From: an uncultured Acidobacteriota bacterium
GTDB taxonomy: Bacteria > Acidobacteriota > Thermoanaerobaculia > Multivoradales > SZUA-115
DNA length: 64,000 nucleotides
Assembly (NCBI GenBank): GCA_963805975.1
Contig: CAWDVR010000006.1
Coordinates: 256,001 to 320,000, forward strand
Direction of reading: 5' to 3'
Part shown: positions 1 through 64,000 of the stretch, in pieces
How the letters are laid out: each line of letters opens with the position of its first letter
Numbering within the stretch: the stretch's first letter is position 1
Notes under the pieces: generated by a model
Told to the model about the DNA's origin: nothing
The model's input: only the letters and a program-made list of their open reading frames with translations
Databases searched by the model: none
Translations under genes and position numbers: made by a program

Positions 1-1
1 G

Positions 2-244
2 GCGAGCGGCCCGGTCGGCTATTTGCTGAACATGACCGGCCACCAGGACACCAACGCCCGCATCCTCACCTGGACGGTGGGCTTGAACGTCGCCCTCGCC
101 ATCCCCGCCATCCTCGCCTGGGGCGCGGCCGGCGCCTCGGCCGCCACCGGCCTCCTGATCGCGGTCAAGAACCTCTGGACCTGGTGGGAGGTACGCCGCC
201 GCCTGGGGATCAACTCGTCGATCGTGGCCCTGGGGGCGGCGTGA
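2..244 (+). CDS. Wzx-type oligosaccharide flippase, C-terminal fragment (starts before the window)
   Basis: Open frame from base 2 reads ASGPVGYLLNMTGHQ...LNVALAIPAILAWGAAGASAAT, typical of a flippase C-terminus; its TGA overlaps the next GTG. Confidence 0.8.
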   Translation, partial: ASGPVGYLLNMTGHQDTNARILTWTVGLNVALAIPAILAWGAAGASAATGLLIAVKNLWTWWEVRRRLGINSSIVALGAA

Positions 245-1107
245 GCCCACCATTGCCCAACGCCATCCTCGGCGGCGCCCAGAAGTCGGGCACCACCACG
301 CTCCACCGCCTGCTCGAGACCCACCCGCAGATCCACTTCCCGCCGCGGCCCCAGGAGATCCACTACTTCGATCTCGAGCGGAACTTCGCGCGCGGCCTCT
401 CCTGGTACGAGCGGTTCTTCGCCGGCTGGCAGGGCGAGGCGGTAGTGGCCCAGACCTCGCCGCTCTACCTCTACGAGCCGCGGGCCGCGGCGCGCATCGC
501 CGCCGCCCTGCCGGACGCGCGGTTGATCTTCCTGCTGCGCAACCCGATCGATCGCGCCTACTCGCACTACTGGCACCAGGTGCGCTACGGCTACGAGCGC
601 CTGAGCTTCGAGGAGGCGCTGGCGGCCGAGCCCGAGCGCCTGCAAGGCGGCGAGGCGGCGCGCCGTCACTTCTCGTATCTCGACCGCGGGCGCTACGGCC
701 GGCAGCTCTCCCGCTATCTGGACGTGATGCCGCGCGAGCGCATCCTGGTCGTGCTCTACGACGACCTCGCCCGCGATCCGCTCGCCGTGGCACGGCGTGC
801 TGCCGGCTTTCTCGGCGTCTCCGAGGAGTGGGACGTCCCGGCCGCCGCGGCGGCCGAGCGCCACAATCCGGCCATGCTGCCGCGCTGGCCGGTGGTGCAG
901 CGCGCGCTGCTTCCTCTGCGTGGTATTCCCGGCTTGGCGCGGCTGGTGGACGGCCTCAACCTGCGCCGCGCCCGCTACCCGGCCATGGCCCCGGCGACGC
1001 GCGCGCGGCTGCACGAAGAGCTGGCGGGAGAGACCGCGGAGCTGCGGCGGCTCGCGGGCCTCGAGGCGGCGCACTGGTTCGAGCCGGCGGCGGGAGGCCC
1101 CCCCTGA
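241..1107 (+). CDS. PAPS-dependent sulfotransferase
   Basis: 5'-PSB motif GAQKSGTTTL and 3'-PB motif LRNPIDRAYSHY; GTG start overlaps the upstream stop (GTGA). Confidence 0.92.
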   Translation: MSPPLPNAILGGAQKSGTTTLHRLLETHPQIHFPPRPQEIHYFDLERNFARGLSWYERFFAGWQGEAVVAQTSPLYLYEPRAAARIAAALPDARLIFLLRNPIDRAYSHYWHQVRYGYERLSFEEALAAEPERLQGGEAARRHFSYLDRGRYGRQLSRYLDVMPRERILVVLYDDLARDPLAVARRAAGFLGVSEEWDVPAAAAAERHNPAMLPRWPVVQRALLPLRGIPGLARLVDGLNLRRARYPAMAPATRARLHEELAGETAELRRLAGLEAAHWFEPAAGGPP

Positions 1108-2129
1108 ACGAGCCCGCGCCCCGCGAGCGTTTCTACGTGGTGGGTGGGCAGCAGCGGCCGGACGCGCTGTCGCGGCCCGAGCACGAGCGCCACCAGAAGG
1201 GCCTGGTGCTCGAGGTGGCGGCGCCCGGCGGCGCCTGCCGCGGCCTGGTCGAGTACGTCTCCCCGGCGGAGGCCATCCCCGACGAGCAGCCCTATGCGAT
1301 CCTGTTCAAGGCGGCGACGCTCCGCCAGGGCCTGCTCTACGCCTGCACCCAGACCGAGGTCCTGGTCTACGACACTGCCACCTGGCGGCGCGTGGCCTAC
1401 CTCTCGCACCCGTGGTTCAACGACGTCCACCACGTGCTGCCCCGGCCGGGCGGCTCGCTGCTGGTGGCGGTGACCGGCCTCGACCTGGTGATGGAGCTCG
1501 ATCCCGAAGGAGGGGTGCTGCGCACCTGGGGCGTGCTGGGGCAGGATCCCTGGCAGCGCTTCGATCGCACGGTGGACTATCGCAAGGTGCCGACCACCAA
1601 GCCCCACGCATCGCACCCGAACTTCGTGTTCGAGGCGGACGGCGAGATCTGGGTCACCCGCTTCGAGCAGCAGGACGCCGCCTGCCTGACCGATCCACGG
1701 CGGGTGATCCCGATCGGCGTCGAGCGCCCGCACGACGGCATCGTCCTCGGCAGCCGGGTCTACTTCACCACCGTGGACGGGCACGTGGTGATCGCCGACC
1801 TCGCCGGCGACCGGGTGGAGCGCGTGGTCGATCTCAACGCCATCGCCGGCAGCCCTCTGGCCCTGGGCTGGTGCCGGGGCCTCGCCGTGCTCGACGGCGG
1901 GAGGCGCCTGGTGGTGGGCTTCTCGCGCCTGCGGCCGACGCGCCTCAGGGAGAACGTGCGCTGGGTGAAGCACCGCCTGGGCCTGCGCGCGACCCCCGGC
2001 AACCTGCCGAGCCGCATCGCCTGCTTCGACCTCGAGGCCGGACGGCTGCTGTGGGAGGAGAACCTGGAGCAGCACGGGCTCTCGGTGCTGTTCTCGATCC
2101 ACGCGCTGGCCGGGGAAGCGGGCGCGTGA
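1104..2129 (+). CDS. Beta-propeller protein, possibly aryl-sulfotransferase (ASST)-like or DUF4915-like
   Basis: Repeated beta-blade pattern; motifs NDVHH, HPN...R, PHDG and WCRGLAV...VVGFSRLR; inferred CTG start overlaps the upstream TGA with GGGAGG 6 nt upstream. Confidence 0.75.
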   Translation: MNEPAPRERFYVVGGQQRPDALSRPEHERHQKGLVLEVAAPGGACRGLVEYVSPAEAIPDEQPYAILFKAATLRQGLLYACTQTEVLVYDTATWRRVAYLSHPWFNDVHHVLPRPGGSLLVAVTGLDLVMELDPEGGVLRTWGVLGQDPWQRFDRTVDYRKVPTTKPHASHPNFVFEADGEIWVTRFEQQDAACLTDPRRVIPIGVERPHDGIVLGSRVYFTTVDGHVVIADLAGDRVERVVDLNAIAGSPLALGWCRGLAVLDGGRRLVVGFSRLRPTRLRENVRWVKHRLGLRATPGNLPSRIACFDLEAGRLLWEENLEQHGLSVLFSIHALAGEAGA

Positions 2130-3100
2130 GCGGCGCACAGAGGGTCCTCGCGCAGAAGGTGATCTTCATCGCCGGCGCGGGCCGCAGCGGCTCGACGCTG
2201 CTCGACATCGTGCTCGGCAACCATCCCGAGATCGCGAGCGTCGGCGAGCTCTCGAAGCTGGTGCCTTCGGCGCTCCTCCGGCGCGAGCACTGCGCCTGCG
2301 GCCTGCGCGGCGACGAGTGCCCGTTCTGGCGCGAGGTGGTCGAGCTCTGGCTGGGGGAGGGCGCCGGGCGCGCCGAGCGGGAGCAGTATCTCGCCCTCGA
2401 GGAGCGCTTCGAGCGCGCCCGCCGCTGGCTCCGGCTCACGGCCGAGCGCCGGGCGGTGGGACGGGGCCGGCCCTCGCCGCTCTTCCTCCGCTATGCCGAG
2501 CAGACGGCGGCGCTCTTTGGCGCCGTGGCGCGGGTCTCCGGCAAGCCGGTGGTCGTCGACTCGTCCAAGAACCCGGCGCGCGCCTTCGCCCTCTCGCTGG
2601 TGCCGGGGATCGAGCTCGCCGTGATCCACCTGGTGCGGGACCCGCGCGGTGTCGCCTTCTCGTACCAGAAGTCCTTCGCCAGGGACGAACGTGGGGGCGT
2701 GCAGCACGACATCATGGCCCTGCCCGTGTGGCGCACGGCCCTCGCGTGGCGCTTCGCCAACGCGGCGATCGAGCGCCTGCTGGCCGGCCTGCCGCCCGGC
2801 CGCGGGCGGCGGCTGCGCTACGAAGACCTGGTGGCCGACCCGCGGCAGGCACTGGCCGGCCTCGGGCCGGTGCTCGGCGTGAGCCTCGCGGACCTCGGCG
2901 AGCGGCTGGCGGCGGGCGAGGAGATGGCGGTCGGCCACACGATCGCCGGCAGCCGCCTGCGGATGAAGGGGCGCGTGCAGCTCGCCGCCGACGCGGAGTG
3001 GCGCTCGGCGATGCCGGCTGCAGCCCGGCGCACCGTCGTCCGCCTGGCCGGCGGCGCGCTGACGAGATACGGTTATGCCGCCGAGAGGGGGGACCGATGA
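2126..3100 (+). CDS. PAPS-dependent sulfotransferase (carbohydrate sulfotransferase-like)
   Basis: IFIAGAGRSGSTLL, VVVDSSK, IHLVRDPRGVAFS and LRYEDL motifs; GTGA coupling with the upstream gene. Confidence 0.92.
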   Translation: MSGAQRVLAQKVIFIAGAGRSGSTLLDIVLGNHPEIASVGELSKLVPSALLRREHCACGLRGDECPFWREVVELWLGEGAGRAEREQYLALEERFERARRWLRLTAERRAVGRGRPSPLFLRYAEQTAALFGAVARVSGKPVVVDSSKNPARAFALSLVPGIELAVIHLVRDPRGVAFSYQKSFARDERGGVQHDIMALPVWRTALAWRFANAAIERLLAGLPPGRGRRLRYEDLVADPRQALAGLGPVLGVSLADLGERLAAGEEMAVGHTIAGSRLRMKGRVQLAADAEWRSAMPAAARRTVVRLAGGALTRYGYAAERGDR

Positions 3101-4404
3101 GCACGGCGAGCGCCGGCTGGCCGGAGGAGAGGCGGGTCTTCGCGCCCTGGCTGATCCAGGCGGCGCTCCTCCTCTACTTCGACCTGATCTTTCTCGTGAG
3201 CTTCACCCAGGCGGAGCGCTGGCTGGGGGCCGAGGGGCTCCTGCCCGTCGATCCCACGCAGCTCTTTCCGCTGCTCGCCGCGCCGCTCCTGGCACTGGTG
3301 GCGGTGCAGGAGATCGAAGCCCGCCGGCCGCGCCTGACGCTCCACCACGCGGTGGCCGCGAACGTGGCCATCGTCGGGCCGTTCGTGGCGCTGGCGGTCT
3401 TCCACCTGCTCGCGACCCTGCGCCCCGAGGCCTATTGGGGCGAGGGCATCGGCACGGTGCTGCTGGTGCCCTACGACTGTGCGATCTTTCTCGTGGCGCT
3501 GGTGCTCGGCCTGTGCCCGCCCTTTGCCCGCCGGCTGCGCTGGCTCGGCACGCTGGCCGTGCTGGTGCTGGCGGCGACCATCGCCGTCGACTTCGCCCAG
3601 CCCGCCTTCTTCGCCAAGATCCCGTCGCGGCCGGCAGGGATCGCGCGCGACGCCAACACCGCGGCCTTCCTGCTGGTGCTCGGGGCGGGTCTCGCGCTCT
3701 CCTACCGGCGCCTGGAGCGCCGCGACCTCGGCGTGCTGGCGGTGGCCGGGCTGGGAGTGGCGGCGACCCTCTCCCGCGCCGGCCTGCTGCTGTTCTGCGG
3801 GCTGCTCGCGATCTACGCCCTGAAGCTGGTGCCGCCGGAGCGGCTGGCCGCCCTGCGTCTCGGGAGGCTGCTCGGGCTGGGGGCGATGGCGTTGGCGCTG
3901 GCCGCGGGGTTTGGCCTCGCCGCCTTCCTGGTGAACCCGGACAGCGGGGTCTTCTCGCTGCCCGCGGCGCAGGCGCGGCTCGAGATGCTGACCGGCAAGG
4001 TGAGCTTCCTGGCCGGTCAGAACGAGCGCCTGGGCCTGATGCAGAGCTACTGGCAGGAGATCCTGCGGGCGCCGTTCCTCGGCCGCGGCGCCGCTTTCAG
4101 CTACGCCCAGCCCCAGGGGCCGCACGTGCGCTACCTCCAGGAGTGGGTAAACGCCGGGCTGCCGGCGCTCATCGCCTACGTGGCCTTCCTGGGCGGCGCG
4201 TTCCTCGCCTTCCGCCGGCGCCACTGCGAGCGGGGCACTGTCGCCGTGCTGGTGATCGCCGCCGGCAGCTTCTTCTCCCACGGCATCCTCGAGCAGCGGG
4301 GCGTGCCCATCGTGCTCGGTCTGCTCGCCTCCGCCAGCCTGCAACGGCTCCAGCCCGAGGACTGTGGGTCGGGCGGGGCGGGCCCGCTTCCGCCGGAGCC
4401 GTGA
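3097..4404 (+). CDS. Wzy polymerase / O-antigen ligase family membrane protein
   Basis: About 11-12 hydrophobic segments; DAN, TLSRAG and PFLGRG...PH motifs; ATGA coupling. Confidence 0.85.
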   Translation: MSTASAGWPEERRVFAPWLIQAALLLYFDLIFLVSFTQAERWLGAEGLLPVDPTQLFPLLAAPLLALVAVQEIEARRPRLTLHHAVAANVAIVGPFVALAVFHLLATLRPEAYWGEGIGTVLLVPYDCAIFLVALVLGLCPPFARRLRWLGTLAVLVLAATIAVDFAQPAFFAKIPSRPAGIARDANTAAFLLVLGAGLALSYRRLERRDLGVLAVAGLGVAATLSRAGLLLFCGLLAIYALKLVPPERLAALRLGRLLGLGAMALALAAGFGLAAFLVNPDSGVFSLPAAQARLEMLTGKVSFLAGQNERLGLMQSYWQEILRAPFLGRGAAFSYAQPQGPHVRYLQEWVNAGLPALIAYVAFLGGAFLAFRRRHCERGTVAVLVIAAGSFFSHGILEQRGVPIVLGLLASASLQRLQPEDCGSGGAGPLPPEP

Positions 4405-4407
4405 GCG

Positions 4408-5511
4408 GTGGGTGAGCGGGTCGCGGTCTTCCTGCCCTCGCTGCGCGGCGGAGGCGCGGAGCGGGCGGCGCTGACCCTGGTCCACCAGTTGGCGGAGCGC
4501 GGCTTCGCGGTCGACCTGCTGCTGGCCTCGGCCACCGGGGCCTATCGCGAGGGCGTGGCCCCTACCGTGCGGGTGCACGACCTCGCCGCGCCGCGCGTCA
4601 GCCAGACCGTGCCGCGGCTCGCGGCCTATCTGCGGCGCGAGCGGCCCCGGGCCGCGCTCTCGACACTCACCCACGCCAACCTCGCGCTGCTCGCGGCCCG
4701 GCGCCTGGCGGGAGCGCCCACCCGTGTGGTAGTGCGGGAGGGCAACACCGTGTCTGCCGCCGCGGCCGCCTCGCACCGGCTGCGCGAGCGCGTGCTCCCG
4801 ACCTGGGTCCGTTGGCTCTACCCGTGGGCGGACCTGGTGCTCGCCAACTCCGAGGGCGTGGCGGCGGACTTGGTGGACGCCCTCGGCCTGCCCGCCGCCA
4901 AGGTCCGTGTGCTCCCCAACCCGGTCGAGGTCGCCGCGGTGCGAAGGGCCGCCCTCGCGTCTCCTGCGCTGCCGGCCCCCGCGGACGGCCTGCCGCTCGT
5001 GCTGGCGGCCGGCCGCCTGGTGCCGCAGAAGGGCTTCGACGTCCTGATCCGCGCCTTCCGGCGCCTGCGGCAAGCCCGCCCGGCGCGGCTGGTGATCCTG
5101 GGCGAAGGCAGCGAACGGCCGGCGCTCGAGGCGCTGGTACGCGATTTCGGCCTCGAGGCCGAGGTCAGCCTGCCGGGCTTTCTTCCCAACCCGCACGCGG
5201 TGATGGGCGGGGCCTCGGTGTTCGTGCTCTCCTCGCGCTGGGAGGGCCTTCCCAACGTGCTGCTCGAGGCCCTGGCGTTGGGCGTGCCCGTGGTGGCCAC
5301 GGACTGCCCGTCGGGCCCGCGGGAGATCCTGGACGGCGGGCGTTTCGGCCGTCTGGTGCCGGTGGGGGACGAGACGGCGCTGGCGGCGGCGATCGAGGCC
5401 ACGCTCGCGGCGCCGCCGGACCGCGAGGTGCTGCGACTCCGTGCCGATTCCTACGACGTGGAGCACGTGATGCCGCGCGTCCTCGAAGCGCTGGGCCTGG
5501 GGAAGGTATGA
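4408..5511 (+). CDS. Glycosyltransferase family 4
   Basis: GGGAER, GRLVPQKGFD, EGLPNVLLEA (EX7E) and TDCPSGPREIL motifs. Confidence 0.95.
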   Translation: MGERVAVFLPSLRGGGAERAALTLVHQLAERGFAVDLLLASATGAYREGVAPTVRVHDLAAPRVSQTVPRLAAYLRRERPRAALSTLTHANLALLAARRLAGAPTRVVVREGNTVSAAAAASHRLRERVLPTWVRWLYPWADLVLANSEGVAADLVDALGLPAAKVRVLPNPVEVAAVRRAALASPALPAPADGLPLVLAAGRLVPQKGFDVLIRAFRRLRQARPARLVILGEGSERPALEALVRDFGLEAEVSLPGFLPNPHAVMGGASVFVLSSRWEGLPNVLLEALALGVPVVATDCPSGPREILDGGRFGRLVPVGDETALAAAIEATLAAPPDREVLRLRADSYDVEHVMPRVLEALGLGKV

Positions 5512-6615
5512 GGATCCTCTATCTCACCACCGGGCTCGGCATCGGCGGCGCCGAGCGCGAGCTGGTGCAGCTCGCCCGCGGTTTCGCGGCCCGCGGCCAC
5601 GCAGTAGAGGTCCTCTCGCTGCTGCCGTTGACCGGCTTTGCGGAGGAGCTCGAAGAGGCGGGTATCCCGGTGTCTTCGCTCGGCCTGCGGCGTGGCGTGC
5701 CGTCACCCGCCGCGCTCTGGCGCCTGCGGGCGGAACTGTTCGCCCGCAGGCCGCAGGTGCTCCACAGCTTCATGGTGCACGCCAACCTGCTGGCGCGTGT
5801 GGTCCGCCGGCTGGCACCGGTGCCGGTGCTGATCTCGACCGCGCAGAACACCTTCGAGGGCGGGCGGCTGCGGGAGCTGCTCCTGCGCCGGACGGCGCGC
5901 TGGGCCGATCTCACGACCCAGGTGAGCCGCGCCGGCTTCGAGCGCTACCGGGAGCGCAAGCTCGCGCCGCCCGAGCGGCTGGAGCTGGTGCCCAACTCGG
6001 TGGACGTCGAAGGCTTCGCCCCGGACCCGCTGGCCCGCGTCGCGGTGCGGGAGGAGCTCTCGGCCGATGGCCGCTTCGTGTTCCTCGCCGTCGGCCGGCT
6101 CGAACCGCAGAAGGACTATCCGACTCTCCTCACCGCCTTCTCGCGGTTGGCGGTCGGGGCACCGGACGCCGTGCTCTGGATCGCCGGCCAGGGCCCGCAG
6201 CAGGCCGAGCTCGAAGCCGAGACCCGGCGGCTCGGCCTTACCGACCGCGTCCGTTTCCTCGGCCTGCGCCGCGACATCGCCCGCGTGCTCAACGGCGCCG
6301 ACGCCTACGTGCTGTCCTCGCGCTGGGAGGGCACACCGCTCGCGCTGCTCGAAGCCCAGGCCACCGGCCTGCCGGCGGTGGCGACGAACGTGGGCGGCAA
6401 CGCCGAGGTGATCGCCGAAGGCCTCTCGGGCCTCCTGGTTCCACCGGCCTCGCCCGAGGCGCTCGCCAGCAGCTCTGCTGGCCCTGGCGCGCCTTTCTGT
6501 GCCGGAGCGCCAAGCGATGGGGGAGAGCGCCAGGCGACGCGTGGCCGAGCTCTACGGCCTGCCGGCCACGCTGGCGCGGTGGGAGGCGATCTACCGGCGG
6601 CTGCTGGGCGCGTAG
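5508..6615 (+). CDS. Glycosyltransferase family 4 (one frameshift near 6468)
   Basis: MRILYLTTGLGIGGAERE, GRLEPQKDY and EGTPLALLEA motifs; the natural C-terminus (ERQAMGESARRRVAELYGL...WEAIYRRLLGA*) lies in the +1 frame and ends at TAG 6615. Confidence 0.9.
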
Positions 6616-6623
6616 GCTCCGCT

Positions 6624-7139
6624 TCAGCCCGGGTCGGATTCGTCGCGGGCCCTGCGGTCTTCGGCGATCTGATAGGCAAACTTGAACAGCAGGCAGACGG
6701 CGAAGAAGAACGTTGTCGGCATTCTCAAAGCGTCCAGCAACGAGTCGAACCAGGGCCGATCGATGTCGACCCGCGGCGACTGCAGGCTGACGATCAGCAT
6801 CGATGCCGCCAGGCAGAGCAGCGCTCCTGCAAGGCTCGCCAGGGTGCCTGTCCAGAGGAACTTCAAGGTCCTCCTCGCCGCTCTCTGCTTCTGGCGCCGG
6901 GCGAGGAGGACCTCGAGGTTCGCGCCGCACGAAGGGCAGGCGTGGCTCTGCGGAGCGGCGCCGGCCTTTCGGCCCCGCCATCGCCGGCGGACTTCCACCG
7001 ACTCGAAAGCCGGAGCGCCGCACTCCGGGCACGCGAGAGGCGGCAGGGGCGGAGGGATCTGCCGTGTGAACCGCTTGCGCCAGGAAGGCCGGTCCGGCCC
7101 GGGGCTGTAGGGGCCGCTGGTTTGGGCAGAGGTCGTCAT
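6624..7139 (-). CDS. Hypothetical zinc-ribbon protein with two transmembrane helices
   Basis: CPECG...CPSCG pair followed by two hydrophobic helices; fills the intergenic gap; GAGG upstream. Confidence 0.65.
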   Translation of the reverse strand: MTTSAQTSGPYSPGPDRPSWRKRFTRQIPPPLPPLACPECGAPAFESVEVRRRWRGRKAGAAPQSHACPSCGANLEVLLARRQKQRAARRTLKFLWTGTLASLAGALLCLAASMLIVSLQSPRVDIDRPWFDSLLDALRMPTTFFFAVCLLFKFAYQIAEDRRARDESDPG

Positions 7140-7309
7140 CCTCGGCGTCCTCAGAGCGAAGTGCGGCCTACGATACCGCCGTTCGGAGGTGAGCCGATCG
7201 GAACGCGGCGAGAGCGGCTCGCCTGCGCCTGCGGCAGCGTGCCAGAATCCCGGTCTCCAGGCAGACGCGCTGCCGACCGATCACCACCGCCCGCCCCTCA
7301 CTCTCCGCC

Positions 7310-8200
7310 ATGTCGCTCGAGCGCCCCACCGTCCGCGAGGCCCTGCTTGCCCGCGATGGCGGAGGGGAGGCTCGCCGCGAAGCCATCGAGGAGAGCTTCT
7401 TCCGCCGCCTGCGCCTGCCGGACGGGGTGACGAAGCGCACCCGCCGCGGCCGGCTCACGGACCTCGACACACTTCTGGCGGAGCACCTGCCGCGTGGCCG
7501 GCGGCTGGAGCTGATGGACGTCGCGGTCTCCTCGGGCGTCACCACGCTCGACTGGGCCGCGAGCCTGCGGCGCGCCGGGTTCGACTTTCGCCTCGTCGCC
7601 GGGGACGCCGCGCCCTCGGCCTGGCTGCTCTCCTTCGGGAGGCGCATCGAGGTGCTGGTGGACGGCGCCGGCCGGCCGCTCCAGTACGACCTCTTCGGCC
7701 GCGCCGTGCCGAGCACGGCACCCGGGCCGCTCGCCGTGCTGCCCTGGCTGGGCCGCCTCCTCACCCGGCTCGCCCTGGCCTGGGACGGCGACCTCCGGCG
7801 ATCGCTGGCCGAGGGCCGCGAGGTGCGAGGCAGGAGGCCGGTGCGCAGCCAGCGCGTCGCCCTGGTGGTGCCGGAGCTGCTGGCGGATCCGGCGATCGAG
7901 CTGGTGAAGGACGATCTCCTCGCCGTGACCGAAGACCCCTTCACCGGCCGCTTCGTGGCCCTGCGCGCCGCCAATCTGCTCAACCGCGGCTACTTCACGG
8001 AGGAGCAGCTCGGCCGCATGCTGTCGCGCCTCAGCGGACGGCTCGAGCCCGGGGGGCTCCTCGCCGTCTGCCGTACCGAGGAGGACGATACGAACCACGC
8101 CACGGTCTTCCGGCGGGGAGACGGCGGCCTGGAGCCGGTCGCGAGGCTGGGGCGCGGCTCCGAGGTGGAAGACCTGGCCGGGAGCGTCAGGCTCTCCTAG
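7310..8200 (+). CDS. Class I SAM-dependent methyltransferase-like protein (CheR-like fold)
   Basis: LMDVAVSSG (motif I-like), FVALRAANLLNRGYF and RLEPGGLLAV. Confidence 0.65.
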   Translation: MSLERPTVREALLARDGGGEARREAIEESFFRRLRLPDGVTKRTRRGRLTDLDTLLAEHLPRGRRLELMDVAVSSGVTTLDWAASLRRAGFDFRLVAGDAAPSAWLLSFGRRIEVLVDGAGRPLQYDLFGRAVPSTAPGPLAVLPWLGRLLTRLALAWDGDLRRSLAEGREVRGRRPVRSQRVALVVPELLADPAIELVKDDLLAVTEDPFTGRFVALRAANLLNRGYFTEEQLGRMLSRLSGRLEPGGLLAVCRTEEDDTNHATVFRRGDGGLEPVARLGRGSEVEDLAGSVRLS

Positions 8201-10436
8201 CGTCCGCCTCCGACGGCGCCCGAACCGACTCTGCCGCCGGCTCGGGAGCCGGCGCGAACACCACCGTCGCCGTCGCTCCGCAGGCGACCAGGCTCGCGAC
8301 GATCAGAAAGCCCAGCCGGGCGATCGTCGGGTTGGCCGACAGCATGAGCACCGAGAGGCCCGCTCCCACCACCAGGACGTTGGCGGCGACACGGCGCAGG
8401 ACCGCGGCGTGCTCGGCGGCCGAGCCCTCGTGGAAGGCGAGGTGGATGCCGTAGTCCAGCCCCACGCCGACGCCCAGGGCCAGAAACGAGGAGGTGGCGA
8501 CGCCGAGGGGGAGCCCCAGCCAGCCGGCGAGGCCAAGGACCATGAGCAGCGCCCAGACGTTGGCGGCGATGGCGCGGAAAGACCGGCCCCAGCGACCGGA
8601 GGCGAAGCCCAGGAGCAGGAGCGAGACGCCCAAGGCGAGCAGGACGGAGGTGGCCTGGTTGCCGACGATCGACGCGATCAGCGTCCGCCCGCGCTCGGCA
8701 CTGCCGCCCACGGCGACCGCCACCTCGCCCGCGGGAAAGGCCCTGCCCACGGCCGCGTCCACCTCCCGGCGGACCCGGGTCGCGGTGCGGTAGTCGTCGC
8801 TCGCAATTCCCAGGATCAGGCGGGTGGAGGACTGGGGCCGGTCGAGGAACATCCGAGCGAAGATCGCCTCGTTGAAGAAGGCATAGGTCTCGAAGAGGCG
8901 CTCGGCTTCGGCCCGGCTGCCAGGCAGCGGCGGCCGGTCCCGCGCCGGGTCTGCCACCTCCCAGGCCCGGTCGCGGAGCAGGTCGGCGAGGGAGAGCGAG
9001 GCCGTGACCTCCGGCAGAGCGGCCAGATCCTGTTGCAGCCGCTCGATCGTCCGGAGCTCCGGCGGCTCGGTCCAGGCCCGTCCGTCCGAGCGGGTCAGCA
9101 TCAGGTCGAGCTGATAGATGCCCACCGACTCCTTCTCGAACCAGCGCACGTCCTCGACGATGGGATGGTCGGAGCGGAAGTTCTGGGTCCAGCCGTCGTC
9201 GATGCGCAGGCGCAGGAGGCCGGGGAGCAGCAACAGCGAGAGCGCGAGCATCAGCGCCGGAAGCCAGCGCCGGCCGCCGGCCGGATGGATCGCGGCCAGG
9301 GTGCCCCATTTTCTTCCTTCGCGAATGGGAACCAGGGCGAGGACGGCCGGCACGAGGGTGACGCTGATCAGCCAGGAGACCGCGAGCCCGATGCCCGCGA
9401 TCAGGCCGAACACCTGGAGCGCCGGTGCCTCGGTGGCCCAGAAGGAGGCAAAGCCGATCACCGTCGTGAGGGTGATGGCGGTACACGGGAAGAAGAGCCG
9501 TTTCAGGGTCTCCCAGGCATGGGCCACGGCCGGTTCGTCCGGCCTCTCCCGGCGCAGTGCCAGGAAGGTGCCGAAGAAGTGGATCTCGTCCGCAATGCCG
9601 AGCACGGTGATGAGCACCGGGATCATCGCCGTCATCAGCGAGAGCGGGTGCCCGAGCCGGGTCTGGATCGCGAGGGTCAGCACCACCGCCACCCCGGACT
9701 GGAAGAGGGCCAGACCCACCAGCACCCAGGAGCGGAAGAGACCCCAGAAGAGCAGCGCGATGACCAGGAAGCTCCAGGGCAGCAGGCGCTTCAGATCCTC
9801 GAACACCGTCTGGCCGAGGCCGTTCAAGACCACGTAGCGGCCGAGCAGGCGGACGCGGTACTCGCCGGGACCGCGGGCGTCGAGCTTGGTGAAGGCTTCC
9901 CGGAGCCGCTTCTCGATGCTCGCCACCCCGGTGGCCGAGAGCGCCGGCGTCTCCAGGAAGACCGCGCGCCGCGATCGCCCGGCGGCGAGCTGGCCGGTCA
10001 CCGCGGTGGTGGCCAGGGCGCGCTCGATCCATTCCGTGCTCGGGGGATGGAGAAGGTACGGCTCGCCGGCCGCGTCCCGCGCCGCGAAGCGGGGGCGGAA
10101 GAGGCGATCGAGGACGAGCTGCTCGACGTTCCGGCTGACCGAGAGCTGCTGCAGGAAGAAGTGGAGGTCTTGGCGAAAGACGGGATCCGAGATCGTCCGG
10201 CCGACGGCCTCGAAGGCGATGATCAGCCGCTCGTCTGAGCCGAAGCGCTCGCGGATCGCCTGGTCCGCGGCGAGGACCGGGCTGCCGGCAGGCAGCAGGT
10301 CGAGGTCGTTGACCCGGATCCGGACCTCGGCGAGCGGCCTCGCCAGGAGGGCCACGGCCACCAGCATCGCAACGAGGGCGACGGCGAGAAGGATGCGGCC
10401 CCAGGCCGGGGAGATGCGGGGCCGGATGAGCTTCAG
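8187..10436 (-). CDS. MMPL/RND family transporter
   Basis: Two-repeat topology (TM, periplasmic loop, TM bundle) with GIADEIHF and GVGLDYGIH motifs; inferred CTG start at 10436 overlaps the upstream TGA; first ATG is at 10367. Confidence 0.9.
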   Translation of the reverse strand: MKLIRPRISPAWGRILLAVALVAMLVAVALLARPLAEVRIRVNDLDLLPAGSPVLAADQAIRERFGSDERLIIAFEAVGRTISDPVFRQDLHFFLQQLSVSRNVEQLVLDRLFRPRFAARDAAGEPYLLHPPSTEWIERALATTAVTGQLAAGRSRRAVFLETPALSATGVASIEKRLREAFTKLDARGPGEYRVRLLGRYVVLNGLGQTVFEDLKRLLPWSFLVIALLFWGLFRSWVLVGLALFQSGVAVVLTLAIQTRLGHPLSLMTAMIPVLITVLGIADEIHFFGTFLALRRERPDEPAVAHAWETLKRLFFPCTAITLTTVIGFASFWATEAPALQVFGLIAGIGLAVSWLISVTLVPAVLALVPIREGRKWGTLAAIHPAGGRRWLPALMLALSLLLLPGLLRLRIDDGWTQNFRSDHPIVEDVRWFEKESVGIYQLDLMLTRSDGRAWTEPPELRTIERLQQDLAALPEVTASLSLADLLRDRAWEVADPARDRPPLPGSRAEAERLFETYAFFNEAIFARMFLDRPQSSTRLILGIASDDYRTATRVRREVDAAVGRAFPAGEVAVAVGGSAERGRTLIASIVGNQATSVLLALGVSLLLLGFASGRWGRSFRAIAANVWALLMVLGLAGWLGLPLGVATSSFLALGVGVGLDYGIHLAFHEGSAAEHAAVLRRVAANVLVVGAGLSVLMLSANPTIARLGFLIVASLVACGATATVVFAPAPEPAAESVRAPSEADARRA

Positions 10437-10888
10437 GGCGGGCAGAAGACCTCCACCTCCGCGCCCGTGCCCCCGGTCTGGAGCTCGCCGGCATCGAGGC
10501 GGTCGCCATCGCCGTCGTCATCGTCCAGGAAGGCCGCGTCCGGCAGCACGAGCACCTGCCAGAGAGCCCTCCGGGAGGGGGTCAGCGGGCGGCGGACCCA
10601 GTGCTGAGAGGAAGCGTGGAGGTAGGCCTGGCAGTCCCTGCTCTCCGCATCGCCCACGGCGAAGCCGGGCCAGGTCAGGGATCGCTCGTCGAGGAAGACA
10701 CGGCGCGCGGCGAGCTCGGGTGGGGGAGAAAGCGGCGGGCGCCAGGCGGGCACGGCGAGCGGAGTCAACTGCTCGCCGGCCCGGGTGGCGATCTCGAAAG
10801 CGGGCTGGAGGGCCGGCCGGGTGCGCAGCGCCTGCCAGAAGATCAGGCCGAGGGCGACCAGGAAGAGCGCCGCCATCCGTCGGTCCAT
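10433..10888 (-). CDS. Hypothetical membrane-anchored protein (151 aa) with an acidic DDDDGDGD loop
   Basis: N-terminal hydrophobic helix MDRRMAALFLVALGLIFW; GAGAGGG upstream; coupled to the MMPL gene. Confidence 0.7.
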   Translation of the reverse strand: MDRRMAALFLVALGLIFWQALRTRPALQPAFEIATRAGEQLTPLAVPAWRPPLSPPPELAARRVFLDERSLTWPGFAVGDAESRDCQAYLHASSQHWVRRPLTPSRRALWQVLVLPDAAFLDDDDGDGDRLDAGELQTGGTGAEVEVFCPP

Positions 10889-10908
10889 CGAGCTCGCCCT
10901 CTCGAGGC

Positions 10909-11547
10909 CTACGGCATCTCGAACGAGCCGGTCAGGATGCGACCAACGACCTCTCCCGGACGGTCGGCGTCCTCGAGGTTGACCGAGCTCACCATCTTGT
11001 AGAGGGTGCCCGACGGCGGCGGAAAGTCCCGTACGTCGTCGCTGCGCAGGGTGGCCGGAGTGACCGTGCGGAAAGTCTGGCCCGGCAGGGCCTCGAAGGT
11101 CACGAACACGTTGAAGCTCATCACCTGCACTGCCGGGAAGCTGGTTCCGGGAGTCTGCTCCCAGATCGCGCTCTTGCCGGGCCGGGACTCGTCGAGCCAG
11201 TAGTTGACCGCGCCGAGGCCCTCGACCACGGAGGCTACGCTGACGTTGGTGATGTTGAGCGGCACGGTCATCTGGCCGGCGGAGTTCCGGTAGGGCGTGC
11301 CAGTCTTGCCTTCGATCGACGGGCCACCGATACCCACGGACTCGAACGGCGCGCCGAGCTGGGCGAGCTGGAGGGTGTGCTTCGGGTTGCCGTTCACCTT
11401 CTTGACGGGCGGGCACTTGAACGTGCCCTGCGGCAGGGCGGCGATCGCGGCGTCGGCCGAAGGAGCGGAGGCCATCCAGGCCCCTGCGCCCAGGGCGAGG
11501 GCGAAAGCCAAAGCCAGGCTGAGTGTGGATCTTCCAGACATTTGCAT
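10909..11547 (-). CDS. Secreted beta-rich hypothetical protein, paralog A
   Basis: Sec signal peptide ending ADA-A; AAAGGGGA Shine-Dalgarno; roughly half identical by eye to 11941-12591. Confidence 0.88.
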   Translation of the reverse strand: MQMSGRSTLSLALAFALALGAGAWMASAPSADAAIAALPQGTFKCPPVKKVNGNPKHTLQLAQLGAPFESVGIGGPSIEGKTGTPYRNSAGQMTVPLNITNVSVASVVEGLGAVNYWLDESRPGKSAIWEQTPGTSFPAVQVMSFNVFVTFEALPGQTFRTVTPATLRSDDVRDFPPPSGTLYKMVSSVNLEDADRPGEVVGRILTGSFEMP

Positions 11548-11588
11548 TGCGTTCCCCTTTCCAACCAGGGAGGTTGGGAGTTGTCCCG
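11548..11588 (-). promoter_or_regulatory. Conserved 5'-UTR hairpin and SD element, copy A
   Basis: CGGGACAACTC-CCAACC-TCCCT-GGTTGG-AAAGGGGAACGCA-ATG; near-identical copy at 12592-12632. Confidence 0.7.
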
Positions 11589-11689
11589 GCCAACGCCTCC
11601 GGCACGAGGAAAACCTCGGTGTTGGCGATGAGCTGGGCGATTTGCGAATAGAAATTTTCAAATGTCCTGTCTAATTGCTGGGCGGGCGT

Positions 11690-11718
11690 AGACTAGTGCA
11701 CCTGAAAAAGTTTGTCAA
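11690..11718 (-). promoter_or_regulatory. Sigma70-type promoter for paralog A
   Basis: TTGACA-N17-TAGTCT on the minus strand within an AT-rich patch. Confidence 0.8.
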
Positions 11719-11890
11719 ATAGTTTTTTGCTCGTGTTGACCCAACAGGCGCTGTCTAGACATTCTTCGTGAAGTCGAAAGAGGAGCGAGAGGAAAAGGCG
11801 AGGCGCGGTGGACGGGGGCACCTGCTCTAGGTGCAGGTGGCGAACTGGGAGGTGGAGGGCCGATCGGCTGTCCAGCGCCTGCCATCAGGC

Positions 11891-11930
11891 GGAGGGCGGC
11901 GAAAAGAGCGCCGCCAGTCGCCGGCCCTCC
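11891..11930 (-). terminator. GC-rich inverted repeat downstream of paralog B (terminator or stabiliser)
   Basis: GGAGGGCGGCGA...TCGCCGGCCCTCC imperfect stem 10 nt after the stop codon; no clear U-tract. Confidence 0.4.
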
Positions 11931-11940
11931 TTCGAAGCGG

Positions 11941-12591
11941 CTACGGCATCACGAACTGGCCTGCCTCGATCCTCCCCACCACCTTGCCGGGGTTCTGGGT
12001 ATCTTCGAGATCTACCGGGCTTTGTAGGTTGTAGACAGTCCCTGGCGGCGGCGGGAAAGCACGCACGTCGTTGCTGCGGACGCTGGCCGCATGACGTGAC
12101 CGGAAGATCCTGCCGGGCATGGACTCGACGGAGACGAAGAAATTGAAGCGCATGTCTTGGATGGCTGGGAACTCGGTGCCGGGAACCTGCTCCCAGATCG
12201 CGCCTTGCACCGGACGAGAGTCGTCGAGCCAGTAGTTGACGGCCCCGAGGCCCTCAGCGGCCGAAGGAACGTTGAAGCCGGTAACCTGGAGGGGGACAGT
12301 CTTCTGACCGGCGCTGTTCACAAACGCAGGTCCGGCCGTACCCTCGAGGCCGGGGCCACCGATAGACCTGGTGGCGAAGGAGCTACCGAGGTCGTTGAAG
12401 GAGACCTGGTGGAAGACGGACCCCGAGGTCTTCTTGTACGGAGGGGGCGGGCATCGGAAGCTTCCAGGGACCGGCAAATTGGCAGCGCTCACGGCGGCGT
12501 CAGCCGTGGGAGCTGTCATCCATATGCCGAGGCTCGTGGCGAGGGCCAGTGCCAAGGCCAAGCTGAGCGAAGCCCTTCCAGACAGTCGCAT
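11941..12591 (-). CDS. Secreted beta-rich hypothetical protein, paralog B
   Basis: Signal peptide ending ADA-A; shares EGLGAVNYWLD, AIWEQxPGTxFPA and FPPP motifs with paralog A. Confidence 0.88.
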   Translation of the reverse strand: MRLSGRASLSLALALALATSLGIWMTAPTADAAVSAANLPVPGSFRCPPPPYKKTSGSVFHQVSFNDLGSSFATRSIGGPGLEGTAGPAFVNSAGQKTVPLQVTGFNVPSAAEGLGAVNYWLDDSRPVQGAIWEQVPGTEFPAIQDMRFNFFVSVESMPGRIFRSRHAASVRSNDVRAFPPPPGTVYNLQSPVDLEDTQNPGKVVGRIEAGQFVMP

Positions 12592-12632
12592 GGCGTTCCC
12601 CTTTCCAACCGCGGAGGTTGGGAGTTGTCCCG
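12592..12632 (-). promoter_or_regulatory. Conserved 5'-UTR hairpin and SD element, copy B
   Basis: CGGGACAACTC-CCAACC-TCCGC-GGTTGG-AAAGGGGAACGCC-ATG. Confidence 0.7.
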
Positions 12633-12735
12633 TTTCCACAACCGTCTCGAGATACAGCCCCGACAGACAGGTATGGAACGAGTCGATTTGCACAATGATA
12701 TTTCCTGATACATATTTCTTTTCTCTAGCATTGAT

Positions 12736-12764
12736 AGACTAATGCCAGCTTGAAAGTGTGTCAA
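12736..12764 (-). promoter_or_regulatory. Sigma70-type promoter for paralog B
   Basis: TTGACA-N17-TAGTCT on the minus strand; same hexamers as 11690-11718. Confidence 0.8.
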
Positions 12765-12889
12765 GTATTATTCGCCTAAGTCCGCTTCCCATGGCCGGGT
12801 GGGGCCGGGCGGATACCGCGCTGGGCCTGATCGTGAGCGCGACTTGGTATAGTTCCCGCCACTATCCGCCCCGCTAGAGACCCCTTCCC

Positions 12890-14035
12890 ATGAATCAACG
12901 CCCGTTCGACGACCGCAACCCGATTCCCCTGGCCCGGCCGTGGATCGACGAGGCCGAGGTGCAGGCGGCGGCCGAGGTGGTGCGCTCCGGGTGGCTCTGC
13001 CAGGGGGCGAAGACCGAGCAGTTCGAGGCCGAGATGGCGGCACGGGTGGGCGCCCGGCACGGCATCGCGGTCTCGAGCGGCTCGACGGCGCTGCTGGTGG
13101 GGCTCGAGACGCTGGGGGTGGGGCCGGGGGACGAGGTCATCGTCCCGGACATGACCTTCATCTCGACCGCCACCTGCGCCCTGCGCCTGGGCGCCAGGGT
13201 GGTGCTCTGCGACATCACCACCACGGACTTCAACCTCGATCCCGAGCGCGTCGAACGGCTGGTGACGTCGCGCACCAAGGCGATCGTGCCGGTTCACTAT
13301 GCCGGCCAACTGGCCGAGATGGAGCCGCTCCTCGACATCGCCCGCCGCCACGGCTTGGGCGTCCTCGAGGACGCGGCCGAGGCGCACCTGGCCCGCTACC
13401 GCGGCAGGCGCTTCGCCGGCACCCTGGGCGAGATCGGCATCTTCAGCTTCACGCCCACCAAGCTCATCACCACCGGCGAGGGCGGCATGATCGTCACCGA
13501 CGACGACGAGCTGGCCCGGAAATGCCGCCTGATCCGCAACTTCGGGGACTCGGGCAAGTTCCACTGGGACACCCTGGGCTTCAACTACCGCCTCAACGAG
13601 GTGGCCTCGGCGCTCGGCATCTGCCAGCTCGCCAAGCTCGACCACATCCTTGCCGAGCGCCGCCGAAAGGCCGGGCGCTACGACCAGGCGTTCGCCGGTC
13701 TAGAGCTGGTGACGGCGCCCTGGCTGCGCGGCCCCGAGGACTCGAACTACCAGCTCTACACCGTGCTGCTCGACGTCGACCGCATGACCCTCGATCGCGA
13801 CCAGGTGATCGCCGAGCTGGCGAAGGCCGGCGTCTCCGCGCGGCTCTACTACCCGTCTCTCCACCGGCAGGGCGTGCTCGCCGGCTGCGGCCCGTTCGCG
13901 GACGCCGATTTCCCTGCCGCGCTCGACTTCGAGCGCCGTGCCCTGTCGCTGCCGATCTACACCACCTTGACCGACGCCGAGCAGGACCGGGTGGTCGAAG
14001 TCCTGCTCGCGACCCTCGAGCGCCACCGGCGGTAG
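12890..14035 (+). CDS. DegT/DnrJ/EryC1/StrS family sugar aminotransferase
   Basis: SSGSTAL, PVHYAG, EDAAEA, FSFTPTKLITTGEGG (PLP lysine) and GFNYRL motifs. Confidence 0.96.
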   Translation: MNQRPFDDRNPIPLARPWIDEAEVQAAAEVVRSGWLCQGAKTEQFEAEMAARVGARHGIAVSSGSTALLVGLETLGVGPGDEVIVPDMTFISTATCALRLGARVVLCDITTTDFNLDPERVERLVTSRTKAIVPVHYAGQLAEMEPLLDIARRHGLGVLEDAAEAHLARYRGRRFAGTLGEIGIFSFTPTKLITTGEGGMIVTDDDELARKCRLIRNFGDSGKFHWDTLGFNYRLNEVASALGICQLAKLDHILAERRRKAGRYDQAFAGLELVTAPWLRGPEDSNYQLYTVLLDVDRMTLDRDQVIAELAKAGVSARLYYPSLHRQGVLAGCGPFADADFPAALDFERRALSLPIYTTLTDAEQDRVVEVLLATLERHRR

Positions 14036-14050
14036 CGGGACGAGCGACCT

Positions 14051-15022
14051 ATGCCCACTGGCAAGAAAGTCCTCATCACCGGCGGCGCCGGCTTCATCGG
14101 CACTCACACCGCAGAGCTCCTGGCGGCCGACAACGAGGTGACGCTGCTCGACCTGGGCTTCGACGGGCCGTTGCGTTTCAGCCCGCTCGCCGCCGACCCC
14201 CGGGTGCGCAAGGTGACGGCGGACGTGCGCCAGGCCGAGCCGCTGGCGAGCGAGGTGGCGCGCGCCGACCTGGTGCTGCACTTCGCCTCGCTGGTGGGCG
14301 TGCAGTGGGTGATCGACCACGCCCGCGACACGCTCGACACCATCGTCCAGGGCACCCGCAACGTGCTCGAGGCGGCGCGGGCCAACCCGCGTCTCGAGCG
14401 GCTGATCTACATCTCGACCAGCGAGGTCTACGGCAACATCATGGACGCCACCGAGGGCGCCTCGGCCTCGGTGGGCACCGCCAACGACCCGCGCCTCTCC
14501 TACGCCTCGGCCAAGCTCCTGGGCGAGCACCTGGTGTGGGCCTACCACCGCGACTTCCGGCTGCCGAGCGTCATCCTGCGGCCGTTCAACATCTTCGGGC
14601 CGCTGCGCACCACGGCCAACGCGGTGGGCATCTTCGCCGCACGGGCGCTCGCCGGCCGCGAGATCAAGCTGCATGGCGACGGCAGCCAGCTCCGTTCCTG
14701 GTGCTACATCGAGGACTTCACCTCGGCGGTGCTCGCCTGCCTGGACAAGCCGGCCGCGGTGGGGCAGGATTTCAACATCGGCAACCCGGTGACGGCGACC
14801 ACCATCTACGACCTCGCGGAGCGCATCATCCGCCTCTCCGGCAGCCGATCGCAGATCGTGCGCACGCCCTACACGTTCAGCGACATCGGCGTGCGGGCGC
14901 CGAACTCGAGCAAGGCGCGGGAGCTGCTGGGCTACGTGCCGCGCTTCGACCTCGACGCCGGCTTGCGGCCCACGATCGAGTGGCACGGCCGGCACCTCGA
15001 CGCGCTGCAGCACTGGTTGTAG
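14051..15022 (+). CDS. NAD-dependent epimerase/dehydratase (extended SDR)
   Basis: TGGAGFIG, STSEVYG, YASAK and RPFNIFGP motifs. Confidence 0.95.
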   Translation: MPTGKKVLITGGAGFIGTHTAELLAADNEVTLLDLGFDGPLRFSPLAADPRVRKVTADVRQAEPLASEVARADLVLHFASLVGVQWVIDHARDTLDTIVQGTRNVLEAARANPRLERLIYISTSEVYGNIMDATEGASASVGTANDPRLSYASAKLLGEHLVWAYHRDFRLPSVILRPFNIFGPLRTTANAVGIFAARALAGREIKLHGDGSQLRSWCYIEDFTSAVLACLDKPAAVGQDFNIGNPVTATTIYDLAERIIRLSGSRSQIVRTPYTFSDIGVRAPNSSKARELLGYVPRFDLDAGLRPTIEWHGRHLDALQHWL

Positions 15023-15044
15023 AGGCAGGGGAAGAGCCCCAAGG

Positions 15045-16598
15045 ATGGCCCCAGCGACCATGGACTCACCAGCCACCAAGCCCCGCTGGGGGATCGTGCT
15101 CCGCCTCTTCGCGGACGTGCTGATGATCCAGGCGGCGCTGGTCGCGGCGCTCGCGGCGCGGCTGATCTACCACCTGGCGACCCTGGGTCCGGAAGCCGAC
15201 GCCCAGGTGGGCAAGCTGGTCGCCGCCTTCATCCACTACTACGGCCAGACGGCGCTGCCGCTCACCGGCATCTCGCTCGTGGTCTTCGGCCTGATGGGCT
15301 TCTACACCTACGGCCGCTCCTACCAGAGCCGCTACAAGGCGCTGGTGGTGTTCCAGGCCGTGACCCTGGCCTACTTGATCTTCGGGTTCGTGACCCTGTT
15401 CTTCGGCGGCGTGGCGCCGCTGCCGAGGAGCGCCCTGGTCTTCGCCTGGCTGCTGACCTCCGCCTTCACGATCGGCGCCCGTGTCTGGTCGATGACCTGG
15501 AAGAAGGTGCAGGAAGCCGAGGAGCGCCGCGTGCTCGCGGGCTCGAGCGACGAGGTGAAGAACGTGCTGGTGATCGGCGGCGCCGGCTACATCGGCTCGG
15601 CGCTCCTGCCGCTGCTGCTCGACAAGGGCTACCGGGTGCGGGTGCTGGATCTGATGGTGTTCGGCGACCAGCCGATCCGCAAGGTCGCCCGGCATCCCAA
15701 CCTCGAGCTGGTGCGCGGCGACTTCCGGCACATCGAAAAAGTGGTGGCGGCGCTCTCCGGCATCGACACGGTGATCCACCTGGGGGCCATCGTCGGCGAT
15801 CCGGCCTGCAGCCTGGACGAGGAGCTGACCATCGACGTCAACCTCTCGGCGACGCGCATGATCGGCGAGCTGGCCAAGGCGGCGGGGGTGCGGCGCTTCC
15901 TCTTCGCCAGCACTTGCTCGGTGTACGGCGCGAGCCGCGAGATCGTCGACGAGAGGAGCGTGGTCAAGCCGCTGTCGCTCTACGGCCAGACCAAGGCGGC
16001 CTCCGAGAACCTGCTCCTCGCCATGGCGAGCGAGCGCTTCGCGCCGGTGGTCGCCCGCTTCGGCACCATCTACGGCCTGTCGGGCCGCACCCGCTTCGAC
16101 CTGGTGGTCAACCTGCTCGCGGCCCGGGCCAAGGTGGAGAAGAAGATCACCCTCTTCGGCGGCGAGCAGTGGCGGCCGTTCGTACACGTGGAGGACGCCG
16201 CCCGCGCCCTGCTGCTGATGCTCCAGGCGCCGCTCGCCGCCGTCCGCCGCGAGGTGTTCAACGTGGGCTCGAACGAGCAGAACCTCACCGTGGCCGACGT
16301 CGGGCGCCTGGTCGCCCGGCTGGTGCCCGGCTCCGAGGTGGTGATCGAGGACAACTCCCAGGACAAGCGCGACTACCGGGTGAGCTTCGACCGCATCCGC
16401 GACCGCCTGGGCTTCAAGCCGGCGTGGACCGTGGAGCTCGGCATCCTGCAGGTGCTCGAGGCCATCGCCGGCGGCGAGATCCGCGACTACCAGTCCCCCC
16501 AGTACAGCAACGTCAAGTTCCTGAGCGAGGTGCCCTCGGTGATGCCCTCCCGCGACGACTGGGTGAGGGAAGCCCTGAGTGGCGTGGTGGGGGAGTAG
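15045..16598 (+). CDS. NAD-dependent epimerase/dehydratase fused to an N-terminal 4-TM domain
   Basis: Four hydrophobic helices, then GGAGYIGS, STCSVYG, YGQTK and RFDLVVN. Confidence 0.92.
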   Translation: MAPATMDSPATKPRWGIVLRLFADVLMIQAALVAALAARLIYHLATLGPEADAQVGKLVAAFIHYYGQTALPLTGISLVVFGLMGFYTYGRSYQSRYKALVVFQAVTLAYLIFGFVTLFFGGVAPLPRSALVFAWLLTSAFTIGARVWSMTWKKVQEAEERRVLAGSSDEVKNVLVIGGAGYIGSALLPLLLDKGYRVRVLDLMVFGDQPIRKVARHPNLELVRGDFRHIEKVVAALSGIDTVIHLGAIVGDPACSLDEELTIDVNLSATRMIGELAKAAGVRRFLFASTCSVYGASREIVDERSVVKPLSLYGQTKAASENLLLAMASERFAPVVARFGTIYGLSGRTRFDLVVNLLAARAKVEKKITLFGGEQWRPFVHVEDAARALLLMLQAPLAAVRREVFNVGSNEQNLTVADVGRLVARLVPGSEVVIEDNSQDKRDYRVSFDRIRDRLGFKPAWTVELGILQVLEAIAGGEIRDYQSPQYSNVKFLSEVPSVMPSRDDWVREALSGVVGE

Positions 16599-18375
16599 AC
16601 CCGGCAACGCCTCGCCGGCCGCGGTCCGCCGTCTGCTGGCGCGACCGGAGCCCTGGCTCGTGCTCTTCGCGCTCGCGGCCGCCGCCTGGTCGCAGGCGGA
16701 GACCTTCCGCAACCCCTTCGTCGTCAACAACGACGCCAGGCTCCACACCTTCTGGATGGAGCAGTGGCGGGCCCCGGCGCTCTTCCCCGGCGACCGGCAC
16801 GTCATCTTCGCCCGCTCGTACCAGCCCTGGGGCTACCTGCTGCTCTACTGGCTGGGCTCGTTCCTCGTCGCGCCCCTCACGCTCTCTCGCGTCCTGCCGC
16901 TCCTCCTCCTGCCGTGGACGGCGCTCGCCACCTACCGGCTGGGCGAGAAGCTGGCGGGCCGCTACGCGGGCGCGCTGGCCGCGGTGTGGGTGACGCTGAT
17001 CCCGCTCGTCATCCACAAGATGGCGGGCGGGCACGCCCGCGCCTTCGCGCTGCCGCTCCTCGCCACCTGCGCCTACTACTTCGCCCGCCAGGCGCCGTGG
17101 CGCCTGGCGCTCGCCCTGGTGGTGACGAGCGGCTTCTATCCCATGACGCTGCTCCTCGCGGCGCTCGCCCTCGGTGCCTGTTGCTTCCGCTGGTCGAAGG
17201 GCCTCGGGCTGGCGGTTCCGCGGGGGGTGGCGGTCGCCCTGGTGGCCGGCGTGGCGATCGGGGGCGCGCTGGTGGTGGCCCGCGCCAGCCTGGTGCCGCA
17301 GGAGATGGGCCCGATCGCCACGCTCGCGGACATCGAGGGCAGGCCGGAGCTCGGGCACGAAGGGATCTACCCGGTCTACCCCACGTGGCCGCTCCCGGCC
17401 GTGCTGGCGCAGGAGGTGCGGCGGGCGACCGCGATGCTGCCGCCCGCCTACACCCGCATGCCGCCGCGCGAGGCGAGCTTCGCCGGCACCCTGGAGCGGC
17501 TGGACGTGGGCCTGCTGGTGCTGGTGGTGGCGCTCCTCGCCGCTTCGCCCTGGCTGCGCCTGCCGCCGCTGATCCCGGCCCTCTTCGCCGCCGGGGTGGT
17601 GATGTTCTGGCTCGCCGATCTGACTTTGATGCGGCTCTACCTGCCGACGCGCTACGTGCAGTACTCGGTGCGGCTGGCGATACCGCTCCTGGGAGCGGTG
17701 CTCTTGGCGCGGGCGGTCGGGAAGCTGCCCTGGCGGCCCGGGCGCGCCGTCGCCAAGGTGCTGCTCCTGGTCTGGCCGCTCCTCAACCTGCCGGCGCTCG
17801 CCGGCAAGGGGCTCGACGACTACACCCCGCAGGCGCCACTCTTCGCCTTTCTCGAACAGGTGCCGGTCGACTCGCTGGTGGCCGCCCACCCCTACGTGGC
17901 GGACGCCATCCCGCTCTTTGCCCGGCGCAGCGTGTTCGTGGATTTCGAGCACGCGTTGCCGTTCTACCCGCGGTTCTGGCAGGAGACGGCGCGGCGCACC
18001 CGCGCGCTCTTTCACGCCTACTACGCGAGCGACTTGGCGGAGGTGTGCGGCTTCCTCGGCGAGAGTGCCATCACCCACCTGGTGGTCGACCGGCGCCACT
18101 TCTCGCGCGGGCACCTGGAGCGGCGGCGGGTCTACTTCGAGCCTTTTGCGAGCGAGATCCGCGCCCTGACCGCGGAGCGGCGGCACTTCGCGCTCGCCGA
18201 CCTCGCTCCGGAGCGCGCGGTGTTCGTGGACGGCACGCTCTCGGTCGTCACGCCGAGCTCCCTCGGCTGCGCGCTCTCCGCCGTAGCGCCGGCGGTCGCC
18301 GCGAGCAGCAGCCCCAGGAGCGGGGCGACGCGGAAGTTGAGGATCTCCGGCGAGGACACCGCCAGCACCGCGTAG
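16579..18375 (+). CDS. Polytopic membrane protein, putative GT-C glycosyltransferase
   Basis: First loop VVNNDAR, many TM helices and a soluble C-terminal domain; lies in the glycan locus. Confidence 0.7.
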   Translation: MAWWGSRPGNASPAAVRRLLARPEPWLVLFALAAAAWSQAETFRNPFVVNNDARLHTFWMEQWRAPALFPGDRHVIFARSYQPWGYLLLYWLGSFLVAPLTLSRVLPLLLLPWTALATYRLGEKLAGRYAGALAAVWVTLIPLVIHKMAGGHARAFALPLLATCAYYFARQAPWRLALALVVTSGFYPMTLLLAALALGACCFRWSKGLGLAVPRGVAVALVAGVAIGGALVVARASLVPQEMGPIATLADIEGRPELGHEGIYPVYPTWPLPAVLAQEVRRATAMLPPAYTRMPPREASFAGTLERLDVGLLVLVVALLAASPWLRLPPLIPALFAAGVVMFWLADLTLMRLYLPTRYVQYSVRLAIPLLGAVLLARAVGKLPWRPGRAVAKVLLLVWPLLNLPALAGKGLDDYTPQAPLFAFLEQVPVDSLVAAHPYVADAIPLFARRSVFVDFEHALPFYPRFWQETARRTRALFHAYYASDLAEVCGFLGESAITHLVVDRRHFSRGHLERRRVYFEPFASEIRALTAERRHFALADLAPERAVFVDGTLSVVTPSSLGCALSAVAPAVAASSSPRSGATRKLRISGEDTASTA

Positions 18376-20065
18376 GCCGGCCAGGCCGCGGCAGCCGCGG
18401 CGAGGAAATACGGGTCTCGTCTTGGGGCCGGGCCTCGTCTTGGGGCCTGGCCTCGCCGCGGGGCGCGCGCCGGCACGCGTGCCACGCCTGCCCGGTCCAC
18501 AGAACCAGCGCCGCGAGGACGGCGAGCGCTCCCACCCAGCCAAGCTTGAAAAGCAGGAAGACATAGAAGTTGTGGATGTAGTTCCGGGGCTCGGCGCCGT
18601 CCCCGGCGAGCGGGCGGTGGAGCACGAAGGTGGCGCCCAGGCCGTGCCCCAGCGCCTGGGTCGTGCGGGTCTCCGCGGAGAGGATGCCGAGGAGCGTGCG
18701 GCTCTCGGCGAGGCGCAGGCGGACCGAGGGATCGGTCAGCGCCGCCGCCACCGGCGAGCGCACCGCGGCGAGCCCGTGAAGCCTCTCGCTCCAGTAGGCG
18801 AGCTGGGCGAGCGCTCCCGCCGCTCCCGCCGGCCCCAGCCGCTCGAGGCGGGGCCGCCGGACCACCCACACGCCCGTGGCTTTTCCCAGGCCGCCGATCT
18901 CGAGATCCGCCTGAGAGCAGCCGGCCGGCAGCGCGCCGATCACCGAGCGTTCGTTCCAGACCGCCGGGCCGCGGGTGGCGAGCGTCAACTGGCTCACGAC
19001 CTTGCCGCCCACGTCCAGGCAGCGCACCGTCAGGCGGCCCCGGCCGGTGCCGGCGGCGCGGGTCTCGGCGGACAGCCGGTAGGCGCCCGGCTCGGGCGCC
19101 GGCAAGGGGCCGACGATCACCCGCGAACCGTGGTTCGAGCGCCAGTGGAAGTGCTCCCTCAGAAGCGCGCCGCCCCCCGGGATCTTGCTCGTGGGGTCCG
19201 CGGCTTCGCGTGCCGCCGCGAGCCAGTCCGGCCGCTGCGCCAGGAACCCCGACCCGAGCCAGCCCATCGCCAGCACCAGGGCGAGCGCTCCCACGCCGGC
19301 GGCCACCAGCCCGCGGCGCCCGCGCCAGGGCGCCTCGCCGGCGGCGAGGAAGAAGAGGGCAGCCGCGAGCGGTGCGGTGGCCCACAGGCCGCGCGTGCCG
19401 GACCCCACGAGATAGACCGCGATCAGCCCGAGCGCGGCTCCAGGCCAGAAACGGGCCCACCGGGAGCGACGATGGAAGGCCTCTCCCGTGGCTGCGAGCG
19501 CCATCAGCAGGGCGGCCAGGGCGGCACCGTCGACCGAGACCGAGTTGTCGAGAAAGAAGCGTTGCGTGGGCGTGCCGCGCCAGGCTGCTAGGCCCCAGTG
19601 GCCGGCGTGCAGGCAGGCCGCGGCGCCGACCGCCAGCGGCAGGGCGGCGCGGAGCGCCCGCCAGCGCGCTGCCGCCGGCACCCCGAGGCCGGCCAGCGCG
19701 CCGAGCGGCAGCAGGGCCATGGACAAGACCTGGCCGGCCAGGAACCCGAGAGGGTTGCCGCGTGCCAGGCCCACCACCGTGCCGAACGCGGCAGCCGCCG
19801 CGTAGAGCGCGAGACCGAGCACCAGGAGCCGGGGCGGAAGCTCGCGGCCCGAGCTGCCGCGGGCAGAGCCGCCGCGCCAGAGCCAGCTCACCGCGCCGAG
19901 CACGAGCAGCACCGCGAGGATGCCCCCGGCCTGGACCCGGAGCGCGGTGCTGAACGGAAGGCCGACCGTGGTGTAGGGCAGGAGCACCGCCACCCCGACC
20001 GCGGCAGCGAGCCCGCGGCCGTGGCCCTTCGCGTCGTCTTCCGCCTCCGAGAGCGAGCCCACCAT
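18132..20065 (-). CDS. O-antigen ligase family protein with an inserted periplasmic CBM-like domain (frameshift near 18412)
   Basis: SGTRGLW, GHGLGA and YIHNFYVFLLFKLGWVG motifs; the last TM helices (YFLAAAAAAWPAYAVLAVSSPEILNF) are in the shifted frame that ends at 18132. Confidence 0.8.
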
Positions 20066-20118
20066 GAGTGCGAGTCTATCGGGTGGTTCGATGGCCCGAT
20101 GGTACGATCCGCGCCGCA

Positions 20119-21069
20119 ATGGCAGGAGAGCGCCTGAAGATCGTCCTCACCGGCGGCGCCGGCTTCATCGGCTCCCACCTCGCGGAAGCTTTCGTTGCCG
20201 CCGGTCATCGCGTGGTGGTGATCGACGACCTGTCGAGCGGCCGGCGCGAGAATTTGCCACTTGGGCCGCCGGGCGCCGAGCTCCACGTCCTCGACATCCG
20301 CTCGCCGGAGGCCGCCGAGCTGGTGGCCGGCTCCGGCGCCGACGTGCTGGTCCACCACGCGGCGCAGATGGAGGTGCGGCGCTCGGTGGAGGAGCCGGCC
20401 TATGACGCCGAGGTCAACATCCTGGGCACTCTGAACCTGCTCGAGGCGGTGCGGCGCGGTGGCGTGAAGCAGGTCGTCTTCGCCTCGACCGGCGGCGCGG
20501 TCTACGGCGAGCAGGATCGTTTTCCGGCGGACGAGGATCATCCCACTCGCCCGCTCTCGCCGTACGGCGTCGCCAAGCTGGCGGTGGAGCGCTACCTCTT
20601 CGTCTACCACCAGGCCTACGGGCTCGACGCCGTCTGCCTGCGCTACGCCAACGTCTACGGCGAGCGCCAGAACCCGCACGGCGAGGCCGGCGTGGTGGCG
20701 ATCTTTCTCAACCTTCTCCTCGCCGGCCGCGCGCCGGTGATCCACGGCGACGGCTTGCAGACCCGCGACTACGTTCACGTTTCGGACGTGGTGCAGGCCA
20801 ACCTCGCCGCCCTCGGCCGGCCCGGCTTCGGGATCTACAACGTCGGCACCGGCCTCGAGATCACCGTCGTCGAGCTCGCCGAGCACCTGCGCCAGGCGGT
20901 GGGCACCGACCTGGTACCGAGCCACGGCCCGGCCAAGAAGGGCGAGCAGCGGCGCTCCGTCGTCGACCCCGGCCGCATCCAGCGCGAGCTGGGCGCGCCC
21001 CCCCCGCTACCCCTGGCCGAGGGGCTGGCGCGGACCGCGACGTGGTTCCGGGAGCGGGCGAGACCCTGA
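20119..21069 (+). CDS. UDP-glucose 4-epimerase-like NAD-dependent epimerase
   Basis: TGGAGFIGSH, DDLSSG, PYGVAK and RYANVYGERQNPHGEAGVV motifs. Confidence 0.95.
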   Translation: MAGERLKIVLTGGAGFIGSHLAEAFVAAGHRVVVIDDLSSGRRENLPLGPPGAELHVLDIRSPEAAELVAGSGADVLVHHAAQMEVRRSVEEPAYDAEVNILGTLNLLEAVRRGGVKQVVFASTGGAVYGEQDRFPADEDHPTRPLSPYGVAKLAVERYLFVYHQAYGLDAVCLRYANVYGERQNPHGEAGVVAIFLNLLLAGRAPVIHGDGLQTRDYVHVSDVVQANLAALGRPGFGIYNVGTGLEITVVELAEHLRQAVGTDLVPSHGPAKKGEQRRSVVDPGRIQRELGAPPPLPLAEGLARTATWFRERARP

Positions 21070-21097
21070 GCGACTCACGACGAGCTGCTGGCCAGGA

Positions 21098-21400
21098 TCA
21101 ACGCCGCCGCCAATAGCCGGGCCGTCGCTTGTGATGCGCGACCGCCACGACCTCGATGTCGTCGGCATTCCGTACTCGGTAGATCAGTGAGTAGGGGTAT
21201 TGGTTGGGAAAGAGATACCGCCGGCAGCCGTGGCGGTGTAGTTGCCACCGCTCAGGTGCCTCTACAACTGCGGTGACCGCTTGGTTCAGCAAAAGCAAGA
21301 AGCCGGAGGCAGCCAAGGGACTGCGCTGAGCAAACCAGTCGCGCGCTTCCTCCGCTTCCGCGGCGGCCTCGGGATGCCACCTTGGGTCAGGTGGGATCAC
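21098..21400 (-). CDS. Type II toxin, RelE/ParE family
   Basis: WHPEAAAE...ARDWF...YPYSLIYR...VVAVAHHKRRPGYW. Confidence 0.92.
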   Translation of the reverse strand: MIPPDPRWHPEAAAEAEEARDWFAQRSPLAASGFLLLLNQAVTAVVEAPERWQLHRHGCRRYLFPNQYPYSLIYRVRNADDIEVVAVAHHKRRPGYWRRR

Positions 21401-21632
21401 GGGACAGGCGCCGCTTCACCTCGGACCAAGGGATGGTCTCAACGATACCTGCGTCCAGCTGGACGATCCGCCGCCCAATCTCGGCGTCCCATGCCTCGTC
21501 GACTCCCGTCTCGCGTTCCGCGTAGAGGCTCTCGATCAACGCCCCTGCGACCGAGGCTCGGTCCTTTTCCTCCAGGGTGAGCGCATGCTCGAGAAGCTCT
21601 TCAGCGGCTGGGCTGAGGGTCGCGGCACTCAT
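21387..21632 (-). CDS. Addiction module antitoxin (TIGR02574-like)
   Basis: ALTLEEKDRA...LIESL...EAWDAEIGRR...IPWSEVKRRL; overlaps the toxin start. Confidence 0.9.
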   Translation of the reverse strand: MSAATLSPAAEELLEHALTLEEKDRASVAGALIESLYAERETGVDEAWDAEIGRRIVQLDAGIVETIPWSEVKRRLSRDPT

Positions 21633-21682
21633 GCTTTGAAGTATAGCGCCCGGTCGGTCAGCGGCACAGATCCTTCCAGTGC

Positions 21683-23356
21683 TTACCGCATCCCCACCAC
21701 CTGCCCGTCCACCAGATCGATCTCCTCGGCCTGGGGGGTGGCGGGGAGGCCGGGCATGCGGAGGAGGGTGCCCAGGAGCGGCACCATGTAGCCGGCGCCG
21801 GCGGCGAGCACCACGTTCCTCACCTGCACTTCGAAGTCGCGTGGCCGGTTGACCTTCTTGGGGTCGTCGGAGAGCGAGCTCTGAGTCTTGGCCATGCAGA
21901 CCGCCAGGCCCTCGTAGCCCAGGCGACGCACCATGTCGAGATCCTTCTCGGCGGCCGGGGCGTAGGTCACGCCCTTGGCGCCGTACATGGCGCGGGCGAT
22001 GGCCTCGATCTTCGCCTTCGGCGGGTCGCTCCAGGCGTAGAGCGGCGTGAAGGGCTTGCTCTCGCGCTCGGCGTGCGCGACCACCGTGCGGGCGAGCTCG
22101 GCTGCGCCCTCGCCGCCCTCGGCGAAGCCGTCGCAGACCGCGAACGGTGCGTCCAGCGCCGCCGCGGCGCGCCGCACCACCTCGATCTCCTCCTCGCTGT
22201 CGGTCGCGAAACGGTTGAGCGTGACGATCACGGTCTCGCCGAAGGTGCGCATGTTCTCGACGTGCTTCTCGAGGTTGGGCAGGCCGCGCTCGACCGCCGC
22301 CGGGTCCGGCGCCGAGAGGGCCGTCTTGGGCGTGCCGCCGTGGCGTTTGAGCGCCCGCGCCGTGGTCACCACCACCACCGCCGCGGTGTCGAGGCCGGCG
22401 CCCGCGCACTTGATGTCGAAGAACTTCTCGGCGCCGAGGTCCGAGGCGAAGCCGGCCTCGGTCACCGCCCAGTCGGCGTGGGCGAGGGCCATGCGCGTGG
22501 CGAGCACCGAGTTGCAGCCGTGGGCGATGTTGGCGAACGGACCGCCGTGCACGAAGGCGGGCACGCCCTCGGCGGTCTGCACCAGGTTGGGCGCCAGCGC
22601 GTCCTTGAGCACCACCATCATCGCGCCCACGGCTTTGAGGTCGGCGGCGGTCACCGGCTCGCCGCTGGGCCGCAGGCCGACGATCAGCCGCGACAGGCGG
22701 GCGCGCAGGTCCTCGTAGCCCTCGGCCAGGCAGAGCACCGCCATCACCTCGGAGGCGGGAGTGATGTCGAAGCCCGTCTCGCGCGGCACGCCCTCGGCCG
22801 CGCCGCCCAGGCCCACGATCACCTGGCGCAGAGCGCGGTCGTTGAGGTCGATCACCCGCCGCCACAGGGTCCGCCGCGGGTCGAGCCCGAGGGCGTTGCC
22901 GTGGTGGAGGTGGTTGTCGTAGATCGCCGCCAGCAGGTTGTGCGCGGTCGAGATGGCGTGGAAGTCGCCGGTGAAGTGGAGGTTGATGTCCTCGGCCGGC
23001 ACCAGCACGGACTTGCCGCCGCCCGTAGCGCCGCCCTTGAGGCCGAAGGTGGGGCCGAGCGAGGGCTCGCGCAGCGCCAGGCAGGCGCTCTCGCCGATCT
23101 TCGCCAGGCCCTGGGCGAGTGAGATCGAGGTCGTGGTCTTGCCCTCGCCGGCGTCCGTGGGGGTGATCGCCGTCACCAGCACCAACCGTCCTGTCCGCGA
23201 GCGCTCCGCCAGCGCCTCGAGCCGGACCTTGGCCTTGAGATCGCCATAGGGCACCAGATGGCGGCGGTCGATGCCGAGGCGATCGGCGACCTCGGTGATG
23301 GGCGAGGCCCCCGAGGCAGGCAAGGCCCCCCATTCAGGCAAAGGAGTAGCGGTCAT
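21683..23356 (-). CDS. fhs: Formate--tetrahydrofolate ligase
   Basis: TAITPTDAGEGKTT, REPSLGP, INLHFTGD, HGGPFANIAHGCNS and CMAKTQSSLSD motifs. Confidence 0.97.
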   Translation of the reverse strand: MTATPLPEWGALPASGASPITEVADRLGIDRRHLVPYGDLKAKVRLEALAERSRTGRLVLVTAITPTDAGEGKTTTSISLAQGLAKIGESACLALREPSLGPTFGLKGGATGGGKSVLVPAEDINLHFTGDFHAISTAHNLLAAIYDNHLHHGNALGLDPRRTLWRRVIDLNDRALRQVIVGLGGAAEGVPRETGFDITPASEVMAVLCLAEGYEDLRARLSRLIVGLRPSGEPVTAADLKAVGAMMVVLKDALAPNLVQTAEGVPAFVHGGPFANIAHGCNSVLATRMALAHADWAVTEAGFASDLGAEKFFDIKCAGAGLDTAAVVVVTTARALKRHGGTPKTALSAPDPAAVERGLPNLEKHVENMRTFGETVIVTLNRFATDSEEEIEVVRRAAAALDAPFAVCDGFAEGGEGAAELARTVVAHAERESKPFTPLYAWSDPPKAKIEAIARAMYGAKGVTYAPAAEKDLDMVRRLGYEGLAVCMAKTQSSLSDDPKKVNRPRDFEVQVRNVVLAAGAGYMVPLLGTLLRMPGLPATPQAEEIDLVDGQVVGMR

Positions 23357-23407
23357 CGGTCCTCCGAGGCGGAAAAGGCTTCCGGTGGCGGGATTGCCGC
23401 GCGAAGA

Positions 23408-24595
23408 CTAGCCGAGCCGCCTGGAAGGTGCCAGAGGCGACGGCTGCTCATACCCCGTCATCTCTACATACCCGAAGCCGAAGATCGGCCGGCCGGCGCT
23501 CGTGCCCTCGATGGCCACTGCACCCTCCCAGTAGCGGAGCGCCAGATCCAGCTCCTGGCCTGCGAGGAGCGGGGTCAGCGTCAGCTCCAGGCCCTCCGCC
23601 GGCAGGGTGAGCCGCCAGCGCGCGGGATAGCGGCCTCCCGTGGCGGGGCTGGTCCAGAAGTCCAGAGCCTCGAGCCCGACCGTGGAGTAGTCGAGCGGGC
23701 GCGCGCTGCCGTCGGCCTCGATCAGCGTGCCGGCGCTCGCCGGGTCGGCCGAGCCGTCCCGCCGCCGCAATCGATAGAGCATGAGGTCCCGCCCGTCCGC
23801 GAGCTGGAGCGAGAACCAGTCCCAGCCGACCTGGTTCGCCGCCAGCGCGCTGGTGGACCACTCGCGGTCCATCCAGGCGAGGCCGGCGACCACGTACCGG
23901 CGCCCCTCGACCTCGACCGTGCCGCGCGCCGGCAGGCGGGTGAAGGAGTAGTAGTACGAGGCGTTGCCGGGTCCACCGCCCTTGAACGACAGGCCACGGT
24001 CCCCTTGCAGAACCGGCGGCTTGCCGGCAGCGAGCTCGAGGTCGATCGCCACCCCGCCCTCGGCGGCGCGCAGGCGGATCGGCGGCACGTCGTTCCCGCT
24101 GTCGGCCACCCAATCGGCGGTCCAGACGCGGAAGGGGGAGCCTTGGGCGCCGGCCAGCCCGAGGGCGGCGCGCGAGAAGCGCTCGAAAGCATGGAAGCGT
24201 TCCCCGGCAACGTCGGTCACCGTGAAGTGGGCCATGTACACCTCGTTCGCGGCCCAGCCCGAGGCCCGCTCGGCCGGCCGGGGGGTGAGCTGGTTGCGAA
24301 AGAAGGTGAGCTGGAAGCCGAAGCGACGGGCCCCTTCGCCGCCTGCCGCGGGCGCCTCGAGGTTGCCCGTGAAGTACCACCACTCGTTGCGGAAGCCGGG
24401 GTGCGGGCCGTGATCTCCGGGGAACGTGAACTCTCGCGGCGTCAGCGCGCGCTCGTAACCCTCGGCGCTGCCCGAGAGCGCGTCGGCGACCGACAGCGAC
24501 GCCTCGACCTCCGGTGGACGGCCGGCCGGTGAGCAGGCGAACAGGAATGCCCACGCGAGCACTGTGGTGGCGGCAAGGCGCGAGGAGGTGGGCAA
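23408..24595 (-). CDS. AttH/CrtC-like lipocalin-fold lipoprotein
   Basis: Lipobox LFAC; DHGPHPGFRNEWWYFTGNL, SYYYS, WMDREWS, GWDWFSLQL and YWEGAV motifs. Confidence 0.9.
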   Translation of the reverse strand: MPTSSRLAATTVLAWAFLFACSPAGRPPEVEASLSVADALSGSAEGYERALTPREFTFPGDHGPHPGFRNEWWYFTGNLEAPAAGGEGARRFGFQLTFFRNQLTPRPAERASGWAANEVYMAHFTVTDVAGERFHAFERFSRAALGLAGAQGSPFRVWTADWVADSGNDVPPIRLRAAEGGVAIDLELAAGKPPVLQGDRGLSFKGGGPGNASYYYSFTRLPARGTVEVEGRRYVVAGLAWMDREWSTSALAANQVGWDWFSLQLADGRDLMLYRLRRRDGSADPASAGTLIEADGSARPLDYSTVGLEALDFWTSPATGGRYPARWRLTLPAEGLELTLTPLLAGQELDLALRYWEGAVAIEGTSAGRPIFGFGYVEMTGYEQPSPLAPSRRLG

Positions 24596-24668
24596 GGGTA
24601 GAACCCCGGTCGGCGGCCGGAAGAGGCGACCGCCTCCTCCGAGACCGCGTGTTCTACCACCAAGCGCC

Positions 24669-27600
24669 TTAGGCGCGCGCGCCGGCCGCGCGCAGCCGCC
24701 ACCAACCCGCCACCATCAGGAGGAGCGCCAGGGCCATGAGCATCCATCCCGAGAGAGTGGGTATCTCGACCCCGGAAGAAGCTCCGACCGGGATAGCGAT
24801 CTCTGCCGTGCACCGCAACTCGGCCGGGCAGCCCAGATCGCCTCCGCCTTGCGTGCTGGCGGAATTGGCCAGCACCTGGCCCTCGGCGCTGGCTTGCGCC
24901 GTGACGGTGATCGAGAGCGGTGTGGAGGCTCCGCCATTCGCTGCCAGGACCTGGGCCGTGGTGCAGGTCACGGTCTGACCGCTGATCGTGCAGCTCCAAC
25001 CCGGCCCGCCGGCACCGTTGACCGCCAACCCGCCCGGCACCGGATCGGTGACCGTGATGATGCCGCTGGTCGCCAGGGTGCCGAGGTTGGTCACCACCAG
25101 CGAGTAGTCGGCGGACTGGCCCACTTCGAGCTCGGCGGGCCCCTGCTTGAGGAGGCTCAAGGCCGGCGCATCGACCGGGGCGCCGGTCGAGTCGTTGCAC
25201 CGCTCCGCTCCCGGACAGCCCGGATCGCCGCCGCCGTCGACGGTCGCCGAGTTGGAGAGCGATTGCCCAGCGGCACCCGGCTGGGGAGTGACGTTGATGG
25301 TGATCGGCGTCGCGGCGCCGCCCCCGGCCGCCAGCACCTGATTGGTGGTGCAGACGACGGTCTGGTTGCCGATCACACAGGCCCAGGCGGGGCCGCTGGC
25401 GTTGTTGATCGTCAGGCCGCCCGGAATGGGATCGGTGATCGTGATGGTGCCGCTGGTCGCCGCCGTGCCGGTGTTGGTCACTTGCAGCACATAGTCCGCC
25501 GGCTGGCCCACCACCAGGGCAGAGGGGCCTTGCTTGACGAGGGCGAGCGCCGGCGCATCGACCGGCGTGCCCGTCGAGTCGTTGCACCGCTCCGCACCGG
25601 GGCAGCCGGGATCACCGCCGCCACCGACGGTAGCCGTGTTGGAAAGGACTTGTCCGTTGGCGCCGGGAAGCGGTGTGACGGTGATCGTGATCAAGGGTGC
25701 CACGCCGCCGTTGGCCGCCAGCTCCTGGCTGGTGGTGCAGGTGACGGTCTGGCCCACGATCGCACAGGCCCAGCCGGTGCCGGTGGCGCTCCCGATGCTC
25801 AAGCCGCCGGGCACCGGATCGGTGACCGTGATGATGTCGAAGGTCGCCGCCGTGCCGGTGTTGGTGACCTCCAGGGTGTAGTCCGCCGGTTGGCCCACCA
25901 CCAGAGCGGCCGGACCCTGCTTGACGATGGCGAGCGCGGGCGCCTGGACCGGGGAGGTGGTGGTGGACCCGCAACGCTCCTCGGCCGGACAGCCGGGATC
26001 GCCGCCGCCGCTCGCGCTGGCCGAGTTCGCGAGCGATTGCCCCTCGGCGCTGGGCAACGGCGTGACGTTGATGGCGATCACCGGCGCCACGCCACCGTTG
26101 GCCACCAGCACCTGCGAGGTGGTGCAGGTGACGGTCTGCCCCGCGACTGCGCAGGCCCAGCCGGCGCCGGTCGCGAGGTTGATGCTCAAGCCGCCCGGCA
26201 CGGCGTCGACCACCGTGATCGTGCCGCTGGTGCTGGCCGAGCCCTGGTTGGTCAGTTGCAACGTGTAGTCCACTGCCTGGCCGACCACGAAGGCGGAGGG
26301 CCCCTGTTTCTCGAGCTCCAGCGCCGGCGCCTCGACCGGCACGGTGAGGCCGCCCCCGCAGCGCGGGTCCGCGGGGCAGTCGGGGTCACCACCGCCGCTG
26401 GCGGTGGCCGAGTTGGCAAGCTGCTGGCCGTTGGCGCTGGCCTGCGGCGTGACATCGATCACGATGTCCGGGGCCTGACCGCCATTCGCCGCCAGCACCT
26501 GCGCCGTGGTGCAGGTGACGGTTTGAGCGGCGATGCCGCAGGTCCAGCCCGGGCCGCCGGCGTTGTCGATGGTCAGACCGGCGGGGACGGAATCGGTGAC
26601 GGTGATGGTGCCCGAGGTGGGGGCCGTACCGTTGTTCGTCACCTCCAGGGCGTAGCTCGCCGCCTGACCGACCACGAAGGCGGAAGGGCCGCTCTTCGCC
26701 AGGGCCAGAGCCGGCGCCTCCACCGGTCCGCTGAAGCTGCCGCTGCATCGCGGCGCGCCGGGGCAGCCCGCATCGCCGCCGCCGCTCGCGGTGGCGGTGT
26801 TGGTGAGCGACTGGCCGTTGGCACTGGCGTCCGGGGTCACGTTGATGGTGATCACGGGCGCCGCGCCGCCGCTCGCGACCAGCACGAAGGGGGTGGTACA
26901 GGTCACGGTCTGGCCCGCCACGTTGCAGGTCCAGCCGCTGCCGCTCGCACTGTTGATGGTCAGGCCGCCCGGCAGGGGATCGCTCACCGTGATGGTGCCG
27001 CTGGTGGCCGCCGTACCGGTGTTGGTCACCTGCAGGGTGTAGTCCGCCGGCTGGCCGACGATCAGGGCGGCCGGCCCCTGCTTCACCAGGGTGAGCGCCG
27101 GCTCGTTGACCGGTGTGGTGACGCCGCTGTTGCAGTGGGAGTCGGCCGGACACGAGGGGTCGCCGCCGCCGCTGGCGCTGGCCGTGTTGGTGACCTGCGT
27201 GCCGCCGGTAGAGGCCTGCGGCGTGACGCTGAGGAGGATGACGGGTGCGGCGCCGCCGTTGGCGGAGAGCACCACGGGCGTGGTGCAGGTGACGGTCTGG
27301 CTGACCACGTTGCAGGTCCAGCCGCTGCCGCCGGCGCTGCCGATGGTCAGGCCGGCCGGCACGGTGTCGGTCACCGTGATGGTGGCGCTGGTGGCCGCGG
27401 TGCCGTTGTTGGTCACTTGCAGCGAGTAGGTCGCCGCCTGGCCGACCACCAGGGCCGGCGGGCCCTGCTTCACCAGGGTCAGGGTCGGGCCGTTGACCGG
27501 GGTCGAGGTGCCGCTGTTGCAACGCGTGGCTGCCGGGCACTCGCTGTCGCCGCCGCCGCTGGCGCTCGCCGTGTTGGCCACCTGCGTGCCGGCGGTGGGG

Positions 27601-29499
27601 GCCTGCGGCGTGACGTTGATGAGGATCGCCGGGGCGGTGCCGCCGTTCGCCACCAGCACCTGAGAGGTGGTGCAGGTGACGGTCTGGCTGACCACGTTGC
27701 AGGTCCAGCCGCCGCCGCTGGCGCTGGCGATGGTCAGGCCGGCCGGCACGGTGTCGGTCACCGTGATCGTGCCGCTCGTGTCCGTGGCGCCGATGTTGGT
27801 CACTTGCAGGGTGTAGGTTGCGGCCTGCCCCACCACGAACGCGGGCGGCGCCTGTTTCGCGAGGCTCAGCAAGGGCGGCTGGAGGATCTGGTAGGTGTGG
27901 GCCGCCACCGCCAGCCCGCAGGTGCTGACGCCGGTGATGGCGATCCCCGCGGAGGGGTTGACCAGCTCCATCTCGATGGTCTCCGGGCCGGGCGGAGTGT
28001 CGGGATCGGGGAGGATCTGGAGCACCGCGGCCAGGCTCACGGCGGTCGCCAGCGTGCCGTCGTAGCTGCCGGCGGGGATGGTGACCACCAGGTTCCCGGC
28101 CGCCGGAACCGTGCTGTAGTCGATGCCGCGCGCGGCCGTGCCGCCGGTGATGGCGATCTCCACCGTCTGGGGCGCCGCCACCACGCCGCTCACCAGCAGC
28201 CGGGGCAGGTTCGCGGTCGGCACGGTCTCCGGCCCGGAGGCGGTCGCGGCGCTGAACTCCACGGCCGCGACCAGCCCGGTGATGCGCACGTCGTCCATCA
28301 GGTTGCCGGCGGCCAGACCGCCGGCCGCGGAGACCGCGGCATAGGAGAGGTTGACCACCTGCGGCCCGCCGGAGCCGTTGGTGTAGCTCGTCTGGTAGCG
28401 GGTCCAGCCATTGGCCTGGGTCGGGTCCTGGGTGCAGCCGGGGCCCGAGACGACGGTGCAGGTATGGGTGCCGCCCGCCGCGTTGTTGTCAGCGACGGTG
28501 ACCCACTGCACGTTGTCGATCAGCAACGCGGCGGTATCGACCCCGGTCCGGCCGCGATGGCGAAAGCTGATGGTGAAGGTCTCCGCCGGGTAGATGCAGA
28601 TCGGTTGCTGCGAGAGTCGCCGCGGGGTTGAACGCGTTGAGCTCGGCGAACTGCAGGCCCTCGGGTGCAGCGACCCCCAGGAAGCCGTTCGACCAGATCT
28701 CGATGTTCCCGCCGGCGCTGTAGGGCGAAGGGCTGGTGTTCGTTTCCGTGGTCGACCACCCCGGCACCACCGATTCCGTTCTCTGGGCGAAAGAGCTGCC
28801 GGGTATGACCGGGAGCTCGAAGCCCGAGTTCGTGAAGGTGCGCACGGCCGGCGGGCCTTCGATCACCTGGATCTCCGCGAGCTGCAACGCCTGCGAGGCG
28901 GCGAGCCGGTAGATGCGGACGTAGCGGGCGGTGTGGGTGCCCGCCTGGAGGTCGAGCGAGCTGTAGTTGGGGCCCGGCCCGGTACCCTGGGGCACTCCGA
29001 CGGCCTGCCCGTTGGCGTAGGTCAGCGAGTTGACGCCGACGTTGGTGAACGCGCTCGACGGGACGGCGGTCAAAGCTCCGGCGAGCACCGCCGGTCGCGA
29101 GGTGGTGAGGATCCAGTTCGAGGCGCCCGCGATGTCGGTGCGGTTCCAGAGCACGATGCGCTCGATGATGTAGTTCTGGCCGAGATCGATCTCGATCCAC
29201 TCGCGGTTCGCACCCGTTGCCGCGGCGGTCGTCTGGCAGCCCTGGGCCACCGTGAAATTGCCGTTGGTGTCGCCATCGGTGCAGGCGGAAGCGGTGGCGC
29301 CGATGTCGGACGACATGGTGACTGGCTTGCCCAGCGCCACGTTGTCGCCCGGCGCCGCCAGGGCCGTGCCCCAGGGCGCCAGCAGCGCCCAGGCTCCCAT
29401 CCAGAGCGCCAGCAGGTGAGCCGGCCGGAAGCTGTGTTGGGAGGACGAGCGGATCGAGCAGCTGGGAGCTCCCGCTGCGGACGTGGCGGCACCTCGCAT
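24669..29499 (-). CDS. Large surface adhesin: F5/8-type-C/fucolectin-like domain, CBM-like and Calx-beta-like domains, 8 DUF11 repeats, IPTL-CTERM (frameshift near 28620)
   Basis: Signal peptide; NVALGKPVTMSS...WIEIDLG...IVLWNRTD; the frames of 28489-29505 and 24669-28526 join near 28620; C-terminus EIPTLSGW plus TM helix and basic tail. Confidence 0.88.
24780..27875 (-). repeat. Eight tandem 387-bp (129-aa) DUF11 repeats
   Basis: Recurrent unit PxLxLxKQGP...YxLxVTNxG...VTD...GWxC...VTCTT...NxA...GGGDxxCP...C. Confidence 0.92.
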
Positions 29500-29685
29500 G
29501 GTCACCCCTCAGAAGACTGCTGAGACATCAATGACGGAAGTCTCTATCACTCTTATGTCGGAGCTAGCAAATTACGTTGGACAAATGGTTAACAGGTGTT
29601 CGCACGGAGTTGTACTGATGTACTTCCGCCGCTCGGGATCCGGATGGATCCCGAGCGAGGACCGGAGCGGCGGGGATGGAAGGGC

Positions 29686-31683
29686 TCAGCCTTGCGCTGG
29701 CAGCTCGGGCCGCCCGCGCTCGAGCAGGGCGAAGGCGCGCTCCACCTCGGCGTGGCTGCCCACCAGCACCAGGCTGTCGCCGGTTGCGAGGGTGAGGTCC
29801 GGGCTGGGATTGGTCTGCGCCTGCTCGTCGCGCACCACGGCGATGATCGTCGCGCCGGTCTTGGTGCGCAGGCCGAGCTCGCGGATGGTGCGGCCGGCGG
29901 CGGCGCTGGCAGCGCCCAGCCGGTAGACCTCGGTGAGCCCCCCGGTGAGCACCGCGAGCAGCTCCTGCGGCAGCTCGCCGCCGAGGGTGCCGGAGCGCAG
30001 CAGCCGGTAGTCGCCGCCGCGCAGCAGGCGGATCTGGGCGGCGATGATGTTGCGCGGCACGTGGAAGCGCTCCAGCACGCGGGTGAAGATCTCGATCGAG
30101 GTCTCGAACTCCTCGGCGATCACCTCGTTGGCGCCGGCCTGCCGCAGGGCGTCGATCTCGTGCACCGCCCGCGTGCGCACCAGGATGTAGAGGTCCGGGT
30201 TGAGCTGGCGCGAGAAGCGCACGCTGCCCTCGACGGCGGTGAAGTCCGAGATGGCGAAGACCACCATGCGGGCGGTCTCGATCGACGCCTGCTCGAGGAT
30301 CTCGCGCCGCGTGGCGTCGCCGAAGATCACCGGCTCGCCGGCGCGCCGGGCGCGGCTCGCGAGCTCACCCGAGAGCTCGATCACCCGGTAGGGGATCCTC
30401 GTCTCCTTGAGCACCCGCGCCAGGTTGCGACCGTTGGTACCGAAGCCGACCACGATCACGTGCCCGGAGAGCGGCTGCCTGGCGAGCGCGGCATCCGCGG
30501 CCGGTGCCGTGGCCCGGGTCGCCCGCTGGACGAGCTCCGCCAGGCGCGGCGCCGCGGCCACCAGGACCGGCGCGGCGACCAGCGTCAGCACCGAGGCGGC
30601 AATCAGATTCTGCTCGAGCCCCGCCGGCAGGAAGTCGAGCCCCTGGCCCACCTTGAGCAGCACGAACGAGAACTCTCCCACCTGCGCGAGCCCCAGGCCG
30701 ACCAGGATCGCGGTGCGCACCGGGAAGCCCAGCAGAGCGACGGCGCCGCCGGCGGCCAGCGACTTGACCACCACCACCGCCACGGCCACTGCGGCGATCG
30801 CGAGCGGGTGGGCGAGGGCGAAAGGCACGTCGAGCAGCATGCCGATCGAGACGAAGAAGACGCTGTTGAACACGTCGCGGAAGGGCGCCACCTCGGCCAC
30901 CACCTGGTGGCTGTAGTCCGACTCCGAGATCACGATGCCGGCCAGGAAGGCACCGAGCGCCAGCGAGAAGTCCAGCATCGAGGTGAGCCAGGCGAGGCCC
31001 AGGCAGGCGAGGAGAGCGCCGAAGAGCAGGATCTCGCGGATGCCGGTGCGCACGAGCTGGTGCAGCAGGCGGGGCATCAGGTAGCGGGCGGCGAGGAAGA
31101 CCAACGCCACGGCGGCCAGCGCGCCCAGGAAGCGCAGCGCGACGCTCAGGAACGAGGCGGGAGCGGCGCCCGCCAGCACCGGTGTCAGCACGATCATCGG
31201 CACCAGCAGGAAGTCCTGGAAGAGCAGGATGCCGATTGCCACCTTGCCCTGCGGCGCCTCGAGCTCGCGGCGGTCGGCGTAGAGCTTGAGCACCACCGCG
31301 GTGCTCGACAGCGCCAGCAGCATGCCGCAGAACAGCGCCTGCGCGAACGGCAGGCCCGCGGCCGTGGCCAGCAGCCAGCCGAGAAGGATGGTGGCCACCG
31401 CCTGCAGCGAGCCGCCGAGGAAGAAGGCGCGGCGGATGTGCTTCAGCCGCTCGGGCGAGAACTCGAGGCCAATGGTGAACAGCAGGAAGACGACGCCGAC
31501 CTCGGCGAAGATCTCGACCTGCTCGGTGTCCGAGACCAGCCCCAGCGCCGAGGGGCCGATCAGCACGCCGGTGAGCAGGAAGCCGACCACCGACGGGATC
31601 TTGAGCTTGTGGCTGATCAGCACCACGGCCGTCGAGGCTGCGAGCAGCACCACGGCGTCGCGAAGGAAGTGGTCGAGGGTCAT
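29686..31683 (-). CDS. CPA2 (Kef-like) cation:proton antiporter with TrkA-N and TrkA-C domains
   Basis: AEVGVVFLLFTIGLEFS, LSSTAVV, LLFQD, VGFGTNG, FGDAT and a C-terminal RCK-C domain. Confidence 0.93.
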   Translation of the reverse strand: MTLDHFLRDAVVLLAASTAVVLISHKLKIPSVVGFLLTGVLIGPSALGLVSDTEQVEIFAEVGVVFLLFTIGLEFSPERLKHIRRAFFLGGSLQAVATILLGWLLATAAGLPFAQALFCGMLLALSSTAVVLKLYADRRELEAPQGKVAIGILLFQDFLLVPMIVLTPVLAGAAPASFLSVALRFLGALAAVALVFLAARYLMPRLLHQLVRTGIREILLFGALLACLGLAWLTSMLDFSLALGAFLAGIVISESDYSHQVVAEVAPFRDVFNSVFFVSIGMLLDVPFALAHPLAIAAVAVAVVVVKSLAAGGAVALLGFPVRTAILVGLGLAQVGEFSFVLLKVGQGLDFLPAGLEQNLIAASVLTLVAAPVLVAAAPRLAELVQRATRATAPAADAALARQPLSGHVIVVGFGTNGRNLARVLKETRIPYRVIELSGELASRARRAGEPVIFGDATRREILEQASIETARMVVFAISDFTAVEGSVRFSRQLNPDLYILVRTRAVHEIDALRQAGANEVIAEEFETSIEIFTRVLERFHVPRNIIAAQIRLLRGGDYRLLRSGTLGGELPQELLAVLTGGLTEVYRLGAASAAAGRTIRELGLRTKTGATIIAVVRDEQAQTNPSPDLTLATGDSLVLVGSHAEVERAFALLERGRPELPAQG

Positions 31684-31761
31684 GCGGCGCGGATTGTACA
31701 GGCGGCCAGAACCCCGCAACTGCTAACCTCGGGGCTCCACGGGATCGGAGGGAAGCTGCCG

Positions 31762-33561
31762 GTGCATGAACTGCCCTTACTGGTGAACATCGCCGTCGCC
31801 CTGCTCGCCGCCTTCGTCGGTGGCCTGCTGGCGCGGAAGGTCGGCGTGCCCACGCTGGTGGGATACCTGCTGGGCGGCATGGCGATCGGTCCTTTCACCC
31901 CCGGCTTCGTGGGCGACCAGGACGCCATCGGCCAGCTCGCCGAGCTGGGCGTCATCTTCCTGATGTTCGGTGTCGGCCTCCATTTTTCGATGAAGGACCT
32001 GTGGCGAGTGCGCGGGGTCGCCGTGCCGGGGGCCCTGGGCCAGATGGGTCTCGCCTCGCTCGCCGGCTATGCGCTCTGCCGTTCCTGGGGCTGGTCCGGC
32101 CAGGCGAGCCTGGTGGTGGGGCTCGCGATCTCGGTGGCCAGCACCGTGGTCCTGCTGCGGGGCCTGATCGACAACGGTCTCCTCGACACCCGGCACGGGC
32201 AGGTCGCGGTCGGCTGGCTGGTGCTCGAGGACCTGGCCACGGTCGTGATCCTGCTCATCCTGCCGGTGTTCACTGTCGGCGACAGCGGGATCGACGGGCG
32301 GGCGCTCGGCCTCACTCTCCTCAAGGCGGCGGCCTTCATCGCGCTGATGCTGCTGGTGGGGGCGAGGGTCGTGCCGTGGATCCTCTTGCGCATCGCCTCC
32401 ACCCGCTCGCGCGAGCTCTTCCTCTTGCTGGTGCTCACCGTGGCGCTCGGCACGGCGCTCGGCTCGGCGGCTATCTTCGGGGTGTCGCTGGCCCTGGGCG
32501 CGTTCCTCGCCGGCGTGGTGGTCAACGACTCGCCCCTGAGCCACCAGGTGGGGGCCGATGTGCTGCCCTTCCGCGAAGCCTTCGCGGTGCTGTTCTTCGT
32601 CTCGGTGGGGATGCTGGTCGATCCCCGCTACCTGCTGGCCAACGCCGGTCCGGTGGCAGCGATGACGGCGCTGATCGTGGTCGGCAAGGGTGCCCTCACC
32701 ATCCTCCTCTGCGTGCTGCTGCGCCAGCCGCTGCGCACCGGGCTGGTGGTGGCCGCGGGCCTGGGCCAGATCGGCGAGTTCTCCTTCATCCTGGGCCAGG
32801 CCGGGGTGAAGCTGGGGATGCTGCAGCAGGAGCAGTACTCGCTGCTCCTCGCCGGCGCTCTGCTCTCGATCACCATCAACCCGTTGCTGTTCGGCCTGGT
32901 GGGGCCGCTCGAGCGTGCCGTCTCCCGCTCGCCGCGGCTCCGGCGCTGGCTGGACCCGCAGCCGCCGGTGGAGGACGACCCGGTGCCGGAGGGCGGCGGT
33001 CATGTGGTGATCGTCGGCTGCGGGCGCGTCGGCGGCCACATCGTGGATGTGCTGGGACGGGTGGGCGTGCCCCGCCTGGTGGTCGAGTCGGACGCCAGTA
33101 AGGTCGAGGAGCTGCACCGCAAGGGCGTGCCCCTGCTCTACGGCGACGCCTCCAACTCCGAGATCCTGAGCCACGCGGACCTGCCGCGGGCCCGCGCTCT
33201 GGTGGTCACCATCCCGGACGAGGCCGCGGCGGCGCTCACCGTGGCCGGGGCCCGGAGGCTCTGCCCGGAGGTGCCGATCGTGGCGCGGGCCGCCTCGCAG
33301 GCCGGCGTCAAGTACCTGGCCGATCTCGGCGCTCAGGACGTGATCCATCCCGAGCTCGAAGGCGGCCTCCAGGTCGTGCGTCACACCCTGCTCCGCCTCG
33401 GTTTCCCGCTCGCCGAGGTGCAGAGCTACGCCGACCTGGTACGGCGGGAAAGCTACGACACTGACGTCGACACCGACGAGGAAGAGCGCGCCATCCTCGA
33501 GTTGCTCGATGGCGGCGACGGCCGGCCAGGAGCTCAGGGGCCGGTGGCCCCGATCGCGTAG
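31762..33561 (+). CDS. CPA2 antiporter, YbaL/RosB-like
   Basis: GPFTPGFVGD, LAELGVIFLMFGVGLHFS, VASTVVLLR, GWLVLED and GCGRVG motifs; GTG start after GGAGG. Confidence 0.93.
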   Translation: MHELPLLVNIAVALLAAFVGGLLARKVGVPTLVGYLLGGMAIGPFTPGFVGDQDAIGQLAELGVIFLMFGVGLHFSMKDLWRVRGVAVPGALGQMGLASLAGYALCRSWGWSGQASLVVGLAISVASTVVLLRGLIDNGLLDTRHGQVAVGWLVLEDLATVVILLILPVFTVGDSGIDGRALGLTLLKAAAFIALMLLVGARVVPWILLRIASTRSRELFLLLVLTVALGTALGSAAIFGVSLALGAFLAGVVVNDSPLSHQVGADVLPFREAFAVLFFVSVGMLVDPRYLLANAGPVAAMTALIVVGKGALTILLCVLLRQPLRTGLVVAAGLGQIGEFSFILGQAGVKLGMLQQEQYSLLLAGALLSITINPLLFGLVGPLERAVSRSPRLRRWLDPQPPVEDDPVPEGGGHVVIVGCGRVGGHIVDVLGRVGVPRLVVESDASKVEELHRKGVPLLYGDASNSEILSHADLPRARALVVTIPDEAAAALTVAGARRLCPEVPIVARAASQAGVKYLADLGAQDVIHPELEGGLQVVRHTLLRLGFPLAEVQSYADLVRRESYDTDVDTDEEERAILELLDGGDGRPGAQGPVAPIA

Positions 33562-34892
33562 AGGAAGCGCCGGCCGCGTAGGTAGATCTCCTTGCCGACG
33601 ATGGCCGGCGAGGCGTCGAAGCCGTCGTCGAGCTTGTTGATGGCCAGCACCTTCATCTCGCGGCCCTGGGCGAGGACGGCGGTGGCGCCGTTCCTGCCGG
33701 GGATGTAGACGCGGCCCGCGGCGCCCACCGGCGAGGCGTAGACGCCTTCGACGCCAGGCAGGCGCTCGGGACCGAAGACCGCCTTGCCGGAGGCCGCGTC
33801 GAGCGCGGTCAGGATGCCCTGGTTGTGCTTCAGGAAGTAGAGGACGCCGCCGTAGAGGAGCGGCGAGGGCACGTAGGGCGTGTCCTGATCGTAGCTCCAG
33901 GCGACGGCCGGGGTGCCGGTGAGGTCGCCGCGCGCCCCGGCCAGCTTGATGGCCCTGAGCGCGTTACCCCGGAAGCCGCTGGTGACGAACAGCATGCCGT
34001 CGGCGGCGACCGGTGTCGGGATGGCGTTGGTCGTCATGCCGGTGGTCTCCCAGACCAGCGCACCCGTCGCGAGGTCGTAAGCCCTCACCTTGCCCGTGGC
34101 GTTGATCACCACCTGCTGCTTGCCGTCCACCTCGACCACCCTCGGCGTGGCCCAGGAGGTGCGCTCGTCGCGCGCCACCCGCCAGCGCTCGGCGCCGGTC
34201 TTGCTGTCCAGGGCGACGACGAAGCCGGGCCCTTCGTGGTCCCAGTTGACCACCAGCGTGTCGCCGGCGAGAGCGGGAGAGGCGCCTTCGCCGAAGGCGC
34301 TCCGGGTCTGCATGTCGCCCAGGTCCTTCTCCCACAGGAGCTTGCCGTCCCAGTCGTAGCAGTAGATCCCCTGCGAGCCGAACGAGGCCCAGATCCGCGC
34401 GCCGTCGGTCACCGCCGAGCCCGAGGCCCAGGTGCCGTCCGGGTGGGTGCCCTCGTGTGGCCTGGCCTGCCGCGCGGTGCGCTCCCAGACCACTTTGCCG
34501 GTCGCCCGGTCCAGGGCCAGCAGCACGAAGCGCAGCTCGCGGTCCGGCGCCACGCTCTGGGGCGGGCCGCTGCCTGCTGCGCCGCCGGCCGGCGGCGCGC
34601 TTCCCGGCGAAGGGGCCGGCGCGGCAGCGTCCACCGCGGTGAGCAGGAAGATGCGGTCGCCCCACACCACCGGCGAGGCATGGCCGCGGCCGGGGATCTC
34701 GACCTTGTAGCGCAGGTTGGAGGTCTCGCTCCAGGTCAGCGGCGGATCGCCGTGCGGGGCGACGCCGTTGCCATCCGGCCCCCGCCACTGCGGCCAGTGG
34801 TGGTCTGCCTCCTGGGGAGCAGGCTTCGAGGCGAGGGCCGTCAGGACGACGGACACGGCGAGCAGGGCGGTGATCGAGCCTCTCCAGCGCAT
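33534..34892 (-). CDS. Secreted PQQ-binding-like (BamB-like) beta-propeller protein
   Basis: Signal peptide; WPQWRGPDGNG and repeated ALD..TG...W blades; PYVPSP and YASPV. Confidence 0.9.
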   Translation of the reverse strand: MRWRGSITALLAVSVVLTALASKPAPQEADHHWPQWRGPDGNGVAPHGDPPLTWSETSNLRYKVEIPGRGHASPVVWGDRIFLLTAVDAAAPAPSPGSAPPAGGAAGSGPPQSVAPDRELRFVLLALDRATGKVVWERTARQARPHEGTHPDGTWASGSAVTDGARIWASFGSQGIYCYDWDGKLLWEKDLGDMQTRSAFGEGASPALAGDTLVVNWDHEGPGFVVALDSKTGAERWRVARDERTSWATPRVVEVDGKQQVVINATGKVRAYDLATGALVWETTGMTTNAIPTPVAADGMLFVTSGFRGNALRAIKLAGARGDLTGTPAVAWSYDQDTPYVPSPLLYGGVLYFLKHNQGILTALDAASGKAVFGPERLPGVEGVYASPVGAAGRVYIPGRNGATAVLAQGREMKVLAINKLDDGFDASPAIVGKEIYLRGRRFLYAIGATGP

Positions 34893-34917
34893 GGCGTTCT
34901 CCCTGGCGCAGGCGGAC

Positions 34918-35856
34918 CTAAGGTGAGTCGGAGGTCGCGACGCTGTTGGCCGCGGACCAGACGTAGCTTACCGGCGACTCGCTGCGCAGCGAGCACTGCT
35001 GTTGGTTCTGGCCTACCTGGTAGTCCCCGACATAGGTCGGGCACTGGCACTGGATCGGATCGCCGTCCTGCGGCGGCTGCCGGGCGCCCTTCTCGAAGAA
35101 GCAGGGTGCGGTCATGCAGCCGGCGTAGAGACCGTGGCACGGCGTCGAGCCGAGATTGTAGTCACCGTCCATGGCGAAGCTGAAAGCCGAGATCAGGTCC
35201 GCCTCCGGCATCAGGGAAACGGTCGGATCGTCCGGGTCCTGGTTGCGGACGTAGCCGCAGACCGGCGCCGGCTGCTGCTGGTCGCAGCCGGCGAGCGAGC
35301 CGTCCCGGCCGCAGTTGACGATGTTGGCGCAGTCCTCGCCCAGGGTGCCGCACTTCTGCACGGTCTCGTAGAAGGCCCCCAGGTTGAGTATGGAGTTGAT
35401 GTCCACGAAGTAGGGCCCGGAGGTGTAGACCTGGCAGGTGCAGTTCGCGAACTTGCCTTCACGGATGCAGGGCAGCTCCCGGTTGTCGTCGCTCGTACCG
35501 CCCGGCCACGGAGGCCCCGAGAAGAAGCAGAGGGCATAGGAGCCCTCCCGGCAATAGAGCATGTTCGTCGAGCTGAGCGCCGCACCCACGATGACGTTGG
35601 CCCTCGCCGGGCCGTACTCGGTGGTCCAGCACTGCGTCGGCTCGAAGGGGTAGTTGCTGCAGTCGTCACCGCAGGGCGGCGGTTGGGTGCAGGGCGGGTA
35701 GATCGGTTCCCCCGAGGGCGTTGCCGCGGCCTTCGCAGCGGGCTCTCCTCCCGGCGCAGGGTCGGTGGTGCGAGGGGAGGTGGCACACGCGCCGGCGAGG
35801 GCGACAAGCGCGAGGGCCACGATCCGCGCAGCAACTCCATGGGGAGCTCTCTTCAT
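34918..35856 (-). CDS. Cysteine-rich lipoprotein (hypothetical)
   Basis: Lipobox-like LAGA-C plus 20 further Cys; GGAGG upstream. Confidence 0.8.
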   Translation of the reverse strand: MKRAPHGVAARIVALALVALAGACATSPRTTDPAPGGEPAAKAAATPSGEPIYPPCTQPPPCGDDCSNYPFEPTQCWTTEYGPARANVIVGAALSSTNMLYCREGSYALCFFSGPPWPGGTSDDNRELPCIREGKFANCTCQVYTSGPYFVDINSILNLGAFYETVQKCGTLGEDCANIVNCGRDGSLAGCDQQQPAPVCGYVRNQDPDDPTVSLMPEADLISAFSFAMDGDYNLGSTPCHGLYAGCMTAPCFFEKGARQPPQDGDPIQCQCPTYVGDYQVGQNQQQCSLRSESPVSYVWSAANSVATSDSP

Positions 35857-35919
35857 ATCTACGGCCTCCTTCGAAGGGTCGAGGCAGTGTACGTGATCCG
35901 AGCGCGAGATCGAGGGGCC

Positions 35920-35954
35920 TTGACATCGGCTGTCATCTGTGTATACTCAGTATA
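35920..35954 (+). promoter_or_regulatory. Sigma70 promoter with overlapping GntR/YtrA operator; probably leaderless
   Basis: TTGACA-N16-TATACT; palindrome TATACT-C-AGTATA; ATG begins 7 nt after the -10 box. Confidence 0.75.
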
Positions 35955-36349
35955 TGGATGTGCACAGCGACCTCGTCATCTCCCAAGCCGACGCGCGGCC
36001 GATGTACGTCCAGATCATGGAGCAGATCAAGCAGCGCGTGGCCGTGGGGGACTGGCCGCCGGGCCAGGAGATCCCGTCGATCCGCCAGCTCGCCGTCGAC
36101 CTTCGGGTCAGCGTGATCACCGTCAAGCGCGCCTACCTGGAGCTCGAGCGCGAGGGAGTGATCGTGACCCGGCAGGGCAAGGGCTCGATGGTGGCGGAGG
36201 GGGCGGCCCTCCAGCCCCGGCTCCTGGAGCAGGACCTCAGCCGGCACCTCGATCAGGTCGCCCGCCTCGCCGCGCAGCTCGGGCTCACGCCCGAGGAGCT
36301 CCTGTCCAGGCTGCGCGAGACCACCGCCGCCCAGAAGGAAGAGGAATGA
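35954..36349 (+). CDS. GntR family regulator, YtrA subfamily
   Basis: PMYVQI, IPSIRQLA and TVKRAYLELEREG motifs; short C-terminus; upstream of ABC genes. Confidence 0.95.
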   Translation: MDVHSDLVISQADARPMYVQIMEQIKQRVAVGDWPPGQEIPSIRQLAVDLRVSVITVKRAYLELEREGVIVTRQGKGSMVAEGAALQPRLLEQDLSRHLDQVARLAAQLGLTPEELLSRLRETTAAQKEEE

Positions 36350-36350
36350 C

Positions 36351-37247
36351 ATGACGACCGCAGCGATTCAGCTCGAAGGGGTGGAGAAGCGCTACCGCCA
36401 CTTCACTCTCGACGCCATCGACCTCCTGCTCCCCGAGGGGCAGATCATGGGCTTCATCGGGCCCAACGGCGCCGGCAAGTCCACCACCATCCGCATCCTC
36501 ATGGCGCTGGTGCACCAGGACCGGGGCACCGTCCGGGTGCTCGGGCACGACATGCCCACCGATCAGGTGGCCGCCAAGCGGCAGGTGGGCTTCGTCTCCG
36601 AGGACCTGCGGATCTACGGCGCGGCCACGCTCGCCTGGCACATGCGCTTCATCCGCTCGATCTACCCGAGCTGGGACCAGGCCTATGCCGAGCGGCTGGT
36701 GCGGCGCTTCGGCCTGAAGGCGGAGCAGAAGATCAAGGGGCTCTCGCACGGCCAGCGGGTGAAGGCGGCGCTGCTGCTCGTCCTGGCGCGGCGCCCCAGG
36801 CTGCTGGTGCTCGACGAGCCGACCACCGGGCTCGATCCCGTGGCCCGTCACGAGGTGCTCGGCGAGCTGATGGAGGTGCTGGCCGACGAGGAGCGGACCA
36901 TCCTCTTCTCGTCGCACAACACGCTGGACGTGGAGCAGATCTCCGACCAGATCACCTTCATCGACCAGGGCCGGATCATCGACAGCGGCGACAAGGAGAG
37001 CTTCCTCGACCGCTGGCGCCGCCTCCGGGTCGAGATACCGCCCGGCGTCGTCCTGCCTGCCCTGCCCGGCGTGGTGCAGCAGAACGGCAGCGGCCGGCTG
37101 GCGGTGATCACCACCGACCGCTTCGAGCCTGCCATGGCCGCCGCCTACAGCCAGGCCGGCGCCACGGTCCACGCGGTCGAGCCGATGACGCTCGAAGAGA
37201 TCTTCGTCACCAACGTCCACGCGAGAAGAGGGGAAGGCAAGCCATGA
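36351..37247 (+). CDS. ABC transporter ATP-binding protein
   Basis: GPNGAGKST, LSHGQ and LLVLDEPT motifs. Confidence 0.96.
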   Translation: MTTAAIQLEGVEKRYRHFTLDAIDLLLPEGQIMGFIGPNGAGKSTTIRILMALVHQDRGTVRVLGHDMPTDQVAAKRQVGFVSEDLRIYGAATLAWHMRFIRSIYPSWDQAYAERLVRRFGLKAEQKIKGLSHGQRVKAALLLVLARRPRLLVLDEPTTGLDPVARHEVLGELMEVLADEERTILFSSHNTLDVEQISDQITFIDQGRIIDSGDKESFLDRWRRLRVEIPPGVVLPALPGVVQQNGSGRLAVITTDRFEPAMAAAYSQAGATVHAVEPMTLEEIFVTNVHARRGEGKP

Positions 37248-37919
37248 GCTACGCGATGGTCGAGCGCCTGATCTACAAAGACTGGTACTTCAACCGCTGG
37301 GGCATCACCACGTACGTCGCCGCCGGGCTCCTCGCCCTGGTCCCCATTGCGGTGGGCGGCAAGGGAGCGTTCTACCTCGGCAGCATAGTGCTCATCACGG
37401 CGCTGATCTCGGTGGGCATCCACCTGGCCATGGTCACGGTGATCCACGAGCGCAGCGAGCACACCCTGCCCTTCGTGATGACGCTGCCGATCTCCGCCGT
37501 CGAGTACACGACGGCGAAGATCGTCGCCAACGTCATGATCTTCCTCGCGGCCTGGGTGGTCCTCGTGGTGGGCACCCTCGGCGTGATCGCCGGCCGCGCG
37601 GCGCTCCCCGACGGGCTGATCCCGTTCGCCGTGGTGGTGCTCTTCCAGCTCCTGGTGGGCTACGTCCTGCTCCTCGCCATGGCCCTGGTGTCCGAGTCGC
37701 AGGGCTGGGCGATCGGCGGCATCCTGCTGGGCAACTTCCTGCTCCAGGGCGTGATGTACTGGATCTCGAACGTGCCCGCCATCGCCCAGGACATGAAAGG
37801 CGACTCGATCGCCTGGCGCCAGCCCATCCCCGCGCTCCTGGGCGGCAGAGCTCGCCGTGATCGTCCTGCTGCTCGTCCTCACCTTCTACTTGCAATCGCG
37901 GAAGACCGATTTCCTCTGA
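37244..37919 (+). CDS. ABC-2 permease (frameshift near 37843)
   Basis: Six TM helices; ER...LPFVMTLPIS; the last helix ELAVIVLLLVLTFYLQSRKTDFL* is in the +1 frame. Confidence 0.88.
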
Positions 37920-37943
37920 GGCTCCAGGAGACCCGGAGAGACC

Positions 37944-38948
37944 ATGATCAGACTGCCCAAGCTCGTCACCCGCTCCCTGCTCGCGGCAGTGGCGCTCGCC
38001 GCCCTCGGTTTCACCCTGGCTCTGGTGATGATCCTGTGGAGCGATCCGGTGTTCGGCCACCTGCCCGACACCTCGCCGGAAGCGCTCGCCGCCTCCGGCA
38101 TCAGCTTCGAGCAGCCCTACCCGGCCGCGGAGCGTCCCTTCCGCATGCCCGACGGGACCGTGCTCGCCGCCCAGTACCTGGCCTCGGGTGGAGAGACCAC
38201 CATCGTGCTCGTGCACGGCATCCTCGGCGCGAGCTTCCTGCTCAACCGCCCTTCCGGCCTGCTCCGCGAGGCGACCGGTGCGGAGGTGGTGACGATCGAC
38301 CTCCGCGGCCACGGGTTCTCCGGGGGCAAGCCGGGGGACACCGACTACACCGGCCAGTACGAGGACGACCTGGGCGAGGTGGTGCGGCAGATCCGCGCCG
38401 CGCGCCCCGGCTGCAAGGTGGTCCTGGCCGGGCACTCGATGGGCGGCGGGATCGCGCTCCGCTACGCAGAGCGGGCCGGACTGCCGCCGGTGGACGGCTA
38501 CCTGCTGCTGGCGCCCTACCTCGGCTGGATCTCGCCGACCACCCGCAAGGAGCCCACCGAGGCCGAGGCCCAGGCCGAGTTCATGAAGGTCCACCTGTCA
38601 CGCATTCTCGGCCTGAAGCTGCTGAACGTGGCCGGGATCACCGCCTTCAACGGGCTGCGCACCCAGTTCTTCAACATGCCGCCCGAGCTGCCCCTGCGCT
38701 CCTACTCCTACCGCGCCTCGGAAGGCCAGGGGCCGGCGGACTACCGGCAGGCACTGGCGGCGGTCCAGGCGCCGCTCCTGGTCGTCGTCGGCAGCCTGGA
38801 CGAGGCTTTCGTGGCGGAGAAGTACGAGGGCGTGATCCGGGACTACAGCCACGGCACGGTCACGATCGTCCCGGAGGCGACCCACAACGGCGTGATGAAC
38901 GATCCTCGGACCATGGCGGCTGTCCAGGCGTGGGTCACGAAGCTCTGA
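37944..38948 (+). CDS. Membrane-anchored alpha/beta hydrolase
   Basis: VHG, DLRGHGFS, GHSMGG nucleophile elbow, GSLDE and ATHNG. Confidence 0.93.
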   Translation: MIRLPKLVTRSLLAAVALAALGFTLALVMILWSDPVFGHLPDTSPEALAASGISFEQPYPAAERPFRMPDGTVLAAQYLASGGETTIVLVHGILGASFLLNRPSGLLREATGAEVVTIDLRGHGFSGGKPGDTDYTGQYEDDLGEVVRQIRAARPGCKVVLAGHSMGGGIALRYAERAGLPPVDGYLLLAPYLGWISPTTRKEPTEAEAQAEFMKVHLSRILGLKLLNVAGITAFNGLRTQFFNMPPELPLRSYSYRASEGQGPADYRQALAAVQAPLLVVVGSLDEAFVAEKYEGVIRDYSHGTVTIVPEATHNGVMNDPRTMAAVQAWVTKL

Positions 38949-38983
38949 AGTTTCTGGTTTGACGCCAAAAAGACAGTCTCGCC

Positions 38984-39925
38984 TCAGGCTTGGATCGCCG
39001 CAATCTCAGCCATCATGCAGCGTACGCTCCCGCCGCCATGGGTCTCGATGACCTCGAGCGGGACGCTGACGAGCCTCGCGTGCCTCTCGAAAGCCGCGAC
39101 CTGGGCGGGGTCGAGAGCCTGCCTGGCGCACTCGGAGGCAAACACGACCGTCTCGCCTGACGCTGAGCAGAGCTCGAGGACATTCCCGGCAAAGGCATGC
39201 ATCTGCGAGAGGCTCAGCGCCAGGATCTCGTGCCCCGTGTCCAGCAGCGAATATTCAACGGCCCGACGCTCGCGGGCATCGACGACGCTCTCGAGGCAGG
39301 CGACCGCCAGGCCAGCTCCTACAGACATCACCACGTTGGTGTGGTACACCGGCGCGCCGGACCTGTCGGCGGCAGCAAACACCACCGGCCGGTAGTCCGT
39401 CTCCTGGCACCAAAGATCCACCAGCGAGCGGTCGGTCCGCGGCGAGATGCTGGCGTAGGCAACCCCATGGATCCGATCCAGCACGAGGCTGCCGGTGCCC
39501 TCCAAGTAACGCCCCTCGGCAGCGTGGCTCGTAAGGTCCAGGATCCTTCGGGCACCGAACACTCCCGAGCTATCCAGGGCATCGACGATGTCGCGCCTCA
39601 CCTCTTCCCGCCGGGTTGGCGCCATCATCGGATAGAGGACGACTGTCCCGTCTTCGTGAAAGGAGATCCAGTTGTTCGGGAAGACCGCATCCGGGCTCTT
39701 TCCCTCGGTGAGGTCGTCGAAGCTGTGGACGTCGATACCGGCGAGCCTCAAGGCGTCGACCAGGCAATCGAACTCCGCTCGGGCACGCTCCGCAAGGATG
39801 GCCCTGTCGAACCCCGTGTCGCGCTCTTGAAACCAGTTGGTCGAGGCCGTTTCCTCATTGAACGAGAAGTTCGCCGGCCGGACGACGAGAACCCTGGACG
39901 CACGACCTGTGCCTCGAGTCGCCAT
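38984..39925 (-). CDS. ctlX: CtlX-like amidinotransferase/pentein hydrolase
   Basis: VRPANFSFNEETA, PDAVFPNNWISF, LEGTGS, YHTNV and GGGSVRCMMAEI motifs. Confidence 0.88.
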   Translation of the reverse strand: MATRGTGRASRVLVVRPANFSFNEETASTNWFQERDTGFDRAILAERARAEFDCLVDALRLAGIDVHSFDDLTEGKSPDAVFPNNWISFHEDGTVVLYPMMAPTRREEVRRDIVDALDSSGVFGARRILDLTSHAAEGRYLEGTGSLVLDRIHGVAYASISPRTDRSLVDLWCQETDYRPVVFAAADRSGAPVYHTNVVMSVGAGLAVACLESVVDARERRAVEYSLLDTGHEILALSLSQMHAFAGNVLELCSASGETVVFASECARQALDPAQVAAFERHARLVSVPLEVIETHGGGSVRCMMAEIAAIQA

Positions 39926-39939
39926 GGATCCGTGGCCCA

Positions 39940-40572
39940 CTACGCGTTGACGAAGAACCGCGCGAGCACCTGCGCCAGGTAGGTCACCATCAACACGCCT
40001 CCCCCCCAATAGACGAAGACCGCCGCCCTCTTGTAGATCTGCTGCCTGGCATTGACGACTCCGGCCATCGCGAAATTCTCTCGCCAGACTGCCGCTGCGG
40101 CTTCCTTCCCATCGTGGCGCTTCACCGAATCGACGAAGCGCTCCCACGTGCCGTGCTGAATCACGTGGTCGGTGAGGAAATGACTCTCCGTGTCGCCGAT
40201 CGTTGGAGAGATCCCTCTGATGATCCGGTAGATGGCCAGAATGAACAGCAGTGCCGTGATCACGGATGCCGCGAACAGCAGGGTGCGGACGTGCCCGTAG
40301 GTCCCTTCTGCGGAGAGGACGCTTTCGAGTAGCACTCCACTGGCTGCGAGGCCACCCAGCGCCACGGTCAGGATCTTCGTCAGGCGCACCTCGTTGGTCT
40401 GGTTCGTCCGCATCGTGTAGTCGAGGTAGGCAAGCGAATATTGAATCGGCACCGGAGGTTCCGGTGTCGACGGCATGCCTGGCAGTAGGGTCTCGTCGGT
40501 GTCAGCCTCTGGTCCAACGAGTTTGGCCGCGCGCTGGCGCCCGCCGCCGGGAGCACCTTGATCCTCAGTCAT
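39940..40572 (-). CDS. Three-TM protein resembling the Pycsar effector (DUF5706/PycTM)
   Basis: Two TM helices, then ISP...SHFLTDHV...F...amphipathic helix ENFAMAGVVNARQQIYKRA, then a third TM helix. Confidence 0.6.
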   Translation of the reverse strand: MTEDQGAPGGGRQRAAKLVGPEADTDETLLPGMPSTPEPPVPIQYSLAYLDYTMRTNQTNEVRLTKILTVALGGLAASGVLLESVLSAEGTYGHVRTLLFAASVITALLFILAIYRIIRGISPTIGDTESHFLTDHVIQHGTWERFVDSVKRHDGKEAAAAVWRENFAMAGVVNARQQIYKRAAVFVYWGGGVLMVTYLAQVLARFFVNA

Positions 40573-40634
40573 AGTTCGATCCTCGCAGCGATTTTAGCGA
40601 AAGCGGGTCCGCCAGCAACCGCTTCGCCGCCATG

Positions 40635-40820
40635 TCACAGACCACGCTCGTGGTCGTCTGCTTTCGGGCGGCCTCCGGCAACTGGCTGAGTAGGCTCGGT
40701 GGTCGCTGGTAGGTGCGCCGCCGACGCGAGCGCAGCGGGCAGGTCCGCGAAGTAGGCGGCGGCGAAGCTCGACCAAAGGCCGTCCACCTGGGCGTCGAGG
40801 TCGAGCGGCTCGAGAGTCAT
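40635..40820 (-). CDS. Small hypothetical protein
   Basis: ATG after GAGAGG; 61 aa; no recognisable motif. Confidence 0.3.
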   Translation of the reverse strand: MTLEPLDLDAQVDGLWSSFAAAYFADLPAALASAAHLPATTEPTQPVAGGRPKADDHERGL

Positions 40821-40861
40821 GGCGCCCGGCCTCTCGGCACCGCGCGGACTTTCATCCCGCT

Positions 40862-41476
40862 TCAGTAGCGGCAGATGCAGCGGAGCGAGGAGATCTGATC
40901 GTTCCAGTCGTCGCCTACGGAGCGGTAGGAGCCGGACGGGACGGTCCGCGAAGCACCGCGAAAGTCGTAGTCCTGGTAGACCTCCAGGCGGCAGCCGCGG
41001 GGGACCTTGAGCGAAGAGAACTGGTCGTTCCAGCCGTCGTCGAGGCGCCGGTAGGGAGCATTGCTCTCGGCGAGCAGGCTCCCGCCCCCGAAGTCCATGT
41101 GCTGGAAGAGCTCGCAGGAGCGGGGACCGGCCATCTCGTCGCAGGAGCAGCGGGCGGAGGAGATCTCGTCGTTCCACAGACTTCCGACGTCACTCGCATC
41201 ACCGGTGAAGGCCCTGCGATCTCCGGCATACTTCCGGTGCTGGTACACGGTGAGCTTGCAGCCGCGGTCGACCTTGACCGACGAGACGCGGTCGTTCCAA
41301 CTGCCGGGAAGGGCGTTCGACTCCTCGCCGGAGTCCAGGAAGTAAGCCTCTCCCTTGTACCTCGTGTGCTCGTACAGCGTACACGCCGCGCCAGCCGGGT
41401 TCGCGCCGATCCAGGAAAGAAGCCCTGCCAGTAGAGCGAGTGGGTACGCGCGATGAGCTTGCCTCGAAGAGTGCAT
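40862..41476 (-). CDS. Secreted beta/gamma-crystallin protein (two domains)
   Basis: Signal peptide; four Greek-key motifs WNDRVSS, WNDEISS, WNDQFSS and WNDQISS. Confidence 0.92.
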   Translation of the reverse strand: MHSSRQAHRAYPLALLAGLLSWIGANPAGAACTLYEHTRYKGEAYFLDSGEESNALPGSWNDRVSSVKVDRGCKLTVYQHRKYAGDRRAFTGDASDVGSLWNDEISSARCSCDEMAGPRSCELFQHMDFGGGSLLAESNAPYRRLDDGWNDQFSSLKVPRGCRLEVYQDYDFRGASRTVPSGSYRSVGDDWNDQISSLRCICRY

Positions 41477-41649
41477 CGTCCGCTCCTGGTGAATCTGGAA
41501 GAGCTTGCGTTCTCGTTCACCGCGATCGGAGGCGACTCTACCTCACCTCCAAGCAGGTGCAGCCGCGCTCCAGAAACGCGGCATAGCGGGTAGCGGCGGT
41601 TCGCTGATTCACCAGCCGCTGTCGAGCGACGTCCACGTCGAGGAGCCGG

Positions 41650-42039
41650 CTACCCCCTGGCCTCGGCGAGCAGGTTGGCGTCGCGGAAGAGAACCCAGGC
41701 GCCGGCCTCCTTCTTCAGGACCGAGAGCGTGTAGCCGGAGCGCTTGGTGGGCTCGCCGCCGTTCCGGGGCGTGATGACCACCGAGAGCCGGGTCCAGAGG
41801 TAGGCCCAGTCTCCGAGCACCTGGATCTCCTGAATCTCGCTCTGGCCGTCGATCTCGACTCCCGCGAGCTCTGCCTGGGCCGCCGCGAACGTGGCCTTGC
41901 CACGCATGGGCGGCTGGCCGGGCACGAGAAACACGACATCCTCAGCCATGAGGCTCAGCACCGTTTCCGTATCCCCGGCTTTCGAGGCGCTCATCCAGGT
42001 CTCAACGAGCTGTCTGATCGCCTGCTCATCACTTTGCAT
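41650..42039 (-). CDS. SgcJ/EcaC (SnoaL/NTF2-like) protein
   Basis: MQSDEQAIRQLVETW...GD...LMAEDVVFL...RDANLL; GGGAGG SD. Confidence 0.9.
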   Translation of the reverse strand: MQSDEQAIRQLVETWMSASKAGDTETVLSLMAEDVVFLVPGQPPMRGKATFAAAQAELAGVEIDGQSEIQEIQVLGDWAYLWTRLSVVITPRNGGEPTKRSGYTLSVLKKEAGAWVLFRDANLLAEARG

Positions 42040-42128
42040 AAGGCCTCCCAGAGTGCGGCGTGCCACCTACTCGCGCGGCCGCAGGCGCTTGGCGCAGCGG
42101 GATCGTAGCCTAGGCCACGCCGCCCCCC

Positions 42129-44707
42129 TCACTCCTCCCGCAGCGCCACCGCCGGGCTCGTCCGCGCCATCTTCCACGCCGGGTACAGTCCAGCGAGCAG
42201 GGCCGCGGCCACGGCGAGGAGCACGGCCTGGGCCAGGACGCCGGGGTCGAGGGCCAGGTCCAGGCGCCAGCCGAAGGAGCGGCGGTTGATGACGTAGACC
42301 ATGAGCGCCGCGAGGAGCGTGCCCACCGGCAGGGCGAGCAGCCCCGCGGTGAGGCCCATCAGGCCCGTCTGGCCGGCCACCAGGCCCCAGATGCTCCGCG
42401 GCTCGAGGCCCAGGGCGCGCAGCACGCCGATCTCCTTTGCCCGCTCGAGCTCCAGGGCCATGAGCGAGGCCACCACGCCGATGAAGGCCACCAGCCCGGC
42501 CAGGAAGCGCAGCACGCCGGTGATCAGGAACGTCCGGTCGAAGACCTCGAGCGAGGCGGCCTTCAAGGCGCGGGTGGCACGGATCTCGAGATCCACGCCG
42601 CTGCCGGCGGCGACCTGCTGGAGCCCATGCGCCACGGCATCGGGCTCGGCGCCCGGCGCCACGAACACGGCGAGCGCCGAGTGGCCGCGGGCCCGCCAGA
42701 AGCGCTCGAAGCCCTGCCGGCTGAGCATCACGGCGCCCTGGTCGCTCGAATAGTCGGCGTAGACGCCGCCCACCTCGAAGGCTCGCTCTCCCTCGTCCGT
42801 CCGCAGGGTGAGGCGCGAGCCCGGCACCAGGCCGCGGTGGTAGGCGAGGGGCTCGGAGACCAGGATCGCCTCCCCGCGGTCGAAAGCCGGCCACAAGGCC
42901 GCCGGGTCGCCGGCCGTGAGGCTGAGCGAGGCTTTGCCCCGCGAGTCGAGGTTGAGGGCCTTGAGCATCGTGCCGCCGTCGGCGGTGGGCAGCCAGGAGA
43001 CGAGCAGGGTGTTGATGCGCTCGACACCGGGTGCCGAGCGGAAGCGGGCGAGGAGCGCGTCGTCGATCGGCGGCGGCAGGCCGGAGCGGGCGGCCGAGAT
43101 GTACACGTCCGCCGCCAGCGTGCTTTCGAGCCACTGCACGACGGCGCCGCGGAAGCTGCCCACCATCAGGCCGATGCCGATCGTCACCGACACCGCGACC
43201 ATCAGGCTGGCGACCGCCACCGCGGTCCGCGAGAGCGTGGTCTCGACGCTCCCCGCGGCCATCCGCCCGAGCAGGCCGAAGGCCCGGCCGAGGAGCGGGC
43301 GCGCGGCGCGCGCGGCGAGGAGCGTGGCGCCCGGCGCCAGGCAGGCGCAGGCGAGGATGGCGGCGAAGAGGCCGGCGAAGGCCACGGCGACGGAGCGCCC
43401 CGGGAGCGCGAGCAGCAGGCCGCAGAGCGCGAAGCCGGCCACGGCGGCGAGCGCCAGCCGGGGAAGCGCGCGGCGACTCTTCTCCTCGGCGAGAGAGCGG
43501 AGCATCACCGCGCGGGGCGGGGTGCGGGTGGCCTCGAGCGCCGGTGGCAGGGCGGCGAGGAGCGTGGCACCGAGGCCCAGGAGCGCCGGCCCGGCGAGCA
43601 GCCAGGCCGAGACCTCGACCCGCGATACGGTCGCCGTGAAGTAGAAGTCGGAGACCGTGCGGGAGACGAGCTGCACCAGCCCGCGCGCCAGCAGGAGCCC
43701 GAGCGGCAGCCCGAGCGCGGTGCCCGCGAGGCCCACCACCAGCGCCTCGCCCAGGACCAGGCCGAAGACCTCGCGGCGGGACACGCCCAGAGCGCGCAGC
43801 ATGCCGAGAAGCGGCCGGCGCTGCACCACGGAGAAGGTCATGGTGTTGTAGATCAGGAAGGCGCCGCAGACCAGCGCCAGGAGCGACAGCGCCCTCAAGT
43901 TCAGCCGGAAGGCGGCGGACATCTCGGTGATCGCCCGCGAGCGGGTGCCCACCTCGACGAGCTCGGCGTTGGCCGGCAGCAGGGCGCGGACCCGCGCCAG
44001 CATCGCCTCGCCGGTGTCGCCGGCGGGCACGATCAGGTCGATGCGCGACAGGAGCCCGAGCCCGCCCGTCAGCTCCTGGGCGGTCGCGATGTCGGCGATC
44101 ACCAGGTCGGCGAGCGCGCGGCGGGAGAGCTCGTCGGCGCCCGCGAGAGTGCCGGCGAGGTGCAGGGTGTGGGTCCGGCCTCCCAGGCGCAGCTCGAAGG
44201 TGCTCCCCGGCGTGAGATCCAGCTCGCGGGCCGTGGTCTCGGCGAGGAGAGCCGTGGCCGGCTGTGCCAGAAAGCCGGCGAGGTCCACGCCGCGCCCGCC
44301 GAGGCCCGTGCCCGAACGGCCGCGCCCAAAGAGGACCGGGCGAAACGGCCGCTCGGCGAAGGGGTCCACGCCCAGCAGCCGGAGGGTGCGGCCCGGAAGA
44401 GTGGACCCGGGAGCGGCCGGCAGATTCGCAGCAGCGTCCACCACCGGCGCCAGCCCGACGCCGGTGCCCGCCAGCCGGAGACGCCGGTAGAGGTCGTCCG
44501 GCAGGCCGGAGGGTCCGCCCAGGATCTGGTGTGTGGCCCGGCCGGCCACGGTCTCGGTGGCCAGGCCGAACGCCGCGAGCGCGCTCGAGTTGGCGAGGCC
44601 GATCGCCGCCACCACGGCCACGCCGAGCGCAACTCCCAGGACTGCGAGACCGGCCTGCCACGGATGGCGGGCGAGGCCGCGCCGGCTGGCCCTCCTCAGC
44701 AGGGGGC

Positions 44708-44711
<4 letters not shown>
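42129..44711 (-). CDS. FtsX/MacB-like ABC permease (AttF/G-like)
   Basis: Duplicated FtsX topology; [15 protein letters not shown]...GMLRALG; INRRSFGW. Confidence 0.93.
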
Positions 44712-45448
<737 letters not shown>

Positions 45449-45550
45449 CGTACACTAGCGGCGACTAGCGACAGGCTCGGGCGAGCGCATAGCATGCGCC
45501 GGTCGAAGGCAGCGGGGGCAGCCCGCGGTCGGGTCCCAGGGGAGGCCGTG

Positions 45551-48500
45551 ATGCACGCGAGCGACGAGGCGTTGAGAAACGAGACGATCAACAAGGTGGC
45601 GGCCGAGGTGCGGCAGCGCCTGGACCGCAAGGCCGGACCGGCGGCCGAGCGGTTCGCGCAGCGCTTCTACGCCCAGATCTCGATGGACGACCTGCGCGCC
45701 CGCCCGCTCAACGAGCTGGCCGGGGCCGCCCTCTCGCTGTGGTCGCTCGCCAGGGTGCGCCGTCCTGGCGAGGCCCTGGTCCGGGTGTTCGCCCCCGAGC
45801 TCGCGGAGCACGGCTGGGCCTCGAGCCACACGGTGGTGCAGGTGGTCAACGACGACATGCCGTTTCTGGTCGACTCGGTGGCGGCGGCGCTCTCCGAGCG
45901 CGGGCTCGAGCCCCACCTGATCCTTCACCCCGTGGCTCGCCTGAGCCGCAACGAGGCCGGCGAGGTGACCGAGCTGGCCGACGGCGACGGCGCCTCCGCC
46001 GCCGAGGCGCGGGCAGAGTCCCTGATGTATTTCGAAGTGGATCGCGTCCCGTCCGCGGGCGAGCGCGAGGCGCTGCGCCAGGAGATCCTCCGCGTGCTGG
46101 CCCTGGTGCGCTCCGCGGTCGAGGACTGGCAGGTGATGCAGGAGCGCCTCGCCGGGCTGGTCCGCGAGCTCAAGGAGAGCCCGCCGCCGCTCCCCGAAGG
46201 CGAGGTGGCAGAGACCCTCGCCTTCCTCGAGTGGCTGGGCGAGAACAACTTCACCTTCCTGGGCTTCCGCGACTACGACATCAGCCAGCGCGGCGGCCGC
46301 GACTATCTCGAGGCGGTGCCCGGTTCCGGCCTCGGCATCCTGCGCGACGCGCTGCGCGAGCGGCCGTCGCAGCCGCGTGAGCTGTCGCCCGAGATGAGCC
46401 GTTTCGCGCGCCGGCCGGAGCTGGTGGTGGTCACCAAGACCAACGGCCGCTCCAAGGTCCACCGGCCGAGCCACATGGACTACATCGGCATCAAGCGCTT
46501 CGACGCCGCCGGCAACCTGCTGGGCGAGCGGCGCTTTCAGGGCCTCTTCACCTCCTCCTCGTACCGCCAGTCGGCCGAGAAGGTGCCCCAGCTCCGCCGC
46601 AAGGTGCGCCAGGTGCTCGAGAAGGCAGGTTTCTCACCTTCGAGCCACGACGGCAAGGCCCTGGCCCACATCATCGAGACCTTCCCCCGCGACGAGCTGT
46701 TCCAGATCACCGAGCACGACCTCTACGAGACGGCGATGGGCATCCTGCGCCTGGCCGAGCGGCGGCGGATCGCCCTCTTCGTGAGGAAGGACGGCTTCGA
46801 GCGCTTCGTCGCCTGCCAGGTCTACGTGCCCAAGGACCATTACGACACCGACCTGCGCAAGCGCATGGAGCGCATCCTCGAGCGGGCCTTCCAGGGCACG
46901 CTCGGCGCCGCCTACACCCAGGTCAGCGAGGAGCCGCTGGCCCGCATCCAGTTCTTCCTCTCGACCGTTCCCGGGCAGGTGCCGGACTACGACGTGACGG
47001 CGATCGAGGCGGAGCTGACGCGCGCCGCCCGCACCTGGACCGACGACCTCGCCCACACGCTCGCCGCCGAGCGCGGCGAGGAGAAGGGCAACGCACTCCT
47101 CCGGCGCTACGCGGCGGCCTTTCCCGCCGCCTATCGCGAGGCCTTCCGGCCGAGCGACACCGGCACCGACATCGACCGCGTCGAGCAGGTGCTCGCCACC
47201 GGGCAGCTCGACATCTACCTCTACAAGCCGATCGGCGCCGCTCCCCACGAGGCGAGCTGCAAGGTCTACAGCAGCGCCGAGACCATGTCGCTGTCCTCCG
47301 TGCTGCCGCTGTTCGAGAACCTGGGGTTCAACGTGCTGGCCGAGCGGCCGTTCGAGATCGAGCCGGCGGGCGCCGCGACCTCGGTCTGGATCCGCGACTT
47401 CGAGCTCGCCACGGCCGACGGCGCGGCGCTCGATCTCGGCGAGGTCCGCGCGCCGGTCGAGGCCGCCTTCCTCGCCACCGTGGCCGGGGAGGCGGAGAAC
47501 GATGCCTTCAACCGCCTGGTGCTGGCGGCGCGCCTGCCCTGGCGCCAGGTGGTGGTGCTGCGCGCCTACGCGCGCTACCTCCGCCAGACCGGCACCGCCT
47601 TCAGCCAGGAGACCCTGGCGCAGGCCCTGGCGAGGAACGCCGGTCTCGCCCGCCTGCTGATCGAGCTCTTCATCGCGAGCTTCGACCCGGACGCGCCCCA
47701 GGACAAGGACGAAACCAACGGCGCCGAGACGACGGGTGGAGCAGCTCCGGGGCGAGGTGGAGGCCGCGCTCGACGCGGTCAGCAACCCCACCGAGGACGA
47801 GATCCTGCGCCGCTTCCTGAACCTGGTGGACAGTACGCTGCGCACCAACTTCTTCCAGCACGCGCCCGGCGGCCCGCACGAGGCGGAGACCGGCCGCGCC
47901 GGAGGGCCCAAGCCGTACCTCTCGCTGAAGCTCGACTCGCGCCAGGTCCTCGATCTGCCCAAGCCGCGGCCGATGTTCGAGGTCTTCGTCTACTCGCCGC
48001 GCGTCGAGGCCATCCACCTGCGCGGCGGCATGGTGGCGCGGGGCGGCATCCGCTGGTCGGACCGGCCGGAGGACTTCCGCACCGAGGTGCTGGGGCTGAT
48101 GAAGGCGCAGATGGTGAAGAACGCGGTCATCGTGCCGGTAGGCGCGAAGGGCGGCTTCATCGTCAAGCGGCCGCAGGCCGACCGCCAGGCCCAGGCGGAG
48201 GAGGGGATCGCCTGCTACAAGACCCTGGTGCGGGGCCTCCTCGACCTGACCGACAACTACCGCGGGCAGGAGGTGGTGCCGCCGCCGCGGGTGGTGAAGA
48301 AGGACGGCGACGACCCCTACCTGGTGGTGGCCGCGGACAAGGGCACGGCGACCTTCTCCGACATCGCCAACTCGGTCTCCGCCGAGTACCGGCACTGGCT
48401 GGGCGACGCCTTCGCCTCCGGCGGCTCGGCCGGCTACGACCACAAGGGCATGGCGATCACCGCCCGCGGCGGCTGGGAGTCGGTGAAGCGCCACTTCCGG

Positions 48501-50428
48501 GAGATGGACCGCGACTGCCAGACCCAGGACTTCACCTGCGTGGGCGTGGGCGACATGGCGGGCGACGTGTTCGGCAACGGCATGCTGCGCTCGCGCCACA
48601 CCAGGCTGCTGGCCGCCTTCAACCACATGCACATCTTCGTCGACCCGAACCCGGACCCGGAGGCGAGCTTCGTCGAGCGCCAGCGCCTCTTCGACCTGCC
48701 GCGCTCCACCTGGCGCGACTACGACCCGGCCAAGATCTCGGCCGGCGGCGCCGTCTTCGACCGCGGCCAGAAGTCGATCCCGGTCAGCACCGAGATGCGC
48801 CGCGCGCTGGGGATCGAGGGGACCTCGGCGACGCCCAGCCAGCTCATCCGGGCGATCCTCAAGGCCGACGTCGACCTGCTCTGGTTCGGCGGCATCGGCA
48901 CCTACGTCAAGGCCTCGGACGAGACCCATGCCCAGGTCAACGACCGCGCTAACGACGCCCTGCGCATCGACGGCAAGGAGCTGCGCGCCAAGGTGATCGG
49001 CGAGGGCGCGAACCTCGGGCTCACACAGCGCGGCCGGGTGGAGTTCGCGCTCGCCAGGGGTGGCCGGCTCAACACCGACGCCATCGACAACTCGGGCGGC
49101 GTCGACTGCTCGGACCACGAGGTCAACATCAAGATCCTGCTCAACGAGGTGGTGGCGGGCGGCGATCTGACCCTGAAGCAGCGCGACCAGCTCCTCGAGC
49201 AGATGACGAACGAGGTGGCGGAGCTGGTGCTGCGCGACAACTACCTCCAGACCCAGGCGATCACCGTTGCCGAATCGCAAGGGGTGGCGGGCCTCGACCG
49301 GCAGGTGCGGCTGATCCGCGAGCTGGAGCGCGCCGGCCGCCTGGACCGCGCGCTCGAGGGCCTGCCCGACGACGAGGACCTGGCCGACCGCCAGCGCGCC
49401 GGCAAGGGCCTGACGCGCCCGGAGCTCGCCGTTCTCCTCGCCTACAGCAAGATCACCCTCTACGACTCGCTCCTCGCCTCCGACCTGCCGGATGACGCGC
49501 TGGTGGCCGAGGATCTGTTCCTCTACTTCCCGACGCCGCTGCGCGAGCGGTTCCCGGACCCGGTCCGCGCCCACCGCCTGCGCCGCGAGATCATCGCCAC
49601 CCACGTCACCAACAGCATGGTGAACCGCGTGGGCCCGACCTTCGTGGCGCGCGTGCAGTCGGCGACCGGCGCCGGTGCCCCGGACGTCGCCAAGGCCTAT
49701 GCCATGGCTCGCGACGCCTTCGAGCTGCGTTCGATCTGGGCTGCGATCGAGGGGCTGGACAACCAGGTCCCCGCCGCGGCGCAGACCGCCATGCTGCACG
49801 AGACCAAGACGCTGGTGGAGTTCGCCACGTTGTGGTTCCTGCGCCGCCGGGTGGAGGACGTGACCGAGACCATGACCGTGTTCCGCCCCGGCATCGCGGC
49901 GCTCGCCGCCAACCCGGACGAGCTGCTCTCCGGCGCCGACCTCGCGCACCTGCGCCGCAACCAGAAGCGCTTCGAGAAGCAGGGCGTGCCCGAGGCCCTG
50001 GCGGCGCGGGTCTCGAGCCTCGACATGCTGGCCTCGGCGCTCGACATCGTGGACCTGGCGCGGGAGCGCCAGCGTTCCGTCGAGGAGGTGGCGAAGGTCT
50101 ACTTCCAGGTCGGCACGCGCTTCGGCTTCGACTGGCTGCGCGAGGAGGCCGAGAAGCTCGCGGCCGACACCCCGTGGCAGCGCGAGGCCAAGGCGACGAT
50201 GGTGCAGGAGCTCTACGACCAGCAGAGCGCCATCGCCCGCCAGGTGCTCACCGCCGCGTCCAGCCGGAGCGTCGGCGAAAGCCGCCCTCGACCACTGGGC
50301 CGAGAGCCGCGAAGCGGTGGCCCGGCGCAGCCGCGAGCAGATCACCGAGCTCAAAGCCGCGGGCACGCTCGACTACGCCATGCTCGCCGTCGCCAGGCAC
50401 CAGCTTGGCGGGGCTGGTGGCAGGGTAG
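45551..50428 (+). CDS. gdhB: Large NAD-specific glutamate dehydrogenase (frameshifts near 47720, 50280 and 50405)
   Basis: DDMPFLVDS, ARGGIRWSDR, QMVKNAVIVPVGAKGGF, DDPYLVVAADKGTATFSD, GVGDMAGDVFGNG and EGANLG motifs, joined across frames. Confidence 0.93.
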
Positions 50429-50438
50429 GGGAGCCGCG

Positions 50439-50951
50439 ATGCGCCACTCGGCAGCCGCAGTCGCCCTCGCCATGCTTCTCAGTGCGTGCCTTCCCTCGCC
50501 GGCCCACGCGATCGCCCCGGAGGCGGCCTCTGTCGAGACCGCCGTGGCCACGGCGCTCGACGCCTTCCACGCCGCCGCGGCGCGGGCCGACGAGGAGGCG
50601 TACTTCGGGCTGCTGGCACCGAACGCGGTGTTCCTGGGAACGGACGCCACCGAGCGCTGGGACAAGGCGGCGTTCCGCGCCTTCGCCCACCCGTACTTCG
50701 CCGCGGGCAAGGCCTGGACTTTCGTCCCCCGCGATCGGCACGTCGACTTCTCGGCGGACGGCCGCGTGGCCTGGTTCGACGAGCTGCTGGACAGCGCGAG
50801 CTACGGCGAGTGCCGGGGGACCGGCGTCCTGGAACTGGGCGCGGAGGGCTGGAAGATCACGCAGTACCACCTCACCATCCCGATGCCGAACGACCTCGCC
50901 AAGGAGCTGGTGGCCCGCATCCGCGCGGCCTCGAAACCGGCACCACCGTAA
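50439..50951 (+). CDS. Secreted SnoaL/NTF2 family protein
   Basis: Signal peptide; FLGTDATERW, AWFDELL, CRGTGVL and WKITQYHL motifs. Confidence 0.88.
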   Translation: MRHSAAAVALAMLLSACLPSPAHAIAPEAASVETAVATALDAFHAAAARADEEAYFGLLAPNAVFLGTDATERWDKAAFRAFAHPYFAAGKAWTFVPRDRHVDFSADGRVAWFDELLDSASYGECRGTGVLELGAEGWKITQYHLTIPMPNDLAKELVARIRAASKPAPP

Positions 50952-50985
50952 GAAGGCCGCCGGGCTCGAGCTGCGGAGACATCTC

Positions 50986-51471
50986 ATGCACAATGCCTTC
51001 CTCATCCTGCGGGCTCTGGTGTTCGCCGCCGGTTTCATCTCGTTGTGGGTGTGGATCGCAGTCTCGATCCAGCCCCTGGACAACCGGCTGGACTGGAGTA
51101 TCGCGCCCTGGCTACGGCCCGCCGGCATCCCCATCGCCGTCATCGGGGCGCTGCTCGCCGCCTGGTGCGGTGCGACTTTCGTCACCAAGGGCCGCGGCAC
51201 GCCGGCGCCCTTCGACCCTCCGCGTGAGTTCGTCGCCAGCGGCCCGTACCGGTTCGTTCGCAACCCGATGTACATCGGTGGTGCCTCGGTGATCCTGGGA
51301 GCCGGTCTCGCCCTGGCCTCGCCTTCGATCGTTCTCCTGGCCGGGCTCTTCCTGGTGCTGGCGCACCTCTTGGTGGTGCTCTACGAAGAGCGAACGCTGG
51401 CGAGGCGCTTCGGGCCGAGCTATGCCGAGTACAAGGCGGCGGTGCGGCGCTGGCTGCCGGGCTGGGCCTAG
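50986..51471 (+). CDS. Isoprenylcysteine carboxylmethyltransferase (ICMT/PEMT) family protein
   Basis: GRGTPAPFDPP, GPYRFVRNPMY and EE..L..RFG..Y..Y...V.RW motifs. Confidence 0.92.
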   Translation: MHNAFLILRALVFAAGFISLWVWIAVSIQPLDNRLDWSIAPWLRPAGIPIAVIGALLAAWCGATFVTKGRGTPAPFDPPREFVASGPYRFVRNPMYIGGASVILGAGLALASPSIVLLAGLFLVLAHLLVVLYEERTLARRFGPSYAEYKAAVRRWLPGWA

Positions 51472-51565
51472 GGTTTCCCGACGCGCGAGTCGCGCTGGTT
51501 GACCCGCCGCTGGCGGCTGCCGGTTTCCGTCGAGACGGCGGACCAGCCCGGAGGCCTTCGAGGCT

Positions 51566-53308
51566 TCACGCCGGTAGTCGGAACGCGGCCATCTCCTCGC
51601 CATTGCGCACCAGAAGAATGTCGCCGACCAGCGCCGGCTGGCTCCAGGTCTTGCCCGCGAGCACCGCGATCCGCGCGAGCTCGGCGAAGCGCTCGGGGCT
51701 GGCTTCGACGAGCGCCAGCTCGCCCTGCTCGGTCAGCACCAGCAACAGATCCTGATCGGGCAACAGCATGAGCTGACCTTCGCCGTAGCGTCCGCCCTTC
51801 CACACGCGCTCGCCGGTCTCGAGGTCGACGCAGGCGAGGATGCTGCCGTCGAAACCGTAGGCCCGATCTTTGTGCACGACGACGTCGCTGAACGAGGTCT
51901 TGAGCCCTCTCGACGTCCAGCGTTCCTCGACGCTCCACCCCCCGGCACCGTTCGCCACCGTGATGCGGCGCGTGCCGATCGGAGAGGCGCCGCTGTCGAC
52001 CAGGCTGATCAGCAGATCGCCGTCCGCGATCCGGGCCGGCTGGACGATGCCGATGCCCGGCCATGGGTGCTCCCAGAGCAGGCTGCCGTCGGTCGGCGAG
52101 ACGCTGATCGTGGCGGCATGGCCGAGCAGCAGGATCTGCGGGACTCCCGCGATCGTCAGCAGATGCGGCGAGCTGTAGCTCCCCCGCTTGGCCGGGCCAT
52201 GCCAGCGCGGCTCACCGGTGGCGAGGTCGTAGGCGACGAGCAAGCCCGCCTGGACGATCAGCAGGTCGCCGACCACCAGCGGCGAGCTCACGAAGCCCCA
52301 CATCGGGAGCTTCGCGCCGCCATCGGCCGCCGCGTCGCGGGACCAGACGACGGCGCCGGTGTCGGCGTCCAAGGCGTTCAGGATCCCCGTCGCCCCCAGG
52401 GTGTAGACGCGGCCGCCGGCTATGGCCGGCGTCGCGCGCGGGCCGGCGCCGACGTGCGCGTCCCAGAACCGGGCCGCGTCGTGATGCTGCCACACCGGCT
52501 CGCCGGTCTCGAGGTGGTAGGCGGTTACGAGCTCGTCATCACCGCGCTGCTCCTGGGTGTAGAGGAGCTTGCCTTGCGCGGCGAACGACGAGACGCCCGG
52601 CCCGATCGGCCGCCGCCAGAGCTCGACGGGCGGCGAGCCAGACCAGTCGGTCGCGATCCGGAGGCCCCTGACGATGCCGTCGCGATCCGGTCCCCGCAGA
52701 CCGGGCCACTCGGCTCCGCTCTCCGGGCCGACCTCCGCGGCGAGGGCAGGCGACCGCCGGGGTACCCCGAGCTCACCGTCGGCTTCGGCGAGCAGGCGCT
52801 CTTCGGGAGTCTCTGTCCACCGCCAGGTGAATTCCGCCATGCCGTTGCCGGTGACGCCGTTGCTCCTGAGGAGCGTCCACGCTCCGCAGGCGAAGAGGAT
52901 GGCTGCGGCCATCGTCGCGCGGCGCCGCCCCTTCGACAGGCGCCGGCTGGCCACCGCTCCGGCCACGAAGGCGAGGCTCAGGATGGGGACCCCGTGGAGG
53001 ATGTACTGGTACCCCATGTTTCCCCGCGCCACCGACACGTGGAGGAAGGGGGTCGTCGCGACCATGCCGGCGATCGCCAGGGCGAGGGCGCCGAGGCGCT
53101 CCGACCACGGAGCGCGGCTCAAGAGCAGCCACCAGAGGAGAATCAGGAGCGCTCCCGCGAAGGCGCCCAGGACGCCGGACATCAGGGCCCCGGGGGCGAA
53201 GGCCGGCACCACGTACCGTACCGCGACCAGCAACAACGCGAGCATCACGCCGGGCCACAGCCGGAGCTGAGGCTCCGGAGTTGTCCTGGCGGTTTCCAGA
53301 CGGGTCAT
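51566..53308 (-). CDS. PQQ-binding-like beta-propeller with N-terminal TM segments
   Basis: Five hydrophobic helices, then WPGLRGPDRDG, YTQEQRG, GPRATP and WKGGRYG. Confidence 0.9.
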   Translation of the reverse strand: MTRLETARTTPEPQLRLWPGVMLALLLVAVRYVVPAFAPGALMSGVLGAFAGALLILLWWLLLSRAPWSERLGALALAIAGMVATTPFLHVSVARGNMGYQYILHGVPILSLAFVAGAVASRRLSKGRRRATMAAAILFACGAWTLLRSNGVTGNGMAEFTWRWTETPEERLLAEADGELGVPRRSPALAAEVGPESGAEWPGLRGPDRDGIVRGLRIATDWSGSPPVELWRRPIGPGVSSFAAQGKLLYTQEQRGDDELVTAYHLETGEPVWQHHDAARFWDAHVGAGPRATPAIAGGRVYTLGATGILNALDADTGAVVWSRDAAADGGAKLPMWGFVSSPLVVGDLLIVQAGLLVAYDLATGEPRWHGPAKRGSYSSPHLLTIAGVPQILLLGHAATISVSPTDGSLLWEHPWPGIGIVQPARIADGDLLISLVDSGASPIGTRRITVANGAGGWSVEERWTSRGLKTSFSDVVVHKDRAYGFDGSILACVDLETGERVWKGGRYGEGQLMLLPDQDLLLVLTEQGELALVEASPERFAELARIAVLAGKTWSQPALVGDILLVRNGEEMAAFRLPA

Positions 53309-53364
53309 CGAGATCTCCTTCGAGTGGCGCCGCGAGGCGCATGAGTTCGGGCTGGCCGTGGCCC

Positions 53365-54303
53365 TCAGTTGGGCTCCCGAGTGCGACGGAGTCGCGCGGC
53401 CAAGGCGAGGCAGCCCGCGGCGAACACCAACCCGGTCCAAAGTCCCGGGCTGCCCAAGAATCGCCGCGGATCGAGCTGCGCCAACCGATCGATCAATCCC
53501 GCGTCGCCACTGCCCGGCGTGAGGACGAAGGCTTCCTTCATGGCGCCGCTCAGGCGGTAGCAGAGGAACGACGCGAAGTGCGAGCTGCCCAGGGCCAGCT
53601 TCTCGACGGCCCCGACAGCGACGGGAGGCAGGACGACCCACAGCACGGGCAGACGCCGCGCCCAAGCCGAGACCAGGAGCACCCAGGTGTAGATCGGCGC
53701 GAACCAGAGGGAGTGCACGGTCAGGCCATAGAGCATGACCAGGGGCCCCTCGACCAAGCTGAGCTCGGCCCAGAGCGGGGAGGGGCTCATGCCGCTCGCC
53801 GAGAGCATCAAGGTACCCGCGAGGACGAGCGCGGCGAAGGTGACCCAGGAGAGAGCGAGCGCGAGCGCCGGCAGCACCACGAGGGGGATGCTCGCCTTGG
53901 CGAGGACGGTCGTGAGGTCGGAAACCGGCAGCGACTTCCAGAACAAGACGCTGCGGTCGCGGCGCTCGCCGTAGAGGGCGTCGAGCGCGTAGAAGAGGCC
54001 GACGAGGAAGGCGACCAACATGACCGGCGCCGGTGCGAGGCTGAAGGGCTGGACCACCAGGAGGTGCCGCTCGGCCGCGTCGAGAGTCGGGTAACTCTTC
54101 ATCGTCTCGGGCAGACGGGTCAGGTGGAGCAGGCTGCCGAGAAGGACGAGCGCGGCTACCACGAGGAGGGCCCTCCAGATGGTGCGGCTCTCCCAGAGCT
54201 CGCGCCGCACCGACCAGTAGAACGGTCGCGTGGGTCTCGCTGCGCCTGCCGCGGCTCCGGAGCCAGTTGCCGGCACCGGCGGAATGGTCTCTTCGGGGTT
54301 CAT
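53365..54303 (-). CDS. ABC-2 permease
   Basis: VRRELWE and LYGERRDRSVLFWKSLPVSD motifs; multiple TM helices. Confidence 0.9.
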   Translation of the reverse strand: MNPEETIPPVPATGSGAAAGAARPTRPFYWSVRRELWESRTIWRALLVVAALVLLGSLLHLTRLPETMKSYPTLDAAERHLLVVQPFSLAPAPVMLVAFLVGLFYALDALYGERRDRSVLFWKSLPVSDLTTVLAKASIPLVVLPALALALSWVTFAALVLAGTLMLSASGMSPSPLWAELSLVEGPLVMLYGLTVHSLWFAPIYTWVLLVSAWARRLPVLWVVLPPVAVGAVEKLALGSSHFASFLCYRLSGAMKEAFVLTPGSGDAGLIDRLAQLDPRRFLGSPGLWTGLVFAAGCLALAARLRRTREPN

Positions 54304-55163
54304 GGGCTGGCCTCTTTGCGCTCACCCAGGAGCGCCACGAAGAGGTCTTCGACGCTGGGCGCGCGGAGCTCTCCCAGCATGGCGAGCCGCTCGCGGTCGG
54401 CGCCGTCGTAGAGCAGCAGGCTCTGCCCCAGCCGCCGGCGCTCGTGGATCGGCGAGAGCGCCCGCGCCTCATCGACCTTCTCGGGGCGCGCCAGCAACTC
54501 GACGTAGCGCGACTCGAAGCTCTCCATGGCGCATTGGAGAACGATGCGGCCGTGGTCGAGGAAGGCAAAGTCGGTGAGCAGATCCTGGATCTCGTCCACC
54601 TGGTGGGTGGTCACCACGATGGTGCGGCTGCCGTCGAAGTAGTCGTGGAGCAGCGCGTCGAAGAACCGCTTGCGGTAGAGGATGTCGAGGCCGAGCGTCG
54701 GCTCGTCCAGCACCAGCAGCCTGGCGTCGATCGCCATTGCGAGCGCCAGGTGGAGCTGGGTCACCATCCCCTTCGACAGCTCGCGAACGCGGCTCGTGGA
54801 GCGGATCTCGGTCTTGGCGAGGAAACGCTCCGCGACCCCGCGATCGAATCGGGGATGCACGCCGCCCACGAAGTCGAGGAGCCGGGAGACCCGGATCCAG
54901 CGCGGCAACACGGCGACGTCGGCGATGAAGGCGACGTCGCTCACCAGCCGGTCGCGCTCGGTGCGGGGATCGAGCCCGAGCACCGAGAGCTCACCCTGAC
55001 AGGGAACGAGGCCGAGGATGGCCTGGAGCACCGTCGTCTTGCCGGCGCCGTTCGGGCCGATGAGCCCGAAGATCCGGCCTTCCTCCACCCGGAGATCGAC
55101 GCCGCACAGCGCGACTTTCGTTCCGTACGATTTGCTGAGCCCGCGGGCTTCGATACAGGGCAT
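54300..55163 (-). CDS. ABC transporter ATP-binding protein
   Basis: GPNGAGKTT, LSKGM and LLVLDEPTLGLD motifs. Confidence 0.95.
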   Translation of the reverse strand: MPCIEARGLSKSYGTKVALCGVDLRVEEGRIFGLIGPNGAGKTTVLQAILGLVPCQGELSVLGLDPRTERDRLVSDVAFIADVAVLPRWIRVSRLLDFVGGVHPRFDRGVAERFLAKTEIRSTSRVRELSKGMVTQLHLALAMAIDARLLVLDEPTLGLDILYRKRFFDALLHDYFDGSRTIVVTTHQVDEIQDLLTDFAFLDHGRIVLQCAMESFESRYVELLARPEKVDEARALSPIHERRRLGQSLLLYDGADRERLAMLGELRAPSVEDLFVALLGERKEASP

Positions 55164-55167
55164 GGCT

Positions 55168-55557
55168 TCAGGGCTCCTCACCGTTCGCCGTCGAGGCAGG
55201 TTCCGGCGCGGCGGGCTCGAGCAACTCCTCGGTCGAGAGCCCGAGCCGCCGGATGGTGGCCTGGATGCGCGGCCATAGCTCGGTGAGAAAGACTCGCCGC
55301 TCTGCCGCGAGCAGCAGCGCACGCGCCCCGAGGCTGACGTACATCCCCAGGCCTCGGCGCTTCTCGACCAGCTGCTCCTCGGCGAGCCGTTGATAGGCCT
55401 TCAACACGGTGAGCGGGTTGACCCGATAGTCGGCCGCGACCTGCCGAACCGAGGGCAGGGGATCGCCCTCGGTGATCGCCCCCTCGAGAATCCTCGCCAC
55501 CACGAGGTCGCGGATCTGCCGGTAGATCGGCTGGCCGTCGTTCCATTCGCGCTCCAT
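55168..55557 (-). CDS. GntR family regulator, YtrA subfamily
   Basis: WNDGQPIYRQI, LPSVRQVA, NPLTVLKAY and KRRGLGM motifs. Confidence 0.95.
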   Translation of the reverse strand: MEREWNDGQPIYRQIRDLVVARILEGAITEGDPLPSVRQVAADYRVNPLTVLKAYQRLAEEQLVEKRRGLGMYVSLGARALLLAAERRVFLTELWPRIQATIRRLGLSTEELLEPAAPEPASTANGEEP

Positions 55558-55671
55558 CGATGTGAGATCGCTCTACGTTTTCGGAGTCAACCAGCGGCGG
55601 TCGCGCGCCGCGCGAACCTCCATCGGCCCGTCCCGCTCCTCGTGTGGCTCGACAGGCCCCGTGCGTCGCAC

Positions 55672-55707
55672 TGTTGTAGTTGACTACAACACTGATGCAG
55701 ATGTCAA
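55672..55707 (-). promoter_or_regulatory. GntR/YtrA operator palindrome next to a -35 box
   Basis: Perfect inverted repeat TGTTGTAGT-tg-ACTACAACA (55672-55691); TTGACA on the minus strand at 55702-55707. Confidence 0.78.
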
Positions 55708-55821
55708 GCAGCACGACAGGCTCAGGTGGCACTGCCCGGCGTAATCTCGTCGCCGCTCCGTGCGTAAGCTACATAAGCCGCGACGCGGTACTGAGGTTGT
55801 GTCTTCTGGGGAGAGTCGATC

Positions 55822-57195
55822 ATGACGAGAGCCACGATCGCGCGCGGGGCGTTCGCCACCATGGTCGTCCTCCTCGCCGTCGCCGCCGGCTACCGGGCGC
55901 TCGACCAGGACGTCCACCCCGCCGCGGCGACATCGCCCGCGATCCCGCCCTCCACTACGCCGGCGGCGGAGACCCTCCCGGCGGCGGAGACCCACCAGGG
56001 GTTCCTCTACGGCCGGATCACCACCGTCGACGGCGCCACCTACGAGGGGCGGCTGCGCTGGGGGGGCGACGAGGAGGCGTTCTGGGGCGACTACTTCAAC
56101 GGCTCCAAGCACGAGAACCCCTGGCTCGCCCACGTGCCGCCCGAGCGGCTGCCCAAGGAGCGCCGCCCGATCGAGATCTTCGGGATCAAGATCGCCGACC
56201 GGGAGCGCCAGATCGACCTCGGCCGGCTTTTCATGGCGCGCTTCGGCGACATCGCGCGCATCGAGGCGCACGGCAAAGAGGTGCGGGTGACGCTCAAGAG
56301 CGGGACCGTGTTCGACCTCGACCGCTTCGAGGCCAGCGACTTCGACGACGACGTGCGGGTGTGGGACGGCAGGCGGGGCGTCGTCGACCTCGACAGTCTG
56401 CGGATCCGCACGATCGAGCTCCTCCCCACGCCCGCGCTGGGCGCCGCCCCCTCCCGGCTGCACGGTACCGTGCGCACGCGGCAGGGCGACTTCACCGGCT
56501 TCGTCGCAGTGGGACCGGGAGGAGTGCGTCGGCACCGACGAGCTCGACGGCCGCACCGCCGAGGGCGAGCTCAGCCTGCGCTTCGACACCATCCGCTCCA
56601 TCGCGCGCCGCTCGCGCGACAGCTCCTGGTGACGCTGCTCGACGGCCGCGAGATCGTGCTCTCCGACACCGGCGAGGTCGGCCACGGCAACCGCGGGATC
56701 TACGTCGACGACCGGCGCTACGGCCGGGTGCTGATCTCCTGGGACGCCTTCGAGCGCGTCGACTTCAGCCCCGGCGGCAGCGGCCCCGCCTACGGCGACT
56801 TCCCGCCGGGGCGCCCGCTCACGGGCAGCGTCACCACCCGCGACGGCCGCCGCCTCGCCGGCCGGCTGGTCTACGACCTCGACGAGAGCGAGACCACCGA
56901 GACGCTCGACGCCCCATCCCAGGGCGTGGACTACACCATCCCCTTCGGCCTGATCGCCTCGATCGTGCCCCCCGGCCGCGAAGAGCGCGGCGCCCAGCGC
57001 GCCAGGGTGACCCTCCATGACGGCGAGGAGCTGCAGCTCGAGCGCGCCGGCGACCTCGGCGAGGGGAATGCCGGCATGCTGATCTTCGTCGACGACGGTC
57101 AGCGCCCCGAGTACGTGCCCTGGACCGACGTCGAGCAGGTCGACTTCGACCGCCCGCCGGCGATGTATCCACCGTTCAGAATGGAAAGAGGATGA
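55822..57195 (+). CDS. Exported hypothetical protein with three internal repeats (compensating frameshifts near 56507 and 56625)
   Basis: Repeats YGRITT..G..YEGRLRW / HGTVRT..G.FTGFVQWD / TGSVTT.DG..LAGRLVYD; the middle repeat is restored in the alternative frame. Confidence 0.82.
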   Translation: MTRATIARGAFATMVVLLAVAAGYRALDQDVHPAAATSPAIPPSTTPAAETLPAAETHQGFLYGRITTVDGATYEGRLRWGGDEEAFWGDYFNGSKHENPWLAHVPPERLPKERRPIEIFGIKIADRERQIDLGRLFMARFGDIARIEAHGKEVRVTLKSGTVFDLDRFEASDFDDDVRVWDGRRGVVDLDSLRIRTIELLPTPALGAAPSRLHGTVRTRQGDFTGFVAVGPGGVRRHRRARRPHRRGRAQPALRHHPLHRAPLARQLLVTLLDGREIVLSDTGEVGHGNRGIYVDDRRYGRVLISWDAFERVDFSPGGSGPAYGDFPPGRPLTGSVTTRDGRRLAGRLVYDLDESETTETLDAPSQGVDYTIPFGLIASIVPPGREERGAQRARVTLHDGEELQLERAGDLGEGNAGMLIFVDDGQRPEYVPWTDVEQVDFDRPPAMYPPFRMERG

Positions 57196-57463
57196 CACCG
57201 AGGCGAGCGTCCGGCTCCTCACCGAGGCGGCGGGACTCTTCCGGAGCGCCGGCGAGCCACGGCGCGAGGCCCTGGCCTGGGTGCGGCTTGCCGTCGTGCT
57301 CGAACACGCGGACCTTGGGGCCGAAGCCGAGCAGGCGTGGGCGCGAGTGAAGGAGATCGGCCGGCAGGAACGCTTCGAGATCAACGCGCGCCCCAACGAC
57401 ACTCTCCTGCGCGATCTCCTGGCGCACCTCAGCGAGGAAGAGCTGGGAGGCGAGCCGTCGTGA
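57176..57463 (+). pseudogene. 5'-truncated remnant of a helical/TPR-like gene
   Basis: Frame reads EWKEDDTEASVRLLTEAAGLFRSAGEPRREALAWVRLA...GGEPS* with no start codon or SD before the TPR-like part. Confidence 0.45.
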
Positions 57464-57557
57464 GGAAGGGCTCATGAGAGGCGGGACAGCCTGGGGACGG
57501 CCTTCGGCCTGCGCCGACAGGTAGCATTCGGAAACCCAAGCCAGTCCCGGAGGCACG

Positions 57558-58148
57558 ATGGCGCTCACCGAAGGCCAGGCGATCACGATGCTGCGTACTC
57601 GACCGGTGGAGTTCCTCAGCAAGCACTCTGTGATGCCGGGTGCTCTCACTGGGGTTGGAGCCCGCGAGTTCCGCATGATTGACACCGGAAGGACGATCGA
57701 CCGCCCCTCAACCATCTTTGGCGGATTCAGAAGTAAGCAGGGGCAGCACTTCAAGGTGAACCCTTTCGGCCAGGAAGGAGGCACGCCCTTTCAGGCCTGG
57801 CAAATCCCGCTCCAGCGCGGCAACGTGCCGATGACTCTGGCAACCCTGCCCAATATTCGGGGAGCGATCATGATCACCAGCCAGATGACCCACTGTTCCT
57901 TCGTGATCGAGCGCACCGGGGGCACCTGTCGCGTCGCGCACGTCCAGCCGACTGGCGGCGAGAACGGCGTCGATCTCCAGCGGCGCCTGACCCAGCGGGG
58001 ACGAACCGTCTACGGGCTGGCGAGCTACCAGAACAATGGTATGTATGCGACGCTGGTTGGTGTATGCAATGGGTGGGGACGCTGGGAGTTCTTCCGACAG
58101 AATCTCCAAGGCCGCAACGTGACCAGCGCTGGACAGCTCGCCACCTAA
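57558..58148 (+). CDS. Putative CNF1/BLF1-type Cys-His deamidase
   Basis: IMITSQMTHCSFVI...RVAHVQP with Cys and His 15 residues apart; GGAGG SD. Confidence 0.65.
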   Translation: MALTEGQAITMLRTRPVEFLSKHSVMPGALTGVGAREFRMIDTGRTIDRPSTIFGGFRSKQGQHFKVNPFGQEGGTPFQAWQIPLQRGNVPMTLATLPNIRGAIMITSQMTHCSFVIERTGGTCRVAHVQPTGGENGVDLQRRLTQRGRTVYGLASYQNNGMYATLVGVCNGWGRWEFFRQNLQGRNVTSAGQLAT

Positions 58149-58407
58149 GCGACCGCCCGTCTGCTCGAGCCGCGTTCCAGCCGCGACGTAGCCCTCCCGA
58201 GCTCGGGTCAAGACAGCCCTTCGGCGTGGAGTGACTACAACCCTCCCCAGGAGATGGCGGGCGTCCCTCCAGAAGGCCGCTGATCAAGGGCCGCTCTCTC
58301 AAGGTGAGCGAGTCTCGGGCACCGATAGATTTTCGGGCCAATCAGCGTCCCACCTATCGCCGCGCGGCGGCACGCTTCGGGACTCCCTTCTGGGAGCGAC
58401 GTTGCGG

Positions 58408-59349
58408 CTAGCTGTTGGTGCTCAAGAGGTTATTCACTCTGGAGAGGGGTGGTAATCCGCCCAAGGCGGAATGGGGTCGATGTTGATTGTAGAAGTGGAG
58501 CCATCTGGGCAGCATCTGGGTTCGGTCCAAGGAGCTCGGGTAGGGGCGGCCGTAGGCCCATTCTCGCAAGGCGGTTTGGATGAAGCGTTCGGCCTTGCCG
58601 TTGGTTCGAGGTCGATAGGGCCGGGTGCGGCTGTGGCGTAGTCCTGCTTGTTGGCAGTTTCGGGCGAAGAGGTGAGAGCGGTAGGCCGAGCCGTTGTCGG
58701 TGAGCAGACGTCGGATCGGTACGCCGAGCTGGTCAAACCAGGCTACAGAGCGCTGTAGGAAAGAGGCTGTGGTTTCGGCCCGTTCATCGGGCAGGATCTC
58801 GACGTAGGCGAGTCGGCTGAAATCGTCGATGGCGACGTGGGCAAACTCCCAGCCCACTCCCCGAGCGCGCTTGTTGCGTTGGCCGGTGATGCGATGGCCG
58901 ATTCCGCCGATCTTGCCGAGTTTCTTGATGTCGAGGTGCAGCAGGTCGCCAGGAGCCTCCCGCTCATAGCGCACCACAGGGACTGGGGGTTCCAGGTCGC
59001 GGAGCCGCGACAGGCCGTGCCGCCGAAGGATACGGCCTACGGTAGCTCGCGACAGACCCAGAGATCGGGCCAGGGCCAGAGCGCACAGACGGTGCTTCCG
59101 GCGTAGATCCAAGACCTTCTGCTCTTGCAAGGCCGGCAGACGATGAGGCGAGCGGCAGGGGCGCGAGGAGCGATCCAGGAGGCCGGCTTCGCCCTCGAGA
59201 CGGTAGCGCTGGAGCCACTTGGCTACCGTACGCACCGACAGGCCGAGGGCTTCTGCCGCCTGACGGCGGCTCCAGCCCTCGGCCTCCACCCGCTCAATCA
59301 GCAGGGCTCGACTTTCGGGGGTCGTTTTTGCTCTTCTATGGATGTTCAC
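58408..59349 (-). CDS. IS481 family DDE transposase
   Basis: MNIHRRAKTTP, LHLDIKKLG, AIDDFSR, LTDNG and PRTNGKAERF motifs; the stop codon comes from the target CTAG. Confidence 0.97.
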   Translation of the reverse strand: MNIHRRAKTTPESRALLIERVEAEGWSRRQAAEALGLSVRTVAKWLQRYRLEGEAGLLDRSSRPCRSPHRLPALQEQKVLDLRRKHRLCALALARSLGLSRATVGRILRRHGLSRLRDLEPPVPVVRYEREAPGDLLHLDIKKLGKIGGIGHRITGQRNKRARGVGWEFAHVAIDDFSRLAYVEILPDERAETTASFLQRSVAWFDQLGVPIRRLLTDNGSAYRSHLFARNCQQAGLRHSRTRPYRPRTNGKAERFIQTALREWAYGRPYPSSLDRTQMLPRWLHFYNQHRPHSALGGLPPLSRVNNLLSTNS

Positions 59350-59434
59350 CCGGGGAGCCTCCGTGGGATGCCAGGTCTTCGACAAACCCAGCTTCCCACA
59401 GCTGCCCGGGTGAACAACCTCCTGAGCACTCACA
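58413..59434 (-). mobile_element. IS481 family insertion sequence (1022 bp)
   Basis: TGT...ACA ends; 25-bp terminal inverted repeats (21/25 match); flanks GCTAGC and GCTAGA (NCTAGN target). Confidence 0.95.
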
Positions 59435-59725
59435 GCTAGATCACCGACGCCTCTACCCGGCCACGTCTGTGGCATCCTGCCCGCCCCGAGCCGAGAACAC
59501 CGCGTTGCCGCCTGGGATCGGCGGGCGGAGCGATGGGATTCTCGCGGCTAGCGCTCCCACCCTCCACTCTCTCCCTCAGCCCCCGGAGTTCTACCCAGCT
59601 CGGCAGGCGAGGGGGCTCGCTTCCGTGTCTAGCCCTCTTGGGCGAGATGGAAGGCGACCTGCCCAGGCTGCGAGATCCCGTTGCCACGGAGATACGCGCC
59701 CACCGATTCTGCCGAGTTTCATCCC

Positions 59726-59747
59726 GGTGGTTACTTGGTGGTTACTT
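59726..59747. repeat. Tandem 11-bp direct repeat GGTGGTTACTT x2, possible integrase arm-type sites
   Basis: Exact duplication about 70 bp from the att fragment. Confidence 0.55.
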
Positions 59748-59814
59748 TCGGAATGCGCCGATTCTGAGGCGTAGCGAGCGGCGCCCATAAACTTCCTAGA
59801 ATGTGTTGTTTACG

Positions 59815-59861
59815 TGGAGCCGACGGTCGGATTTGAACCGACGACCTGCTGATTACGAATC
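59815..59861 (-). tRNA. 3' fragment of tRNA-Thr(CGT), an attachment-site duplication and not a full gene
   Basis: Minus strand GATTCGTAATCAGCAGGTCGTCGGTTCAAATCCGACCGTCGGCTCCA contains the anticodon loop, T-arm and CCA; the D-arm and 5' acceptor strand are absent. Confidence 0.9.
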
Positions 59862-59914
59862 GGTGCCGGCGGTTCACACCAAGCTTCTTGAATTCCGATA
59901 AAACTAGACGAGTC

Positions 59915-59942
59915 TTGACTTTGAAGCGAGCCCAGGTATGCT
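59915..59942 (+). promoter_or_regulatory. Putative sigma70 promoter of the integrase
   Basis: TTGACT-N16-TATGCT about 180 bp upstream of the ATG. Confidence 0.55.
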
Positions 59943-60030
59943 CTTTTCCCATGAAATTGTCCCTGCTTCGAGGCTGGCCGCATGCCAGGCGCATGCTGGC
60001 TACGAACGACTGAATTCGCTACTGACTCGG

Positions 60031-60113
60031 AACTGATTCGGCGTCTAAACGGACAACTGATTCGAGCCTAAACAGCCAACTGATTCGAGGCTAGACGGAC
60101 AACTGATTCGAGG
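60031..60113 (+). repeat. Array of four AACTGATTCG cores at 23-24 bp period in the integrase leader
   Basis: Cores at 60031, 60055, 60078 and 60101; degenerate copies at 60009 and 60021. Confidence 0.9.
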
Positions 60114-60120
60114 AGAGGGC

Positions 60121-61419
60121 ATGCGAACGAAGCTGTCAGCTCACGTCTTGGAGAATGCAACTCCGCGTGTAACGCGGTATCTGCTTCGAGACACACGGAC
60201 TCTCGGGTTGGCGTTGAAGGTCGAGCCGTCCGGCACTCGCACCTTCGTCTTCGAATATCGCTTGGCCGGCCAGAAGTCGCAGCGCTACAACATCGGGCGC
60301 TACGGCGCGCCCTGGACCCTTGAGCAGGCGCGACGCGAGGCGGGCCGACTGCGCGGGCTGGTGGACCAGGGGATCGATCCGGTAGGGCAGCGGAGAACGA
60401 CCGTCGAGGTTGCCCTGACGGAGTGTTCGCTGGCTGATCTAGCTCAGCGGTTTCTCCTTCATCTCGAGGTCCGACAGCGGCGCCCTTCGACGCTTCGTGA
60501 GTACCGGCGCATTCTCGAATCGTTCGTCCTGCCGCGGCTAGGCCGGCTACCGGTGGGGGAGATCAGCACCAGCCATCTAGAGCACCTACACTCTGAGCTC
60601 AAGGCGACTCCCTATCAGGCGAACCGAATGCTCGCCGTCTTGAGCCGAGCCTTCAACTTGGCCGAGCGATGGGGTTGGCGCCAGCCGGGTACGAATCCCG
60701 TCCGCCACATTGAGCGCTTCCGTGAGGCTCGGAGAGGCGCCAAAAAGGGAGCCATGCTGAGCCCGGGCCAGATCGCGCGCTTTCTGGAAGTTCTCCACGA
60801 GGAGGGGCGCTCGGGCGCTGATCCCTTCGCAGTGGCTGCGATTCAGTTCGCCTTCTGGACGGGCTGGCGGATGGTCAGTGAGGTTCTTCGCCTGCGCTGG
60901 GTCGACGTCGATCTCGACACCGGGCAAGCTCGTCTGCTCAAAACCAAGACGGCGGAGGAGGAGTATCGCAGTCTACCGGACGAGGCGATCGAGATTCTAT
61001 CTTGTCTGCCGCGGATCGCCGGCTATCCTTGGGTCTTCCCGGGGCAAGACGCTGAGAGACCAAGGACGACAGTTCGACGCCAATGGGACCGGATCCGCGA
61101 TAAGGCTGGTCTCAGCGACCTCGAAGACCTGGGCGCCTTCCGCATTCACGACCTACGGCACAACGCTGTCAGCTGGGATGTCTCCCGTGGAGTGAGCCTC
61201 AAGGTAGCCGGCGCCAACGTCGGCCACAGGAGCGTCCGGTCCACCGAGGTCTACAGCCACTTCGCGCCGGACCATCTGCGAGCAGCGGCCAATGCCAGGT
61301 CCAGGGCGATGCGCGACGCTGCGGCAGCGGCGAAGGAGAGCCCGACCCAACCTCGCAGTACTCGAGGTTCATTGGGCACGCCGACGGAGCGGCCTGTTGG
61401 CCGAGGCGCCGCCCCCTGA
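60121..61419 (+). CDS. Tyrosine recombinase/integrase, P4-like, with arm-DNA-binding domain
   Basis: N-terminal GLALKV..SG.RTF...IGRYG...TL.QAR; catalytic TGWR, KTK, HDLRH and GH...T..Y. Confidence 0.96.
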   Translation: MRTKLSAHVLENATPRVTRYLLRDTRTLGLALKVEPSGTRTFVFEYRLAGQKSQRYNIGRYGAPWTLEQARREAGRLRGLVDQGIDPVGQRRTTVEVALTECSLADLAQRFLLHLEVRQRRPSTLREYRRILESFVLPRLGRLPVGEISTSHLEHLHSELKATPYQANRMLAVLSRAFNLAERWGWRQPGTNPVRHIERFREARRGAKKGAMLSPGQIARFLEVLHEEGRSGADPFAVAAIQFAFWTGWRMVSEVLRLRWVDVDLDTGQARLLKTKTAEEEYRSLPDEAIEILSCLPRIAGYPWVFPGQDAERPRTTVRRQWDRIRDKAGLSDLEDLGAFRIHDLRHNAVSWDVSRGVSLKVAGANVGHRSVRSTEVYSHFAPDHLRAAANARSRAMRDAAAAAKESPTQPRSTRGSLGTPTERPVGRGAAP

Positions 61420-61464
61420 TGCGTTCCAACCAGGTCAGCCGGTCTCGCTGCTACAATTCTGCCG

Positions 61465-62076
61465 ATGGCACTTCTCGACACCCTCCTACCGACGGACACT
61501 GAGCTGGGGGTTCACCCGGACCGCTTGGGACCTATCCGGGCGGCGGAGTTCGAGAGCTGGCCGCAGGACCCCGACAACCCCATGGAGCTCGTGGCCGGAT
61601 GGGTGGTGCCGATGTCACCAGGAACGTTCTACACGGGCGAGCGAAGTGGGATGCTTTTCTCCGTGTTGCTTCCGAGGATCCAAGAGCTCGGCTGGAAGAT
61701 GAGCCAGGATGCCCGCCACCGGCTCCCGCACCCTGCCAACACAACGGTCTACCCCGACCTTGCCATCCACTGCACCGGCGAGATCGCCTTCGTTCCCGGC
61801 ACTGAGACGGTCTCCCGCGTCCCCGACGTGGTGATCGAGCTGCTGAGTGAGGCGACTGCCGAGCGCGATCGCGCGCCGCGTGGGGCCAAGTTCCTGGCCT
61901 ACCAGATGAGCGGCGTCTCCGAGTATTACTATGCTTGGCCAGACGGCCGTGAGTCGGCAGGATTCCGGCTCGTGAACGGGGTCTTCGTGCCCGTCGAGTC
62001 AGACGCCGAGGGCTTCTTCGCCAGCCCGCTCCTCGGACGACGCCTGCGGCTCGTGCCGGCTGCGCTCGCTACGTGA
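61465..62076 (+). CDS. Uma2 family (DUF820) PD-(D/E)xK endonuclease
   Basis: ELVAGWVVPMSP, YPDL, PDVVIELLS..T..RD...K...Y...GV.EY motifs. Confidence 0.9.
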   Translation: MALLDTLLPTDTELGVHPDRLGPIRAAEFESWPQDPDNPMELVAGWVVPMSPGTFYTGERSGMLFSVLLPRIQELGWKMSQDARHRLPHPANTTVYPDLAIHCTGEIAFVPGTETVSRVPDVVIELLSEATAERDRAPRGAKFLAYQMSGVSEYYYAWPDGRESAGFRLVNGVFVPVESDAEGFFASPLLGRRLRLVPAALAT

Positions 62077-62121
62077 GAGGCCGGCGGCAGAGCCGCGAGC
62101 ACTCTGCCGCCAAGCTTGAAC

Positions 62122-62496
62122 TTAGCACTGGGCTAACGCCCTCTCGATCGAAGCCGCGACCTTCTCTACCTTCGTCGCCCACTTGTCGGCCTTGAGGGCG
62201 AGCCAGTCCTCGGGCGCCGGGAGCGAGTGCCGCTCGCGTTCCTCCGCCACGCTCTCGAGGTATCCGCTCACCCGGTGCAAGTCGGCTGCGGCTGCTCGGA
62301 GCTGGATGGTCGTGGCCATCTCCTTCTCGCTGGTACCCCACTGGTGGAGCTCGTTGAGGTACTCCATCAGGAGATCGCCCAGCGCGAGGAACGTGTCCAC
62401 CTTCTTGGGGTCGTCCAAGCGGAGGAGGAAGGTCTGACGGAAGACATCTTCCTCGGGATGGGGTGGCTGCGGCGTAGAATCGGGTCGGTCGCTCAT
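62122..62496 (-). CDS. Hypothetical helical protein
   Basis: 124 aa with good codon bias; GGAGGACAGG SD region. Confidence 0.75.
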   Translation of the reverse strand: MSDRPDSTPQPPHPEEDVFRQTFLLRLDDPKKVDTFLALGDLLMEYLNELHQWGTSEKEMATTIQLRAAAADLHRVSGYLESVAEERERHSLPAPEDWLALKADKWATKVEKVAASIERALAQC

Positions 62497-62625
62497 GGTG
62501 GCCTGTCCTCCATGGGTGGCTAGGGTCGGCGGGGTGTGCACACACTCCGTCGGCCCGTTGGTTGAAAAACCGGGCCGGGCGTCCACACGGCGTCCGGCTT
62601 TGGCTTGAGAACGGTGCGACAGCCT

Positions 62626-62667
62626 CTAAGATGCTGCTGTGCTGCTAGCAGCATCTTAGCACAGCAG
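62626..62667. promoter_or_regulatory. Nested palindromic operator between divergent genes
   Basis: CTAAGATGCTGCT-N8-AGCAGCATCTTAG (perfect 13-bp arms) overlapping CTGCTGTGCT...AGCACAGCAG. Confidence 0.72.
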
Positions 62668-62689
62668 TGCCACGCTAGACTGTCTCCCT

Positions 62690-62884
62690 ATGCCGAAGCC
62701 CGACACGCGAACAGGCCCCCGAGGCGGAAAGCACACCGTGACCCAGACGGGACTGCTGCGGAAGACCTTCAACCTGCATCGCGATGAATGGGTCGCTCTT
62801 CGACAGAAGGCGTTTGAAGAGGAGCGCTCCGCTTCGGAGATCGTCCGAGAAATGCTGAGGAAGTACCTGGCGATCCCCGACTGA
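62690..62884 (+). CDS. CopG-like ribbon-helix-helix regulator
   Basis: RKTFNL beta-strand followed by helices EWVALRQKA and SASEIVREMLRKYL. Confidence 0.85.
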   Translation: MPKPDTRTGPRGGKHTVTQTGLLRKTFNLHRDEWVALRQKAFEEERSASEIVREMLRKYLAIPD

Positions 62885-63287
62885 GGAACCGGGTCTCTCA
62901 AGGCTACAGACAGAGGCTCCGTCGGTCCTTTCCCTCCGCCAGCATCTGTGCTGCCCACCCCCAAGCCGGCGCGCGGTGTGCCCGCGATCCCTGCACTCGA
63001 GCGAGGTTTGGGCTAGCGCTAGGGCTAGAGCTGAGCCAGGAAAGTCGGCCCGACAGGAACGATCTCCAGCAGTCGTCAACAGCAGAGCTTCCCGCCGCCG
63101 ATTGCCGATCAGCGAACTGGCGGTGAGGGTGGGGAACCAGCTCCCTGAGCCGAGGACGGGTTGAGGCCCGCGACCAAGCGGAGCCCGGCGACGAAAGCCG
63201 GCCGAGGAGTCTGCAGACCTTAATGCGGCCTGTAATCTTCGTTTTCTACTATATTCCATCCATTGAATTTCTAGAGGTTGAGGTGCT

Positions 63288-63965
63288 ATGACCGAACTAC
63301 CCCTGCGAGTGCTGCTCGCCGACGACCACCCGTTGATGTTGGAGGGCCTGAGGAAGCTCCTCGCGCCCGACTGTGAGATCGTCGGGGCGGTGACCGGCGC
63401 TTCCTTGTTCCTCGAAGCCGCCAGGCGGCTGCGGCCCGACCTCGCCGTTGTCGACATCTCGATGCCCGGGATGGACGGGTTCGAAGCCACGCGGCGGTTA
63501 CAAGAGATCGCCCCCGGCACGCGCGTCCTGATCCTGAGCTTCCATAGCGAGCCCTCCTGGGTGCGGGCGGCCTTCGAAGCCGGCGCTTGGGGCTACGTGT
63601 GCAAGACCTCCGCCGCCGAGGAGATCGGGCTCGCCCTGCGAGAGGTGTCACGAGGCCGTTTCTACGTCAGCCCGATCGTCACACGAGGATTGATGACTAC
63701 CGCGCTCCCCGGCGCCGTGCGTCCCTCGGCGGTCCACCCACAGGCCCCCATCGCGGCGCCGGCGAGCGATGCGCTCACCCGACGCGAGCAGGACATCGTC
63801 TGCCTGGTAGCACGGGGTTTGGGCAACAAGGACATTGCCCACCATCTCGGCGTCTCCGTGGCCACGGTGCGCACTCACCTGAGCAGTGTGTACGAGAAGC
63901 TGGGCTCGACGAGCCGCGTGGAGCTGGCGCTCCTCGCCGCCCAAGGCGGCGCGGCAGTGATGTGA
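63288..63965 (+). CDS. NarL/LuxR family response regulator
   Basis: VLLADDH, VVDISMP, GYVCK and the HTH LTRRE...G.GNKDIA..L.VS..TV.TH. Confidence 0.95.
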   Translation: MTELPLRVLLADDHPLMLEGLRKLLAPDCEIVGAVTGASLFLEAARRLRPDLAVVDISMPGMDGFEATRRLQEIAPGTRVLILSFHSEPSWVRAAFEAGAWGYVCKTSAAEEIGLALREVSRGRFYVSPIVTRGLMTTALPGAVRPSAVHPQAPIAAPASDALTRREQDIVCLVARGLGNKDIAHHLGVSVATVRTHLSSVYEKLGSTSRVELALLAAQGGAAVM

Positions 63966-64000
63966 GATGCCGCGCGCCTCACGCTCGGCCGCCGGCTCCT

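Follow-up and report, generated by a model that had tools for sequence, protein, structure and literature searches.

A conserved Acidobacteria cassette of an MMPL transporter, an anchored protein and predicted DynF-like barrels

Although MMPL transporters are widespread, cargo-accepting partners are known for few of the systems. In the BstABC sterol transporter of Methylococcus capsulatus, the MmpL-family protein BstA works with soluble sterol binders; as presented in the available text of that report, BstB is a bilobed substrate-binding protein, BstC is an outer-membrane lipoprotein and the sterol genes are adjacent (PMC11713862). In mycobacteria, small anchored proteins are co-encoded with MmpL genes (MmpS5-MmpL5, MmpS4-MmpL4), and the available part of one account describes MmpS5 as anchored on MmpL5 by one helix (PMC12122801). 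MmpS/MmpL systems are also stated to need a separate soluble periplasmic factor, Rv0455c. The barrel protein DynF (DUF6073/PF19550), which belongs to an enediyne biosynthetic cluster, crystallised with palmitate inside (PDB 6UBL). The accessible sections of its description report that DynF is a dimer, that the palmitate is thought to have been co-purified from E. coli, that a heptaene-binding test was negative and that the role of DynF in enediyne biosynthesis was left unresolved (PMC8725005). Here we describe a locus that resembles each of these systems in part: an HAE3-like MMPL gene, a gene for a small single-helix anchored protein and two genes for predicted DynF-like barrels.

Layout of the locus and its upstream signals

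Genes A, B, C and D lie in one orientation, all on the minus strand of the window, which is the whole stretch of 64,000 nucleotides analysed (Table 1). Their GC3 of 0.77-0.92 is that expected of real genes at 70% GC. The first-pass annotation had described four co-oriented genes interrupting a glycan locus of opposite orientation, and the gene calls agree: the genes on either side, of glycosyltransferase, sulfotransferase, DegT and epimerase type, are on the plus strand. The interruption is real, since two relatives without the cassette have the flanking genes adjacent; in one (G599) the left-flank gene is followed directly by DegT, and in the other (G637, contig C8) DegT comes ~0.3 kb after it. 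In a close relative the cassette also lies inside this sulfated-glycan locus, and gene A is missing from that relative's contig at this position. Its occurrence in this locus twice might suggest that the cassette exports or decorates the surrounding locus's product. The uninterrupted loci of the two relatives argue against this, as do the gene calls at the other loci inspected, which show no evident glycan locus next to the cassette. We give this reading scarcely any credence and consider it largely refuted; the glycan locus is an insertion site only.

Table 1. Positions of genes and upstream elements of the cassette in the window
Feature	Position	Strand	Description
Candidate promoter of A	12736..12764	-	sigma-70-like consensus TTGACA-17-TAGTCT, ~145 nt upstream of gene A
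Leader of A	12593..12632	-	40 nt with ribosome-binding site; 95% identical to B leader
Gene A	12591-11941	-	216 aa with a likely signal peptide; DynF-like barrel assigned from its homology to B; one Cys (Cys47)
Candidate promoter of B	11690..11718	-	second consensus TTGACA-17-TAGTCT, upstream of gene B
Leader of B	11549..11588	-	40 nt; duplicate of A leader
Gene B	11547-10909	-	212 aa with a likely signal peptide; predicted DynF-like barrel of eight strands; one Cys (Cys45)
Gene C	10888-10433	-	151 aa; N-terminal membrane helix and small alpha/beta domain
Gene D	10436-8187	-	749 codons from CTG overlapping C's stop; MMPL/HAE3-like RND transporter

Sites matching TTGACA-N16-18-TANNNT number only 66 in the whole 5.36 Mb genome, and the candidate promoters of A and B are among these; both were missed by a stock promoter scan because the -10 box matches at 3/6 positions. 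"Strongly promoted", as the two genes had been labelled, is a statement about promoter consensus only. The 40-nt leaders fold no better than shuffled sequences (z 0.11 and -0.49), and no copy was evident by eye upstream of homologues. A structured-RNA reading of the leader was dropped on these two grounds, and the pair is read as a by-product of duplication.

Conservation of the cassette and properties of D and C

Among 201 genomes searched, gene C was found in 9 and a strong barrel match (E<1e-30) in 10, and all 9 genomes with C also carry the barrel. Thirteen cassette loci other than that of the window were compared; these were drawn from related genomes within a single order and cannot be treated as independent, and two that are the same DNA (L030 and L057) were counted once. 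A barrel gene lies directly before C in 10 of the 13, and an MMPL gene of the D clade directly follows C in all 12 that have downstream DNA. The earlier proposal of an undescribed module tied to an MMPL gene is borne out by this order, and close homologues of the barrels in other genomes are linked to the same MMPL clade, the opposite of the outcome that had been named as refuting the proposal. Thirteen of 18 strong barrel matches sit in the cassette, one of them inferred across a contig break; five copies are solo, with no MMPL or C gene nearby (L001, L059, L060, L095, L096). The idea of a two-paralog module stands for the window, where both A and B are present, but not more widely: most cassette loci hold one barrel gene, the close relative is without A, and the paralogue pair is not a fixed feature of the cassette.

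The neighbouring genes differ at every locus. No biosynthetic genes were evident beside the cassette in the inspected loci, nor was a PKS or DUF1702 gene; a LolA-like gene is absent from all 13 cassette loci, and no outer-membrane component is encoded by the cassette. The PKS/DUF1702 cluster of this genome is on contig C3. DUF1702 is present in 8 of the 9 C-bearing genomes, but so it is in 37 of the 49 genomes from their three families, so there is no enrichment with the cassette, and a link to an enediyne-type cassette was dropped for this reason. In the literature searched no published account of the cassette was found, and searches for DUF6073, DUF6004, MMPL with LolA-like, Thermoanaerobaculia with MMPL, and enediyne/PKSE with Acidobacteria and MMPL found no publications, subscription-journal work on DynF orthologues being outside their scope. 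The cassette is a conserved, undescribed three-part module of Acidobacteria, made up of an MMPL pump, the anchored protein C and one or two likely exported barrels.

The lack of biosynthetic genes and the different neighbours at each locus suit a stand-alone accessory cassette, and its spread is patchy (9 of 201 genomes, with no copy found in G631, a genome of the same genus that is 93% complete). Such a cassette might serve uptake or detoxification: the barrels would capture a hydrophobic compound from outside, either a fatty acid or else a toxic polyene or electrophile that the Cys traps, which D with C would import or clear from the membrane. Some barrel homologues are surface-anchored, which also fits. 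Against this, the characterised MMPL-family members treated in the available text of two reports are described as exporters or inner-to-outer-membrane transporters (PMC11713862, PMC12122801), and we regard uptake or detoxification as a rather unlikely alternative.

D belongs to the MMPL/RND superfamily (PF03176, 40 bits against a cut-off of 20.5). Its best NCBIfam match is HAE3 (TIGR00921), at 130.6 bits yet under the cut-off of 351.9; HpnN, its best solved relative (E 1.7e-9), gives 63.4 bits with TIGR03480, under the cut-off of 751.85. The D clade forms its own branch with support of 100/100 in a tree built without the partial MMPL of L082, and D shares 23-26% identity with the other aligned MMPL proteins. 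The hydropathy profile has 10 peaks in a 1+n+1+n layout with two long soluble stretches, where twelve helices and two periplasmic domains are the MMPL/RND expectation. Acidic residues of helices 4 and 10, positions that we take to be the RND proton relay, are kept in 11 of 11 full-length clade members (G[IV]AD[ED]xH and GLDY). The CTG codon overlapping the stop of C is the likely start of D; a start at the first ATG (10367) would truncate membrane helix 1, and the CTGA overlap is unchanged in contigs from three other runs.

The search for C homologues returned 201 sequences, and their alignment has invariant Cys86 and Cys149 and an acidic motif, DDDDGDGDxLDxGEL. The membrane helix is 86% conserved per column, compared with 50-58% for most of the soluble part, which is modelled as a small alpha/beta domain (pLDDT 84). 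No match to C was found in Pfam, NCBIfam, PDB sequences or Foldseek, and there was no usable Atlas match; judged from these searches, C is a new family with no known fold. A search of 400 phylum genomes, few of them from the relevant families, did not find it, and the counts exclude a weak match in G655 (E 7.7e-4, 26 positions). Across 10 loci the divergence of C tracks that of D (Spearman 0.57).

Sequence and predicted fold of the barrel proteins

A and B share 54% identity (E 1e-70). The blocks for which they had been singled out, IGGP, NSAGQxTVPL, EGLGAVNYWLD, AIWEQxPGTxFPA, FPPPxGTxY and a terminal F-x-M-P, are all found in both, and the sole Cys of each sits within F[KR]CPP. With signal peptides assigned by eye and hydropathy only, this Cys falls ~12-14 residues beyond the probable site of AxA cleavage and does not belong to a lipobox; a lipobox-like pattern occurs in 2 of 94 homologue rows, neither of them A or B. 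Pfam and NCBIfam searches returned no family for either protein. DUF6073 and DUF6004 had been proposed as families to try, and both Pfam models miss A and B: DUF6073 (PF19550, gathering cut-off 25 bits) has no match to them at E<=1 and matches 0 of 94 barrel homologues at E<=0.01, and with DUF6004 (PF19467, ~400 residues) both fall below the cut-off. Neither a LolA-like profile match (PF17131) nor a LolA fold was found, in agreement with the first-pass annotation. A word-based protein search with B recovered two relatives only, a metagenome scan none, and 300 phylum genomes, few of them from the relevant families, just two marginal matches.

The AlphaFold2 model of B (pLDDT 95.4) is an eight-stranded up-down barrel in which strands 4-7 are split in two, as in the accessible description of DynF (PMC8725005). 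DynF (6ubl_A) was the only Foldseek match to this model with E < 0.001 (E 3.1e-7, probability 1.00, TM 0.71, 20% identity). A sequence profile also matched DynF, with E 6.4e-4 over profile positions 51-205, and hhalign of the A/B profile against a small DUF6073 profile gave a probability of 92.9% over 64 columns; for comparison, the true DUF6073 gene of the same genome matches DynF with E 1.2e-15. Hydrophobic columns alternate along one face of most predicted strands in the sequence register of 94 homologues. A and B are thus predicted to be barrels with a hydrophobic interior and, on the modelled fold, are distant relatives of DynF/DUF6073 and not a wholly new fold.

Two possibilities had been raised for these proteins, periplasmic lipid carriers or surface/fibre subunits that the MMPL protein exports or modifies. 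The predicted DynF barrel fits the first. Consensus promoters would suit an abundant subunit, and some distant homologues carry IPTL-CTERM-like tails or surface-type fusions. However, the predicted barrel is closed and of a lipid-binding type, no pilin, Ig or fibre fold was among the significant Foldseek matches of the B model, A and B carry signal peptides of the usual kind and lack an anchoring tail, and we know of no export of folded proteins by RND pumps. We consider the fibre or surface role very improbable.

The Cys is near-invariant (84 of 86 aligned rows) and is kept in 19 of 19 barrels taken from cassette genomes. In most cassette barrels a His follows it by six or more residues, often replaced where a second Cys appears, and the conserved Gln107 and Tyr149 fall in what would be the inward register of the barrel strands. 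A and B are likely an exported subfamily of DynF-like barrels marked by this residue. They might be periplasmic enzymes in which the Cys catalyses acyl transfer or isomerisation on a lipid delivered by D; besides the residues just named, the DynF orthologue Sgd15 is described as indispensable for the biosynthesis of sungeidine in the available part of the DynF report (PMC8725005). The orientation of the Cys is, however, read from the sequence register, the position is Met in DUF6073 members and apparently Leu in DynF (alignment read by eye), and separate consensus promoters with tandem copies suit a stoichiometric binder. An enzymatic role is in our view doubtful.

Proposed function and comparison with known systems

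Related barrels also occur near other MMPL genes. In this genome a barrel gene lies within ~8 kb of 4 of 7 MMPL genes, and operons of an HAE3-type MMPL and a LolA-like (PF17131) gene also hold DUF6073 or DUF6004 genes. Of 17 loci with more distant DynF-like genes in other genomes, 6 have an MMPL gene of another clade within ~8 kb and 11 have no MMPL nearby, counts from which two DUF6073 matches on short G348 contigs were left out. A surface-anchoring, IPTL-CTERM-like tail ends 8 of 92 barrel homologues, and some distant homologues have fusions to surface-type domains; two genes on contig C2 are among those with such a tail or fusion. Since solo copies, MMPL-free loci and surface-anchored homologues all exist, the barrel fold also works without a pump; and since a DUF6073 barrel and a LolA-like carrier coexist in other operons, the barrel is not just a replacement for LolA.

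Our main reading, with a probability of roughly 0.55, is that D loads the barrels with a lipid-like cargo on the outer side of the inner membrane, with C as its helper. It draws on the predicted DynF fold, the linkage of C, D and barrel, the wider occurrence of barrels near MMPL genes, the conservation of the C helix, the parallel divergence of C and D and MMPL precedents. Export of the barrels would fall to Sec rather than to D, and their own promoters would supply them in excess. C would pack on D through its conserved helix, by analogy with MmpS5 on MmpL5; its gene holds the position of the LolA-like gene beside other MMPL genes of this genome. D, probably proton-driven since Asp is kept in helices 4 and 10, and with C as a likely bound helper, would pass greasy cargo into the barrel cavity in the periplasm. 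The cargo may be an acyl-chain lipid or polyene from genes elsewhere, as no biosynthetic genes travel with the cassette. The conserved Cys may face the cavity and help to hold or react with the cargo, and the barrels may be reused as shuttles or act as a sink that keeps its load. Tight docking of barrel to D is poorly backed because barrel divergence does not track that of D (Spearman 0.13, permutation p 0.16). The solo barrel copies, the MMPL-free loci, the absence of an encoded outer-membrane component and, for DynF, the negative heptaene test and the presumed co-purification of palmitate also weigh against the main reading. A more speculative and, we think, unlikely version makes the barrels periplasmic covalent acyl carriers, onto whose inward Cys D and C would load an acyl chain or polyene as a thioester or adduct. 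If true, this would be a new route for lipids across the periplasm, and would give a carrier role to the DynF fold, whose essential part in anthraquinone-fused enediyne pathways is unexplained.

The cassette offers two new candidate partner families for MMPL transporters, an exported DynF-like barrel and an anchored protein without known fold, and is small enough for reconstruction in a laboratory strain. It ties DynF to DUF6073/DUF6004 and to a recurring MMPL link, and with this tie the idea that DynF-fold proteins carry hydrophobic intermediates becomes directly testable through a protein that is soluble and harmless.

Compared with DynF, whose predicted likeness to A and B lies in the eight-stranded barrel with split strands, the cassette proteins have likely signal peptides (DynF was crystallised as a full-length chain, 418/422 residues built), a conserved Cys in strand 1 and scores under the Pfam cut-off, and they belong to a stand-alone transport cassette and not to a biosynthetic cluster. 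C shares with MmpS the single helix and pairing with an MmpL-type gene, but has no sequence or fold match to it or to any PDB chain; D, at ~750 aa, leaves no room for the long coiled-coil stalk of mycobacterial MmpL. HAE3-type MMPL proteins of LolA-like operons and HpnN are of the same transporter family as D, which differs in its own clade, the lack of a LolA-like gene and a score far under the HpnN cut-off. The BstABC system, as set out in the available text (PMC11713862), is alike in joining an MmpL-family inner-membrane protein to two extracytoplasmic partners in three genes with a proposed lipid hand-off; in the cassette, the partners are instead a DynF-like barrel and the inner-membrane-anchored C, with no biosynthetic genes.

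Organization and distribution of the cassette

Four co-oriented genes, A to D, were found where the first-pass annotation had placed them (Table). The A and B products are 54% identical, contain every motif named there and have a single Cys each. Both genes have a TTGACA-17-TAGTCT promoter-like site and share a 40-nt leader; candidate promoter, leader and gene were thus duplicated as one unit. The general form of this site occurs only 66 times genome-wide. The D start is probably a CTG overlapping the C stop codon, since homologues have ATGA or TTGA overlaps at this junction and the same four bases are kept in contigs from three other runs.

Table. Coordinates of the cassette genes and of other features (G000, the window's own genome; C1 to C3, its contigs; L numbers, loci)
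Feature	Coordinates	Strand	Remarks
Gene A	window 12591-11941	minus	
Gene B	window 11547-10909	minus	
Gene C	window 10888-10433	minus	
Gene D	window 10436-8187	minus	
296-aa gene	window 7310-8200		faint SAM-binding (CheR) hint only; head-on 14-base overlap with D end; homologues upstream of DegT in G599 and G637
CrtC-type double-lipocalin gene	window 23408-24562		about 11 kb from cassette; predicted, likely another hydrophobic-ligand binder
ABC-permease-like insert	L083:9481-11856; L087:10006-end with L058:3-1694	opposite orientation	two genomes of one genus
Two apparent tRNA genes (by eye)	L029:6450-6690		cassette directly downstream
MMPL-LolA-like-dihaem-DUF6073 run	L005:735-9798 (G000:C1 about 990.7-999.8 kb)		co-oriented
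DUF6004-MauG-MMPL-LolA-like run	L019:14112-15380 and L002:1416-14826 (G000:C1 about 819-834 kb)		
Third close barrel paralogue with its two flanking genes	L001:7783-11639 (G000:C2)		paralogue of 227 aa, three Cys
Enediyne-type cassette	L022:3000-11981 (G000:C3 about 326-336 kb)		DUF1702, UnbU-like membrane protein, iterative PKS; also in L031, L067, L068
Barrel gene just upstream of giant NRPS	L004:15571-16218 and L021:5364 onward		distant barrel; 5 kb from MMPL gene

A genome-wide scan based on the barrels found two further Thermoanaerobaculia loci, each with barrel gene(s), C and D in that order. When C was the only query, strong matches came from 9 of 201 genomes of the order and from three metagenome contigs; barrels at E<1e-30 occurred in 10 of these 201, all nine C-bearing genomes among them. 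Linkage was counted over 13 loci, window excluded; the genomes compared are kin, and none of the linkage or count figures is a statistical test. D follows C in all 12 loci with downstream DNA, so the link to an MMPL gene holds in other genomes. A barrel gene lies directly upstream of C in 10 of the 13 loci; the exceptions are L083, where an ABC-permease-like gene separates the two, L087, which has an insert of this kind and ends within it, and L055, which is truncated. At one locus the cassette adjoins apparent tRNA genes, a typical insertion site.

No shared biosynthetic genes were evident beside the cassette from gene calls, its neighbours varying by locus, and in genomes G599 and G637 the window's flanking genes are adjacent, with the cassette absent. 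The cassette therefore does interrupt the glycan locus, as first proposed, and is a unit of patchy distribution for which that locus is a mere landing site. A role in glycan export is extremely unlikely, since G599 and G637 hold the flanking genes without it. The cassette occupies this site in a close relative from run X1 too, on a contig spanning the B promoter region to DegT with gene A absent. The proposed module thus stands as barrel, C and D; the A/B pair is not a fixed part of it.

The predicted barrel proteins

Neither A nor B matches a family in Pfam or NCBIfam; an Atlas search gave DUF6073/DUF6004 clusters (score 0.92) as a lead only. An exhaustive search found 105 relatives, 87 of which, with one protein from a separate search, were the 88 database proteins in a 94-row alignment completed by A, B and four locus proteins. 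When PDB sequences were searched with this profile, DynF (6UBL) was the sole match below E 0.5, with E 6.4e-4. A true DUF6073 gene of the window's genome matches DynF at E 1.2e-15, which identifies DUF6073 (PF19550) as the DynF family, and the A/B and DUF6073 profiles aligned with 92.9% probability. The DUF6004/DUF6073 relationship that the first-pass annotation had suggested testing was thus missed by the Pfam and NCBIfam models and recovered, for DynF/DUF6073, by profile. In the AlphaFold2 model (pLDDT 95.4), mature B is predicted to be all beta, with eight strands, strands 4-7 being split. With this model Foldseek found DynF (E 3.1e-7, TM 0.71, rmsd 6.7 over 188 columns) and no other match below E 0.001. 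According to the DynF report, the crystal has the eight-stranded topology predicted for B, the protein is a dimer with palmitate inside a closed hydrophobic cavity, its orthologue Sgd15 is essential, and a test for heptaene binding was negative (PMC8725005). Sequence profile and predicted structure place the barrel in the DynF superfamily, as a new branch that bears a Cys and is likely exported. The cassette partners are indeed not LolA-like: A and B are predicted to have the DynF fold, and no LolA-like gene was found in the 13 loci besides the window.

Of the 86 alignment rows having a residue at the Cys position, 84 have the Cys, as do all 19 barrels taken from cassette genomes. Its register matches the hydrophobic face of strand 1, and it would point into the cavity; DUF6073 has Met at this position. 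In G720 (910 contigs), the single strong barrel in a genome without detected C has no Cys in that region, which is one case. That the barrel is a Cys-dependent periplasmic enzyme is rather unlikely. Fibre subunits, an early proposal, seem very unlikely. The DynF-like fold also serves as a repeated surface module: P0029, P0079, P0088 and P0105 (800-2250 aa) have several Cys-rich barrel repeats and a dockerin-like tail (by eye).

Related barrel and MMPL loci

The window's genome has 11 barrel-superfamily genes, and of its seven MMPL genes four lie within about 8 kb of one: in the window cassette, in the two LolA-like runs of the Table, and where a barrel lies between an MMPL gene and the giant NRPS. 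The gene adjoining the pump is LolA-like in several MMPL-barrel operons and C in the window-type cassette. Among 17 loci from other genomes whose barrel match is more distant, six have an MMPL gene within about 8 kb, and two of these six adjoin DUF1702 enediyne-type cassettes. DUF1702 occurs in 59 of the 201 genomes, and distant DynF-like genes adjoin it in three.

The L005 run begins with MMPL, LolA-like and two di-haem (DHOR-like) genes and continues with a pair of near-identical DUF6073 genes encoding signal peptides and with a nucleotidyltransferase-GT2 fusion; L065 has the same layout, and in genome G495 a KAS III gene replaces the fusion. In the second run the DUF6004 gene precedes genes for an NHL-repeat/M16-peptidase fusion, an M16 subunit and a MauG-type di-haem peroxidase, with MMPL and LolA-like genes after these. 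Barrel-MMPL pairs orthologous to L004/L021 occur in L068 and L100. No MMPL gene was found near the L001 paralogue, which is flanked by two genes combining a distant barrel, a lamin-tail-like domain (by eye) and a membrane anchor at the C terminus; the mature part of both products begins GGGGCSGNGC.

Proteins C and D and the proposed function

Searches with C in Pfam, PDB sequences, Foldseek and Atlas found nothing, and C represents a new family of at least 201 proteins; among the listed matches bearing a taxon name, 4 of 4 are Thermoanaerobaculia. In C a membrane helix spans residues 3-22, two Cys are invariant, and an acidic motif, DDDDGDGDxLDxGEL, resembles calcium-binding Dx[DN]xDG loops. 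Helix (0.86) and motif (0.90) are the best-conserved parts of the protein.

D is an MMPL-family RND protein with HAE3 as best match, yet under the HAE3 cut-off; HpnN is its best relative of solved structure. The 11 full-length copies from cassettes group in a single clade (100/100), distant from seven other MMPL proteins in a tree with a long branch flagged among outgroup rows, and all 11 keep the Asp in helices 4 and 10.

We propose, with a probability of roughly 0.55, that D, with C as anchored helper, would use the proton gradient to export a lipid-like cargo from the inner membrane, and that Sec-exported barrels would receive this cargo in their cavity, serving as shuttles or sinks. Precedents are BstABC for a proposed MMPL-plus-partner lipid hand-off (PMC11713862), MmpS5-MmpL5 for a pump with an anchored helper (PMC12122801) and Rv0455c for a separate soluble periplasmic factor (PMC9042941). 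Against a pump-barrel hand-off, five strong barrel copies stand alone, 11 of the 17 distant barrel loci lack MMPL, surface-anchoring tails occur on 8 of 92 homologues, and barrel divergence does not track that of D (0.13, p 0.16). C divergence does (0.57, p 0.004), a correlation that shared inheritance alone can yield. Uptake or detoxification, in place of export, seems unlikely.

A literature search, whose reach excluded subscription papers on DynF orthologues, found no published account of the cassette. The cassette would work in the manner of known MMPL-plus-partner systems for lipids, yet it belongs to none of those tested.
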